Made by a program: the position numbers and the translations under genes
In this document: positions 1 through 64,000 of the stretch, piece by piece
How positions within the stretch are numbered: the stretch's first letter is position 1
Layout: every line of letters starts with the position of its first letter
Source of the DNA: an uncultured Thermoleophilia bacterium
Lineage (GTDB): Bacteria; Actinomycetota; Thermoleophilia; UBA2241
NCBI GenBank assembly: GCA_963696935.1
Contig: CAVOMB010000101.1
Span: forward strand, 13,020-77,019
Direction of reading: 5' to 3'
Length of the DNA: 64,000 nt
The notes under the pieces: generated by a model
The model's database searches: none
Seen by the model: the letters and a program-made list of their open reading frames with translations, nothing else
What the model was told of the DNA's origin: nothing

Positions 1-1059
1 AGCACCGCAGTACCCGCGCCGCCCGGCGGCCGCATCACCGACGCGGAAGCCCTCGCGCTGCTCGAGAGCGGCGACCTGCTGGGCGCCGGCGCGCGCGCCG
101 ACGCCGTCCGTCGCCGCCTGCACCCCGGCGACGAGGTCACCTTCATCGTCGACCGCAACATCAACTACACCGACTACTGCCTCTCCGGCTGCCGCTTCTG
201 CGCCTTCTACAAGAAGCCGGGGAGCGGGGAGGGGTACCTCCTCGCCGAGGAGGACATCCACCGCAAGATCGAGGAGACGCTGGAGCTCGGCGGCACCGCC
301 ATCATGATGCAGGGCGGCCTGCACCCGGACCTCGACGTCTGCTGGTTCGAGGGGGTCTTCAGCGGCATCAAGGCCAGGTACCCGATCCACATCCACTCAC
401 TCTCTCCGCCGGAGATCGTGCACATCGCCAGGATGAGCGACCTCACCGTGGAGGAGACGCTGACGCGGCTGCACGCCGCCGGTCTGGACAGCCTGCCCGG
501 CGGCGGCGCCGAGGTGCTGGTCGACCGCGTGCGCACCGCCATCAGCCCCCACAAGATCTCCACCGACACGTGGCTGGACGTGATGCGCGTCGCCCACGGC
601 CTCGGCATGAAGACCACGGCGACCATGATGTTCGGCTCGCTCGACACCCCGGCCGAACGGATCGAGCACCTGCGCCGCCTCCGCGACCTGCAGGATGAGA
701 CCGGCGGCTTCACCGCCTTCATTCCGTGGACGTTCCAGGCCGGCAACACCGACCTGCAGGCCGGCCACGTCCCCGCTACCGGCATCGACTACCTGATGAT
801 GCTCTCGGTCTCGCGCATCTACCTCGACAACTTCCCCAACGTGCAGGCCTCCTGGGTCACGCAAGGATTGCGCATGGGGCAGGTCGCGCTGACCTTCGGC
901 GCCAACGACATGGGCTCGACGATGATCGAAGAGAACGTGGTCGCCGCCGCCGGAGTGCGAAACCAGTGCGACGTCGACGAGATGGTGCGGCTCATCCGTG
1001 CGGCCGGCCGCACGCCCGTGCAGCGTGACACGCTGTACGGCGAGGTTCGCCGCTACTAG
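1..1059 (+). CDS. Radical SAM enzyme of the futalosine menaquinone pathway (MqnC/MqnE family); 5' end lies outside the window
   Basis: In-frame translation from nt 1 gives ...NINYTDYCLSGCRFCAFYKKPG..., a CxxxCxxC radical-SAM cluster motif. The rest resembles MqnC/MqnE-type enzymes. Stop at 1059. I cannot separate MqnC from MqnE from sequence alone. Confidence 0.75.
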   Translation, partial: STAVPAPPGGRITDAEALALLESGDLLGAGARADAVRRRLHPGDEVTFIVDRNINYTDYCLSGCRFCAFYKKPGSGEGYLLAEEDIHRKIEETLELGGTAIMMQGGLHPDLDVCWFEGVFSGIKARYPIHIHSLSPPEIVHIARMSDLTVEETLTRLHAAGLDSLPGGGAEVLVDRVRTAISPHKISTDTWLDVMRVAHGLGMKTTATMMFGSLDTPAERIEHLRRLRDLQDETGGFTAFIPWTFQAGNTDLQAGHVPATGIDYLMMLSVSRIYLDNFPNVQASWVTQGLRMGQVALTFGANDMGSTMIEENVVAAAGVRNQCDVDEMVRLIRAAGRTPVQRDTLYGEVRRY

Positions 1060-1217
1060 ATTCCTACCGACGGCGATCCGCGCACGGGGTAACCCAGCGT
1101 AAACAGCCGACCCTCCTCTCCATCTTTTTGCGGGGAAGCACCCACTTGGCCATGTGGGCACCCGTCCGCTCCGGCCACGTCCATCAAGCCCTCAGCCTCG
1201 TGGTTCGTACCCAACAC

Positions 1218-1443
1218 ATGAGCCTTGGGGCCCTGGCGGGAGGCGTCCTGCTCGCCCTGTTCATCTACCTGGGGCTGGGGCACGGCGGTGTCGGTCAACG
1301 AAGAGACCCATGACAAGAGCCGCGTTCCGGGCATCGGCGCCGTGGTCAGCACCGTCGCGCTGGTGGCCATCTACGTGCTGACCACGACGGCGGCGCAGGT
1401 GTTCCGCTCTTCTCGCGCCGTCGTGAGACGGTGGAGACGATGA
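1218..1443 (+). CDS. Possible small two-TM membrane protein, apparently split between two frames (frameshift or sequencing indel)
   Basis: ATG at 1218 gives MSLGALAGGVLLALFIYLGLGHGG.. (hydrophobic). An adjacent frame continues ..PGIGAVVSTVALVAIYVLTTTAAQVF... It sits between a convergent gene pair. Weak call. Confidence 0.2.
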
Positions 1444-1580
1444 CGGAGACGCCGCGCGCGACGATGATCGATCCTGGGTCGGCGCGCATCGAGCCGCCGA
1501 CGGCGGCGTGAGCTGCCTCCGGAGCCGGTGACGGGGGCGCGGGTGGGCCGCAGTCCCGCCCGCGCCCGGGCCGTCTGCGC

Positions 1581-2939
1581 TCACTCAGGCCCGCTGCGCG
1601 GCTCGCCTGCGCAGACGGGCACGGTCTCGTCGGCCATGCGCTCGAGCTCGGCCTGTGGCAGCACGCCGCCGCCGGCCACGATCCGTTTCCAGGCTCTGTG
1701 GAGCACCGGCGCCGCTACCGCCAATCCGCAGAGGCTCATGATGCCCGCGACGGTCAGCACGTGCCCCGAGATCCGCGCGTACATCAGCGGCGCCAGCAGC
1801 GACCCGAGCAGACCGGCGAGCTGCATGGAGGTCGCCTCCACGCCCGTCACCGTGCCGAGCCAGCGCCGCGGGCTCACCTGGATCAGGAACGCCTGCTTGG
1901 CCGGGTACGAGAAGGCGATGGCGACACCCTCCAGCGCGTTCACGATGATGAGCGCCGTCATGTTGGTCGAGATCCCGTAGAACATCCAGGCGCAGCCGGA
2001 GAGCGCATACCCGATGATGAACAGCCAGAAGCGGCTCCAGCGGTCGGCCAGCATGCCGCCGAAGAAGCTGAGCAGCATCGGCACGCTGAACGCCACCCAG
2101 GTCATGCTGATGAACGTCTTGGACGCCCCGAGACCGTCGAGGTGGATGCTCCAGATCACGTCCCAGGCGCCCATGGCGAAGTTGCTGGTGAAGGCGACGA
2201 CGACGAATGCGATGATGGGCCCCGTGAAGATGGCGCGGTACGGCGGGCGGCCCGCCTTGCGGCCTCCGCCCGCCTGCTGCTGCTCTCGGCGGCGCTGCGC
2301 TCGCCGGGACTTCAGCGCCGCCGGCTCCTTGATGAAGATGACGAGCGCGCCCAGCGCGAGCGCGGAGAGCGCGCCGCCGAAGTAGAAGATCGCGTAGAAG
2401 CCGGGGGTGCCGCCGCCGCCGAGGGCGTACAGCGGCGCCGCCAGCGCCGGCCCCACGATGAGCCCGCCGAACTGAGCCGTGGTCAGGAACCCATACGCAC
2501 GGCTCCGGTTCTCAGCTGTCGTGATGTCGGCGACGAACGCCTGCGCGGCCGGTCCGAACGCGGCCGTGCCGGCGCCCTCCAGCAGCCGGAAGACGATGAA
2601 CCAGTACGGGTCGGTGGTGGTGGTGAAGAGCAGCAGCGCCACCGTGTACACGACCGCCCCGCCGACCATCACAGGCTTGCGACCGATGGTGTCGCTGAGC
2701 CAGCCGAGCGGCGACGAGAACAGCAGCGTGCCGACGTAGTACGTCGCCGCGATCACGGCCCACAGGGTCATGGACGCGTGCGCCTGCTCCTGCAGGAAGA
2801 GCGGGAGGTAGGGAAGGATCGCGCCGAAGCCCGCCCACACCACGAACTCGGACGCGCTGATCACGCCGAGCTGCAGCCAGCTCGTACGCGGCAAGCCCGC
2901 AGGCGTCCGGGGCGTCTGTGCGGTGGGTGGGCTGGCCAT
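1581..2939 (-). CDS. MFS transporter
   Basis: 452-aa ORF with multiple hydrophobic segments and the MFS loop motif ..PLGWLSDTIGRKPVMV.. Confidence 0.85.
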   Translation of the reverse strand: MASPPTAQTPRTPAGLPRTSWLQLGVISASEFVVWAGFGAILPYLPLFLQEQAHASMTLWAVIAATYYVGTLLFSSPLGWLSDTIGRKPVMVGGAVVYTVALLLFTTTTDPYWFIVFRLLEGAGTAAFGPAAQAFVADITTAENRSRAYGFLTTAQFGGLIVGPALAAPLYALGGGGTPGFYAIFYFGGALSALALGALVIFIKEPAALKSRRAQRRREQQQAGGGRKAGRPPYRAIFTGPIIAFVVVAFTSNFAMGAWDVIWSIHLDGLGASKTFISMTWVAFSVPMLLSFFGGMLADRWSRFWLFIIGYALSGCAWMFYGISTNMTALIIVNALEGVAIAFSYPAKQAFLIQVSPRRWLGTVTGVEATSMQLAGLLGSLLAPLMYARISGHVLTVAGIMSLCGLAVAAPVLHRAWKRIVAGGGVLPQAELERMADETVPVCAGEPRSGPE

Positions 2940-3044
2940 GGCTCCTCAAGTCGTCCGTAGGACTTAGACGACCGACTCCCCTCCGGCCGTCGCCCGCGCT
3001 ACGAATCCGGCCCCAAGGCTATCACCCGGGGATGGAGCGGAGTC

Positions 3045-4175
3045 TCAGGAGGAGCGGATCTCCCGCGACAGGAGGCCGACCAGGCCGGACGCGGCCACGA
3101 TCACGCCGGCGACGACGAAGAGCAGGCGCACGTCCACCACGCCGGCCAGGGCGCCGCCGACCAGCACGGAGACGGCGTAGGTACCCTGCGTGAGCATGAA
3201 CCGTGTGCTGAACACGCGCCCGCGCATGCCCTCGGGCACCGTCTGCTGCAAGAACGTGTCCACCGCGATCAGGACCAGGGCGTTGGCCAGGCCGAACAGC
3301 GCGAACGGGACTGCCGCCACCCAGACCGAGTCGGTGAGCGCGACCAGCGCCAGGCAGACTCCCATCGCCAGGAGCCCGCCGGTCATGACCCGGCCCTTGC
3401 GTACGCGCGCGGCCAGGGCGACCATTGCCAGCGAGCCTACCAGGAAGCCGACGCTGCTCGCGGCTTCCAAGGCGCCGAACGCCCCTGCGCCGCGCCCCAG
3501 CACGTCCACAGCGAAGAGGAAGGTGAGCGGGTAGACCGCGCCCATGCCGGCCACGGAGACCACGATCATCGTCGTGTTGGCGCGCAGGCCGCGGTCACGT
3601 CGCAGGAAGGTGAATCCATCCTTGAGTTCCTTCCTGAAGGCCCCTGCGGCCTTCGCCGCGGCGTCGCGCACCGGCGCCCGGTAGCGCATGAGCGCGAGCG
3701 CCACGGCCGAGACGACGAACGTGGCGGCGTCGAGCCGGAACGCCGCCGTGGTGCTCACCGCGGCGAGGAGCAGGCCGGCGAGCGCCCAGCCCAGGATCTC
3801 CGTGAGGTTCTCACCCGTGGAGAGCAGCGAGTTGGCGCGCATCAGCCGGTCGCCCGGCACGATCTCGGGCACGATCGCGAGCTTGGCGGGGTCGAAGAAC
3901 ACGCCCAGGCTCGCGATGACGAAGGCCAGCACGAACACAGAGGGCAGGGAGCGTGTAGCGAGGAAGGGCACTGCGAGCACGAGCACCGCACGCAGCACGT
4001 CCATGGCGACCATGAGCCGGCGCTTGTCGACCCGGTCGACGATGACGCCGGAGAACGCCCCGAAGATCACCCAAGGGAGGGTGTAGAGGGCGAAGACGGC
4101 GCCTGTGCCCAGCTCGGACCCCGTTGCCTTGTATACCAACCACGGGAACGCGAGCGCGGCGAGCCGGTCGCCCAT
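3045..4175 (-). CDS. MFS transporter (efflux type)
   Basis: 376-aa polytopic ORF. N-terminus ..VIVDRVDKRRLMVAMDVLRA.. is typical of MFS drug/siderophore exporters. Confidence 0.8.
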   Translation of the reverse strand: MGDRLAALAFPWLVYKATGSELGTGAVFALYTLPWVIFGAFSGVIVDRVDKRRLMVAMDVLRAVLVLAVPFLATRSLPSVFVLAFVIASLGVFFDPAKLAIVPEIVPGDRLMRANSLLSTGENLTEILGWALAGLLLAAVSTTAAFRLDAATFVVSAVALALMRYRAPVRDAAAKAAGAFRKELKDGFTFLRRDRGLRANTTMIVVSVAGMGAVYPLTFLFAVDVLGRGAGAFGALEAASSVGFLVGSLAMVALAARVRKGRVMTGGLLAMGVCLALVALTDSVWVAAVPFALFGLANALVLIAVDTFLQQTVPEGMRGRVFSTRFMLTQGTYAVSVLVGGALAGVVDVRLLFVVAGVIVAASGLVGLLSREIRSS

Positions 4176-4570
4176 CTGCGAGACGAACTGCCCGGTCCAC
4201 AGCAGGCCGAAGGTGGCGTTGCGATGGAGAGGTACCGTTTGGAACTCCGCGGATGCGGCTTTGGCCTCTATCGTCTTCCCCCCTGGAGTGCGACGGCGAC
4301 CGAGTGATGATCGGGGCGGTGCGCCTGCGGCGACCGCCCCGAAAGGTTACATCAAGAGGGTGACGACTTCTCCGGCCGTACGGCGGCTTCCTGCTCCTCC
4401 CACAATCCGTTGTCCAGTTTGGCAACTCCGCGCTCGCCAGCTTTCACATTCTGTCCTACTCGCGAGGGTGGCCAAGGCCAGAGTGGCATCCGTAGAGTCG
4501 CAGCACACAATCGTCAACCACAAATTATCGGCATGTGGTTGAAGAACCTTTAGCGATTCGGAGGGGACTA

Positions 4571-4672
4571 ATGGGCACGCTCATGGGCAAGATGCACCTC
4601 GACACGATGGGCAAGATGCACCTCGACACGATGGGCAAGATGCACCTCGACACGATGGGCAAGATGCACTGA
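4571..4672 (+). CDS. Small ORF encoding a 33-aa repeat peptide MGTL(MGKMHLDT)x3MGKMH
   Basis: ATG at 4571 preceded by GGAGGGG at 4561-4567. The ORF is built almost entirely from a perfect 24-bp tandem repeat and ends ..KMH-TGAC. It lies 170 bp upstream and on the same strand as the HD-GYP gene. Not in the ORF track because it is too short. Confidence 0.3.
   Translation: MGTLMGKMHLDTMGKMHLDTMGKMHLDTMGKMH
4583..4669 (+). repeat. Perfect 24-bp tandem repeat ATGGGCAAGATGCACCTCGACACG, 3.6 copies
   Basis: Three exact copies at 4583-4606, 4607-4630 and 4631-4654, plus a 15-bp partial copy at 4655-4669. Confidence 0.9.
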
Positions 4673-4701
4673 CGTCTTCCGACTGAGTACGAGGTCATCT
4701 G

Positions 4702-4782
4702 ATGAGCAAGAAAATCGAGAAGACGCTAGCATCCCTGTTGTTCGCCCTCGTGACGAGCGGCGGCAACAGCAAGATGCACTGA
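4702..4782 (+). CDS. Small ORF encoding the 26-aa peptide MSKKIEKTLASLLFALVTSGGNSKMH
   Basis: ATG at 4702 with GAGGTC upstream. It has a hydrophobic core and ends with the same KMH-stop and identical 15-nt 3' end (GCAAGATGCACTGAC) as the neighbouring repeat ORF. Confidence 0.3.
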   Translation: MSKKIEKTLASLLFALVTSGGNSKMH

Positions 4783-4844
4783 CTGCTAAAGCAACTTCAG
4801 CCCGGTGCCGATAGCGGGGGCACGAGAAGCCCCTATGAGGTCCA

Positions 4845-6281
4845 GTGACGACACCTGGTGAGCGAAACTATGGCGTCCTGACGGCAGTCTTGGCGGCGTG
4901 CGCCGGGCTGTTCGTCACGTACGCCGCCGTCTTCCCCGGCCCCATCCCCGTCTCGACGTCGGTCATGCGCGACGCGCTCGTGTTAGCGGTCCTGGCGATC
5001 ATTGCGGACGAGATGTCCGTGGAGGTCTCCGACCGCGTCACTCTGAATGCGGGCAACCTGCCTGTTCTCTTGGCGATCATGTTCACGGGCCGACTGCCAG
5101 CCATCGGCGTGGCGGTCGTCGTAGGACTCTGGGGCGCGTGGCGTGAGAGCTCTCGCGCGGTCGTCGTCTACAACACGGCGAACTTCATCATCGCCGTGTT
5201 CCTGTCATCGCTGGTGTTCGATGCGCTCATCGAGCCGCTAGGCGTACAGCTCCATCAGATCACCGTCGGCCTGCTGCTGGCCGCGGCGGCTGCCGCAGTC
5301 GTCTTCGAAGCCACCAACCTTGCTCTCCTCAGTCTTGGGATGCGAGTGAAGTACCAGCGTCAGTTCCGCGCGTTCTGGCGAGAAGAGATGCTGCCGTTCC
5401 TGCGGTCGCTCGGAGTCTTGCTGGCGCTAGGCTTGGCGATCGCTGCTCTGTACGCCGCCGCCGGCATCATCGCCGTCACGCTCCTCTTCATCCCGCTGTT
5501 CGCCGCCCAGTACATGTTCAAGCTTCTGGTGCGCGAGAAGGAGCATGTGGCGCGCCAGACCGAACTCAGTGACCAGTACCTCGAGATGAACATCGGCCTG
5601 GCAGCGGCCATGGTCGTGCTCTTGGACAGCAAGGACGAGTACACTGCGCAGCACTCCGCGGCGGTGGCGATGTACTGCCGCGACATGGCGACAGCGCTTC
5701 AGCTGCCGGAAGAAGAAGCGGAGGCGCTCCACTTCGCCGGCCTGTTGCACGACCTCGGCAAGGTCGGTGTGCCGGACGCGGTCCTGCGCAAGACCAAGAC
5801 CCTCGACGAGGAGGAGTGGGAGTTCATCCGCCAGCATCCCGAGAAGGGGGCGGAGGTGCTCTCTCACCTCGCCGCCTACCAGGAGGTCGCGGACATCGTG
5901 CGCTTCCACCACGAGCGCCTCGACGGGAGCGGCTACCCCTTGGGCATCCGTGGGGACGCGATCCCGGAGCTCAGCAAGGTGCTGGCGGTCGCGGACAGCT
6001 ACCACGCGATGACCTCGGACCGGCCCTACCGCGGCGCCCGCAGTTCGTTCGAGGCCCTGAAGGAGCTTCGTCTCATGTCCGGCACGACGCTCGAGCCGAC
6101 CTATGTGGAGATCCTGGCCAAGGTCCTGCGCGACAAGGACCTCGCCTACCGCGACGGGAGTTCCACGGACTTCATGGGCGAGTACGAGCGCGGTCGCATC
6201 AACCTGCGCCTCCGCGGCCACGCCCTCGCCGACGTCAGCGGGCTCTCCTCGACGCAGCAGGAAGACCCAGCGGCAGGCTGA
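4845..6281 (+). CDS. Membrane-anchored HD-GYP domain c-di-GMP phosphodiesterase
   Basis: 478 aa. The N-terminal ~230 aa carry 6-7 hydrophobic helices. The C-terminal part has HD (..LLHDLGK..) and GYP (..HHERLDGSGYP..) motifs. GTG start, so the exact start is uncertain. Confidence 0.85.
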   Translation: MTTPGERNYGVLTAVLAACAGLFVTYAAVFPGPIPVSTSVMRDALVLAVLAIIADEMSVEVSDRVTLNAGNLPVLLAIMFTGRLPAIGVAVVVGLWGAWRESSRAVVVYNTANFIIAVFLSSLVFDALIEPLGVQLHQITVGLLLAAAAAAVVFEATNLALLSLGMRVKYQRQFRAFWREEMLPFLRSLGVLLALGLAIAALYAAAGIIAVTLLFIPLFAAQYMFKLLVREKEHVARQTELSDQYLEMNIGLAAAMVVLLDSKDEYTAQHSAAVAMYCRDMATALQLPEEEAEALHFAGLLHDLGKVGVPDAVLRKTKTLDEEEWEFIRQHPEKGAEVLSHLAAYQEVADIVRFHHERLDGSGYPLGIRGDAIPELSKVLAVADSYHAMTSDRPYRGARSSFEALKELRLMSGTTLEPTYVEILAKVLRDKDLAYRDGSSTDFMGEYERGRINLRLRGHALADVSGLSSTQQEDPAAG

Positions 6282-6786
6282 CCAGCGCCCGGGCGGTGAA
6301 CGCCGCCGCGACCGCCTTCACGATGTCCACCCAGATGAACGGCGCCACGCCGCTCGTCACGGCTGCGGTCGGCGTGAGGTGCAGTTGCTGCGCCAGCCAC
6401 ACCGCCCCGAGCACGTAGATCGGCGTCAGACCCAAAAGGCCGGCGATCAGGAGCCGTGGCGTTCCGGCGTCCGATCTTCGGGCGATGAGCCCGGTCACTA
6501 CGGCGGCGGCGATGAAGCCGAAGAGGTAACCCCCGGTCGGTCCGAAGAGGACGCCTAAGCCCGAGGTGCCTCCCGAGTAGACCGGCACCACGAGGCCAAG
6601 CAGCAGGTAGGCGACCACGCTGAGCGCGCCGAGCCGGGAGCCAAGGATCATGCCGGCGAGCAGCACCACGTACACCTGCAGCGTGAAGGGCACCGATCCC
6701 ACCGGGATGGCGATGTAGGCGGAGACCGAGAGAAGCGCCGTGAAGAGCGCGGCAACGGCCAGCTCGCGGGTCGTCAGACGGGACAA
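6235..6786 (-). CDS. bioY: Biotin transporter BioY (ECF S-component)
   Basis: 183-aa polytopic protein with the BioY signature ..FGPTGGYLFGF... TTG start. It sits immediately downstream of birA. Confidence 0.85.
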   Translation of the reverse strand: MSRLTTRELAVAALFTALLSVSAYIAIPVGSVPFTLQVYVVLLAGMILGSRLGALSVVAYLLLGLVVPVYSGGTSGLGVLFGPTGGYLFGFIAAAVVTGLIARRSDAGTPRLLIAGLLGLTPIYVLGAVWLAQQLHLTPTAAVTSGVAPFIWVDIVKAVAAAFTARALVSLPLGLPAASRRAR

Positions 6787-6879
6787 TTGTCAACCCTTCG
6801 CACGTAGGAAGAGGTGACAATGTAGCGGCCCTCCGGACGGGCGTCAAACCCCTTCCGGAGGGCCGCGACGGGTTACGGA

Positions 6880-7899
6880 TCACCCGTGCAGGGTCACGTC
6901 GCCGGAGCAGAAGCTGCGGACCCTCCGATGAGGGAGCTCGACGAGCAGGGCTCCGCGGTCGTCGACGCCGGCGGCGGCTCCGATCACCGGGCCCTGGTGC
7001 GTCTCGACGCTGATGGTGCGCGACAGCAGGTAGTCGCGCTCGCGGAAGGCCGTCAGGGACTTTTCGAAGCCGCCGCGCAGGGCGGCCTGGTAGTGCGCAT
7101 CGAGGGACAGCAGGAGTGTGGCCAGGACGTCGCTCCGGTCGACGGTCTCTCCGCCCGCGATCTTGAGCGACGTGGCCGTGCGGCGAAGGGCCACCGGGAG
7201 CTCGCTGAATTCGGTATTGACGTTGAGGCCGATGCCCAGAATGACCCAGTCCACGTCGTCCTGCTCGCCGGAGACCTCCATGAGGATGCCGCCGATCTTG
7301 CGGTCGCCGATGAAGAGATCGTTGGGCCACTTGATGACGACGCGCGCCGGGACGTGCTGCTCGATCGCCTCTGCGGCGGCCGTGGCGGCGACGATGGTGA
7401 GCATGTGCGCCTCGCTCATGGGCAGCTGCGGGCGGAGGATCACCGAGAACAGCAGACCTTTGCCGGCGGGGGAGGTCCAGCGGCGACCGAGCCTGCCCCT
7501 GCCGGCGCTCTGGGCCTCGGCGACGATCACGGTGCCCTCCGGTGCGCCCTTCATCGCGAGGGCCTTGGCCTCGACGTTCGTCGACTCGATCTCGTCGTGG
7601 TAGCGGAACGAGTGGCCGAACATGCTGTGCTCGGTGCGTTGCGTGACGTGGCCCATGGAGAGGCGGGCCGGTTCGTCCTCGAGCCGATAGCCGCGCCGCG
7701 AGACGCCGACGATGCGGTAGCCGCGCTTGCGCAGCGACTTGACGTGCTTGTGGACCGCGTTGCGCGAGATGCCGAGGACGTCGCTGATCGCCTCGCCGGA
7801 GACGAAGTCGTGATTGTCCCTCAGGATGTCGATGACCGTCTTCTTGCGCTGGCTCATCGCTGCGGACTCGATGTAGGTGACTGAAATGGACGATTCCAT
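6880..7899 (-). CDS. birA: Bifunctional biotin-protein ligase and biotin operon repressor BirA
   Basis: N-terminal HTH (..ISRNAVHKHVKSLRKRGY..) followed by a BPL catalytic domain (..GRGRLGRRWTSPAGKGLLFS..) and a C-terminal SH3-like domain. The true start may be the internal Met at 7857. Confidence 0.9.
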   Translation of the reverse strand: MESSISVTYIESAAMSQRKKTVIDILRDNHDFVSGEAISDVLGISRNAVHKHVKSLRKRGYRIVGVSRRGYRLEDEPARLSMGHVTQRTEHSMFGHSFRYHDEIESTNVEAKALAMKGAPEGTVIVAEAQSAGRGRLGRRWTSPAGKGLLFSVILRPQLPMSEAHMLTIVAATAAAEAIEQHVPARVVIKWPNDLFIGDRKIGGILMEVSGEQDDVDWVILGIGLNVNTEFSELPVALRRTATSLKIAGGETVDRSDVLATLLLSLDAHYQAALRGGFEKSLTAFRERDYLLSRTISVETHQGPVIGAAAGVDDRGALLVELPHRRVRSFCSGDVTLHG

Positions 7900-7986
7900 C
7901 GCGCTCTCCCCATATGCCGATGTTGCAGTGTGAGGAGGCTAATCGCGGCAGGTCTTGCTGGAATCATACCTGGGGTGGATTCTGAC

Positions 7987-8628
7987 TCACTTTCCGGGTG
8001 GAGATGTCGGTTCACGTCGGTGGACTCCGTCGCTGTCGATCAGGGGCCTCGTGAGTCGTTGGTACTCGAGCACCGCTCCGATCCTGTTGGCCTTCTGGAG
8101 CTTGCTCAAGATGTGATTCACGTGCGTCTTGACGGTGGACACGGCGACATACAACTCGCCTGCAATCTCCGTGTTGGAGCGGTTCTGGGCCATGAGTCCA
8201 AGGACTTCAAGCTCCTTCGGCGTCAATTGGTCGAGAGGAGATGGCGCGGAGAGTGGAATGATCCTTGGGTGGGCCTTCGGAGGCTCGGCATGATCTGCCA
8301 GTCGGCTTGGCGGGGTTGCCTCGAGAGCATGTCTAACCCACGTTCCTACTTGCCTGGGGCACTCTCCGATAAGCACTTCTGCAGTGTTAGCGAATTCCCA
8401 GTGACGACTCAACGCAGAAATGAGGGGCAATCCAATCAGGTCACGGCTTCTGGTCTTCATGACCGACGCGACTACGTGTGGCCTGGGGCAAAGTTCCTGA
8501 GCGAGGAGATTGATGTGTCCGAGGTGGAGTTGACGCGGGAGGCACTCCCCAAGCACACGCGCGGCGTGGCCGTCCTGATGCGACAGGGAGGCAAGAATGG
8601 CCACGTAGAGGGCGGCCTTCAACTCCAC
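7987..8628 (-). CDS. LuxR-type HTH domain ORF, probably the detached C-terminus of the adjacent LAL regulator
   Basis: C-terminal ..LTPKELEVLGLMAQNRSNTEIAGELYVAVSTVKTHVNHILSKLQ.. is a canonical LuxR/FixJ HTH. The preceding ~130 aa have no recognisable fold. It lies 25 nt downstream of the LAL ORF in another frame. Confidence 0.5.
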   Translation of the reverse strand: MELKAALYVAILASLSHQDGHAARVLGECLPRQLHLGHINLLAQELCPRPHVVASVMKTRSRDLIGLPLISALSRHWEFANTAEVLIGECPRQVGTWVRHALEATPPSRLADHAEPPKAHPRIIPLSAPSPLDQLTPKELEVLGLMAQNRSNTEIAGELYVAVSTVKTHVNHILSKLQKANRIGAVLEYQRLTRPLIDSDGVHRREPTSPPGK

Positions 8629-8653
8629 GAATTGGACGCCCGCTCTGCGGGCG

Positions 8654-10810
8654 CTAGCAGAACAACTGGTTCAGTCGCGCCTCTCGCGGCGCACCCTGCA
8701 GGCCCTCGGAGAAGGCCAGGTTCGCGCGGGCGTTCAATGCGAGGTACGGGTCACGCTCCTCTGACACTGTCTCAATTGCTTCCCCGGTGGCATCCATGGA
8801 GGCCTGGACCAGTCCCTCTCGCCTAAGCGCGGTCCCTTCGTGCGTCAGCACGGAGCAAAGAACCATCTGATCAAGCTCGTCAGCCCGCGACAGAAGGAGA
8901 GTGAGGCGCTTCCTGGCGCATGCGAACTTGCCCACGGACGCTTCGAGGAGCGCCATGTTATCTTCAACCATCGACGACGCGATGACCTGTCCGAAGTCCG
9001 CTGCCACCTCCAGCGCCCTCTCGAGTCGGATGCCTGCTTGGTCGAATTCACCCAGCGCCAGTTCGACCAAACCGTGGGTATTCAGCACGCTAATCTGTTG
9101 CGCGCTGGTTTGATGGCGGTCTTGGCACCGCTCTATCAGCAGTCGAGCGGAGTGGATGTCCCCTTGGTAGAAGGCAGCGTGTGCACGGAGGGCTTGCGCG
9201 CGTGTGACATCCTGGGCTTTGGCTCGAGGCAGCAACTCAGCAGCTTTGGCTGATGCTGCCTCCACTTCATCCCAGCGCCGCATGTCGAGAGCAGCAGATG
9301 ACAGACTCAGCAGAGTGTGCACGCGCTCTGCGTCTGTGGCCGCGAGTTCCAGAGCGCGAGAGCTGGTGGCCATGCTCGCTGCGCAGTCACCGGACCAGAA
9401 CTCGGCCCACTCCTTGACGGACAGTGCCTGGTAGAGGCCGCGGTCGTCACCAGCGCGTTCAAGCGCCGCGCCGGCCAGCTCCAGATCCTCGAGAGCCGCG
9501 CCAAAACGGCTGTCCCTTGTGGCGACGACCGCTCGGACTACCAGGGCCCAAGGCTCGCCTGACTCAGTGCATGGCTCCATGCGCTCCGCCCACGTCTTCA
9601 GTCTTTCCGACGGGCAGCGCTCGAGTTCCGCCTCGCCGCCCCGAGCGATCACGCCCAGGGCGAGGTCGAGCTCGTTCGCGTTTAGGAGCAACTCGATAGC
9701 GCCGGGGAGGTCACCACAGTCTTCCAAGGCGACGGCGGTCCGTCGCTGGAGCGCCCGGAACGCTGCCTCGCCTTCGTCCTGGACGAAGCGCTGGACCAGG
9801 AAATCGCGGAGGAGGTTGTGGTAGCGGAACGCGCCTCTTCGCTCGGTATCGAACGTGAAGACGTGGTTCTTGGCGAGGAAGTTCAGGTGTCGCGAGGCGC
9901 GGCCGGAATTCGTGAGCGGCTCAGCCAGTTCCACCGTGACGTGCTCCAGGCAGCACGTGCCGAGCAGGAAGAGCTGCACTTCGTCCGTCTGGCGCTGGAA
10001 GACCTGTTCGGCGAGATAGGAGAAGACGTCACCCCGCAGCCGCGGGTCGCTCAGTACGTCCTGGAGAGAGCTGACGTCGAGCCACGTCAGCGCCATCCCT
10101 GCGAGCACCACGCTCGCCGGCCAACCTTCGGTCAGATCCAGGACGCGTTGAACGTGGCCGGGGTCGTAGCTCCGCCCGGATCTGCGTGTGAGCACTTCGG
10201 CGACCTGCCCAGCGTCGAACACGAGCAGGTCGCGTTGCAGGCGAGCGACCTCTCCCGCCAGGTGCAGTTTCTCCAGGCGGAAAGCCGGCTCGTAGCGTGT
10301 GAGGACGACGAAGTGGAGGGTCCCGGGGCAATTCTCGAGGAGGTAGCCGAGAACGTTGTTCATGGCGGCGGAGTCCATGGCCTCGTGATAGTCGTCGAGG
10401 ACGAGGTGCAGGTCGGCGACAAGCTGCTGGTCAGCCTCGGAGCAGAATCTGGCGGCGAGCACCTCGATGGGGGCGTCCGCGACCGGGCTCGCCTCGAGCT
10501 CTCGGAGCAGGGCGGCTCCGAACTCGGGGTGTACTCGCCGCAACGCCCGGATCATGGAGGCGAGGAACGTGATCGGATCGTGGTCGAGGATGTCGAGCTT
10601 GTACCACGCTGCCGTCATGCTGCAGCGGTCGAGTGCGGCGGCAGTCATGGTGGTCTTGCCGTACCCGGCAGGAGCGCAGACGACGGAGAGCCGGTGCTCG
10701 AACGCCGTAGCGAACGCGGCGAGCGAGTCCGGCCGCAGGCTGACGTGGTCGAACCTGGGCCGCAGGTGCTTGGCCTCGATCGCCACAGGTTTCGCCGATT
10801 CGTTTGGCAT
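8654..10810 (-). CDS. LAL/MalT-like large ATP-binding transcriptional regulator (AAA-type NTPase + helical/TPR-like region)
   Basis: 718 aa with a Walker A motif ..VCAPAGYGKTT.. near the N-terminus and a long helical repeat region. No in-frame DNA-binding domain; the LuxR HTH is in the next ORF. Confidence 0.75.
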   Translation of the reverse strand: MPNESAKPVAIEAKHLRPRFDHVSLRPDSLAAFATAFEHRLSVVCAPAGYGKTTMTAAALDRCSMTAAWYKLDILDHDPITFLASMIRALRRVHPEFGAALLRELEASPVADAPIEVLAARFCSEADQQLVADLHLVLDDYHEAMDSAAMNNVLGYLLENCPGTLHFVVLTRYEPAFRLEKLHLAGEVARLQRDLLVFDAGQVAEVLTRRSGRSYDPGHVQRVLDLTEGWPASVVLAGMALTWLDVSSLQDVLSDPRLRGDVFSYLAEQVFQRQTDEVQLFLLGTCCLEHVTVELAEPLTNSGRASRHLNFLAKNHVFTFDTERRGAFRYHNLLRDFLVQRFVQDEGEAAFRALQRRTAVALEDCGDLPGAIELLLNANELDLALGVIARGGEAELERCPSERLKTWAERMEPCTESGEPWALVVRAVVATRDSRFGAALEDLELAGAALERAGDDRGLYQALSVKEWAEFWSGDCAASMATSSRALELAATDAERVHTLLSLSSAALDMRRWDEVEAASAKAAELLPRAKAQDVTRAQALRAHAAFYQGDIHSARLLIERCQDRHQTSAQQISVLNTHGLVELALGEFDQAGIRLERALEVAADFGQVIASSMVEDNMALLEASVGKFACARKRLTLLLSRADELDQMVLCSVLTHEGTALRREGLVQASMDATGEAIETVSEERDPYLALNARANLAFSEGLQGAPREARLNQLFC

Positions 10811-10940
10811 GCGCGTCCCTTGTGGACCCTCGTGAAGCCAGGTCGCGCCAAGGACGACTACTATAGCAACGATACCGTCGTCGGTGCACTCGATCGCCGG
10901 GGTTCCGGGTGGACAATCAGTCCGCGTACGCGACGCGGGG

Positions 10941-10979
10941 GCCGGGAGCCGCTGGATCTCAGGGGATGCGGCTCCCGGC
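10941..10979 (-). terminator. GC-rich 12-bp-stem hairpin downstream of the hsp20 gene (possible I-shaped terminator without U-tract)
   Basis: GCCGGGAGCCGC-N15-GCGGCTCCCGGC sits 50 nt past the Hsp20 stop. There is no flanking T/A tract. Confidence 0.3.
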
Positions 10980-11028
10980 CTCCGCTGTCAGCTCCGCCGG
11001 GGGGACGGCTTTGGTGCGGTGGTCCGTG

Positions 11029-11421
11029 TCAGACGGCCACCGGCATGCACTCGGGGACGGCGTCGGCGTGGTCGGCCTCGCCGGTAAGCGGCGGGACGGT
11101 GACGAAGAGGACGCCGTTGGTGTACTCGGTCTCGATGGTGCTCAGGGCCACCGGCGCCGGCATGCCGACGTCGCAGGCCAAGTTCATGGTGCGGTCGCTG
11201 CGGCCGCGGATCTCCAGCTTCTCGCCGTTGGCGCAGAGGTCCACGTCGCCGGACTCGAGGCCGTCGACCTTGACGGTCAGAACGATGCCCTCAGGCGTGA
11301 GGTGCGCGTCGACCGGCTGCTTGCCGTGGGCGGAGGTGGTGGGGCGGAACTTCCACATCCGGCCGGTGTGGTCGAAGGTAAGATTCAGGTCGTTCTCGGT
11401 GGTGAGAGTCTGTGTGTTCAC
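11029..11421 (-). CDS. Hsp20/alpha-crystallin family small heat-shock protein
   Basis: 130 aa with ..GVLFVTVP.. and an alpha-crystallin-domain-like beta-rich core. GTG start. Confidence 0.85.
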   Translation of the reverse strand: MNTQTLTTENDLNLTFDHTGRMWKFRPTTSAHGKQPVDAHLTPEGIVLTVKVDGLESGDVDLCANGEKLEIRGRSDRTMNLACDVGMPAPVALSTIETEYTNGVLFVTVPPLTGEADHADAVPECMPVAV

Positions 11422-11592
11422 TGGTGTTCTCCCTCTGTGACGCTGCCGGCGGATGTTCGCCGGAGTTCATTCTTCGTTCGTTGCAGTGATAATCTACCCC
11501 CACCCGCAGGGTATGTATGGCACTCCGGAGCACACTCTTTAGCTTGGAGGTGGTCAGGTGCACACCATGATCCGCATACGCGTGAGAAGGCC

Positions 11593-13281
11593 GTGAGCGC
11601 CGTCAGGGACGAGCAGGCCGGAGCCCTCACCGTCCGCGAGCTCCTGGAGCACTCCGGGCTGGGCCTGGGCTGTGTGACCGGCGAGGTGGGGCTGGGCCGC
11701 ACCATAAAGGGGGTCCACTTCTCGGACGCCGACGACCCGATCCCGTACCTGACCAGCCAGAGCGTGCTCATCAACTCGGCGCGCGCCTGGTACCAGGACC
11801 CGGAGCAGGGCGTGTGGCTGGTGGACAGGCTGGCGACCATCGACACGGCGGCTCTGGTCGTCTCGCTCGGGCACTTCCTTGACGAGGTGCCCGAGCCCGT
11901 GGTGCAGCAGGCCCTGGAGCTCAAGCTGCCGGTGCTCACCATGCCGGCCGGCGGCAAGGCGCGCGAGGTGCTTGCCTACGTCTACCACGCGCTCTCCTCC
12001 GTCGACCTGCACCGCCTGCGCCGCACCGTGGCCATGCAGAACGACCTGCTGGACCTGCTGCTGGCCGAGGCCGGCGCGGACGAGTTGATCGACAAGGTCT
12101 CGTCCCTCATCGGGATGCCCATGATGCTGCTGGACGGCGCCGGCAACGTGACATACACACGCGGCTGCAAGGACCCGCAGCGGCGGGCGGTGCAGATCTG
12201 GGAGGCGTGGGGCCAGCTGACCGACGCCAACGCCCTCGGCATCATCGAGATCGCCGACTCGCGCTACCTGTGCCGCGAGGTGCTGCTGTACGGCAAGGTG
12301 GAGCGGCTCGTCGTGGCGCAGGCGTCGCCTGCGGAGAGCTCGGTGTTCGCCGACATGGCACTGAGCTTCCTGCAGCGGCTCATCGCGCTGGACCTGCTCA
12401 AGCGCCGCGACGAGATCGTGGCCACGCGGCGCCTGCGCCGCCGGCTGCTGCGCGACCTGCTGACCGGGGCCGGGACGCCGGAGGAGCTCACGGCGCTCGT
12501 CGCGGAGCACGGCGTGCACCTCGACCGGCCGTGGCGGGTGGCCATCTGCGAGTTCGGCATGGGCCGCAGCAGCGGCCGCAGCGCCGACGAGCTCGAGGAC
12601 ATCATGGTCGAGGCGGTCGATACGTACTGCGGCGACCGCCTCATCGCGTTCCTCAGCCGGCCGCAGGGCACGGACGTCGCCGTCCTGCTGCCGGACGGCT
12701 ACGCGTCCGTCGGCGACGGCGGGGCCCGCGACCTGCTGCTCGGCCTCAAGAACTTCTGCGTCGCCGAGCCGTATCGGGTCCGGCTGGCCATCGGGTCCTC
12801 GGCTGCCCACAGTGAAGCCGGCGCCGGGCCGAAGGCCCTCCAGGAGGCCAAGGACGCCGTACAGCTCGCCGTCCGCGGCGCCGACGCCGAGAGCCTCGTC
12901 CTCTTCGAGGAGCTGAGCTCGCGGTTCCGCCTGCTCCAGGGTCAGAGTCCCGATGCGCTGGTCGACATCGCCCGGCGCACCGTCGTCCCGCTGCTCGAGT
13001 ACGACGCGCGCCGGCACACCCATCTCATGGAGACGCTTCGCACGCTGCTCGACAACCACTTCGCCGTGCAGCCGACGGCCGAGGCGCTGTACATCCACCG
13101 CAACACGCTGCAGAAGCGGCTGCGCCGCATCGAATCCCTGCTGGACGTGGACCTCACCAACATCGACGACATGATGGAGCTGTACCTGGGGCTGCGCGCG
13201 CTGCAGCTGATCGGCGAGGCCAAGGCGCTGGGGACGGGCCCCGGGCGGCCGCCGCGGAACGCCGTCAGTCTGGAGGAGTGA
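11593..13281 (+). CDS. PucR-family transcriptional regulator
   Basis: C-terminal PucR-type HTH ..ALYIHRNTLQKRLRRIESLL.. plus N-terminal purine-catabolism-regulator-like and GGDEF-like middle regions. The track ORF extends to 10909 but overlaps the divergent hsp20. I place the start at GTG 11593, after the lower-GC intergenic promoter region. Confidence 0.75.
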   Translation: MSAVRDEQAGALTVRELLEHSGLGLGCVTGEVGLGRTIKGVHFSDADDPIPYLTSQSVLINSARAWYQDPEQGVWLVDRLATIDTAALVVSLGHFLDEVPEPVVQQALELKLPVLTMPAGGKAREVLAYVYHALSSVDLHRLRRTVAMQNDLLDLLLAEAGADELIDKVSSLIGMPMMLLDGAGNVTYTRGCKDPQRRAVQIWEAWGQLTDANALGIIEIADSRYLCREVLLYGKVERLVVAQASPAESSVFADMALSFLQRLIALDLLKRRDEIVATRRLRRRLLRDLLTGAGTPEELTALVAEHGVHLDRPWRVAICEFGMGRSSGRSADELEDIMVEAVDTYCGDRLIAFLSRPQGTDVAVLLPDGYASVGDGGARDLLLGLKNFCVAEPYRVRLAIGSSAAHSEAGAGPKALQEAKDAVQLAVRGADAESLVLFEELSSRFRLLQGQSPDALVDIARRTVVPLLEYDARRHTHLMETLRTLLDNHFAVQPTAEALYIHRNTLQKRLRRIESLLDVDLTNIDDMMELYLGLRALQLIGEAKALGTGPGRPPRNAVSLEE

Positions 13282-13744
13282 GGGCGAGCTCGACGGCCTC
13301 GGCGGGCGTGGCCGCCCGCCGCACTCCGTCGAGCTCGCCGCCTTCCGGCGGCTGGATCTCCCACGTGTCCAGTAGGATCACGGGCTTGCCCACGTTGCGC
13401 GCCAGTGCGATCTCGCTGAGCGTGCCCCAGGCGCCGCCGACGGCGATGACGATGTCGCCGCTGGCCACCACGCTCAGGTTACGCGCGTAGCCCATCGCGC
13501 TGCAGACGGTGTACGTGAGGTCCGGAGCGGCGCGGTGCCGGTCGGCCTCCGGCAGGATGCCGATCGAGACGCCGCCCCTCTTCTTGACGCCGCGGGCCAC
13601 GGCGTCCATGACGCCGTCGCGGCCGCCGCAGACCACCACCAGGCCCCGCTGCGCGAGGAGCTCGCCGAGCTCCTCGGCCTTCGCGGCCAGCTCGGCGCTC
13701 GCCCTGCTCGCGCCGATGACGCTGACATAGCGGACTTCGATCAT
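13265..13744 (-). CDS. TIGR00725/LOG-family Rossmann-fold protein (putative nucleotide-binding / lysine-decarboxylase-like)
   Basis: MIEVRYVSVIGASRA..GLVVVCGGRDGVMDAVARG..IAVGGAWGTLSEIALA.. The ATG overlaps the upstream stop in an ATGA motif. Confidence 0.7.
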   Translation of the reverse strand: MIEVRYVSVIGASRASAELAAKAEELGELLAQRGLVVVCGGRDGVMDAVARGVKKRGGVSIGILPEADRHRAAPDLTYTVCSAMGYARNLSVVASGDIVIAVGGAWGTLSEIALARNVGKPVILLDTWEIQPPEGGELDGVRRAATPAEAVELALTPPD

Positions 13745-14062
13745 ACGTCTCCTCCTCGTGCCTCCGCCCCGGGTCGTCGCGCGTACATGAGGCGGACGAA
13801 CGGGACGAAGCCGCGCCGCTCGTAGAACCCGCGTGCCGCCTCGTTGCCGTCCATGCGCGCGACGAGGACGAACGAGCCTTCGTCGGCCAGCCGGCCCTCG
13901 TGCTGCCGCCGGCGCCGCCCCCCACGACTCGGGCTCGGGCCTCTGCGGCGCCACGCTCCACACCTCCGCGTGCCGGTCCAGCAGGGCGTGCCACAGGGGG
14001 CGAAGCTCGTCGAGCACCCCGGTGTCCGAGCGCTCGACCGTCACGGCGGTGCGCACGCTCAT
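13741..14062 (-). pseudogene. Degenerate GNAT acetyltransferase paralog (internal deletion plus +1 frameshift in a C6 run at 13918-13923)
   Basis: N-terminus MSVRTAVTVERSDTGVLDELRPLWHALLDRHAEVWSVAPQRPEPESW parallels the adjacent GNAT. After removing one C, the frame reads ..RLADEGSFVLVARMDGNEAARGFYERRGFVPF.., a GNAT C-terminal motif. About 70 aa of the acetyl-CoA-binding core are missing. Confidence 0.45.
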
Positions 14063-14643
14063 CGGGCGTCCGCGTCCGGGCCGGGCGGCGCGAAGCGGCC
14101 GCGCCCGGCCTGCCGGTCCTCCTCCGCGCGCCGCAGGCATGCCCACGGCTTGCGTCCCGGCGAGCCGTAGAAGATCTGGAAGTCCGGCCTGTAGCCGCGA
14201 CTCTCGTACAGGTGGGCCGCGACCTTGTTGCCGGTGTCCACACCGATGGTCACGTCCTCGATGCCGCGGCGTTCGAGCTCGGCATCTACGGCGTCCATGA
14301 GCGCGGAGCCGACTCCGTCACCGCGCTCCGCCTCGTCCACGCACAGGGTCGCCAGCAGCGCGTGCTTGTCGCCTGTGTACCAGACGGGGTCAGGCCGTGC
14401 CTCGACGCACACGAACGCGTAGCCCACGACCCGGCCGTCCTTGCCCGCCGTCAGTACGAACGACTCTGCGGCCAGCTCCTCGAGCATCTCCGCGCGCTCG
14501 AGCGCCCACGACTCCTCCGACGGCCGCACGGGGACGAGCGCATCCGGCAGCGCCGCGATGTGGTCCATGAGCTGCTTCCACAGAGGCGCCACGAGGTCGA
14601 TGTCGGACGGTTCGAGGATCTCGATGGTGAGCTGGTCGCACAT
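14059..14643 (-). CDS. GNAT family N-acetyltransferase
   Basis: MCDQLTIEILEPSDIDLVAPLW... with acetyl-CoA-binding motif ..RGDGVGSALMDAVDAELERRG.. and ..HLYESRGYRP... ATG at 14643. Confidence 0.8.
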   Translation of the reverse strand: MCDQLTIEILEPSDIDLVAPLWKQLMDHIAALPDALVPVRPSEESWALERAEMLEELAAESFVLTAGKDGRVVGYAFVCVEARPDPVWYTGDKHALLATLCVDEAERGDGVGSALMDAVDAELERRGIEDVTIGVDTGNKVAAHLYESRGYRPDFQIFYGSPGRKPWACLRRAEEDRQAGRGRFAPPGPDADAR

Positions 14644-14912
14644 GCTTGTCTCCGGGCGCGGACCCGGCGAGCCTATCGTGCCGGCGAGCGGCTGCACCAC
14701 CACCAGGAACGGCCGGGGAGGCTATCCTTCATGCTCAACTTGAGGGTGACTCTTGCCAGGGAACGCGCGGGTTGCCGGCTCACATCCTGGTTTGTGCAAG
14801 GAGGATTAGAGGTCGGCGGTCCTGCTTCACCACCGGCCTGGCCGACCCAACGGAGGTGGCCACGTTGCCGGCGATGTCCGTGGCCAGCACGCGCCAGGTG
14901 TGCGTGCCCTTC

Positions 14913-17216
14913 TCAGCCGAGGAGTGCGGCGAGCAGCCGGACCGCGCCCGGCTTGCTGAGAGGCTCGTTGAGGTTGCCGCACTTGGGGCTCTGCACGCAG
15001 CTGGGGCAGCCGCTCTCGCACGGGCACTCGGCGACCAGCGTGCGCGCGGCGGCCACCAGGTCCTCGAAGGCCTCGTAGCCCCGGCGCGACAGGCCGATGC
15101 CGCCGGGGTACCCGTCGTACACGAAGATGCTCGCCGTGTCGGTCTGCCAGTGCCACGGCGTGCTGAGGCCGCCGATGTCCCAGCGGTCGCACATCGCGTA
15201 GAGCGGCAGCAGCGCGATGAGCGCGTGCTCGGCGGCGTGGATGGCGCCGGGCGCCGCCAGGTCGTCGGTCTCGGTGAGGCCGGTCAAGGCGGCGTCCAGC
15301 ACGGGCTGTGGTACCGCCACCCAGAACGCCTGCGTGGTGAACGTCTGCTCGGGCAGGTCAAGGGTGGTCGTGTCGATGATGTGCCCGTCGGTCATGTCGC
15401 GCCGCTGGTAAGCGATCACCTGCTCGGTGACCTCCAGGTCGCCGGCGAAGAGGGCGGCGCCGGGCAGCTCGCGCGTGTCCGCCTGCCCGGCGATCAGCAC
15501 GTTCTTGTCGGTCTTGGGCTGCGTGTAGTAGCTGCCGTCGAAGTCGTCGACCATGACCGTGCGCGTCTCCAGGTCGAGGTGCTGGACCAGATAGCTCTTG
15601 CCCAGGTGCAGGTACACCGCGCCGGGGTGACAGAAGCGGAACACGCGCTCGCGCTCGACGGTGCCGATGACCTCGCCCTGGCGACTCTCGACGATGGCGA
15701 ACTGCTCGTTGCTCGCGGTGCGCAGGCCGATGCGGGCGGCGGGGGAGTAGGGGTGTGACCAGACCAGACCGTCCTTGCGCCGCCTCAGCCGTCCGCCCTG
15801 CGCCAGCCGCTCCGCCTGGAGTATGCCGGCCTCGCCGAAGTAGGTCTCGTCGGCTGGCGTCAGCGGGCGCTCGTACGCGGCGGCCTCGAGGTGCGGCCCG
15901 CTGATGTGCGGGTTGTGCAGGTCGATGATCGCCTCCTCGACGCCGCGCCCCAGGAGGCGGTCAGGCTCGCGCATGAAGTACTGGTCGAGCGCGTCCTGGC
16001 CGGCCACCAGCACGGCGTAGCCGCGCCCGGACCGGCCGGCCCGTCCCCACCGCTGCCGCAGGCTGGTCACCGTGCCGGGGAATCCGGTGACGAGTGCGAC
16101 GTCAAGGCTGCCGACGTCGATGCCGAGCTCGAGCGCCTGCGTGGCGATCACGGCGTCGAGCTCGTGGTCGAACAGCCGCCGCTCGATGTCGCGCCGCTGC
16201 TCCGGCGTGTAGCCGGCGCGGTAAGGCTGCACCCTGCCGGCTTCGCCGCGCCGGCCGCGATCCTCCAGCCGGCGGCGTACGTGGCCGTAGATGAGCTCCG
16301 CCGCCTTGCGCGTGGGCGCGAAGGCGATCACCCTCGCGCCGGCGAGCACGCTCTCCGCCGTGATGTAGCTCGCCTCCGCGAGCGCGCTCCTGCGCACGCC
16401 GGAGGCGGGGTCCTCCAGCGGCGGGTTCCAGAGCACCACCGTCCGCTCCTGCCGCGGCGCCTGGTCCTCGTCCACCACCGCGAACGGCGTGCCGACCAGG
16501 CGCTCCGCGAACGCCTCGGGGTTGCCGATGGTCGCCGAGGTCAGCACGAAGCGGGGGTCGGCGCCGTACTGCGCGCAGAGCCGCCGCAGGCGGCGGACTA
16601 CCTGGGCGACGTGGCTGCCGAAGACGCCCCGGTACACGTGGGCCTCGTCGAGCACCACGTAGCGGAGCTGGTGCAGGAACTCGGCCCAGCGCTCATGCCC
16701 CGGGAGGATCCCGATGTGCAGCATGTCCGGGTTGGTGAGGAGGATCGTCGCGGTGCGCCGCAGCAGCGGGCGCTGGTCCTGCGGCGTGTCGCCGTCGTAG
16801 ATGGCCGGGATGACCCCCGGCACGTGGAAGTCGTTGAGCTTGCGCGCCTGGTCCTGAGCCAGAGCCTTGGTGGGGAAGAGGAACAAGGCGCGCGCCTGTG
16901 GCTCGCGGGCGAAAGCCTCGAGGACGGCGAGCTGGTAGCAGAGGCTCTTGCCGCTCGCCGTGCCCGTGCTCACGACGACGTCGTGTCCGGCCGCCAGGAG
17001 GTCGCGTGCGGCGGCCTGGTGGCCGTAGAGGGTGGTGACGCCGGCCGCGGTGAGCGCTTCGCGCAGCGCGGCCGGCAGGTCCTTCGGGAGGCCGGCGGTG
17101 CGGCCGCGCCGCGCCGCCTCGTGCGCCACTGCGACCACCTGTTCGTGTCCGCCGCCCGTGAAGAGAGCCTGCAGAGCGCGGGCGGCGGCGGGGGTCATGC
17201 CGGCATCGTGATCCAC
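14913..17216 (-). CDS. DEAD/DEAH-box helicase of the MrfA/YprA (Lhr-like) family with C-terminal DUF1998 Cys4 domain
   Basis: 767 aa with Walker A ..TGTASGKSLCY.., DEAH (..VVLDEAHVY..), helicase C motifs and C-terminal ..CPCESGCPSCVQSPKCGN... Confidence 0.85.
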   Translation of the reverse strand: MDHDAGMTPAAARALQALFTGGGHEQVVAVAHEAARRGRTAGLPKDLPAALREALTAAGVTTLYGHQAAARDLLAAGHDVVVSTGTASGKSLCYQLAVLEAFAREPQARALFLFPTKALAQDQARKLNDFHVPGVIPAIYDGDTPQDQRPLLRRTATILLTNPDMLHIGILPGHERWAEFLHQLRYVVLDEAHVYRGVFGSHVAQVVRRLRRLCAQYGADPRFVLTSATIGNPEAFAERLVGTPFAVVDEDQAPRQERTVVLWNPPLEDPASGVRRSALAEASYITAESVLAGARVIAFAPTRKAAELIYGHVRRRLEDRGRRGEAGRVQPYRAGYTPEQRRDIERRLFDHELDAVIATQALELGIDVGSLDVALVTGFPGTVTSLRQRWGRAGRSGRGYAVLVAGQDALDQYFMREPDRLLGRGVEEAIIDLHNPHISGPHLEAAAYERPLTPADETYFGEAGILQAERLAQGGRLRRRKDGLVWSHPYSPAARIGLRTASNEQFAIVESRQGEVIGTVERERVFRFCHPGAVYLHLGKSYLVQHLDLETRTVMVDDFDGSYYTQPKTDKNVLIAGQADTRELPGAALFAGDLEVTEQVIAYQRRDMTDGHIIDTTTLDLPEQTFTTQAFWVAVPQPVLDAALTGLTETDDLAAPGAIHAAEHALIALLPLYAMCDRWDIGGLSTPWHWQTDTASIFVYDGYPGGIGLSRRGYEAFEDLVAAARTLVAECPCESGCPSCVQSPKCGNLNEPLSKPGAVRLLAALLG

Positions 17217-17312
17217 CCGGTCATCCTACTCCGCCGCCCGGCTGGACTCCGCAACGGCAGAAGGGGCGCTCTCGCGCCCCTCCGCGTGGCCCTCTTCTTG
17301 TATGCCTCCGGA

Positions 17313-17843
17313 CTACTGCGTGCGACGTCCCACGTCCATGGTGAACACCCACACGACACCGTCGACGCCCTGGTACCCGGACTTGGCCTTGTACGTGCCG
17401 ACCCCGAGATCGCGGAATCTCTTGGTCAGGATGACGGCCCGGTGTGCGGGGGAGTGCATCCATGAGTCCACGCAGGCCACGGGGCTCGAGTACAGCTGAG
17501 CGCCCCAGTAGATGTTCTCGCCGGCCTTCCAGTAGCTGTAGCCCTTGCGGCTGTAGCCGTAGCGCACGATGCGCGAGGACCAGCTTTCGCCCTGCGGGTT
17601 CTGCGAGTCGTGGCCGAAGTAGTCCGACCGGCCCATGTCGGCCGAGTGGCCCCGGGAGGAATCGACGAGCTTGGCGTTGAGGCGCAGCGCGCTCAGCCCG
17701 CGGTTGGTGCGTTCCTTGTTGATCAGGGAGAAGATCTGCTTCTCGTAGCGGCTGAGGTTCGTGGAAGCAAGTGCGGGCACCGCGAGGAAGAGGCTGCAGA
17801 CCACTACAGCCAGGATGATCAAGAGGCCCTTCGGCGACTTCAT
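17313..17843 (-). CDS. Secreted CAP/SCP-domain protein (PR-1-like)
   Basis: Signal/TM MKSPKGLLIILAVVVCSLFLAVPALA followed by CAP-domain motifs (..GHSADM.., ..HDSQNP.., ..HRAVIL..). Confidence 0.8.
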   Translation of the reverse strand: MKSPKGLLIILAVVVCSLFLAVPALASTNLSRYEKQIFSLINKERTNRGLSALRLNAKLVDSSRGHSADMGRSDYFGHDSQNPQGESWSSRIVRYGYSRKGYSYWKAGENIYWGAQLYSSPVACVDSWMHSPAHRAVILTKRFRDLGVGTYKAKSGYQGVDGVVWVFTMDVGRRTQ

Positions 17844-18152
17844 TGCTGGCTCACCCCCGAGCTGTGCCGGGTCTTCCTCTCTCACGGCGGATCGTCTGAC
17901 CGAACCCCTACGTCACGTGTATCGGCCGGCATGGGGAGGAGTTGAGAGGGTTCTGTTGTCGCTGAGGACAACAGGTGCTCAGGCACGGGGCGCCGGCGAA
18001 TCGGGGTGTGGTCTAGGCCATACGTCTACGGGCGTTGAGCATGCCTCCGGAGCGCTCGTGACGGGCTTGATGAGAGGTGTGAGGGGTGGTCGATCGGGGG
18101 TCGGATGTGGAGTCTGCGCCGGCGGCGCAGGAGAGGTCGAGTGGGCGGGGGG

Positions 18153-19625
18153 TCAGCCGCCTTTGCCCGGCTTGTCGGGCTTGTTCGAACCGCCGCCGTT
18201 CCCGTTCCCGCCGCCGCCCGAGTTGCCGCCGGCGTTGGAGTTGCCGCCGCCCGAGTTGCCGCCGGCGTTGGAGTTGCCGCCGCCCGAGTTGCCGCCGGCG
18301 TTGGAGTTGCCGCCGCCCGAGTTGCCGCCGGCGTTGGAGTTGCCGCCGCCCGAGTTGCCGCCGCCGCCCGAGTTCCCGCCGTTCTTCTGCGCCTTCGCCG
18401 CAGCCTTCTCCGCCTTCGCGGCGGCCCGTGCGGCCGCCTTGTCCGCCTTCGCTGCGGCCCTCGCGTCCGCCGCGGCGCTCTTGTCGCCCTTCAGCTTGTT
18501 GTGCGCGGCCTTCTTCGCGGCGGCGCGGGCCTTTGCCGCCGCACCCTTGGAGGCGCCCGGCGCCTGCGCCGAGTTCCCTGGCCCTGCGGCGGCGCTCTGG
18601 CCGCCGGAGAGCGGCGACTCCCCCGTGCCGGCGTGCGTCTGTGCCGCGTGTGCCGCGTGCGGCGGCTTTCGGTGGTGCAACCCGGGCAGCGCGCCGGTCT
18701 CGTAGGCGGCGGCTGCACCGCCGCCTGTCGCGATCGTCGCGGCTATGACCACGGCTGCGATCTTGGCGGTAGCCACGCCCCCGACCTTCGCCAGCAGGCC
18801 TCCGGCGGCCAGCGACATGCTGCTCGAGACTGCTCCGGCTCCGCCTGCGGCCGCGCCGCCGGCCGTGCCCGCCGCGGCGCCCGAGACCGCCGTGCCGGCG
18901 CCTGAGGCCGCGACCCCAGCCCCTCCGGCGCCCGCGGCTCCGAACGGGAAGCCGCCCTGCAGCGTCGCCGGGAGCGGCACATCGTGCAGGAAGACGCCCA
19001 AGCCGATGCCCGCCGCGCTCCACTTCTCCACGTTGCGCGAACCGGGCTGGCCCTGGGTGAGCTGGAGGTACTTGACGCGAAACGAGTCCCTCGCACGGAA
19101 GAGCAGTGTCTCGGTGGCGTTGCGGGAGATACTCAGGATCTCGGCGATCTCGTCGTGGCGCAGGCCGTGGATGTCTTTGAGCACGAGGACGGTGCGGTGT
19201 CGCTCGGAGAGGGCCGCCAGCGTCTGTTCCACGCATCGGCCCATCTCCGCCTGCTCGAACCCGTCCACACGAACGGCCTGGGAGTCGGCGCCCAGGTCGT
19301 CGATGTCGCGGTGCAACCTGCGCGTGCGCAGGTGGTCGTAGCTGGCGTTAACGGCTACGCGGTAGAGCCAGGGAGTGAGATGGAGGTCCGCGACAGACGA
19401 CTCAGGCAGCTTCCGGAAGGCCTTGATGAAGACCTCCTGGGTGATGTCGCAGGCGTCCTCAGGCGACTGCACGATACGCAGTGTGAGGTTGTAGATCTGC
19501 CCGCGGTAGAGCTCGTAGAGTTGCTCGAACGCCTCACGGCTGCCGGCGCGCAGGCCATTGACCAGCGCGGCGTCGCCGGCTGCCCCTGGACCCACGGCGT
19601 ATCTGTCTGAGACGAGTGTCGCCAT
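18153..19625 (-). CDS. ECF-type sigma-70 factor fused to a C-terminal transmembrane segment and a Lys/Ala- and Gly/Asn/Ser-rich low-complexity domain
   Basis: Sigma region 2 (..DITQEVFIKAFRKL..) and region 4 (..LSERHRTVLVLKDIHGLRHDEIAEILSISRNATETLLFRARD..) occupy the first ~190 aa. Then comes a Gly/Ala linker, TM ..AKIAAVVIAATIATGG.., a KAAA-rich segment and (NAGGNSGGGNS)n repeats. Confidence 0.8.
   Translation of the reverse strand: MATLVSDRYAVGPGAAGDAALVNGLRAGSREAFEQLYELYRGQIYNLTLRIVQSPEDACDITQEVFIKAFRKLPESSVADLHLTPWLYRVAVNASYDHLRTRRLHRDIDDLGADSQAVRVDGFEQAEMGRCVEQTLAALSERHRTVLVLKDIHGLRHDEIAEILSISRNATETLLFRARDSFRVKYLQLTQGQPGSRNVEKWSAAGIGLGVFLHDVPLPATLQGGFPFGAAGAGGAGVAASGAGTAVSGAAAGTAGGAAAGGAGAVSSSMSLAAGGLLAKVGGVATAKIAAVVIAATIATGGGAAAAYETGALPGLHHRKPPHAAHAAQTHAGTGESPLSGGQSAAAGPGNSAQAPGASKGAAAKARAAAKKAAHNKLKGDKSAAADARAAAKADKAAARAAAKAEKAAAKAQKNGGNSGGGGNSGGGNSNAGGNSGGGNSNAGGNSGGGNSNAGGNSGGGNSNAGGNSGGGGNGNGGGSNKPDKPGKGG
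18220..18351 (-). repeat. 33-bp tandem repeat (4 perfect copies) encoding GGNSNAGGNSG repeats inside the ECF sigma C-terminal domain
   Basis: +strand unit CGAGTTGCCGCCGGCGTTGGAGTTGCCGCCGCC repeated at 18220, 18253, 18286 and 18319. Degenerate copies flank it. Confidence 0.85.
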
Positions 19626-19761
19626 GCGCCGATTGTATCGGCATTGATGAAGATTGCTTCAGTTAAGGCGTAGCGGGAACCACAGCGTCCTCACACGGCC
19701 GCTTGCGGGAGCGCGCCGCGGCTTGCGGCATGCGGGCGCTGGTTGTAGCTTGGGTCACGAC

Positions 19762-20547
19762 ATGCACACAAGCCCGGACAATCAGCGCCGGCGGGAGATC
19801 ACCCGCAAGCGCACCCAGATTGCCCGCCGGCGTGTGGTCGCGCTGGTCGTCGTCGTGACCCTCATCTCTGTAGCCGTGTGGGTCGCGTACGCCATCCCCG
19901 GCCAGACGCCGGCGCAGGTGCCCGCCGCCGCGGCGGAGCCCACCTTGGGCGCCGGCGTGACCAGCGACCAGGACGTCGTCGTGGCCCACGTCGAGGACGT
20001 CGACGTGCTTCTCCCCGTGGCGCAACAGGTGACCACCGCGGTCGCCTTCCACCCCGTCGACAACACCGACGCCGTCGCGTTCACTCCCATCGGCGACCGC
20101 GTCAGCGGTGGCGGCCTCGGCCAGAAGCTGGCCGACATCTTCGCCGGCGGCGGGAGCGTCCAGTACTGCCTGATGGGCGGCGAGGGCGGTGAGCAGTCGC
20201 CGTCGTCGGCCGGGCTCGACGTCGGTGCCGTCCCCGGGTCTCCGGTACTCTCGCCGGTCGACGGCAAGGTCACGGCCGTCAAGGCATACAAGATCCTCGG
20301 GCGGTACGGCGACTTCGAGATCGACATCCGGCTCGCCGACGACCCATCACTTCTCATGATCATCACCCACATCGCCAAGCCCAAGGTGCAGATCGGCGAC
20401 GTTGTGCAGCGCGGCGTGACGACGCTGGGCGAGGTGCGTGGCTTCCCGCCTACCCTCGGCCAGTCGCTGAGCCAGTACACCTCGGACAACGGCGACCACG
20501 TGCAGCTCGTCGTGCTGCGCGTGTCGACGCAGCTCACCGGCCCGTGA
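19762..20547 (+). CDS. Membrane-anchored hypothetical protein (single N-terminal TM; C-terminal beta-rich domain with faint M23/LytM-like resemblance)
   Basis: MHTSPDNQRRREITRKRTQIARRRVVALVVVVTLISVAVWVAY.. then ..ITHIAKPKVQIGDVVQRGVTTLGEV...GDHVQLVV... No intact HxH catalytic motif. It is divergent from the ECF sigma gene. Confidence 0.45.
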   Translation: MHTSPDNQRRREITRKRTQIARRRVVALVVVVTLISVAVWVAYAIPGQTPAQVPAAAAEPTLGAGVTSDQDVVVAHVEDVDVLLPVAQQVTTAVAFHPVDNTDAVAFTPIGDRVSGGGLGQKLADIFAGGGSVQYCLMGGEGGEQSPSSAGLDVGAVPGSPVLSPVDGKVTAVKAYKILGRYGDFEIDIRLADDPSLLMIITHIAKPKVQIGDVVQRGVTTLGEVRGFPPTLGQSLSQYTSDNGDHVQLVVLRVSTQLTGP

Positions 20548-21371
20548 CCGCCCTCACCGACGTCCCCGCCGCTGCTCGCGCCGTCATCGGCGGTTCGGGG
20601 TCCTTCGCCTCCGACTTCCCCGGGAGCCTGCATCCCGGGGTGCAGGTGCTCGAGACCGAGTTGGTGTTCGAGACGCCGTGGGGAGACAGCCCGCCGTTCA
20701 CGCTCTTCGAGCTCGGCGGGCAGCGCGTCCTGCACTGCAGGATGCACGGCTGGCGCAAGGGTGTCTCCCGCGGCCGCGCCTCGCGCCAGGTCTTCAGTGT
20801 GCTCCACCGCGCCGGCGTCAGGAGGATCATCTCGGACGCCGGCGTCGGCAGCCTCAACCACCTGCTCGACCCCGGCGATCTCGTCGTGGTCGACGACTTC
20901 GTGGACATGACCACCGACCGCGACCGCTACGGCGTCGTGGCCGGCGACCACCTGCTCATCATGCGCGACGCGGTGTGCGCGACCGGGCGGGAGGCCCTCG
21001 TCTCGGCCGCGCGCCGCCAGGCGCCAGACCGGCGCGTGTTCACGCGCGGCACTTACGTGGTCACCGAGGGCCCGCGCTTCGAGTCGCCCGCCGAGGTCCG
21101 GTTTCTGCAGTCGCTCGGCGACGTGGTGGGTCAGAGCTTCTGCCCCGAGGTATGGCTCGCCCGCGACATCGGCGCCTGCTATGCGGGCGTGTACCTCATC
21201 GTCAACTACGGCGAGGGCGTGGTGCACGAGTGGGAGCATGAGGTGCTCGCGCAGATCTTCCACGAGGACGCCGGTCTCATGGGCCGCATCCTGCTGGACG
21301 CTCTTGCGGCCCTCCCGCCGGACGACGACTGCCTCTGCCGGGAGCTCCGCAAGCCCACCCTGCTCACCTGA
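20544..21371 (+). CDS. mtnP: S-methyl-5'-thioadenosine phosphorylase (PNP/MTAP family)
   Basis: ..VIGGSGSF.. N-terminal motif, ..VTEGPRFESPAEVRFLQSLGDVVGQSFCPEVWLARDIGACYAGVYLIVNY.. The start overlaps the upstream stop (GTGA). Confidence 0.75.
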   Translation: MTALTDVPAAARAVIGGSGSFASDFPGSLHPGVQVLETELVFETPWGDSPPFTLFELGGQRVLHCRMHGWRKGVSRGRASRQVFSVLHRAGVRRIISDAGVGSLNHLLDPGDLVVVDDFVDMTTDRDRYGVVAGDHLLIMRDAVCATGREALVSAARRQAPDRRVFTRGTYVVTEGPRFESPAEVRFLQSLGDVVGQSFCPEVWLARDIGACYAGVYLIVNYGEGVVHEWEHEVLAQIFHEDAGLMGRILLDALAALPPDDDCLCRELRKPTLLT

Positions 21372-21431
21372 CGCCAGTCGCGGCGGGGTCCCGCTCCCGG
21401 CCGCGCTTCCTCTCGTCCCCCCGCACCGCCC

Positions 21432-22421
21432 TCAGGACGTCAGCGCCCACGCGAGCACGGCGATTGCGTTGAAGAGCGCGTGCATCGTGATGTTGGTCCA
21501 CAGGGACCCGGTGCGGTGATACGCCCAGGCGAGGATGAACCCCAGCGCTGCCAGCGGCAGGAACACATCCAGCTGCAGGTGGGCTCCGCCGAAGACCGCC
21601 GCCGAGATCAGGGCTCCCCAGACCCATCCGAGCGAGTTGGAGAGCCCGCGGAAGAGGAACCCGCGGAAGACGCTCTCCTCGAAGACCGGCGCCATGACGA
21701 CGGCGACCAGGACGAACATGACCGCGCCCACGGCGCTGTGCGGGAACTCGCTGACGATGGCCTGCTCATGAGGGTGCACGAGGGCGTCGTGGGCGACGCT
21801 GAACGCGTACACGGCGGCCAGGCCGGCCGGAACGACCCAGAAGTAGGCGCTGGTCGGGCGCCGGAACCCCCACAGCACGAGCGTCCGGCCGGCGTTGCGC
21901 AGCGAGAAGAGCCAGGCGGCGAACACCTGCCAGCCGTATAGCACCAGCGAGAAAAGGGCGAGCATGATCGCACTGGCGGCAGTGACCTTGTCCGTGCTCG
22001 TGGACGTGCCGCCGGAGAACAGCGACGCCAGCTCCAGCAACGCCTGCGGCGCCGCGCCGGCGACGAGTCCGGCCACCGCGGCCGGCCAGCGCCAGTCCGC
22101 CTTGGGGAGATAGAACGGGTCGCCCGGAGACGCCGCCTTCGACGGCCGCGCGTCGGCCTCTGACCGCGCCCCGGCCTCCGGCTGCCCACCGGCCTCTGGG
22201 AGGCCGAGTCCCGGCACCTCCGGCGGCGGGACCTGCCGCCGGCCATCCTTCGGCCGCTCGGGCGGCGGCGCTCCCTTGTTTGTATCGTCCTGTGCGTCGA
22301 TGGCTTGGGTCCTTCGGTTCGTTCTCAGCCTACCGGGAAGCATGTAGGAATGGCATTCCCGGGAGGTCGCTCGAGCCACGCGAGTGGCGTGGCGCGCCGC
22401 GACGCACGTGGCCGGCGGCAC
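21432..22421 (-). CDS. CPBP family intramembrane glutamic endopeptidase (CAAX protease / Abi domain)
   Basis: Polytopic. Motifs ..EESVFRGFLF.., ..FGGAHL.. and ..HALFN.. The N-terminal ~90 aa are Pro/Gly-rich and the start is uncertain. Confidence 0.8.
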   Translation of the reverse strand: MPPATCVAARHATRVARATSRECHSYMLPGRLRTNRRTQAIDAQDDTNKGAPPPERPKDGRRQVPPPEVPGLGLPEAGGQPEAGARSEADARPSKAASPGDPFYLPKADWRWPAAVAGLVAGAAPQALLELASLFSGGTSTSTDKVTAASAIMLALFSLVLYGWQVFAAWLFSLRNAGRTLVLWGFRRPTSAYFWVVPAGLAAVYAFSVAHDALVHPHEQAIVSEFPHSAVGAVMFVLVAVVMAPVFEESVFRGFLFRGLSNSLGWVWGALISAAVFGGAHLQLDVFLPLAALGFILAWAYHRTGSLWTNITMHALFNAIAVLAWALTS

Positions 22422-22427
22422 CCCGTT

Positions 22428-22456
22428 TTGCCCGGGTCCCTCCGGCCTGCTATACT
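22428..22456 (+). promoter_or_regulatory. Predicted sigma-A promoter for rpmG: -35 TTGCCC, 17-nt spacer, -10 TATACT (then GCG)
   Basis: TTGCCC at 22428-22433 and TATACT at 22451-22456. The same architecture recurs upstream of rplJ and tuf. Confidence 0.45.
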
Positions 22457-22573
22457 GCGCCGCCGTGGCCGCGCCCGGCCTGGCTCCAGCGTGGGGTCGC
22501 GGCAGGGAGCTGCGTTGACCCTCCGGCGGAGCGCTTGGTATCCTTACGTGCTTCTGGTTGAAAGGAAGACGAC

Positions 22574-22723
22574 GTGCGTCAACTCGTCACGCTCGCTTGC
22601 CAGGAATGCAAGCGTCGCAACTATCACACCAACAAGAACAAGAAGAACGACCCTGACCGCATCGAGCTCAAGAAGTATTGTCGTTGGTGCGGAACGCACA
22701 CCGTGCATAAGGAGACGCGCTAG
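22574..22723 (+). CDS. rpmG: 50S ribosomal protein L33 (zinc-binding C4 form)
   Basis: GTG start with [60 protein letters not shown]. Not in the ORF track (49 aa). Confidence 0.85.
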
Positions 22724-22747
22724 CAGCGTCCCCTTCGTTTCTTGCGT

Positions 22748-22823
22748 AGGGCTGTAGCTCAATTGGTAGAGCACCGGTCTCCAAAACCGGGGGTCGGGGG
22801 TTCGAGTCCCTCCAGCCCTGCCA
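22748..22823 (+). tRNA. trnW: tRNA-Trp (anticodon CCA)
   Basis: 7-bp acceptor stem AGGGCTG/CAGCCCT, D-arm AGCTCAATTGGTAGAGC, anticodon loop CTCCAAA, T-arm GGGGGTTCGAGTCCCTC, encoded CCA. Canonical rpmG-trnW-secE position. Confidence 0.9.
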
Positions 22824-22843
22824 GACCTCATCGGAGCGGTTGA

Positions 22844-23200
22844 GTGGCGAAGACTGCGAACAACAAGAAGGGCGATTCGGCCAAGGCGAAGCTGTCGGGC
22901 AAGTCGGCCCAGTCCAAGAAGGCCGTGGCGAAGCGCGCCGACGCCAAGCCTGCGCGTACCCGCTCGGCGCAGAAGCCCCAGCAGAAGTCCAAGGGTCGCA
23001 CGGGCGAGAAGCGGGGCTTCATGAAATTCATCCACGACGTGCGTGTGGAGATGGGCAAGGTCACCTGGCCGACACGCAAGGACCTCGCCCAGTCCACCCT
23101 GGTCGTGCTCGTAGCCGTGGCCATCGCGACCGTTTATACGGGCGTCCTCGACTTCGTGTTCGACAGGGCGCTGACATTCGTCGTAAACCTCCTCACCTGA
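22844..23200 (+). CDS. secE: Preprotein translocase subunit SecE
   Basis: Lys-rich N-terminal tail and a conserved C-terminal TM ..WPTRKDLAQSTLVVLVAVAIATVYTGVLDF.. GTG start. Confidence 0.85.
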   Translation: MAKTANNKKGDSAKAKLSGKSAQSKKAVAKRADAKPARTRSAQKPQQKSKGRTGEKRGFMKFIHDVRVEMGKVTWPTRKDLAQSTLVVLVAVAIATVYTGVLDFVFDRALTFVVNLLT

Positions 23201-23210
23201 ACGGGCCCTC

Positions 23211-23735
23211 ATGTACAGCTGGTACGTCGTCAACACATATTCGGGTCACGAGAACAAGGTGAAGGCCAACCTGGAGCATCGCCGTTCGTCGATGCACCAG
23301 GAAGAGCGCATCCACCAGATCGTGGTGCCGACCGAGTCGGTCGTCGAGACCAAGGACGGCGAGAAGGTCACCACCGAGCGTCGCGTGTTCCCGGGCTACG
23401 TGCTCGTCCAGATGGAGCTCACCGACGACACGTGGTCGCTGGTCAAGAACACCCCCGGAGTCACCGGGTTCGTCGGCGCGCAGAACAAGCCGGTCGCACT
23501 CTCCCGCGCGGAGGTCGACCGCATCATGCACACCGCCTCGGTCGAGCGTCCCAAGCAGAAGGCCGAGTTCACGGTGGGCGAGGACGTGCGCGTCACGTCC
23601 GGCCCGCTGAGCGATTTCTCCGGCGAGGTCGTCGAGGTCAACCTCGATCAGAGCCGGCTCAAGGTCATGGTGTCGATCTTCGGCCGCGAGACGCCGGTCG
23701 AGCTCGCCTTCGACCAGGTCAAAAAGACGTCCTAA
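23211..23735 (+). CDS. nusG: Transcription termination/antitermination factor NusG
   Basis: MYSWYVVNTYSGHENKVK.. NGN domain; C-terminal KOW ..FTVGEDVRVTSGPLSDFSGEVVEV.. Confidence 0.95.
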   Translation: MYSWYVVNTYSGHENKVKANLEHRRSSMHQEERIHQIVVPTESVVETKDGEKVTTERRVFPGYVLVQMELTDDTWSLVKNTPGVTGFVGAQNKPVALSRAEVDRIMHTASVERPKQKAEFTVGEDVRVTSGPLSDFSGEVVEVNLDQSRLKVMVSIFGRETPVELAFDQVKKTS

Positions 23736-23758
23736 CCAGGAAGTAAGCGAGGCAACCA

Positions 23759-24184
23759 GTGGCCAAGAAGGTCCTCACCAAGATCAAGCTGCAGATTCCC
23801 GCCGGTCAGGCGAGCCCTGCTCCGCCTGTGGGCCCGGCCCTCGGCCAGCACGGCGTCAACATCATGGAGTTCTGCAAGTCGTTCAACGCCCAGACGCAGG
23901 CGTCGGGCAGCACCATCGTGCCGGTGGAGATCACCGTGTACGAGGACCGCTCGTTCACCTTCATCACCAAGACGCCGCCGGCCGCAGTGCTCCTGCGCGA
24001 GGCCCTCGGCATCGACAAGGGCTCGGGCGAGCCCAACCGCGACAAGGTCGGCAAGGTCACGCGCGAGCAGGTCCGCGCCATCGCCGAGACCAAGATGCCC
24101 GACCTCAACGCCAACGACGTCGATGCCGCGATGAAGATCATCGAGGGCACCGCCCGTAGCATGGGCGTCGAGGTCGCCGAGTAG
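23759..24184 (+). CDS. rplK: 50S ribosomal protein L11
   Basis: ..[34 protein letters not shown].. Confidence 0.95.
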
Positions 24185-24309
24185 CAGATCGTCGCGACCG
24201 CCGCAGGCGGCGCGACAGTTAGATCGTTAGATCGACATTGGCCGGCCTCACCGCCGGCCGCCGAAGTGGGAGGCGACCAGGTCGCCGCTTGCACCACAGG
24301 AGGTAGCAC

Positions 24310-25017
24310 ATGGCCAAGAAGGGCCGCACCTACACCGCCGCCAGGCGCACCATCGAACCCGATCGCCTCTACACCCCGCTCGAGGGTATGCGCCTGCTCA
24401 AGTCGCTCGAGGGCGCGAAGTTCGATGAGACCGTCGAAGCTCACTTCCGCCTCGGCGTCGACGTGCGTCACGCTGACCAAATCGTGCGCGGCACCACCGT
24501 GCTCCCGCACGGCACCGGCAAGGAGATGCGCGTCGCCGTGTTCGCCGAGGGCGACAAGGCGCGCGAGGCCGAGGAGGCCGGCGCCGACATCATCGGCACG
24601 GACGACCTCGCCAAGCAGATCCAGGAGGGCGTCTTCGACTTCGACATCGCCATCGCGACGCCGGACATGATGGGCACGGTCGGCAAGCTCGGCCGCATCC
24701 TCGGTCCGCGTGGCCTCATGCCGAACCCCAAGTCCGGCACCGTCACGTTCGACGTGGGCAAGGCCGTCGCCGACGCCAAGGGCGGCAAGGTCGAGTACCG
24801 TACCGACCGCTCCGGCATCATCCACCTCAGCATCGGCAAGAAGTCGTTCACCGAGGAGATGCTGGTGGAGAACTACGGCGCCGTACTCGACGAGATCGTC
24901 CGCGCCAAGCCGGCGGCCGCCAAGGGCAAGTACATCAAGAGCATCACCATCGCCGCGACGATGAGCCCGGGCATCGAGCTCGATCCGGCGCGCCTGAGGG
25001 ATCTGTTCGAAGGCTGA
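24310..25017 (+). CDS. rplA: 50S ribosomal protein L1
   Basis: 235 aa, canonical L1 sequence. Confidence 0.95.
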
Positions 25018-25046
25018 GTAGTCGGGGGCGCCGGCGGCCGCGGCAG

Positions 25047-25075
25047 TTGCCGGCGCCCCCTCGGTGATCTATACT
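25047..25075 (+). promoter_or_regulatory. Predicted promoter of the rplJL-rpoBC unit: -35 TTGCCG, 17-nt spacer, -10 TATACT (then GCC)
   Basis: TTGCCG at 25047-25052 and TATACT at 25070-25075. The -35 overlaps the 3' arm of a 12-bp GC hairpin (25024-25060) that follows rplA. Confidence 0.45.
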
Positions 25076-25194
25076 GCCGCCTCGCGGCGCTTCGTGCGCT
25101 GCGGCCGATGACGGTCGGTGCTCCTCCGGGAGCTCAATGGATCCAGACGGGTCCGCCACCCGAGGCGAGAACGAGCCAAGGCTGTGAGCCTGTG

Positions 25195-25224
25195 CCCGCT
25201 TCCGCTTCGGGAGCGGGTTTTTTG
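25195..25224 (+). terminator. L10-leader attenuator: hairpin CCCGCTTCCG-CTTC-GGGAGCGGG followed by TTTTTT, 20 nt upstream of rplJ
   Basis: Stem 25195-25217 and T-run 25218-25223, inside the 226-nt rplA-rplJ leader. This is the classical position of the L10(L12)4-regulated attenuator. Confidence 0.5.
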
Positions 25225-25243
25225 TTGCGACTGCGAGGTCGAG

Positions 25244-25774
25244 ATGCTGAGAAACGAGAAAGACGCTGTGATCGCCGAGGTGGAGCAGCTGCTCGCGAAC
25301 ACGGAGAACCTGTTCGTGAGCGACTACCGCGGCCTCACGGTGGCGGAGCTCGCGGAGCTTCGCGGCAAGCTGCGCGAGAGCGGAGCGCGGTTCAAGATCG
25401 TCAAGAACACCCTGGGCGGCATCGCCGCCGACAAGTCCGGCCGCGAGGCGGTCAAGGACTTCCTCTCCGGCCCCACCGGGGTCACCTTCTGCGGTGACGA
25501 CCCCGTCGGCGCCGCCAAGGCTCTGTCGGACTTCGCCAAGACGCACCCGCAGCTCGCGGTGCGTGGAGGCCTGCTCGACGCGAGCGTCATCGACGCCGAC
25601 GGCGTCAAGGTGCTGGCCAGCCTTCCTCCGCGCGACGTGCTCATCGCGCAGGTGGTGGGCACCATGGCCGCTCCGATGACGGGTCTCGTCACCGTCCTGC
25701 AGGGCACGATCAGCGGGTTCGTCCGTGCCCTCGATCAGGTGGCGCAGCAGCGCGCCGCCGCCGGCGAGGCGTGA
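25244..25774 (+). CDS. rplJ: 50S ribosomal protein L10
   Basis: MLRNEKDAVIAEVEQLLANTENLFVSDYRGLTVAELAELR.. The track ORF starts upstream at 25118, but the ATG at 25244 gives the conserved N-terminus. Confidence 0.9.
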   Translation: MLRNEKDAVIAEVEQLLANTENLFVSDYRGLTVAELAELRGKLRESGARFKIVKNTLGGIAADKSGREAVKDFLSGPTGVTFCGDDPVGAAKALSDFAKTHPQLAVRGGLLDASVIDADGVKVLASLPPRDVLIAQVVGTMAAPMTGLVTVLQGTISGFVRALDQVAQQRAAAGEA

Positions 25775-25835
25775 GCCGCAGCCGCACCATCCTGTCCAGT
25801 AAGGCGTTCCAGCCCCACGTAGAGGTGAAGTGACA

Positions 25836-26228
25836 ATGGCAGACAAAGCTCTCACCAAAGACCAGCTCATCGAGGCCATCAAGGGCATGACCGTGCTCGA
25901 GCTCAGCGAGATGGTCAAGGCGCTCGAGGAGGAGTTCGGCGTCAGCGCCGCGGCCCCCGTGGCTATGGCCGCGGCTCCCGCCGCCGGCGGTGAGGCCGCC
26001 GCTCCGGCCGAGGAGCAGACCCAGTTCGACGTCGTCCTCGCCGCCTTCGGCGACCAGAAGATCCAGGTCATCAAGGTCGTCCGCGCGCTGACCGGCCTCG
26101 GTCTCAAGGAGGCTAAGGACGTCGTCGAGGGCGCGCCGAAGTCGATCAAGGAAGGCGTGACCAAGGACGAGGCCGAAGAGGCCAAGAAGCAGCTCGAGGA
26201 GGCCGGCGCTACTGTCGAGATCAAGTAG
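25836..26228 (+). CDS. rplL: 50S ribosomal protein L7/L12
   Basis: [36 protein letters not shown].. The RBS GAGGTG sits 8 nt upstream of the ATG at 25836. A GTG at 25830 is an alternative start. Confidence 0.9.
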
Positions 26229-26254
26229 CACCGCTTCTTCGTCGTGAAGACCCG

Positions 26255-26288
26255 GAGGGCCGGGGCGTCGTCAGGCGCTCCGGCCCTC
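26255..26288 (+). promoter_or_regulatory. Stem-loop in the rplL-rpoB intergenic region (possible partial attenuator)
   Basis: 9-bp GC stem GAGGGCCGG..CCGGCCCTC with no U-tract. An rplL-rpoB attenuator is known in other bacteria. Confidence 0.3.
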
Positions 26289-26436
26289 GTTCCCGGCCCT
26301 GCGCACCACCCTCCCTTGCATCGCGCACGGCGTTGTGATATGTTACGTGGCCGTGCGTCACCTGCGGCCATACCTCGAAGTCCTCTGGTGTGGTGTGCTC
26401 TTTTTCCCAATCACCGCGTAGACAGAGGAGACTCGC

Positions 26437-30192
<3,756 letters not shown>

Positions 30193-30217
30193 CCCCGCCT
30201 AGGCAGAGGGAGCAATA

Positions 30218-34483
<4,266 letters not shown>

Positions 34484-34506
34484 GCGAGGCTCGAACGTGA
34501 CAGATC

Positions 34507-34553
34507 GGGGCTGCGGCCGCCGGCGCCGTGCTTGTGGCTGCAGCCCCGTTTCG
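34507..34553 (+). terminator. Intrinsic terminator-like hairpin after rpoC (GGGGCTGC...GCAGCCCC then GTTTCG)
   Basis: Stem 34507-34547 followed by a short T-rich tail. A TTGTGG-N17-TAGACT promoter-like element (34532-34560) for rpsL overlaps the 3' arm. Confidence 0.45.
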
Positions 34554-34608
34554 CTAGACTACATGGCCGTTGTCCTCAGCGGCAGACAGTAGATACCAGA
34601 GAGGTCAG

Positions 34609-34980
34609 ATGACAACCATCAGCCAGCTCGTCCGTAAAGGGCGTGAGAGCAAGACCAAGCGTTCGAAGACTCCGGCGCTCAAGGGGTCACCCCAGAAGCG
34701 CGGCGTTTGCACGCGCGTCTACACCGTGACGCCCAAAAAGCCGAACTCCGCTCTGCGCAAGGTCGCCCGCGTGCGGCTGGTCAACGGCATGGAGGTCACG
34801 ACCTACATCCCCGGCATCGGCCACAACCTGCAGGAGCACTCCGTAGTGCTCGTGCGCGGCGGTCGTGTCAAGGACCTGCCGGGCGTCCGCTACAAGGTCA
34901 TCCGGGGTTCACTCGACGCCTCGGGCGTGGCCGACCGCAAGAAGGCGCGGTCGCGCTACGGTTCCAAGGCGAAGGGGTGA
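34609..34980 (+). CDS. rpsL: 30S ribosomal protein S12
   Basis: [39 protein letters not shown].. ATG at 34609 follows a GAGAGG RBS. The track ORF begins upstream at 34570. Confidence 0.95.
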
Positions 34981-34988
34981 GATAGAGC

Positions 34989-35459
34989 ATGCCGCGCAGA
35001 GGCACCATCACGCGCCGGGAAGTCCTCCCGGACCCCGTGTACAACAGCAAGCTCGTCACGCAGGTCATCAACAAGGTCCTGCTTGACGGCAAGAAGAGCA
35101 CGGCCGAACAGATCGTCCACGGCGCGCTCGAGATCGTCCGCGAGAAGACCGGCCGCGACCCGGTCGAGGTGATGCAGGACGCCATCCAGGCGCTCACGCC
35201 GCACCTCGAGGTCCGCAGCCGGCGCGTCGGCGGCGCCACGTATCAGGTGCCCGTCGAGGTGCCCGGCCGTCGCGCTCGCACGCTCGCCATCCGCTGGCTG
35301 GTCGCCTTCTCGCGCGATCGCCGCGAGAAGGTCATGGCCGAGCGCCTGGCCGCCGAGATGCTCGATGCACTGGCCGGTCAGGGCGGCGCGTTCAAGAAGA
35401 AGGACGACATCTTCCGCATGGCGCAGGCCAACAAAGCATTCGCGCACTATCGCTGGTAA
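34989..35459 (+). CDS. rpsG: 30S ribosomal protein S7
   Basis: 156 aa, canonical S7. Confidence 0.95.
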
Positions 35460-35528
35460 TCCGCCGAGAGCCCCTCACTGGCTTTCGTCGGTGAGGGGCT
35501 TTCGCATGGAAGGAACACGACACACCAC

Positions 35529-37601
35529 ATGAGGCAGTTCTCGCTCGACAACACACGCAACATCGGCATCATGGCGCATATCGACGCCGGCAAGACCACG
35601 ACGACCGAGCGCATCCTGTATTACACCGGGAAGACGCATAAGATCGGCGAGGTCCACGAGGGCGCTGCGGTCATGGACTGGATGGCCCAGGAGCGGGAGC
35701 GCGGCATCACGATCACGTCTGCCGCGACGACGGTTTCCTGGCGCGACACGCAGATCAACATCATCGACACGCCCGGGCACGTGGACTTCACGATGGAGGT
35801 CGAGCGCAGCTTGCGTGTGCTCGACGGCGCCATCGCGCTGTTCTGCTCCGTGGGCGGCGTCGAGTCGCAGTCCGAGACCGTGTGGCGGCAGGCCGACAAG
35901 TACGGCATCCCGCGCATTGCGTTCGTCAACAAGATGGACCGCATCGGCGCGGACTTCTTCCGCGGCCTCGAGATGATGGTCGACCGCCTCGGGGCCAACC
36001 CCGTGGCGCTCCAGGTGCCGATCGGCCGCGAGTCCGACTTCCGCGGCATCATCGACCTCATCGAGATGAACGCCATCATCTACCTCGACGAGCTCGGCAC
36101 CGACTGGGAGATCACCGACATCCCGGAGGACCACAAAGAGCTCGCCGACGAGTACCGGCTCAAGCTCATCGAGTCCATCGCCGACCACGACGATCACCTG
36201 CTCGAGGCCTACCTCGAGGGCGGGGAGATCACCGTCGAGCACATGCGCGAGGTCATCCGGCAGGCCACGCTCGACATCAGCATCACCCCGGTCATGTGCG
36301 GCTCGGCCTTCAAGAACAAGGGCGTGCAGCCGCTCATGGACGCCATCGTCGACTTCCTGCCGTCGCCGCTCGACGTTCCTCCTGTCATCGGCGTCAAGCC
36401 CGGTGGGGAAGAGGTCACGCGGCAGACGGCCGACGACGCTCCGTTCTCGGCCTTGGCCTTCAAGGTCGCCGTCGACCCGTACGTCGGCAAGCTCACCTAC
36501 TTCCGCGTCTACTCGGGCACTCTCAAGGCAGGGTCCTACGTCAGCAACTCGAGCAAGGACAAGCGCGAGCGCATCAGCCGCATCCTGCAGATGCACGCCA
36601 ACCACCGCGAGGACCGCGACGAGATCTACGCGGGCGAGCTCGCGGCGGCCGTGGGCCTCAAGAACACCGGCACCGGCGACACGCTCTGCGACCAGGCCCA
36701 GCCGGTCATCCTCGAGTCCATGGAGTTTCCCGAGCCGGTCATCATGGTGGCCATCGAGCCCAAGACCAAGGCCGACGAGGAGAAGCTCGGCAACTCGCTG
36801 CAGCGCCTCGCCGAGGAGGACCCCACATTCCGCGTCCACACCGACGAGGAGACGGGCCAGACCATCATCCAGGGCATGGGCGAGCTGCACCTCGAGATCA
36901 TCGTCGACCGTCTCACGCGCGAGTTCGGCGTCGACGCCAACGTCGGCAAGCCGCAGGTCGCCTACCGCGAGACCATCACCCAGACCGTGAACAAGGCCGA
37001 GGGCAAGTTCGTGCGCCAGACCGGCGGCCGTGGCCAGTACGGCCACGTGGTCATCGAGATGTCGCCGAACGAGCCGGGCGCCGGCTACGAGTTCGAGAGC
37101 CGCATCATGGGCGGCGTCGTGCCGCGGGACTACATCCCTTCGGTCGACGACGGCATCCAGGAGGCCATGAACACCGGCGTCATCGCCGGCTACCCCATGG
37201 TCGACATCAAGGTCGCGCTCATCGACGGCAGCTACCACGACGTCGACTCGTCGGACATGGCGTTCAAGATCGCCGGCTCGATGGCGTTCAAGAACGCCGC
37301 CAACAAGGCCAAGCCGGCGCTGCTCGAGCCGATGATGGCCGTCGAGGTCGTCACGCCCAGCGACTTCATGGGCGACGTGATGGGCGACCTCAACTCCCGG
37401 CGCGGCCACATCGACGGCATGGAGCCTCGCGGCAACGCGCAGGTCATCAATGCCACGGTGCCGCTCTCCACCATGTTCGGGTACGCCACCGACCTCCGGT
37501 CGACGACCCAGGGCCGCGCCACCTACACCATGCAGTTCAAGCACTACGCCCAGGTGCCGGCGAGCATCGCCGCGGAGATCGTCGCCAAGGCGCGCGGCTA
37601 G
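35529..37601 (+). CDS. fusA: Elongation factor G
   Basis: ..[20 protein letters not shown].. 690 aa, intact. Confidence 0.95.
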
Positions 37602-37626
37602 TGAGCTCGAGCGAACGCCAGGGTGT

Positions 37627-37656
37627 TTGCCCCAGTCCATCCGGTCGGTGTATACT
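37627..37656 (+). promoter_or_regulatory. Predicted tuf promoter: -35 TTGCCC, 18-nt spacer, -10 TATACT (then GCC)
   Basis: TTGCCC at 37627-37632 and TATACT at 37651-37656, in the fusA-tuf intergenic region. Same architecture as upstream of rpmG and rplJ. Confidence 0.4.
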
Positions 37657-37666
37657 GCCGACCTTT

Positions 37667-37695
37667 GGTGCGGCAGACTGCCGCACCGATTTTTG
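37667..37695 (+). terminator. Terminator/attenuator-like hairpin GGTGCGGC-AGACT-GCCGCACC followed by GATTTTT between fusA and tuf
   Basis: 8-10-bp perfect GC stem at 37667-37687 and a T-run at 37691-37694. It lies downstream of the putative promoter and 43 nt before the tuf ATG, so it may act as a partial terminator or leader element. Confidence 0.5.
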
Positions 37696-37737
37696 TGTGA
37701 CCTCAACCTCCGGGTTTCGGGAAAAGGAGTAGCAGAC

Positions 37738-38949
<1,212 letters not shown>

Positions 38950-39036
38950 AAGCTAGTCAGATCGGGCCGGGCGTGCTTTGGCACGCTCGCACGGGCGACA
39001 CGCCCGGCCACGTGAACAGGAGCAGAGAAGGCGAGA

Positions 39037-39345
39037 GTGGCACAGCAGAAGATCCGCATAAGGTTGAAGTCTTACGATCACGAGCTGATCGAGCGTAGCG
39101 CGCAGTCCATCGTGGAAACCGCGCAGCGCAGTGGCGCGACCATCTCCGGCCCCGTGCCGCTCCCCACGGAGAAGAACGTGTATTGCGTGATCAAGAGCCC
39201 GTTCAAAGACAAGGACTCACGCGAGCACTTCGAGATCCGCACTCACAAGAGGCTCATCGACATCCATCAGCCGACCCCCAAGACGGTCGACCAGCTGATG
39301 CGTCTCGATCTGCCGGCCGGTGTCCACATCGAGATCAAGCTGTAG
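39037..39345 (+). CDS. rpsJ: 30S ribosomal protein S10
   Basis: ..[31 protein letters not shown].. GTG start. Confidence 0.95.
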
Positions 39346-39349
39346 AGCT

Positions 39350-39964
39350 ATGACTGGCATCATCGGCAAAAAGATGGGAATGACCCAACTCTTCGACGAC
39401 GACGGCAACGTGATCGCCGTGACCGTCGTCCAGGCCGGTCCCTGTCCCGTCACACAGGTACGCACCCTCGACAACGACGGCTTCGAGGCCGTCCAGCTCG
39501 CGTTCGAGGAGTGTAAGGACAAGCACATCAGCAAGCCCGAGCTCGGCCATCTCAAGAAGGCCGGCCTCAACCACGGCATGCGGCACCTCGTCGAGTTCGA
39601 CGACGTCGGCGACCTCAAGGTCGGCGATACCGTCACCGTCGAGTCGTTCGAGGACGGCCAGCCGGTCACCGCTACGGGCATCAGCAAGGGCAAGGGGTTC
39701 CAGGGCACCATCAAGCGGCACAACTTCGGCCGCGGTCCCGAGACGCACGGTTCGCACAACGTGAGGGCTCCGGGGTCCATCGGCGCGAGCGCGTACCCCG
39801 CGCGTGTGTTCAAGGGCATGCGCATGAGCGGCCACATGGGCTCTCAGCGCGTGACGCAGCAGGGTCTCAAGATCGTCCGCAGGGACGTAGAGAACAACCT
39901 GCTGCTCATCAAGGGCTCCGTGCCGGGCGCCAAGAACTCCGTCGTCGTCATAAAGGGTAGGTAG
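39350..39964 (+). CDS. rplC: 50S ribosomal protein L3
   Basis: [32 protein letters not shown].. The track ORF starts upstream at 39320. Confidence 0.9.
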
Positions 39965-39966
39965 TC

Positions 39967-41037
39967 GTGAGCGCCGACGAGATCAAGAACACTCCTGACG
40001 TCGAGAACACTCCTGACGTCGAGGCCGCCGCCGAGCCCGAGAAGACCGAGGCCGAGGCTGTCGAGACCACCGAGGCTGACGCCGCTCCGGAGGCCGAGAA
40101 GAAGCCGGCCGCCAAGAAGGCCGGAGCCGCCAAGGCCGAGGGCGACGAGGCCAAGGGCGAGAAGAAGGCCCCTGCCAAGAAGCCGGCCGCTAAGAAGGCC
40201 ACCGCCAAGGCCGCCGACGAGAAGGCAGCCAAGCCGGCCGCCAAGAAGCCGGCCGCTAAGAAGCCGGCCGCCAAGAAGGCCGCTCCGGCCAAGGCCGAGA
40301 AGGCCGCGCCCGAGAAGGCCGCCAAGCCGGCCGACAAGGCCGCGGCCGCAGAGCCCAAGGCCGAGCGTTCGCCTAAGCAGAAGGCTCCGGTCAAGCCTGT
40401 GGCGGAGGCCCGCAGGGGCGCCGCCGGCACGGCCACCTTCATCGACGCATCCGGCAAGGAACTCGAGGCCCGCAAGCTGGCCGACGCCCGTTTCGGTGTC
40501 GCCGCGGACGTCAACACGCTGCACCTGGTCGTGCGTGCCGAGCAGGCCGCGCGCCGCTCCGGCACCGCCTCCACCAAGACGCGTGGCGAGGTCAGCGGCT
40601 CCACCGCCAAGCTGTACCGCCAGAAGGGCACGGGCCGCGCCCGCGCCGGCAGTGTCAAGTCGCCGATCCGTACTGGCGGCGGCATCACCTTCGGCCCGCA
40701 TCCGCGCGGCTTCGATATCAAGATCAACAAGAAGGTCATCCGCAAGGCGCTCTCCATGGCGCTGAGCGACCGGGCCGCCAACGGCCGCGTGTTCGTGGCC
40801 GCAGGCCTCGAGCTCGCCGAGCCCAGCACGCACACCGTGGAGCAGTTCCTCGTGAACCTCGACTGCGCCGCGCCGGTGCTCTTCGTCATGCATGACGAGC
40901 CGGTGCTGCTCAAGTCGGTCCGCAACCTCCCGTACGCCGAGGCGTCGGAGGTGGCCGCCCTGTCCACCGAGCAGGTGCTCCGTGCCCGCTCGCTGGTCCT
41001 CACCGAGAAGGCGTTCGCCGCCCTGAACGAGGCGTGA
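39967..41037 (+). CDS. rplD: 50S ribosomal protein L4 with a ~150-aa N-terminal Lys/Ala/Pro-rich (histone H1-like) extension
   Basis: 356 aa. The N-terminal ..[44 protein letters not shown].. is followed by the canonical L4 core ..[45 protein letters not shown].. Confidence 0.9.
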
Positions 41038-41329
41038 CCATGGTTGAAGCAGAGAAGATCATCATCCGGCCGATCATCAGCGAGAAGAGCTACGCGCAGA
41101 TCGATCACAGCAGGTACACCTTCGAGGTGCATCCCGACGCGCACAAGACCATGATCGCCCAGGCGGTCCAGCATCTGTTCAGTGTGACCGTCGTGGCCGT
41201 GAGCGACCGCGAATGTTCGTCCCAAGCCGAAGCGCCGTGGCATGACGCAAAGGGCGCACCTCGGCATGGAAGAAGGCCGTTGTGCAGCTTGCGCCCGGCG
41301 ACAAGATCGAATTCTTCGAGGGCAGGTAA
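41034..41329 (+). CDS. rplW: 50S ribosomal protein L23; frame broken by two single-base insertions (near 41205 and 41250)
   Basis: [54 protein letters not shown].. then an extra G (CGC[G]AATGTT) and an extra A (CAA[A]GGG). The corrected C-terminus ..[39 protein letters not shown] ends at TAA 41327-41329. Confidence 0.8.
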
Positions 41330-42169
41330 TGGGCATCAAGCGATTCAAGCCGACCTCGCCCGGTCGCCGGTTCATGACGGTCGACACGTTCGAGGACATC
41401 ACGCGCAGCGAGCCTGAACGCTCGCTGATGGCGCCGCTCAAGAAGAACGGCGGCCGCAACAGCTACGGGCGCATCACCACGCGCCACAAGGGCGGCGGTC
41501 ACAAGCGGCGCTACCGCATCATCGACTTCAAGCGGGACAAGGACGGTGTGCCGGCCAAGGTCGCGCAGATCGAGTACGACCCGAACCGCTCGGCGCGCAT
41601 CGCCCTGCTGCACTACGCGGACGGCGAGAAGCGCTACATCCTCGCGCCCAAGAACCTCGCGGTGGGTGACACCGTCGAGTCCGGCGCGGGTGCGGACATC
41701 AAGGCCGGCAACGCCCTGCCTCTCGAGAACATCCCGTCGGGTACGACGATCCACAACATCGAGCTCCAGCCGGGCCGCGGCGGCCAGCTGGTGCGGAGCG
41801 CGGGTGTCAGCGCGCAGCTGCAGGCCAAGGAGAAGGGCTACGGCGTCGTCCGCCTGCCCTCCGGCGAGCTGCGGCGCATCCGGCTCGCCTGCCGTGCCAC
41901 GGTCGGCGAGGTCGGCAACGCCGATCATCCAGAACATCGACGGCGGCAAGGCCGGCCGCACCCGCTGGCGCGGCGTGCGCCCGACCGTGCGCGGCACCGC
42001 CATGAACCCCGTCGACCACCCGCACGGTGGCGGCGAGGGCAAGACCACCGCCGGTCGTCATCCGGTGACGCCGTGGGGCGTGCCGACCCTCGGCTATCGC
42101 ACACGCGCCAAGCACAAGGCGTCCGACAAGTTCATCATCCGCGGCCGCAAACGCGGCAAGCGCGGATAA
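41329..42169 (+). CDS. rplB: 50S ribosomal protein L2; one single-base insertion near 41928
   Basis: [24 protein letters not shown]...[12 protein letters not shown] then an extra C (GATCAT[C]CAG). It continues ..[39 protein letters not shown].. to the stop at 42169. Confidence 0.85.
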
Positions 42170-42184
42170 GGCAGGAGGCCTCTT

Positions 42185-42463
42185 TTGAGCAGATCAGCTA
42201 AGAAGGGTCCGTTCGTCGACGAACGCCTCTTGAAGCGCATCGAGCAGATGAACGCCGCCGGCCAGAAGAAGATGATCAAGACCTGGTCGCGGTCCTCGAC
42301 GATCTTCCCCGACATGGTCGGTCACACCATCGCGGTGCACGACGGGCGCAAGCACGTGCCCATCTTCATCAGCGAGTCCATGGTCGGTCACAAGCTGGGC
42401 GAGTTCGCGCTCACCCGCACGTTCCGCGGTCACATCAAGGGTGACCGCTCGGCGAGAAGGTAA
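42185..42463 (+). CDS. rpsS: 30S ribosomal protein S19
   Basis: TTG start with AGGAGG RBS; canonical S19. Confidence 0.93.
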
Positions 42464-42469
42464 GCGGGG

Positions 42470-42814
42470 ATGGCAGTCAAAGCAACGGCAAAGTACGTCC
42501 GTGTCGCTCCTCGCAAGGCGCGGGAGGCGGCCGACCTCATCCGCGGGAAGTCCGTGGCCGAGGCGCGTAGCGTTCTGTACTTCGCCAACCGTAACTCAGC
42601 TCGCGTCGTCGCGGCGGTGCTCGATTCCGCGGTCGCCAACGCCGAGCACAACAACGCCCTGTCCGCCGACGACCTTGTCGTCACAGAAGCGCGCGTCGAC
42701 GAGGGTCCTACCCTCAAGCGGTGGAAGTTCCGGGCCATGGGCCGCGTGAACCGCATCCGCAAGCGCAGCAGTCACATCACCGTCGCGGTCGACCAAAGGG
42801 AGGGCCGTTCGTAA
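42470..42814 (+). CDS. rplV: 50S ribosomal protein L22
   Basis: 114 aa, canonical. Confidence 0.95.
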   Translation: MAVKATAKYVRVAPRKAREAADLIRGKSVAEARSVLYFANRNSARVVAAVLDSAVANAEHNNALSADDLVVTEARVDEGPTLKRWKFRAMGRVNRIRKRSSHITVAVDQREGRS

Positions 42815-43755
42815 TGGGCCAGAAAGTGCATCCCGGCGGCTTCCGCGTCGGCGTTATCCACGACTGGAAGTCGCACTGGTACACGGAGAAGGAGTTCAAG
42901 CAGTTCCTGGCCGAGGACGAGCGACATCCGCCTGCACATCCTGCGCAAGCTCGTCCCACGCCGGTCTGTCTCGCGATCATCATCCGCAAGGACCAGAGCA
43001 ACATCACCATCGACATCCACACCGCCCGCCCCGGCATCGTGATCGGCAAGAGCGGCTCCGAGGTCGACGCGCTGCGCAAAGAGATCCACGCGATGACGCA
43101 AGAAGAACGTCCAGGTCAACATCATCGAGGTGAAGCGCCCCGAGCTCGACGCCGTGCTGGTCGCCCAGTCGATCGCCGAGCAGCTCGAGAACCGCGTCAG
43201 CTTCCGTCGCGCCATGAAGCGCGCTCTCACGAGCGCCATGCGCTCCGGCGCCGCCGGCATGCGCGTGCGCTGCGGCGGCCGCCTGGGCGGCGCCGAGATG
43301 GCGCGCAACGGAGCACTACAGCGAAGGGCGCGTGCCGCTGCACACGCTGCGCGCGGACATCGACTACGGCTTCCGCGAGGCCCGCACCACCTTCGGACGC
43401 ATCGGCGTGAAGGTCTGGATCAACAAGGGCGAGATCCTGCCCGAGGGGTATCCGATGGACGAGGCCAAGGCGCGCATGGAGCGCGACGAGCAGCGTCGCG
43501 ACGACCGTGGTGGTCGCGACCGCCGTCCACGCCGTGACGGCGCGTCCCGGCGGTCGTGGTCCCGGTGGTCCGGGCCGTGGACCTGGCGGTCCGGGTCGTG
43601 GACCTGGCGGTCCGGGTCGTGGACCCGGCGGTCAGCGGCCCTCCGTGGGCCCCAAGGCCCCCATGGGTCGTCAGGCTCCGAACCGCTCGGCCAAGTCGGC
43701 CGACGCGCCCAAGCCTGAGACCAAGCCCGACGCGCCCAAGACAGAGCAGAGCTGA
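42814..43755 (+). CDS. rpsC: 30S ribosomal protein S3 with a Gly/Arg/Pro-repeat C-terminal tail; frame broken by about six single-base insertions
   Basis: [36 protein letters not shown].. then insertions at about 42924, 42953, 42975, 43099, 43307 and 43540. The pieces reassemble into a canonical S3 (..[75 protein letters not shown]...[22 protein letters not shown]..). The tail ..(PGRGPGG)x3..[40 protein letters not shown] ends 19 nt before rplP. Confidence 0.8.
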
Positions 43756-43773
43756 CGGGAGAGGACGTAGACG

Positions 43774-44199
43774 ATGCTCCTGCCGAAGAGAGTCAAGCAC
43801 AGGAAACAACACCGCGGCCGTATGGCCGGTACCGCCAACGGCGGCACCACTGTCGAGTTCGGGCAGTTCGGCCTGAAGGCCATGGAACGCGGTTGGATCA
43901 CCAACCGCCAGATCGAAGCCGCCCGTATCGCCATGACGCGGTACATCAAGCGCGGTGGCAAGGTGTGGATCAATGTGTTCCCGCACAAGCCGGTGACGCG
44001 CAAGGCCGCAGAGACCCGCATGGGTGGCGGCAAGGGCTCACCAGAGGGATGGGTGGCCGTGGTCAAGCCGGGCAGAGTCATGTTCGAGCTGGCCGGCGTC
44101 AGTGAGCCGGTGGCTCGCGAGGCCATGCGTCTCGCTGCCCACAAGCTGCCCATCAAGTGCAAGTTCGTGACCAGGGAGGGCAGTGTCTTTGAAGGCTAG
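43774..44199 (+). CDS. rplP: 50S ribosomal protein L16
   Basis: 141 aa, canonical. Confidence 0.95.
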
Positions 44200-44398
44200 C
44201 AAGCTGCGCGAGCTCTCCGATGACGAGCTCATCGCGCGCCTGAAGGACACGCGCAAGGAGCTCTTCAACCTGCGCTTCCAGCACGCCACCGGTCAGCTCG
44301 ACAACCCGATGAAGTTGAACGCGACCCGGCGCGAGATCGCCCGCCTGCTCACCCTGCAGGACGAGCGCGAGCGCACGGCAGCCGGTGGTGAAGCCTGA
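44183..44398 (+). CDS. rpmC: 50S ribosomal protein L29
   Basis: GTG start overlapping the rplP 3' end; ..[26 protein letters not shown].. Confidence 0.9.
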
Positions 44399-44856
44399 TG
44401 GCTACAGCGAAGAAGACAGACAGCGGCAAGCCCGCTCCCAAGCAGTCGGCGGCGCGCAAGCCCGCCGCCAAGAAGGCGGCGGCCAAGAAGGCCGCCCCCG
44501 CCAAGAAGTCGGCCGCCAAGAAGGCCGTCGCTCCCGAGGTCAAGGCCGTCAAGAAGGTCTCGGCCGCGCGCAGCAAGGCCAAGGCCGAGCGCAAGGCTCC
44601 TGAGAAGGTGCCCGGGCGCAAAGAGCGCCGTGGCGTCGTCGTGAGTGACGCCATGGACAAGACGATCGTGGTGCGCATCGACGTGGCGCAGAAGCACGAG
44701 CGGTACGGCAAGGTCGTCCGCCGCTCGAGCAAGCTGCACGCCCACGACGAGCACAACGCGGCCGGCGTCGGCGACCTCGTGCGTGTCGTCGAGACCCGTC
44801 CGCTGAGCGCGTCCAAGCACTGGCGCCTCCTCGAGGTCCTCGAGAAAGCCAAGTAA
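44398..44856 (+). CDS. rpsQ: 30S ribosomal protein S17 with a ~65-aa N-terminal Lys/Ala-rich extension
   Basis: [42 protein letters not shown].. followed by the S17 core ..[68 protein letters not shown].. Confidence 0.9.
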
Positions 44857-44877
44857 GAATCCGGTCAGAGGAAGCAC

Positions 44878-45246
44878 ATGATCCAGGTTGAGTCCAGACT
44901 ACGAGTCGCCGACAACACGGGCGCACGCGAGATCCTCTGCATCCGGATCCGCGGAGGCTCGAACCGACGCTACGGTACGGTCGGCGACATCATCGTCGGC
45001 ACCGTCAAGGTCGCCACGCCCGGCGGCAGCGTGAAGAAGGGCGATGTCGTGCGCGCGGTCATCGTGCGTACCAAGAAGGAATACGGTCGTAAGGACGGCA
45101 CGTACATCGCGTTCGACGAGAACGCCGCCGTCATCATCGACAATCAGAACAACCCGCGCGGGACCCGCATCTTCGGTCCCGTCGCCCGCGAGCTGCGCGA
45201 GAAGAACTTCATGAAGATCGTCTCGCTCGCTCCCGAGGTGCTGTGA
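44878..45246 (+). CDS. rplN: 50S ribosomal protein L14
   Basis: 122 aa, canonical. Confidence 0.95.
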
Positions 45247-45581
45247 TGAGCAACATGAAGATAAAGAAGGGCGACCAGGTGCGCGTGGTCAGCGGCAAGG
45301 ATGCGGGCAAGACCGCCAAGGTGCTGCGCGTCGACCGCGAGAAGCACCGCGTGGTCCTGGAGCGGCTCAATATCGTCAAGAAGCACACCAAGCCCAATCC
45401 GAAGACCAATCCTCAGGGCGGGGTCATCGAGCGCGAAGCTGCGCTCGACGTTTCCAACGTCATGCTCGTGTGCCCGTCCTGCGGCCAGCCCACGCGCGTC
45501 GGGTACCGGCTTACCGACGGTGGCGGCAAGGTACGTGTCTGCCGTCGCGAGTCCTGTGGCAAAGACATCGACAAGGCGTAG
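45243..45581 (+). CDS. rplX: 50S ribosomal protein L24 (variant with Cys4 motif)
   Basis: KOW domain ..[25 protein letters not shown].. The C-terminal part reads ..[36 protein letters not shown]. Confidence 0.93.
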
Positions 45582-45585
45582 GCAG

Positions 45586-46128
45586 ATGGCCAGGCTCAAA
45601 GAGAAGTACCTCAAAGAGATCGTGCCCGGGCTCAAGGAAGAGTTCGGCTACCGCAACGTGATGGAAGTCCCTCGCGTCACCAAGGTCACGCTCAACATGG
45701 GTGTGGGTGAGGCGAAGACGAACGCGAAGCTGCTCGACGAAGCCGTCGAGGAGCTGGCGCTGATCAGCGGCCAGCGGCCGGCGATCACCAAGGCGCGCAA
45801 GTCCATCGCCGGCTTCAAGCTGCGCGAGGGCATGTCCATCGGTTGCCGTGTCACCCTGCGCGGTGAGCGCATGTACGAGATGATCGACCGGCTCGTGTCG
45901 ATCGCCCTCCCGCGCATCCGCGACTTCCGCGGGATCGACCCGAAGCAGTTCGACGGGCGCGGCAACTTCGCCATGGGCGTCCGCGAGCAGACCATCTTCC
46001 CCGAGATCGACTACGACTCGGTGGAGACGTTCCGCGGTCTGAACATCGTCATCACGACGACCGCCAAGACGGACGAGGAAGGGCGCGCCCTGCTTACCAG
46101 GCTCGGCATGCCGTTCCGTTCCAACTAG
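45586..46128 (+). CDS. rplE: 50S ribosomal protein L5
   Basis: [42 protein letters not shown].. Confidence 0.95.
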
Positions 46129-46141
46129 GAGCATCTAAAGC

Positions 46142-46327
46142 ATGGCCAAGACATCCCTCGTGGTGAAGGCGGGACGTAAGCAGCGCTACAAGACGCGGGA
46201 GTACAACCGCTGCCAGCGCTGCGGCCGCCCCCGCGCTTACTACCGCAAGTTCGGGCTCTGTCGCATCTGTCTGCGCGAAGTCGCGCACCAGGGCGTCATC
46301 CCCGGTCTGACGAAGTCGAGCTGGTGA
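46142..46327 (+). CDS. rpsN: 30S ribosomal protein S14 type Z (zinc-binding, 61 aa)
   Basis: ..[23 protein letters not shown].. Confidence 0.95.
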
Positions 46328-46340
46328 GGAGGCGAGGACC

Positions 46341-46740
46341 ATGTCCATGACAGACCCCATCGCCGACATGCTCACCCGCGTCCGCAACGGCAGCACTGCA
46401 CGGCACAGCACGGTCGAGATCCCCGCCAGCAAGATGAAGGCCGAGATCGCGCGCCTCATGCTCGAGCAGGGCTACATCGCCGGCTGGGACAAGAAGCACG
46501 GCGAGCACGGCGACGTCATCATCGTCGAGCTCAAGTACGGCAAGAACCGTGAGCGCGTCATCTCCGGCATCAAGCGGGTCTCCAAGCCCGGGCGTCGCAT
46601 CTACGCCAAGAAGGAGACTCTCCCCAAGGTGCTCGGCGGGCTCGGTACGGCGATCATCTCGACGTCGAAGGGCCTCGTGACGAGCGCGGAAGCGCAGCAA
46701 GCTCGGCCTCGGCGGCGAGGTCATCTGCTTCATCTGGTAA
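46341..46740 (+). CDS. rpsH: 30S ribosomal protein S8; one single-base insertion near 46701
   Basis: [49 protein letters not shown]... An extra A (GCGC[A]GCAAG). The corrected C-terminus ..[16 protein letters not shown] ends at TAA 46738-46740. Confidence 0.85.
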
Positions 46741-46749
46741 GGACGGGAT

Positions 46750-47283
46750 ATGTCGAGGATCGGAAGAGCACCCATCCCGCTGCCCGACAGCGTGGAGTTC
46801 AACTACGACAACGCGGTCGTCACCGTGAAGGGCCCGAAGGGTGAGCTCACCCAGCGGGTTCCTCGCGAGATGATGGTCGAGGTCGACGACGGCGTCATCC
46901 AGGTCAAGCGGCCCACCGACAGCGGGCAGCATCGCTCGCTTCACGGGCTGACCCGGACGCTCATCGCGAACATGGTGACCGGCGTCACCGACGGGTTCGA
47001 GAAGCGTCTCGAGATCGTCGGCGTCGGCTACCGCGCCAGCGTCAAGGGCGACGACCTCGAACTCCTGGTCGGCTACAGCCACCCGGTGGTCATCGAGCCG
47101 CCGGAGCACATCACGTTCGAGTGCCCGCAGCAGACCGTCGTGATCGTCAGGGGCATCGACAAGCAGGTCGTCGGCGAGATCGCCGCCAAGGTGCGGTCCA
47201 TCCGGCCGCCCGAGCCCTACAAGGGCAAGGGTATCCGGTACGCCGGCGAGTACGTCCAGCGCAAGGTCGGCAAGCGGGCGTAA
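46750..47283 (+). CDS. rplF: 50S ribosomal protein L6
   Basis: 177 aa, canonical. Confidence 0.95.
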
Positions 47284-47316
47284 GCCGCTGCCTGAGAGAA
47301 GAGGAACGACCAGAAG

Positions 47317-47672
47317 ATGAGCGCAACCAGCATCAGAGAGGCCCGGGCCCGGCGCAAGCGCCGCATCCGCGGCCGCATCAGCGGCACCGCAGCGCGCCCG
47401 CGCGTCTCGGTGTTCCGCTCGAACAAGGCGATCTACGCCCAGCTTGTCGACGACGCCACCGCGGCCACCATCGTGTCGGCCCGCTCGGCAGAAGTCGACG
47501 CGGCGGGCCTCAAGAAGGCCGAGGTCGCCAAGAAGGTCGGCGAGCTCGCTCGCGCAGCGCGCCAAGGACAAGGGTATCGAGCAGCGTCGTGTTCGACCGG
47601 TCGGGCTATCTGTATCACGGCCGAGTCAAGGCTCTCGCCGAGGGCGCCCGCGAGGGCGGCCTGGCTTTCTGA
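47317..47672 (+). CDS. rplR: 50S ribosomal protein L18; two single-base insertions near 47565 and 47590
   Basis: ..[52 protein letters not shown] then extra C's. The corrected C-terminus ..[36 protein letters not shown] is in the track frame ending 47672. Confidence 0.85.
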
Positions 47673-47690
47673 CAAGGAGATTGGGACCCC

Positions 47691-48245
47691 GTGGCTAGAG
47701 GATCATTCAGCGAAGGCAACGAGCTCAAAGAGCGCGTCGTCGATATCAACCGCGTCGCCAAGGTCGTCAAGGGCGGCCGGCGGTTCTCCTTCACGGCCCT
47801 GGTCGTCGTCGGTGACGAGAACGGGCACGTGGGCGCCGGGTACGGCAAGGCGCGCGAGGTGCCGCTGGCGATCCAGAAGGCGATCGAGGACGCGAAGAAG
47901 AACCTGTTCACCGTGCCGCGCTACAACGGCACGACCACGACGCACCAGGTGATCGGCCGCTACGGCGCCGCCCGCGTGCTTCTCAAGCCGGCCGCGCCCG
48001 GTACCGGCGTCATCGCCGCCGGCGGCGTGCGCGCCGTGCTCGAGCTGGCCGGCGTCCGCGACATCCTCACCAAGTCGCTGGGCACCACCAACCCGATCAA
48101 CCTGGTGCGCGCCACCGTCGCGGGCCTGCAGTCCCTGAAGACGCCGGAGGGCCAGGCGCGTCTGCGCGGCATCTCGGTCGCCAAGGTGCTCGGCCTCGAC
48201 CTGCGCGAGCCTGAGGCCGCCGAGGCCTCCGCCAAGGAGGCGTGA
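47691..48245 (+). CDS. rpsE: 30S ribosomal protein S5
   Basis: 184 aa, canonical. Confidence 0.95.
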
Positions 48246-48448
48246 CCCGAATGAGCCAGATCGAGATCACGCAGGTCAAGAGCGCGATCGGGCGCCAGCC
48301 CGAGCATCGCGGCACGCTGCGCGCGCTCGGCCTCAAGCGTATCGGTCACACCGTGGTCCACGAGGACACCCCCGTGATCCGCGGCATGGTCAAGCAGGTA
48401 GCGTTCCTCGTCGAGGTGCGCCCGGCGAGCGAAGAAGTCGTGACATGA
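48242..48448 (+). CDS. rpmD: 50S ribosomal protein L30
   Basis: [47 protein letters not shown].. Confidence 0.93.
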
Positions 48449-48943
48449 CTGAGGAACTGGGACTCCACAACCTGCGGCCGAACCCCGGCTCGACCAAGGC
48501 CACCAAGCGTCTCGGCCGCGGCAAGGGCACCGGCCAGGGCAAGACGGCCGGCAAGGGCCACAAGGGCTACAACGCCCGCTCCGGCGGCGGCGTGCGTCCG
48601 GGCTACGAGGGCGGCCAGATGCCGCTCTACATGCGCCTGGGCAAGCTCCGCGGCCCGAACATCAAGAAGAGCATGCCCATCGGGCCGTTCCGCACCTACG
48701 CGGTGCCGGTCAACGTCGGCCGCCTCGCCAACGCCTTCGAGGCGGGCGAAGAGGTCACCCCGGAGGCGCTCGTCGCCAAGGGCATCGTCAAGAACACCCG
48801 CACGCCGATCAAGGTGCTCGGCGGCGGCGAGCTCGACGGTGGCGCTCACCGTGCGCGTGCACATGTACTCCCGCAGTGCCGTTGAGAAGATCGAGGCGGC
48901 CGGCGGTAAGGCCGAGCTGCCTCTGACCGGCACCGGAGGGTAG
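48445..48943 (+). CDS. rplO: 50S ribosomal protein L15; one single-base insertion near 48847
   Basis: ..[35 protein letters not shown].. then an extra G (GACGGT[G]GCG). The corrected C-terminus ..[33 protein letters not shown] ends at TAG 48941-48943. Confidence 0.85.
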
Positions 48944-48945
48944 CC

Positions 48946-50211
48946 GTGAACAACAAGCTTTGGCAGTCGCTCGCCAACGCGTGGAAGATCCCAGACCTTC
49001 GCACGAAGCTCCTCTTCACGGCGGCGATGCTGGCGATCTACAGGTTCGGCGCCTACGTGCCGGTGCCGGGTGTCGACCTGGCCGCGCTCCAGAAGTTCTT
49101 CGACTCGGGCGCGGCCGGCGTGGTCGGGTTCCTCGACCTGTTCTCGGGCGGCGCGCTCCGGCGTGTCGCCGTGTTCGCGCTCGGCATCATGCCGTACATC
49201 ACGGCGTCGATCATCATGCAGCTCCTCACCGTGGTCATCCCCAAGCTGGAGGAGCTGGCAAAGGAGGGCGAGCAGGGCCAGAAGCAGATCACGAAGTACA
49301 CGCGCTGGCTCACCGTCGGCCTCTCGCTGGTGCAGTCGGCCGGCTACATCGTCCTGTTCCGCCAGTACGACGCGCTGCCCGACCTCAACTGGTGGCGCGC
49401 GGCGCTGATCATGAGCAGCCTCACCACCGGCGCGGTCATCGTCATGTGGCTCGGCGAGCTCATCACCGCGCGCGGCATCGGCAACGGCATGTCGATCATC
49501 ATCTTCATCAGCATCGTCTCCGGGGTCCCGTCGGGCGCCGCTCAGCTGTTCACCATGAGCCTGCTGGCGATCGTGCTCTTCATGGTCATCGCGCTCGCCG
49601 TCGTGGTGGGCGTCATCTGGATCACCACGGGCGAGCGCCGTGTCCCGGTGCAGTACGCCAAGCGGGTGGTCGGACGCCGCATGATGGGCGGGCAAAGCAC
49701 GTTCATCCCGCTCAAGGTGAACATGGCCGGCGTCATCCCGGTCATCTTCGCCTCGTCGGTCATGATGATCATCCCGACGTTCGCCCAGTTCTTCGGCGCC
49801 TCGGGCTTCGGTGGCTGGATCAACCGGACGTTCGGGCCGAGCACGTTCCTCTACATCATCGGCGAGGCCGTCCTCATCGTCATCTTCACGTACTTCTACA
49901 CGGCGGTGACGTTCAACCCCATCGACCAGGCCGACAACCTCAAGAAGTACGGTGGGTTCATCCCCGGCGTGCGGCCCGGCCGGCCGACGGCTGAGTATCT
50001 CGACCGCATCCTGACGCGGCTCACGTTCCCGGGCGCGCTGTTCCTGGCTGCACTGGCCGTGCTGCCGTGGCTCCTCTCGCGCCCGCCGATCAACGTCCCG
50101 TTCTACTTCGGCGGCACGTCGCTCCTGATCGTCGTCGGCGTCGCGCTCGACACGATGCGCCAGATGGAAGCGCAGATGCTCATGCGGCACTACGAGGGCT
50201 TCCTCAAGTAG
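48946..50211 (+). CDS. secY: Preprotein translocase subunit SecY
   Basis: 421 aa, 10 TM, canonical; GTG start. Confidence 0.96.
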   Translation: MNNKLWQSLANAWKIPDLRTKLLFTAAMLAIYRFGAYVPVPGVDLAALQKFFDSGAAGVVGFLDLFSGGALRRVAVFALGIMPYITASIIMQLLTVVIPKLEELAKEGEQGQKQITKYTRWLTVGLSLVQSAGYIVLFRQYDALPDLNWWRAALIMSSLTTGAVIVMWLGELITARGIGNGMSIIIFISIVSGVPSGAAQLFTMSLLAIVLFMVIALAVVVGVIWITTGERRVPVQYAKRVVGRRMMGGQSTFIPLKVNMAGVIPVIFASSVMMIIPTFAQFFGASGFGGWINRTFGPSTFLYIIGEAVLIVIFTYFYTAVTFNPIDQADNLKKYGGFIPGVRPGRPTAEYLDRILTRLTFPGALFLAALAVLPWLLSRPPINVPFYFGGTSLLIVVGVALDTMRQMEAQMLMRHYEGFLK

Positions 50212-50220
50212 GAGACGACG

Positions 50221-50883
50221 ATGACCCAACGCAACGTGATCCTTCTCGGCGGTCCCGGCGCCGGCAAAGGCACCCAGGCCGAGCGCATCGTGGTGGACTT
50301 CAAGCTGCCGCACGTCTCGACCGGTGAGATGCTGCGCGCGGCGGTCGCCAAGGGTACCGAGATGGGCCGCGAGGCGCAGAAGTACATGGAGAGCGGCCAG
50401 CTCGTTCCGGACGAGGTCGTCATCGGCGTGGTCCGAGAGCGCCTGGGCGAGCCCGACGCCGCCGGGGGATTCCTCCTCGACGGCTTCCCGCGCACCGTGC
50501 CGCAGGCCGAGGCGCTCGATGCCATGCTCGCCGACTCGGGCCGTGAGATCACGCACGTGGTGCTCATCGACGTCCCGGTCGACGAGCTCGTGCAGCGCAT
50601 CGCCGGACGGCGCTCGTGCGCCTCGTGCGGCAAGATCTACAACATCACGTTCGACCCGCCCAAGGCCGACGGTGTCTGCGACGTCGACGGCGGTGAGCTT
50701 ACCCAGCGCGCCGACGACAACGAAGAGACGGTGCGCAACCGCATCGCCGTCTACGAGACGCAGACGGCGCCGCTCATCGGGTACTACAAAGAAAAGGGCG
50801 TGCTCAAGAGCGCGTTCGGTGGCGGCAAAGCCCCGAACGAGGTCTATGAGCAGGTCGCCCAGATTCTCTCGAATCGACGCTGA
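50221..50883 (+). CDS. adk: Adenylate kinase (with Cys4 LID domain)
   Basis: ..LLGGPGAGKGTQA.. P-loop; LID ..CASCGKIYNITFDPPKADGVCDVDGGE.. Confidence 0.95.
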   Translation: MTQRNVILLGGPGAGKGTQAERIVVDFKLPHVSTGEMLRAAVAKGTEMGREAQKYMESGQLVPDEVVIGVVRERLGEPDAAGGFLLDGFPRTVPQAEALDAMLADSGREITHVVLIDVPVDELVQRIAGRRSCASCGKIYNITFDPPKADGVCDVDGGELTQRADDNEETVRNRIAVYETQTAPLIGYYKEKGVLKSAFGGGKAPNEVYEQVAQILSNRR

Positions 50884-50903
50884 TTGATTGGAGTTGACGC
50901 TGA

Positions 50904-51677
50904 GTGATAGTACGTAGGTCGGCAGGAGAAGTCGCCAAGATCGCAGCCGCAGGAGCAATCCTCGCGGACTGCCTCGACGCGCTCACGGAGGCGGCCGCGC
51001 CCGGCGTCACCACCGCCGAGCTCGACCGCATGGCGGAGAAGTTCATCCGCCACCACGAGGGTGTGCCGACGTTCCTGGGTTACCGGGGGTTCCCGGCGTC
51101 CATCTGCGCCTCGCCCAACGACATGGTCGTCCACGGCATCCCCGGCAAGTACCGGGTCGCCGAGGGTGACCTGCTCAGCCTGGACGTCGGTGTCACGCTG
51201 GACGGCTACGTTGCCGACTCCGCCGTGACGCTGGGCATGGGGGCCGTCGAGCCGGAGGCCCAGCGCCTGATGGACGTCACGGCCGAGTCGCTCGAGGCCG
51301 GCCTCGCCGAGTGTCGTGAAGGTCGGCGCCTGGGCGACATTTCACATGCCGTCCAGGAGGTCGTCGAGGCTGCCGGGTTCAGCGTGGTTCGCTCCCTGGT
51401 GGGTCACGGTGTCGGCAAGGAGATGCACGAAGATCCACAGATCCCCAACTACGGTGACCCCGGTCGTGGTCCGCGGCTGGAAGAGGGAATGGTGTTCGCC
51501 ATCGAACCGATGGTGGACGTCGGAGCCTACGACGTCGTCGTCGCAGACGACGGGTGGGCGATCCACACGACAGACGGGTCACTGTCGGCGCACTTCGAGC
51601 ACACCGTCGCGGTGGGCAAGAAGGGGCCGCGCGTGCTCACGCGCCGCCGCTCGGAGAGGGGCGGCGCGGGAGCGTAA
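50904..51677 (+). CDS. map: Type I methionine aminopeptidase
   Basis: Metal ligands in ..DVGVTLDGYVADSA.., ..VGHGVGKEMHE.. and ..FAIEPMV..; GTG start. Confidence 0.93.
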   Translation: MIVRRSAGEVAKIAAAGAILADCLDALTEAAAPGVTTAELDRMAEKFIRHHEGVPTFLGYRGFPASICASPNDMVVHGIPGKYRVAEGDLLSLDVGVTLDGYVADSAVTLGMGAVEPEAQRLMDVTAESLEAGLAECREGRRLGDISHAVQEVVEAAGFSVVRSLVGHGVGKEMHEDPQIPNYGDPGRGPRLEEGMVFAIEPMVDVGAYDVVVADDGWAIHTTDGSLSAHFEHTVAVGKKGPRVLTRRRSERGGAGA

Positions 51678-51731
51678 GCAGTCACTACCCGGCGCGGGCC
51701 ACGGCCGCCGCGCCTCCGCGAACGGCGAGGT

Positions 51732-51759
51732 TTGTCACCTCTTCCGTTTGTGGTAGTAT
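51732..51759 (+). promoter_or_regulatory. Predicted promoter for infA-rpmJ-rpsM-rpsK-rpsD-rpoA-rplQ: -35 TTGTCA, 16-nt spacer, -10 TAGTAT
   Basis: TTGTCA at 51732-51737 and TAGTAT at 51754-51759, 32 nt before the infA ATG. Confidence 0.45.
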
Positions 51760-51791
51760 GTCAGGCCGCTGTCTGTCGACGAGTGGGGAGT

Positions 51792-52013
51792 ATGGCGAAC
51801 AAAGAAGAAGCCATCGAGATCGAGGGCGAGGTTGTCGAAGCTCTGCCGAACACGATGTTCCGTGTTCACCTGGACAACAACCACGAAGTGCTCGCTCACA
51901 TCTCGGGCAAGATGCGTATGAACTACATCCGCATCCTGCCCGGCGACAGGGTCAAGGTCGAACTGTCGCCCTACGACCTCAGCAGAGGCAGGATCACGTA
52001 CCGGTTCAAGTAG
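51792..52013 (+). CDS. infA: Translation initiation factor IF-1
   Basis: [73 protein letters not shown]. The track ORF starts upstream at 51732, inside the promoter. Confidence 0.93.
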
Positions 52014-52091
52014 CGGCCCGTATGAGAGGTCGCCCGGAGGCGGTGTGCGAGGGCCGTTAGGCCCTTTGCGCGCGTCCAGCGAGGATCACCG

Positions 52092-52205
52092 ATGAAGGTA
52101 AGAGCATCAGTAAAGCCGATGTGTGAGAAGTGCAAGATCATCCGCCGTCACGGCACGGTGCAGGTGATCTGCTCGAATCCGCGGCATCGTCAGAGGCAGG
52201 GGTAA
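52092..52205 (+). CDS. rpmJ: 50S ribosomal protein L36 (C3H zinc form)
   Basis: [37 protein letters not shown] with GAGGA RBS. Below the ORF-track size cut-off. Confidence 0.9.
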
Positions 52206-52211
52206 GACCGC

Positions 52212-52583
52212 ATGGCACGTATCGCAGGCGTCAACATCCCGCCGCAGAAGCGGGTCGAGATCGGGCTCACGTACATCTACGGCATCGGCCGCTCGACCTC
52301 GCAGAAGGTCCTCGCCATCGTGGGCATCGATCCCAACACCAAGGTCCGCGATCTGACCGAGGAAGAGATCATCAAGCTGCGCGACGCCATCGACCGTGAG
52401 ATCACGGTAGAGGGCGACCTGCGGCGCGAGCGCTCACAGAACATCAAGCGTCTCATGGACATCGGCTGCTATCGGGGCATCCGCCACCGTCGCGGCATGC
52501 CGGTGAACGGGCAGCGCACACGCACCAACGCGCGCTCCCGCAAGGGTCCGAAGCGGACGATCAGCGGCAAGCGCAAGAAGTGA
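52212..52583 (+). CDS. rpsM: 30S ribosomal protein S13
   Basis: 123 aa, canonical. Confidence 0.95.
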
Positions 52584-52611
52584 CCGCAGGATAGCGGAGG
52601 AGTAACGCAGA

Positions 52612-53010
52612 GTGGCTAAGCCCCAAAGAGCTAAAGGTCGTCAGCGCCGCAAGGTCCGCAAGAACATCGCCGTCGGCCAGGCGCACATCAAGACGTCGTT
52701 CAACAACACGCTCGTCACCCTTACCGACAAGGAAGGGAACGTCATTGCGTGGGAGAGCGCCGGGTCCGTGGGTTTCAAGGGGTCGCGCAAGAGCACCCCG
52801 TTCGCGGCCCAGGTGACTGCCGAGTCCTGTGCCAAGAAGGGCATGGAGCACGGCCTGCAGAAGGTCGAGGTCTTCGTCCGCGGGCCGGGATCGGGTCGCG
52901 AGACCGCCGTGCGTTCGCTTCAGGCGGCCGGCCTCGAGATCATCAGTGTCAAAGACGTGACGCCGGTGCCGCACAACGGCTGCCGCCCGCGTAAGCGTCG
53001 CCGGGTCTAG
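52612..53010 (+). CDS. rpsK: 30S ribosomal protein S11
   Basis: 132 aa, canonical; GTG start. Confidence 0.95.
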
Positions 53011-53021
53011 GGAAGGTCCAA

Positions 53022-53642
53022 GTGGCGAGAGATACGTCAGCACAGTGCAAGGAGTGCCGCCGGGAGGGCGTCAAGCTCTTCCTCAAAGGCGAGCGCTGCC
53101 TCACCGATAAGTGCGCCGTCGAGCGGCGCGCATATCCGCCGGGCGAGCACGGCCGCGGCCGCATCAAGCAGAGCGAGTACCTCCTCCAGTTGCGCGAGAA
53201 GCAAAAGGCGCGCCGTTACTACCAGGTGCTCGAGAAGCAGTTCCATCACTACTACGTGACCGCCAGCCGCAAGGACGGCATCACGGGTGAGAACCTGCTC
53301 AAGCTGCTCGAGATGCGCCTCGACAACGTCGTGTACCGTCTCGGCTTCGGCGCTTCGCGCCGTCAGGCCCGCCAGCTGGTGCGCCATGCGCACTTCACGG
53401 TGAACGGCAAGAAGGTAGATATCCCGTCGTACCAGGTCCGTCCGGACGACGTGGTCGCGGTGCGCTCGAACAGCAAGGCTGTGGAGACCGTGCGCGCTGC
53501 CACCGACCTCACTTCGTCGGTGTCACCCTGGCTCCTGGCCGATCACGACAACCTCACCGGCAAGGTCTTGCGCTCTCCTGAGCGCGACGAGATCGACGCG
53601 CCGGTGCAGGAGCAGCTCATCGTCGAGCTGTACTCCAAGTAA
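53022..53642 (+). CDS. rpsD: 30S ribosomal protein S4 (zinc-binding N-terminus)
   Basis: ..[23 protein letters not shown].. plus a canonical S4 domain. Confidence 0.95.
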
Positions 53643-53688
53643 TCCGCTGCAGCAACGTACTCGCGGCGAAGAGGCTATAGGAGGCCAG

Positions 53689-54639
53689 TTGCTACAGTTT
53701 CAGATGCCCAACATCACGCGCGAGCAGCTCGCCGCTAATCGGGCGCGCTTTGAGGTAGAACCGCTCGACCGCGGCTTCGGGCATACGTTCGGCAACGCGT
53801 TGCGTCGGGTCCTGCTCTCCTCGCTCGAGGGCGCAGCGGTCAGTTCCGTCAAGATCGAAGGTGTGGCTCACGAGTTCACGACCATCAAGGGCGTGAAGGA
53901 AGATGTCACCGACATCATCCTCAATCTCAAGGAGCTCGTGTGCAGGTTGCACGGCGAGCTCGACGAGGTCCAGGTCCGGCTCTACAAGGACAAGCCCGGC
54001 AAGGTCGTGGCGGCCGATATCGACATCCCGGCCGAGCTCGAGATCCTCAACCCCGACCACCACATCGCGACGCTGTCCGACGGCGGTGCCATCGAGATGA
54101 TGCTCACCATCCGACGCGGCACGGGCTACGTGGCGCGCCGAGGGCAACAAGACGCCGGAGACGGTCATCGGGGTCATCCCGATCGACTCCATCTTCAGCC
54201 CCATCAAGCGGGTGTCCTACCACGTGGAGAGCGCACGCGTGGGCCAGCGCACCGACTACGACAAGCTCGTTCTCGACATCACGACGAACGGCGCCCTCAT
54301 GCCTGAAGAGGCTCTGCGCGAGGCCGCCGAGCTCCTCGTCGACCGGATGTCGATCTTCACCGACCCGGACCGTACACGCGACGAGCGAGGAGTTCCCGCA
54401 TCGAGGGTCTCTCCACCACGCCGGTCGGCGGCGGCATGGACGACGTGCTCATCGAGGAGCTCGAGCTCGGCGTGCGTTCGTACAACTGCCTCAAGCGCGA
54501 GGGCATCCAGACCGTCGGCGACCTGGTCTCCAAGACCGAGGCCGAGCTGCTCAACATCCCGAACTTCGGCAAGAAGAGCATCGACGAGGTCAAGGACAAG
54601 CTCACCGAGCGCGGGCTCTCACTTCGGGGTGACGAGTAA
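53689..54639 (+). CDS. rpoA: DNA-directed RNA polymerase subunit alpha; frame broken by three single-base insertions (near 54146, 54383, 54397)
   Basis: TTG start after AGGAGG. The [84 protein letters not shown].. is in frame 1 up to ..RRGTGYVA. It continues in the next frame ..[77 protein letters not shown]. The CTD is in the third frame ..[79 protein letters not shown]. Confidence 0.85.
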
Positions 54640-54989
54640 TGCGCCATCAGAACTCAGGCCGCAAGTTCAACATGGCTCCGAGCCAGCGGCGTTCCCTGCT
54701 GTCGGGTCTGGCCTGCCAGGTGCTGGAGCACGAGAAGATCAAGACCGGCGTGAAGCGTGCCAAAGAGGTACGCCCGATGGTCGAAGAGGCCATCACGCTC
54801 GGCAAGCGCGGCGACATCCACGCGCGCCGCCAGGCGATCGCCATGCTGCGCAACAAGAAGATCGTCTACAAGCTCTTCAATGATGTCGCGCCGCGGTATG
54901 CGGACCGCAACGGCGGGTACACGCGCATCATCAAGATCGGGCCGCGCCCCGGCGACGGCAGCGAGCAGGCGTACATCGAGCTGGTCTGA
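54639..54989 (+). CDS. rplQ: 50S ribosomal protein L17
   Basis: 116 aa, canonical. Confidence 0.95.
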
Positions 54990-55009
54990 CGGCCGGCTGC
55001 AGATGTTGG

Positions 55010-55055
55010 GACGAAGGGCGGGCGGCCGGAGGGCCTCCCGCCCTTCGTCGTTTTC
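55010..55055 (+). terminator. Rho-independent terminator after rplQ
   Basis: 13-bp stem GACGAAGGGCGGG-N14-CCCGCCCTTCGTC followed by GTTTTCGG. Confidence 0.75.
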
Positions 55056-55066
55056 GGTAGGCTTCC

Positions 55067-55963
55067 ATGGCCATGACGACTTCTGAACCAGAGCCCCGGC
55101 CGGACGGCGGCGAGACGGCGCCGGACGGCGCCCGGGCGCCGCTCATCGACGTGCGCGGCCTGCGCTACCGCTATCCCGGCGCCTTCGGGGAGGCGCTCGC
55201 CGGGCTCACGCTGGCCGTCTCCGCCGGGGAGTTCGTGGCGGTGGTCGGCGCCAACGGGTCGGGCAAGTCCACACTGGCCCGCCTGCTCGGCGGGCTGGAG
55301 AAGCCGGCCGCCGCGAAGCTCGCGGACGCGTGCGGCCACGACCTGCTTGACGACGAGGGGCGGATGTCCGCGCGCCGCGATGTCGGCGTGCTCTTCCAGA
55401 ACCCCGAGAACCAGCTGGTGGCCGAGTGCGTCGAGGACGACGTCGCGTTCGGACTGGAGAACCTCGGCTGGGCGCCCGCCGACATGCGCGCGCGTGTGGA
55501 CGAGATGCTCGAGCGGTTCGGGCTCGCCGAGCTGCGCCGGCGCGAGCCCCACCTGCTTTCCGGCGGCCAGAAACAGCGCACCGCACTGGCCGGCGTGCTC
55601 GCCATCCCTCGCCGGGTGCTTGTGCTCGACGAGCCCACCGCCATGCTCGACCCTGCGGGGCGTGCGGAGGTGCTGCAGGCCGCACGCGAGCTGCGCGAGG
55701 AGGGCCTCGCGATCGTCTACATCACCCAGGAGATGAACGAGGTCGTCGGCGCCGACCGTGTCGTCGCGCTCGAGGCTGGGACAGTGGTGTATGAAGGCGC
55801 GGTGCAGGGGCTGTTCGGCGACGCCGGGCTCGTGCGAGAACTGGGGCTCGGGCTGCCGGCCGCGGGTGAACTTGCGCTCGAGCTCGCCGCGCGCGGACGC
55901 GTCATGACGCCGCTGCCGCTCACCACGGACGGGCTGCTGGCCGCGCTGCGGCAGGTGACGTGA
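55067..55963 (+). CDS. ecfA1: Energy-coupling factor transporter ATPase EcfA1
   Basis: Walker A ..GANGSGKST.., signature ..LSGGQKQRTALA.., Walker B ..VLVLDEPTAMLD.. Confidence 0.9.
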   Translation: MAMTTSEPEPRPDGGETAPDGARAPLIDVRGLRYRYPGAFGEALAGLTLAVSAGEFVAVVGANGSGKSTLARLLGGLEKPAAAKLADACGHDLLDDEGRMSARRDVGVLFQNPENQLVAECVEDDVAFGLENLGWAPADMRARVDEMLERFGLAELRRREPHLLSGGQKQRTALAGVLAIPRRVLVLDEPTAMLDPAGRAEVLQAARELREEGLAIVYITQEMNEVVGADRVVALEAGTVVYEGAVQGLFGDAGLVRELGLGLPAAGELALELAARGRVMTPLPLTTDGLLAALRQVT

Positions 55964-56796
55964 GCAGCGAGGCCCGCGGCATGTCCCTGGCGTGCCGCGT
56001 CGTCGGCTTCAGCTATCAGGAGGCGCAGGCGCCGATCCCGGCCCTGCGCGAGGTGAGCTTCGAGCTCGGCCCGGGGCGGTCGCTGGCGCTGCTCGGCGCC
56101 TCCGGATCGGGCAAGTCGACGCTGCTGCAGGTGGTCAAGGGCCTGGACGCGCCGGAGACCGGCTCGGTGCTGCTGGACGGGGCCGGCGCGGGCGAAGCCG
56201 CCTACGCCGGCCTGCAGTGGCAGGTCGGGCTGGTGTTCCAGACGCCCGAGCTGCAGCTGTTCGCGACGTCGGCGCGGGAGGATGTGGCGTTCGGCCCGCG
56301 CCGTCTGGGCTGGGCGGAGGACGAGGTCACCGCTGCCGTGGATGAAGCACTCGAGCTGGTCGACCTGTCGCCAGACCGCTTCGGCGACCGGCATCCTTAC
56401 GCGCTCTCCGGCGGCGAGCAGCGGCGGCTGGCGCTCGCCGGCGTGCTCGCCATGCGCCCGCGCCTGCTGCTGCTGGACGAGCCGTTCGTCAGCCTCGACC
56501 CGGTGACGCGGCGCGAGCTGGTGACGATCCTCTCCCGGCTGCGCGCCGACGGCGTGACCCTGGTGCTGGCCACGCACGACGTAGACCTCGCCTGGGCGCT
56601 CTGCGACGAGTTGCTCCTGCTCGACGGAGGCCGGGTCGCGGCGGCCGGGGCCTGGGACCTCGGTGACGCCGGCCGCGAGCTGCTCGCCGCCAGCAGGCTG
56701 CGCGAGCCCTTTCTCGTAGAGCTCTGGCGGCGGCTCGGCCGGGACCCCCGAGACGCGCCGCGCACGTACACCGCGGCCGCGGAGGCGCTGGCGTGA
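55960..56796 (+). CDS. ecfA2: Energy-coupling factor transporter ATPase EcfA2
   Basis: Walker A ..GASGSGKST.., signature ..LSGGEQRRLALA..; the start overlaps the ecfA1 stop. Confidence 0.9.
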   Translation: MSSEARGMSLACRVVGFSYQEAQAPIPALREVSFELGPGRSLALLGASGSGKSTLLQVVKGLDAPETGSVLLDGAGAGEAAYAGLQWQVGLVFQTPELQLFATSAREDVAFGPRRLGWAEDEVTAAVDEALELVDLSPDRFGDRHPYALSGGEQRRLALAGVLAMRPRLLLLDEPFVSLDPVTRRELVTILSRLRADGVTLVLATHDVDLAWALCDELLLLDGGRVAAAGAWDLGDAGRELLAASRLREPFLVELWRRLGRDPRDAPRTYTAAAEALA

Positions 56797-57578
56797 AGGC
56801 CGCGATCGCGCAGTACTATCCCGGCGACTCGCCGGTCCACCGCCTCGACGCACGCGCCAAGTTCGTCGCCGTGACGGCGCTGGCCATCGCCCTGTTCGCG
56901 CGCGACTCGTTCGCCGGCCTGGCCGTGTTCGCGGCGGCCGGCGTCGTCGCCTACGGGCTCAGCGGCGTGCCGGCGGCCTGGTTCTGGCGTGCGTTCCGCC
57001 CGCTCCTGTGGCTGGTCGGCCTGACGTTTCTCGCCCAGGTGCTCTTCGCCCCGATCGACAAGGCCTTCGCCAGCTGGTGGATCTTCCACTTCTCGTGGGA
57101 GGGTCTCGAGTTCGCCGCGTTCCTCAGCCTGCGGCTGCTGGTCCTTGTGCTCATCGGGTCCGTGCTGACTCTCACCACGCAGCCGATGGCGCTCACGGAC
57201 GGTCTGGCGTGGCTGGGGCGGCCGCTGAGGAGGCTGCACGTGCCGACGGACGAGCTCGCTCTGATGGTGACGATCGCGCTGCGGTTCATCCCGACGCTCC
57301 TCGTGGAGGTCGATCAGATCATGCGCGCCCAGCGGGCGCGTGGCGCGGACTTCGGCAGCGGAGGCCCCATCAAGCGTGCCAGGGCGCTGGTGCCGGTGCT
57401 GACACCGCTGTTCGTGCTGAGCTTCAGGCGCGCCGACGAGCTGGCGCTCGCCATGGAGGCGCGCTGCTACCGGCCTGGCATCGTCCGCACCCGGCTGCAC
57501 CCGCTGAAGGCCGGTGCCGCGGACCTTGTGCTGCTGGCGGCCACCGCGGCGGTCATAGCGCTCGGCCTGCTCATATAG
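56793..57578 (+). CDS. ecfT: Energy-coupling factor transporter transmembrane subunit EcfT
   Basis: 261-aa polytopic protein of the CbiQ/EcfT family (..RLDARAKFVAVTALAIALF.., conserved ..RARGADF.. coupling motif). Confidence 0.88.
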   Translation: MKAAIAQYYPGDSPVHRLDARAKFVAVTALAIALFARDSFAGLAVFAAAGVVAYGLSGVPAAWFWRAFRPLLWLVGLTFLAQVLFAPIDKAFASWWIFHFSWEGLEFAAFLSLRLLVLVLIGSVLTLTTQPMALTDGLAWLGRPLRRLHVPTDELALMVTIALRFIPTLLVEVDQIMRAQRARGADFGSGGPIKRARALVPVLTPLFVLSFRRADELALAMEARCYRPGIVRTRLHPLKAGAADLVLLAATAAVIALGLLI

Positions 57579-57579
57579 G

Positions 57580-58374
57580 ATGCCGGGCGTGGAAGCGAAG
57601 CCGGAAGAGCTGGAGCCGACGACCTGGCGGCTCGACGTCGCCTACGAGGGCACGGCTTATCGCGGCTGGGCCAAGCAGCCCGGGCACGTCAGCGTGGAGG
57701 GGCTGCTCGAGGACGCCGTTGCCACCCTTCTGCGCGAGCGCGTGCGACTGAGCGTGGCCGGGCGTACGGACGCCGGCGTGCACGCGTGGGCGCAGGTCGT
57801 CTCCTTCGTCTGCGCCCGCACGGACCTCGCGCCGGAGCGGCTACGCCTCTCCCTGAACGCGCTGCTTCCTCCGGACATCGCCGTGCTGCGCGCGGCGCCG
57901 GCGCCGGCCGGCTTCGTCGCCCGCAAGGCGGAGGCGCGCAGCTACCGCTACGACGTGTGGGAGACGGCGGTGAAACCCGTGCGCGAGCGCGGCTTCGTGT
58001 GGGTGCTGCGCGGAGCGCTCGACGGGGCGGCGCTGCGCGCGGCGGCGGCTCTGCTGCCGGGCCGCCGCGACTTCGCCGCCCTCACGCCCTCCGCGCACCT
58101 CTATCACCACTGCGTGCGCGAGGTGACCGAGGCCGTCTGGACCGACGACGGCCCGACACCGGACGGGGAGGGGCGGCGCTGGTGTTTCGAGATCACCGCC
58201 GGCAGCTTCCTGCACAACATGGTCCGCGTCTCGGTCGGCTCGATGGTGGACGTGGCCCAGGGCCGGATGACGCTGGAGGAGTTCGAGGCGGCGCTGGCCT
58301 CCGGCGAGCGCCGCCGCATGGGCCAGACGGCTCCGCCGCGCGGCCTCGCGCTCGTAGCGGTCCGCTACGACTGA
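57580..58374 (+). CDS. truA: tRNA pseudouridine(38-40) synthase TruA
   Basis: ..RLSVAGRTDAGVHAWAQVVSF.. catalytic Asp motif. Canonical position after rplQ-ecfAAT. Confidence 0.92.
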   Translation: MPGVEAKPEELEPTTWRLDVAYEGTAYRGWAKQPGHVSVEGLLEDAVATLLRERVRLSVAGRTDAGVHAWAQVVSFVCARTDLAPERLRLSLNALLPPDIAVLRAAPAPAGFVARKAEARSYRYDVWETAVKPVRERGFVWVLRGALDGAALRAAAALLPGRRDFAALTPSAHLYHHCVREVTEAVWTDDGPTPDGEGRRWCFEITAGSFLHNMVRVSVGSMVDVAQGRMTLEEFEAALASGERRRMGQTAPPRGLALVAVRYD

Positions 58375-58421
58375 CTGCGGATCCGGCGCGGCGCCGGCGG
58401 CTCACTCGCGGCGCCGGCGGC

Positions 58422-59621
58422 TCACTTGCCGAGGAACTTCTCGATCATGTACTGTTTGGCGCCGTCGCTCGGCGGCAGGACGATGGACTGCTGGTTGTAC
58501 CAGCCAGACGAGCCCTTCATCACCTGCTTGGAGCCGTCCGTGGACCGCCACTTGAGGTAGGCCAGCTCCAGGATCTGGTTGGTGGTGAGGTCCGTGGCCA
58601 CGCCGCTCATGAAGTGCCTGCCGATCTCCGGCAGCTTGGACATGTTGCCCGGCCTGATGAGCTTCTTCTGGATGGCCTGGACAAACGCCTGCTGGCGTTG
58701 CGCGCGCGTGAAGTCGCCCTCCGCGTAGGCGTGGCGGATGCGCACATAGAGCATGCCGTTCTTGCCGTCGAAGTGGTGCATGCCCTTCTTGAAGGTGACG
58801 ACGCGCTGGGTGGAGCCCGCGACGCCGGGACCCGCCCCCGTCGTGACCGTCTCCGGTACGTACATGTCGATACCGCCGACCGAGTTCACGAGCCGTGGGA
58901 ACCCCTGGAAGCTGACCAGCATGATGTGGTTGATGGGGATGCCGGTGTACTGCTTGATGGTCTCGAGCGCGAGCGACGAGCCCGAGCCGTCCAGGCCGCC
59001 GTACCACATGGCCTCCGTGATCTTGCCCTGGCCGTAGCCGGGGATGTCCACCAGCGTGTCGCGGGGGATGGATAGCTGGTTGAGCTTGTGCTTCTTGGCG
59101 TCGAAGCGCATGAGCATGATCGTGTCCGAGTGCGCCTGGGTCAGGCTCCCCGTGTCGAGGCCCAGAAGCAGGACGGTGGTGCCGTTGCGCCAGATCCAGC
59201 CGTCGTCGGCGGTGAGCTGGGCACTGGTCTTCTTGTCGACGCGCTTGTTGGCCTTGTCCACGGCCCGGTCGAACTTCTGGTACCCGGGCCACGCGAGGAC
59301 GGTGAACACGACGCCGGCGATGATGAGGAGCGCGAAGACGGTGACGGGGACGTACCACCACCGGAAGCGGCGCCGGCGGGTCTGCTTGGCAGCCTTCTTC
59401 GCCTGCTTCTTGGCGGCCTTGCCGGCCGGCTCCGGCCCGTACGTGCGGTAGGCCTTGTCGCTGCGCTCGGGGTAGACGGGGGGCGCGTCGGCGCGGGGGC
59501 GCCGGCTCGGAGGCCGCGCCCCGGCCAGCTCGTCGTCGAGCGCGGTCCGCTTGGCGCGGCCGGTGGCTTTGTACGTCTTGTAGGGCTTGGCCCCTTGTCT
59601 GTCGTCGTTCTGTGTAGCCAT
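58422..59621 (-). CDS. LCP (LytR-CpsA-Psr) family cell-wall polymer transferase
   Basis: N-terminal cytoplasmic tail, one TM (..WWYVPVTVFALLIIAGVVFTVLAW..) and an LCP domain ..LLLGLDTGS...SDTIMLMRFD...LSIPRDTLVDIPGYG.. Confidence 0.88.
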   Translation of the reverse strand: MATQNDDRQGAKPYKTYKATGRAKRTALDDELAGARPPSRRPRADAPPVYPERSDKAYRTYGPEPAGKAAKKQAKKAAKQTRRRRFRWWYVPVTVFALLIIAGVVFTVLAWPGYQKFDRAVDKANKRVDKKTSAQLTADDGWIWRNGTTVLLLGLDTGSLTQAHSDTIMLMRFDAKKHKLNQLSIPRDTLVDIPGYGQGKITEAMWYGGLDGSGSSLALETIKQYTGIPINHIMLVSFQGFPRLVNSVGGIDMYVPETVTTGAGPGVAGSTQRVVTFKKGMHHFDGKNGMLYVRIRHAYAEGDFTRAQRQQAFVQAIQKKLIRPGNMSKLPEIGRHFMSGVATDLTTNQILELAYLKWRSTDGSKQVMKGSSGWYNQQSIVLPPSDGAKQYMIEKFLGK

Positions 59622-59766
59622 ACGTGTGGCGCCTCCGGCCCGCGCGCACGCGACATCGGTATGCGTGGCTGGTGGGGGCGGGGCGCCGAGTGCTTCTCCA
59701 GACTACGCCCGTGAGCGGGCGTTTCCTCTAGCCCCGATTTTACACCATGGTAAGCTCGGCGGCGGA

Positions 59767-60783
59767 ATGGCACCTGAACGTCTCGTCATCGGCGTCGACA
59801 TCGGCGGCACCAAAGTGGCTGCCGCGCTTGTGCGCGGACGCCTGCCCGCAGCCGGCGCGCATGCGCCCGACGAGGTTGAGACGCCGGAGATCGTCGACCG
59901 GTTCACCGTGCTCACCGACGCGAGCTTCCCCGAGGCGTGCGTGGCGGGGCTCGAGTCCTGCATCGCCGACCTCGAGCACGGCTCCGGCAAGGTCGAAGGC
60001 ATCGGCATCGGCGTCGCCTCCATGGTCGACTTCGTCGCCGGTCGCATCGTCGAGTCCGTCAACCTGCCGCTCGCCGACGTGCCCCTGCGCGACCTGCTCC
60101 AGAAGAGGTTCGAGGTGCCCGTCGCTATCGACAACGACGCCACCGCGGCGGGCATCGGGGAGTGGGTGTACGGCGCCGGCGCGGGCACCAGCGACATGAT
60201 CATGCTCACCCTCGGCACCGGTGTGGGCGGCGGCATCATCAGCGGGGGCCGGCCGCTCCGCGGGTCCAGCGGCGCCGCCGGCGAGCTCGGCCACATCATC
60301 ATCGACGTGGACGGCCCCAAGTGCCCCGCCAACTGCCCTAACTGGGGCTGCCTGGAAGCGTACGCGGCGGGACCGGCCATGGGCGCCGCCGCGCTCGTGG
60401 CCGCCGAACTGGAGCCCGAGTCGGGGCTGGGGCGGGCGCTCGCCGCCGGCCGCCCCGTCCACAGCAGGCTGCTGACGAAGCTGGCGCTCGAGGGGGACGT
60501 CGCGTCAATCGCCGTCCTCGAGCGCACCGGCGAGTACCTCGGCGCCGGGCTCGTGACGCTGAGCAACATCTTCGACCCGGAGCTGTTCGTCATCGGCGGC
60601 GGCGCAGCGGCGGCGGGCGACCTGCTCTTCGAGCCTGCCCGCCGCGTCCTCGCCGCCCGCGCCCTGCCGCCGGCACGCGACCGCGTGCGTGTGGTGCCGG
60701 CCGCTCTGGGCGTCGAAGCCGGCTTCATCGGCGCCGCCGCGCTGGCGCTCACGGAGCTCTTCCCGGAGGACCGGGTGACCTGA
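59767..60783 (+). CDS. ROK family glucokinase / sugar kinase
   Basis: MAPERLVIGVDIGGTKVAAALV.. The ROK zinc motif ..GELGHIIIDVDGPKCPANCPNWGCLEAYAAG.. The track ORF starts at 59587, but the ATG at 59767 gives the conserved N-terminus. Confidence 0.88.
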   Translation: MAPERLVIGVDIGGTKVAAALVRGRLPAAGAHAPDEVETPEIVDRFTVLTDASFPEACVAGLESCIADLEHGSGKVEGIGIGVASMVDFVAGRIVESVNLPLADVPLRDLLQKRFEVPVAIDNDATAAGIGEWVYGAGAGTSDMIMLTLGTGVGGGIISGGRPLRGSSGAAGELGHIIIDVDGPKCPANCPNWGCLEAYAAGPAMGAAALVAAELEPESGLGRALAAGRPVHSRLLTKLALEGDVASIAVLERTGEYLGAGLVTLSNIFDPELFVIGGGAAAAGDLLFEPARRVLAARALPPARDRVRVVPAALGVEAGFIGAAALALTELFPEDRVT

Positions 60784-60896
60784 GGGCGAGTCCGCCGCGG
60801 CGCCCGCAGGGGCCGCGGCGCGCGGATACCGGCCACGCCCGGGCATCGCTCGCCCCACGCTTGCGCATCGCGCCTCCGGCGCTTGCGCGTCGTGGT

Positions 60897-60926
60897 TTGA
60901 CTTCGCCCGCGTCATGCACGTAAATG
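60897..60926 (+). promoter_or_regulatory. Candidate promoter for the ferredoxin gene: -35 TTGACT, 18-nt spacer, -10 TAAATG
   Basis: Perfect -35 at 60897-60902 and a weak -10 at 60921-60926, 60 nt upstream of the ATG at 60987. Confidence 0.3.
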
Positions 60927-60978
60927 GACTCTGGAATCCCGCGCGTTCTGCGTCTTGCAGCGCGCCTACAGGAGGTGA

Positions 60979-61158
<180 letters not shown>

Positions 61159-61526
61159 TCTCACCCGTTCACCTGTGAAGTCCACTGGGCCGGCTCCTTC
61201 GGGAGCCGGCCCCGTCGCTTCGTGGCGTCTCACCATCGATCGGGGCGCCCGGGATGCGCGGCGCTCGCCGGCGCCTGGGTCCGGGCCCGTGCTTGGGATC
61301 TCCTTTGGCGCCGGTCGCCGCGGAGGGGTATGTCGTTTGGGGGTCGGTGCCATGGACGGTGCTATGGATGGCGCCATCCGTGGTGCCATCGAGGGTGCCA
61401 TCCGGGGTGCCAACGAAGGCACTGACCCCTGGATGCACATGCCCTGTACGGCTGGCGGCGGGTGGGACTCCGCGGCCGGCGCCAGGGCGGTGGCGTCGGG
61501 CGCCGGGCGGGCCGGCGAGCGGGGCG

Positions 61527-62376
61527 TCAGGCGCCGGGCGGGCCGGTGCCGTCCAGGACGTCCGGCCCGTCCCAGGCGAGCCGCTCGCGCATGACGCGCA
61601 CGGCCTCGGGGTTCTCGTCCACCAACAGGTAGCCGCGGCCCAGCCGCGCCGCCGCCTCTCCCGTGGTGCCGCTCCCCGCGAATGGGTCGATCACGAGGTC
61701 GCCGGGGTCCGAGTGCACGCGCACGATGCGCTCGAGGATCTTGACCGGCTTCTGCGTCGGGTAGCCGGTCTTCTCCCCGCCGGTGGGGCTCACGATGGTC
61801 TGCCACCACACGTCGGTCGGTGTCTTGCCGCGGGCGGCCTTCTCGGGGCCCGACGAGGCCCGGTGCCATGTACGGCACGCGGTCGATGTCGTCGTAGCGG
61901 AACACGTAGTGCGCCGGGTCGCGCGCGTACCAGAGGATCACGTCGTGCTTGGCCGGCCAGCGCGACCTGGCGCGGGCGCCGTAGTCGTATGCCCACACGA
62001 TCTCGTTCATGAACGACGCGCGCCCGAACAGCTCGTCGAGCAGCACCTTGCAGTAGTGGGACTCCCGCGGGTCGATGTGGAAGAACAGAGACCCGTCGGC
62101 GGCGAGCACGCGCCGCGCCTGGTCGAGCCGCGGCGCGAGGAACCCCAGGTAGTCGTCGAAGGCGTCGTTCCAGGCGGTACTGCCGAGGACCTCGGTGCGG
62201 TACCGCTTGCCGTTGAAGCCGACGCGGGCGGCTTTGTTGTCGCGCACGGCCCGGGTGCGCGTGCGCTGCTGCACCTTGCCGGTGTTGAACGGGGGGTCGA
62301 GGTAGACGAGGCGGGCGCAACCCTCGTCGAGGTCGCCGAGCACGTCGAGGCAGTCGCCGTGGACGACGCGCTTCAC
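61527..62376 (-). CDS. Beta-class DNA amino-methyltransferase (N4-cytosine or N6-adenine; motif IV before motif I); split by a frameshift near 61800-61860
   Basis: GTG start overlapping the upstream GNAT stop (GTGA). The N-terminal part reads ..VHGDCLDVLGDL..VYLDPPFNTGK.. (DPPF catalytic motif), then ..WAYDYGARARSRWPAKHDVILWYARDPAHYVF... The C-terminal part in another frame reads ..WWQTIVSPTGGEKTGYPTQKPVKILERIVRVHSDPGDLVIDPFAGSGTTGEAAARLGRGYLLVDENPEAVR.. (FxGxG AdoMet motif). Confidence 0.7.
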
Positions 62377-62813
62377 AGCGGATAGTCGTAGACGCGCTGG
62401 TCCTTGACCACGCTGCACCCGATGGCCTCGTAGAACTCGTGGGGGCCGACACGAGCGAGGTTGGCGCGGATCCAGAGATGCCGGAGGCCGCGGTCGCGGG
62501 ACCACACCGCGGCGGCCTCGAGCAGTGCGGCGCCGAGTCCAGTGCCCCGGTGGGCGGCGGCGACCACCAAGCCCCCGACCTCGCCGTAGGGGTCGGCCTC
62601 GATCGTCCTCTGTACGTGCACGTCGATGAAGCCTGCCAGACCCGCCGGGCCGTCGGCGACCAGCAGGTCCCGCTCCGGGTCGTCGAGCAGCGCGATGCGC
62701 TCGCGCACCTGGTCCTCCGTCGTGGGGTAGCCAAGCTGCGTGCTGAGCTCGGCCAGCGCGGCGGCGTCTTCGTCGCCTCGTGCGGCTCGGATGCGACGGC
62801 TCCAGTCGGTCAT
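62373..62813 (-). CDS. GNAT family N-acetyltransferase
   Basis: ..GLVVAAAHRGTGLGAALLEAAAVWSRDRG.. acetyl-CoA motif; 146 aa. Confidence 0.85.
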   Translation of the reverse strand: MTDWSRRIRAARGDEDAAALAELSTQLGYPTTEDQVRERIALLDDPERDLLVADGPAGLAGFIDVHVQRTIEADPYGEVGGLVVAAAHRGTGLGAALLEAAAVWSRDRGLRHLWIRANLARVGPHEFYEAIGCSVVKDQRVYDYPL

Positions 62814-62857
62814 GGGAGCAGTCTATCGCCTCGCCCTCGGCCCCGACTCCTGAAAGA

Positions 62858-63625
62858 ATGGTGCGGACCGTCGAGGGGGGGGCCGTGACCGACCACGTAT
62901 GGCGTGAGTTCTTCGACAGCTTCGCACCGCAGTACATGAACGAGGTGTTCACCACCGACAGCGTGCGGGAAGTCGCGTTCCTCACCGCGCTTCTGGAGTT
63001 GCCTGCGGGGGCGGCCATCCTCGACATCGGCTGCGGCACCGGCCGGCTTGCGGTGGAGCTGGCCAAGGCGGGCTATGCCGTGACGGGGATCGACCTCTCA
63101 GCCGGCATGCTGCGCGAGGCGCGGGCGGCGGCGCGGGCCGGGGTGGAGCTGGAGCTGGTGCAGGCCGACGCCACCTCGTTCGATCTCGGCCGCGAGTTCG
63201 AGGTGGCCGTGTGCCTCTGCGAGGGATCCTTTGGCCTGCTCGACGGCGACGACGCATTCGAGCACGACGCCGCCGTGCTGCTGCGCGTCTTCGCTGCTCT
63301 GCGGCCGGGCGCGCCTTTCGTGTGCACGCTGCTCAACGGCCTGCGCATGATCCGCGACGCGACGTCCGAGCAGGTGCAACGCGGGGCGTTCGACCCGGCC
63401 ACGCTCACGGAGTCCTTCGAGATGGAGGTGCCGTCGGAGGACGGGCCGCGCGAGCTGTCGATCCGCCAGCGCGGCTACGTGCCGAGCGAGCTGGTGCTGC
63501 TCTGCCGGGGAGCCGGCTTCATCGTCGAGCACGTGTGGGGCGGCACCGCGGGCAACTGGGGCCGCCGGCCCGTCGAGCTCGACGAGATGGAGATCATGGC
63601 CGTGCTGCGGAGGCCGCCGGCGTGA
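62858..63625 (+). CDS. Class I SAM-dependent methyltransferase
   Basis: Motif I ..ILDIGCGTGRLAVELAKAGYAVTGIDLS.. and motif II ..FEVAVCLCE.. The start is uncertain; the track ORF begins at 62780. Confidence 0.8.
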   Translation: MVRTVEGGAVTDHVWREFFDSFAPQYMNEVFTTDSVREVAFLTALLELPAGAAILDIGCGTGRLAVELAKAGYAVTGIDLSAGMLREARAAARAGVELELVQADATSFDLGREFEVAVCLCEGSFGLLDGDDAFEHDAAVLLRVFAALRPGAPFVCTLLNGLRMIRDATSEQVQRGAFDPATLTESFEMEVPSEDGPRELSIRQRGYVPSELVLLCRGAGFIVEHVWGGTAGNWGRRPVELDEMEIMAVLRRPPA

Positions 63626-64000
63626 GCCCCACGGCCGAGCTCCGCGTCCGCAAGGCGACGCCGGACGACGCGGAGGGCGTCGCGGCCGTGCTCAACGGCG
63701 CGATCCTCGGCGGCAGCCCGACACTGCTCGACACGCCGTTCTCCGTGGAGGACGAGCGCGCCTACATCGAAGCGCTGCCGGCGCGCGGGTTCATCAACGT
63801 CGCCGAGACGCTCGCGGACGGCATAGTCGGCTTCCAGACCGTGGTCTCGTGGAGCCGGTTCGTCACCACCGCGCACGACCACGTGGCCACCATGGGCACC
63901 TACGTGGACGCCGCCCAGCGTCGGCGGGGAGTGGGGGCGGCGCTTGCGCGGGCCAGCTTCGCCGCCGCGCTCGATCTCGGCTACGAGAAGATCTTCACCG
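63622..64000 (+). CDS. GNAT family N-acetyltransferase (3' end outside the window)
   Basis: GTG start overlapping the upstream stop. ..TMGTYVDAAQRRRGVGAALARASFAAALDLGYEKIF.. acetyl-CoA-binding motif. Confidence 0.75.
   Translation, partial: MSPTAELRVRKATPDDAEGVAAVLNGAILGGSPTLLDTPFSVEDERAYIEALPARGFINVAETLADGIVGFQTVVSWSRFVTTAHDHVATMGTYVDAAQRRRGVGAALARASFAAALDLGYEKIFT

Follow-up and report, generated by a model that had tools for sequence, protein, structure and literature searches.

Immediately upstream of the gene for a membrane HD-GYP c-di-GMP phosphodiesterase, the window (the whole 64-kb stretch of DNA that was analysed) contains two very short open reading frames, sORF1 and sORF2, which end in the same tripeptide. 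The conservation of this pair marks an undescribed small-peptide module which probably controls, or acts as a partner of, the sensor enzyme. In the reading that we prefer, and to which we assign a probability of roughly 40%, sORF2 would encode a small, hitherto undescribed peptide that functions in the membrane together with the MASE9 sensor domain of the phosphodiesterase; sORF1 would be translated as a leader and carry the same C-terminal tag. Few input modules of c-di-GMP enzymes are as common as the MASE-type membrane domains, and we know of almost none of these that has a known signal. The 26-residue peptide encoded ahead of the MASE9-HD-GYP protein is a concrete candidate partner for a sensor of this type.

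The features of the locus are listed in Table 1. The coordinates and translations of both sORFs are exactly those of the original prediction, which was also right in assigning each its own ribosome binding site and in noting the identical 15-nt 3' end, GCAAGATGCACTGAC, that the two frames have in common. The perfect 24-bp repeat claimed for sORF1 was confirmed by TRF (period 24, 3.6 copies, 100% matches, score 174), and this array, which lies inside sORF1, is the sole perfect one of such size across the window. The stretch of lower G+C content is real over positions 4400-4800, although its value is about 54% (0.54-0.55, versus 0.63-0.74 in the flanks) rather than the 50% or so first given. Searches of Pfam, NCBIfam and Rfam yielded no family match for the sORFs, in keeping with the earlier statement that no characterised system resembles them.

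Table 1. Features of the sORF1-sORF2-HD-GYP locus and its upstream flank; positions are those of the window
Feature	Position	Strand	Description
MFS_3 (DHA3-type) transporter, divergent	3045-4175	-	Context only; Pfam MFS_1 and MFS_3
Operator-like imperfect inverted repeat GTTGTCCAGTTTGGCAAC	4409-4426		Between the divergent MFS gene and the putative sORF promoter
-10-like hexamer TAGAGT	4493-4498	+	Candidate promoter of the sORF1-sORF2-HD-GYP transcript; from conservation
Conserved 5' leader	4513-4541	+	GTCAACC, 6 nt, TATCGGCA (element a, 4526-4533); from conservation
Element b, CTTTAG	4548-4553	+	Just 5' of the sORF1 Shine-Dalgarno; CTT(T/G)AG kept 14-15 nt past a
Shine-Dalgarno of sORF1, GGAGGGG	4560-4566	+	Strong; 4 nt before ATG
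sORF1	4571-4672	+	33 codons, MGTL(MGKMHLDT)3MGKMH; four K-M-H motifs; copy-number-variable mini-ORF
Perfect 24-bp tandem repeat	4583-4669		Unit ATGGGCAAGATGCACCTCGACACG x 3.6; TRF
Shine-Dalgarno of sORF2, GAGG	4691-4694	+	7 nt before ATG; GACTGAGG kept in the KMH clade
sORF2	4702-4782	+	26 codons, MSKKIEKTLASLLFALVTSGGNSKMH; basic N-terminus, predicted hydrophobic helix, GG hinge, tail S-K-M-H
Element b', CTAAAG	4786-4791	+	Reverse complement of b; CT(A/C)AAG kept past the sORF2 stop
Element a', TGCCGATA	4806-4813	+	Reverse complement of a; TGCCGATAG kept in most loci
Small GC hairpin GGGGGC...GCCCC	4816-4833	+	Between a' and the HD-GYP Shine-Dalgarno; local folds in the window and relatives
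MASE9-HD-GYP membrane c-di-GMP phosphodiesterase gene	4845-6281	+	GTG start; Shine-Dalgarno GAGG at 4837-4840

The product of the downstream gene matches the Pfam families HD_5 (E value 4.5e-40), HD (E value 5.6e-21) and MASE9 (E value 1.5e-05), which bears out the HD-GYP phosphodiesterase proposed for this position. The match to MASE9 (PF20972), over residues 46-222, is marginal at 25.4 bits with a cut-off of 24.3 bits, and many of the HD-GYP homologues have no precomputed MASE9 match. The MASE9 domain has been proposed to bind a ligand within the membrane (bioRxiv 10.1101/2021.11.05.467447). The neighbours of the locus are two MFS genes, BioY, BirA, a PucR-type regulator and a CofH/MqnC-type gene, and homologues of the divergent MFS transporter bear the JGI name 'DHA3 family macrolide efflux protein-like'.

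The original prediction had proposed a search of related genomes for short frames ending in KMH ahead of HD-GYP genes. A search unbiased as to the C-terminal residues returned 81 loci from Thermoleophilia genomes and metagenomes which share the leader and sORF2; about 50 species-level genomes carry the sORF pair ahead of HD-GYP, as do further metagenome and ENA contigs. An HD-GYP gene, recognized by the motif HHE[RK]xDGxGYP, follows sORF2 in 60/60 loci for which 2.3 kb or more of sequence is available. The locus was assembled independently many times, and its orientation is constant in all loci. Across this set the sORFs are conserved, constrained as coding sequence, and linked to the HD-GYP gene. 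The MFS synteny is kept in every locus that includes upstream sequence, and the synteny of BioY and BirA is also conserved, so that the linkage to HD-GYP may partly reflect shared ancestry within one family; the HD-GYP homologues retrieved are all at least 60% identical. Because the sORFs are tied to HD-GYP in every related locus examined, the idea of a leader- or signalling-peptide module remains of the right class, and the interpretation as a whole is partly supported.

Judged by its pattern of conservation, sORF2 represents a new family of genuine small proteins, 25-26 residues in length, with a single predicted hydrophobic helix. The entropy at codon positions 1, 2 and 3 is 0.67, 0.46 and 1.15, respectively, with a rough pN/pS of 0.39, and residues M1, A15, G21 and H26 are invariant among 26 diverse sequences. 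Residues S11, A15 and S19, at positions i, i+4 and i+8, make up a small-residue face of the general pattern S-x3-A-x3-S/A, which suggests helix-helix packing as in small membrane-protein modulators. The hydrophobic stretch, which follows a basic N-terminus, comprises some 14-17 residues; this is short for a transmembrane span, and would fit a signal peptide equally well. In several lineages outside the KMH clade sORF2 has no Shine-Dalgarno sequence and starts 5-16 nt past the sORF1 stop.

Only two frames ending in [KR][MILV]H-stop occur in all six frames of the window, and these are the adjacent sORF1 and sORF2. The terminal motif [K/R]-[M/I/V/L]-His-stop, hereafter [K/R]-Phi-His, is present in 81/81 sORF2 copies (43 distinct peptides), the detection of which had put no constraint on the last three residues. 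The residue before the terminal His is Met in 48 copies ending in KMH and in one ending in RMH, and I, V or L in the remaining 32. In one lineage (L059/L178-L183), sORF1 ends in K-L-[L/G/S] while sORF2 still ends in K-[M/I]-H; the shared tag is therefore not obligatory for sORF1. According to the positive-inside rule the tail of sORF2 is predicted to be extracytoplasmic, and sORF1 has no export signal, which makes a common reader of the tag awkward unless it is the ribosome. In a crude test for co-variation of Phi with the columns of the HD-GYP alignment, no column tracked the identity of this residue.

Orthologues of sORF1 evolve rapidly. They vary from 5 to 33 amino acids and contain one to four [K/R]-Phi-His motifs, the shortest being the five-codon forms MTKLH and MIKIH, which have one His each; single-unit forms of 5-9 residues are common, and the first K-Phi-H is typically reached after 8-9 codons. 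GGAGG or GGGGG is kept ahead of the start among related loci. The repeat units differ among genomes in sequence (GKMHIKFG, SPIKVH, YAKLHITAD, and others) and in length (15-27 nt, corresponding to 5-9 residues), and their copy number varies among lineages, while the frame and the K-Phi-H persist. Since the length of the unit is a multiple of three, changes in copy number preserve the frame. Differences between units number 73, 74 and 190 at codon positions 1, 2 and 3, respectively, so that third positions dominate. The perfection of the repeat had been taken to imply a very recent expansion or selection, and this holds for the present genome only. The closest relative (L001) also has four K-M-H motifs, and its three LDTCGKMH units differ at synonymous sites only, from which the copies would be old and selected, and recently homogenised in the window. 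The distance from the sORF1 stop to the sORF2 start is 5-35 nt in most lineages; a few have gaps as long as about 60 nt.

Transcription would start near the hexamer TAGAGT. TAGAGT, TAGCAT or TAGGGT is kept 14-16 nt upstream of GTCAACC across the loci, and a simple sigma-70 scan gave no full promoter. The operator-like site, a single occurrence in the window with a weaker second copy at about 4440-4458, is kept as GTGTTGTCCAnnnTGGCAAC in nearly all related loci, where a second copy containing TTGTCC lies about 32 nt downstream. Within the leader, GTCAAC and TCGGC are invariant in 41/41 distinct leaders. A local hairpin, CAACCACA/TGTGGTTG, would place element a in its loop; just 57% of cells form it in one register, some covariation being seen at its inner pairs, and local folds leave the core of a largely unpaired. 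In the window, the composite a-N-b motif is confined to 4527(+) and 4812(-). Elements a and a' barely vary, their few changes are uncompensated, and lineage L178-L183 has not kept a'. The variable middle base of b' is compatible with b in about 11 loci and incompatible in 17, with no covariation, which renders a b/b' RNA helix doubtful. In the KMH clade, a' overlaps the 5' arm of a predicted stem that pairs with the Shine-Dalgarno and start region of HD-GYP. In the consensus of this stem, GUGCC/GGUAC, the 3' variants GGUACC, GGUGCC and GGCACC all remain compatible; the covariation term is about 0, and the stem is weaker in the window itself. The elements downstream of sORF2 lie 13-76 nt from its stop codon. 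No terminator was found on the + strand; nothing in the window reached the gathering score of an Rfam family, and the region 4200-4900 gave chance-level matches only (E value at least 0.59).

In the module that we propose, a promoter and a structured leader would precede three cistrons, sORF1, sORF2 and MASE9-HD-GYP. The sORF2 peptide would most likely be inserted into the membrane and work with the MASE9 domain encoded directly downstream, much as other membrane sensors are modulated by small proteins. As a fast-evolving and presumably strongly translated upstream mini-ORF with one to four copies of the tripeptide, sORF1 would most likely be a translational leader that sets the amount of sORF2 and, via the structure of the leader, that of HD-GYP. 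The shared [K/R]-Phi-His-stop may serve as a recognition element, the reader of which could be the terminating ribosome, a Lon-type protease recognizing a C-terminal His, or the HD-GYP enzyme itself. We infer these roles from the recurrence of the sORF pair ahead of HD-GYP; from the intramembrane ligand binding proposed for MASE9; from the conserved strong Shine-Dalgarno of sORF1 and the mainly third-position variation between its units; from those sORF2 copies which, with no Shine-Dalgarno of their own, begin shortly after the sORF1 stop; from the invariant A15, G21 and H26, the small-residue helix face and the codon periodicity of sORF2; and from the predicted stem in which the HD-GYP start of the KMH clade is situated. 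The start codon of HD-GYP, which is GTG or TTG, was also counted in favour. Counted against the same reading were the short hydrophobic stretch, the weak support for RNA structure, and the lack of an HD-GYP column tracking Phi. The proposed arrangement is like MgrB-PhoQ, SafA-PhoQ, KdpF-KdpABC and AcrZ-AcrB, in which a one-helix peptide of fewer than 50 residues is encoded beside, or co-regulated with, a polytopic membrane partner. However, sORF2 has no sequence similarity to MgrB, SafA, KdpF or AcrZ, its putative partner is a MASE9-HD-GYP protein, and the system is set apart by the invariant K-Phi-His tail and by the upstream mini-ORF that repeats this tail.

Unlikely, in our estimate, is that both mini-ORFs are purely cis-acting leader peptides. 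In that case a nascent chain ending in [K/R]-Phi-His would slow or block termination once the stop codon has entered the A site, perhaps when a small molecule or an antibiotic is present, and the paused ribosome would gate the next cistron, with sORF1 acting on sORF2 and sORF2 on HD-GYP, through occlusion, reinitiation or remodelling of the leader RNA. The ribosome would be the one machine certain to meet both C-termini in the same context, and the sORF1 minimum of five codons, as well as the 8-9 codons that typically lead to the first K-Phi-H, speak for this possibility, 8-9 codons being the length range of drug-dependent arrest leaders. So do the strong and conserved sORF1 Shine-Dalgarno, the short stop-to-start gaps, the predicted sequestration of the HD-GYP Shine-Dalgarno and start, and the divergent transporter of the DHA3 macrolide-efflux-like type. 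As in TnaC, SecM, ErmCL/ErmDL, the CmlA leader and the eukaryotic MAGDIS uORF, very short ORFs are present in a 5' leader, conservation is concentrated beside the stop codon, and the downstream ribosome binding site lies in a predicted stem. Unlike in the arrest leaders, two successive ORFs share one terminal tripeptide; sORF2 is conserved over its full length as a hydrophobic helix with an invariant Ala, which a pure leader would not need; covariation for alternative RNA structures is not convincing here. Moreover, the codon after each internal K-Phi-H copy is a sense codon rather than a stop, the stop codon itself varies (UGA, UAG or UAA), the spacing to the downstream elements is widely spread, and the His of sORF1 has been lost in one lineage. 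As far as we are aware, the known arrest motifs do not include K-Phi-H.

It is quite improbable that sORF2 is an exported pro-peptide resembling those of the SHP, PrgQ or Phr signals. Its C-terminal 4-6 residues (S-S-K-Phi-H) would in that case be sensed by MASE9 in autocrine or quorum control of c-di-GMP, with the adjacent MFS exporter possibly assisting release. The sequence can be laid out as a signal peptide, with the n-region MSKKIEK, the h-region TLASLLFALV, a small-residue c-region and the invariant G at -1. SHP and PrgQ precursors are similar in length to sORF2, and a divergent MFS_3 transporter is conserved alongside. The likeness to SHP/Rgg, PrgQ and Phr/Rap extends to the size of the precursor (about 22-45 residues), its basic N-terminus and hydrophobic core, and its position beside a candidate receptor gene; in those systems the C-terminal oligopeptide is active. 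However, the match of sORF2 to TIGR04429 (Phr_nterm) is weak (14.1 bits, E value 0.05) and falls below the 25-bit cut-off. Neither an RRNPP-type receptor nor a PptAB-like exporter or processing protease was found in the neighbourhood; unlike SHP, PrgQ and Phr, the locus has no RRNPP, PptAB/Eep or Opp context, the host belongs to an actinobacterial class, and the candidate receptor would be a membrane MASE9 domain. The same tail occurs on sORF1, which is devoid of an export signal. In sORF2, the invariant Ala and the small residues of the i/i+4 face point to packing of the helix, and not to a signal peptide that would be discarded; the MFS synteny is indistinguishable from the general synteny of the region.

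The chances are slimmer that [K/R]-Phi-His is a tag of the Lon 'H-degron' type, both peptides being substrates or modulators of Lon and sORF1 a decoy or activator tuning the stability of sORF2. The Lon degron reads x-[L/I]-[L/I/V]-H; its terminal His never varies, and a change of this residue to Asp abolishes binding (PMC11986505). The last five residues of LarA bind and activate Lon, a pentapeptide being sufficient and the terminal His being required (PMC10665427). The His of sORF2 is likewise invariant (81/81) and the penultimate residue always hydrophobic, and the sufficiency of a five-residue tail is a Lon/LarA feature. In contrast, the antepenultimate residue is always the basic K or R instead of the hydrophobic residue of the degron, and the carriers are peptides of 5-33 residues rather than folded proteins. 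In addition, the sORF2 tail is predicted, from the distribution of charges, to lie outside the cell, the internal K-Phi-H copies are not C-terminal, and the published Lon data are from Proteobacteria.

There is very little to commend the sORFs as RiPP precursors, with sORF1 as a multi-core precursor, or as peptides binding Cu or Ni, the latter having been proposed from their Met and His content. The tandem units under peptide-level selection, the invariant His and the adjoining MFS exporter would suit such roles, and in-frame units of 5-9 residues in variable copy number are likewise known from cyanobactin PatE, fungal UstA and yeast alpha-factor. Unlike these, the locus has no processing sites, leader or maturase genes, and single-unit forms are common; no Pfam domain of a RiPP maturase (radical SAM, YcaO, ThiF/MccB, P450 or lanthionine enzyme) was found within about 10 kb on either side. 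The metal-binding reading is weakened because Met is not conserved: I, V or L takes its place before the His in 32/81 sORF2 copies and in many sORF1 units, and relatives have C, G, A or S instead of the other Met of the unit. The minimal sORF1 forms contain one His only, and an N-terminal X-X-His motif is absent unless some hypothetical processing is assumed.

A role at the DNA level, the ORFs being incidental to iterons, operators or a segment that inverts, is barely credible, as is an artefact of assembly: an inverted pair, a-N14-b and b'-N14-a', does flank the sORFs with conserved spacing and no RNA-type covariation, and indels break the sORF1 frame in nine loci, but the large genes of those assemblies often carry frameshifts as well (23/57 loci), the locus was assembled many times over, its orientation never varies and no recombinase is found nearby, and both sORFs vary at third codon positions. 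The iterons of the original prediction were rejected, since the DNA of the repeat unit is not conserved among genomes, in sequence or in length, while its frame and K-Phi-H are.

Returning to the module of sORF1, sORF2 and MASE9-HD-GYP, we consider it unlikely that [K/R]-Phi-His-stop acts twice in one leader as a reusable signal of a new kind, borne by the nascent peptide or by the C-terminus, with sORF2 as the first peptide partner or ligand identified for a MASE-type membrane sensor domain and sORF1 as a copy-number-tunable 'dose dial' bearing that signal too. If so, the state of translation termination, or of a protease that reads C-ends, would be coupled to c-di-GMP turnover in Thermoleophilia. 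The design is unusual in that a pair of mini-ORFs shares one C-terminal tripeptide and in-frame expansions of this tripeptide appear to be maintained by selection, and behind it may lie a regulatory peptide linked to termination, or a C-terminal recognition tag, of a kind not seen before. The locus also illustrates how functional genes of 5-26 codons are systematically overlooked in uncultured Actinomycetota; the exact sORF2 peptide is found on three contigs as an unnamed JGI/IMG gene call.

Two short open reading frames, sORF1 and sORF2, each preceded by a Shine-Dalgarno (SD) sequence, were located upstream of the gene for a membrane HD-GYP protein; the array, both frames, their coordinates and their translations agree with the original prediction. 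TRF analysis of the window returned one perfect array at positions 4583-4669 (period 24, 3.6 copies, 100%, score 174), and the two frames have in common the 15-nt end GCAAGATGCACTGAC. The GC content is 0.54-0.55 over 4400-4800 versus 0.63-0.74 in the surroundings. Both peptides end in the tripeptide K-Phi-H, i.e., Lys or Arg, a hydrophobic residue (Phi) and a terminal His, and in all six frames of the 64-kb window sORF1 and sORF2 are the only two open frames that end [KR][MILV]H-stop.

Features of the sORF locus and its leader
Feature	Position	Strand	Remarks
Operator-like 18-mer	4409-4426		GTTGTCCAnnnTGGCAAC; first of two, upstream of sORF1
Second operator-like 18-mer	about 4440-4458		contains TTGTCC; ~32 nt after the first
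-10-like element	4493-4498		TAGAGT; upstream of sORF1
Invariant block	4513-4532		GTCAAC-N9-TCGGC; upstream of sORF1
Element b	4548-4553		CTTTAG; upstream of sORF1
sORF1	4571-4672	+	MGTL(MGKMHLDT)3MGKMH; from the ORF list
sORF2	4702-4782	+	MSKKIEKTLASLLFALVTSGGNSKMH; from the ORF list
Element b'	4786-4791		CTAAAG; downstream of sORF2, reverse complement of CTTTAG
Element a'	4806-4813		TGCCGATA; downstream of sORF2, reverse complement of element a
Membrane HD-GYP gene	4845-6281	+	Pfam matches HD_5, HD and a marginal MASE9

Scanning genomes with the window's HD-GYP protein as query yielded 57 loci, all from Thermoleophilia or Actinomycetota MAGs, and nearly all of them contain two, sometimes three, mini-ORFs ending K-Phi-H-stop, directly 5' of the HD-GYP gene and co-directional with it. 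Further loci were obtained by a metagenome scan with the conserved non-coding leader motif alone and by look-ups via the neighbouring MFS protein. With the last three residues left unconstrained during detection, sORF2 was recovered from 81 loci as 43 distinct peptides, every one of which ends [K/R][MIVL]H (48 KMH, 18 KIH, 13 KVH, 1 RMH and 1 KLH), and an HD-GYP motif follows sORF2 in 60 of the 60 loci with enough sequence. The neighbouring MFS, BioY and BirA genes are also syntenic. The leader-motif scan returned 120 stretches, of which about two thirds trace back to only one or two chance matches that recur in many assemblies, mostly contigs from the human gut; the 44-nt CGTCAACCTGTGTCATCGGCAATGTACTTGCATCTTCACTTGAG, present in many human-gut metagenome contigs (L058, L060, L063, L067 and some 50 more), was discarded as an unrelated chance match to the leader pattern, devoid of sORF2 and of K-Phi-H.

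The HD-GYP homologues retrieved by the genome scan and the protein searches are all at least about 60% identical, and those listed in two further protein searches at least 62%; thus, the module is documented for one family-level clade only. An apparent distant relative, L057 (43% identical), was rejected as a frameshift-ridden assembly. A look-up of the exact HD-GYP protein of the window found no record. The exact sORF2 peptide is present as an unnamed IMG gene call. An exhaustive HMMER search of 1.84 billion representative proteins with a 31-aa window translation including sORF2 gave only four matches, all of them the same sORF2 orthologue called from upstream starts, so that the peptide was not seen in any different genomic setting.

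Both frames carry the signature of coding sequence. Among 49 distinct nucleotide versions of sORF2, the entropy at codon positions 1, 2 and 3 is 0.67, 0.46 and 1.15, respectively, and the rough pN/pS is 0.39. At the peptide level, M1, A15, G21 and H26 do not vary in 26 diverse sequences, with G20 and K24 close to invariant. In the last five codons (window 4765-4782) the third-position entropy over all loci is 0.33-0.39 compared with 1.0-1.9 elsewhere, and Ser is always encoded by AGC there, which hints at an extra constraint at the nucleotide level. In sORF1, the repeat units within a genome differ 73, 74 and 190 times at codon positions 1, 2 and 3. The three LDTCGKMH units of one relative (L001) differ from one another synonymously only, which argues that the copies are old and selected; of the very recent expansion originally proposed, only a fresh homogenisation of the window's copies stands. 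The sORF1 frame is broken by 1-2-nt indels in nine loci (L004, L012, L018, L038, L042, L050, L052, L054 and L057), and third-position changes are the only ones seen in the K-M-H codons of these copies. Frameshifts also occur in MFS, HD-GYP, BioY or BirA in 23 of the 57 loci, and we tentatively read the broken sORF1 frames as assembly errors. These MAG assemblies often contain indel frameshifts, also in many large genes of L031-L057; sORF1 is apparently enriched for them about 10-fold.

In sORF2, a basic N-terminus leads into a hydrophobic segment, 14-17 residues long, whose small residues are spaced i, i+4 and i+8 (S11, A15, S/A19); a GG hinge comes next, and between it and K-Phi-H lie one or two residues that are again small. 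The sORF1 peptide is plastic: minimal forms have 5-9 codons (MTKLH, MIKIH, MRKGAKIH, MRFSAKMH), others contain 2-4 units in frame, each of 5-9 residues (SPIKVH, SFKIH, GKMHIKFG, YAKLHITAD), and in some genomes the entire mini-ORF is duplicated together with its SD. That SD is strong and conserved; the sORF1 stop lies 5-35 nt from the sORF2 start in most lineages, and in several sORF2 has no SD of its own. An exception is the L059/L178-L183 lineage, in which sORF1 is MTKSPFKL[L/G/S](SPFKL[L/G/S]) and has lost the terminal His, while sORF2 retains K-[M/I]-H. In L059, L178-L181 and L183 (e.g., L178:2100-3000, minus strand), sORF1 ends in K-L-L, K-L-G or K-L-S, as in MTKSPFKLLSPFKLL; these loci also have a changed TGCCGATA element downstream and lack BioY. 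No convincing correlation was found between columns of the HD-GYP alignment and the identity of Phi.

The intergenic region that the sORF promoter shares with the divergent MFS gene holds the two operator-like 18-mers. Their conservation extends across relatives, some of which (L023, L032, L044) have duplicated them once more. Elements a and b, 5' of sORF1, reappear inverted 3' of sORF2 as b' and a' with the same 14-nt spacing. The core of a/a' is without variation and its flanking changes are uncompensated, a b/b' RNA helix was rejected because the variable position shows no covariation, and a 5' hairpin is only partly conserved (formed in 57% of cells); the inverted pair may act at the DNA level as operator sites. 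In the KMH clade, a predicted stem whose 5' arm overlaps TGCCGATA pairs with the SD/start region of the HD-GYP gene, and pairing would be kept in all variants of the 3' arm (GGUACC, GGUGCC, GGCACC). The stem fits an anti-sequestor/sequestor switch; given the above results on a/a', b/b' and the 5' hairpin, and one lineage in which a' is absent, the evidence for such a switch is thin.

Judged from sequence, sORF2 appears to behave like a functional small protein rather than a disposable leader. Its most economical partner would be the MASE9 domain encoded by the next gene, for which Galperin and colleagues suggested ligand binding within the membrane (bioRxiv 10.1101/2021.11.05.467447). Because it is very short and turns over rapidly, with a strong SD and tight spacing before sORF2, sORF1 seems to behave like a regulatory upstream ORF. 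The tripeptide common to both would require a reader that sees both C-termini: candidates are the terminating ribosome, the sole one certain to do so, a Lon-type protease, and the HD-GYP protein itself. We assign this composite model a probability of roughly 0.4.

The signalling or leader peptide raised in the original prediction still stands as a possibility. That the mini-ORFs are purely an arrest leader is unlikely, and an exported peptide signal is more doubtful still. Less probable again is a Lon tag as the main function: the published H-degron of Lon reads x-[L/I]-[L/I/V]-H, in which the terminal His never changes (PMC11986505), and the Lon activator LarA acts via a five-residue tail (PMC10665427), whereas the antepenultimate residue of the sORFs is basic and does not fit the H-degron. 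A RiPP or a metal peptide is very improbable, as no RiPP enzymes are encoded nearby and the suggested metal binding is weakened by the lack of conservation of Met. A DNA-level element or artefact is the least probable of all; iterons and invertible DNA are rejected by the codon-position patterns and the constant orientation.

Searches of Pfam and NCBIfam with both peptides (sole match, a sub-threshold Phr_nterm) and of Rfam (nothing relevant at gathering or permissive thresholds) gave no described family or system matching the module. There are precedents for small leader peptides and for small membrane partners of sensors; new are the use of one C-terminal tripeptide twice, its selected tandem amplification and the tie to a MASE9-HD-GYP enzyme.

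Divergent from the sORF operon are two tandem MFS transporters (1581-2939 and 3045-4175, both minus strand); homologues of the proximal one carry the JGI name 'DHA3 family macrolide efflux protein-like', a neighbour of thematic interest should ribosome-targeting compounds be what the mini-ORFs sense. At a distance of some 17 kb from the sORFs, 21432-22421 (minus strand) encodes a CPBP/Rce1-like intramembrane protease (PF02517), of a family whose members in other bacteria process small peptides or give immunity to them. An ECF-type sigma factor (18153-19625, minus strand) has Sigma70_r2/r4 at its N-terminus and a long C-terminal extension, in which a 33-bp tandem repeat (18210-18381, 5.2 copies, 96% matches) encodes a Gly/Asn/Ser-rich repeat. 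From about 22800 to 53700 (plus strand) extends a block of same-strand ORFs, by size and order a putative rpoB/rpoC and ribosomal-protein/secY region, several of which contain Ala/Lys-rich tandem repeats of the AAGAAGGCC type (repeats at 40092-40342 and 44426-44527).
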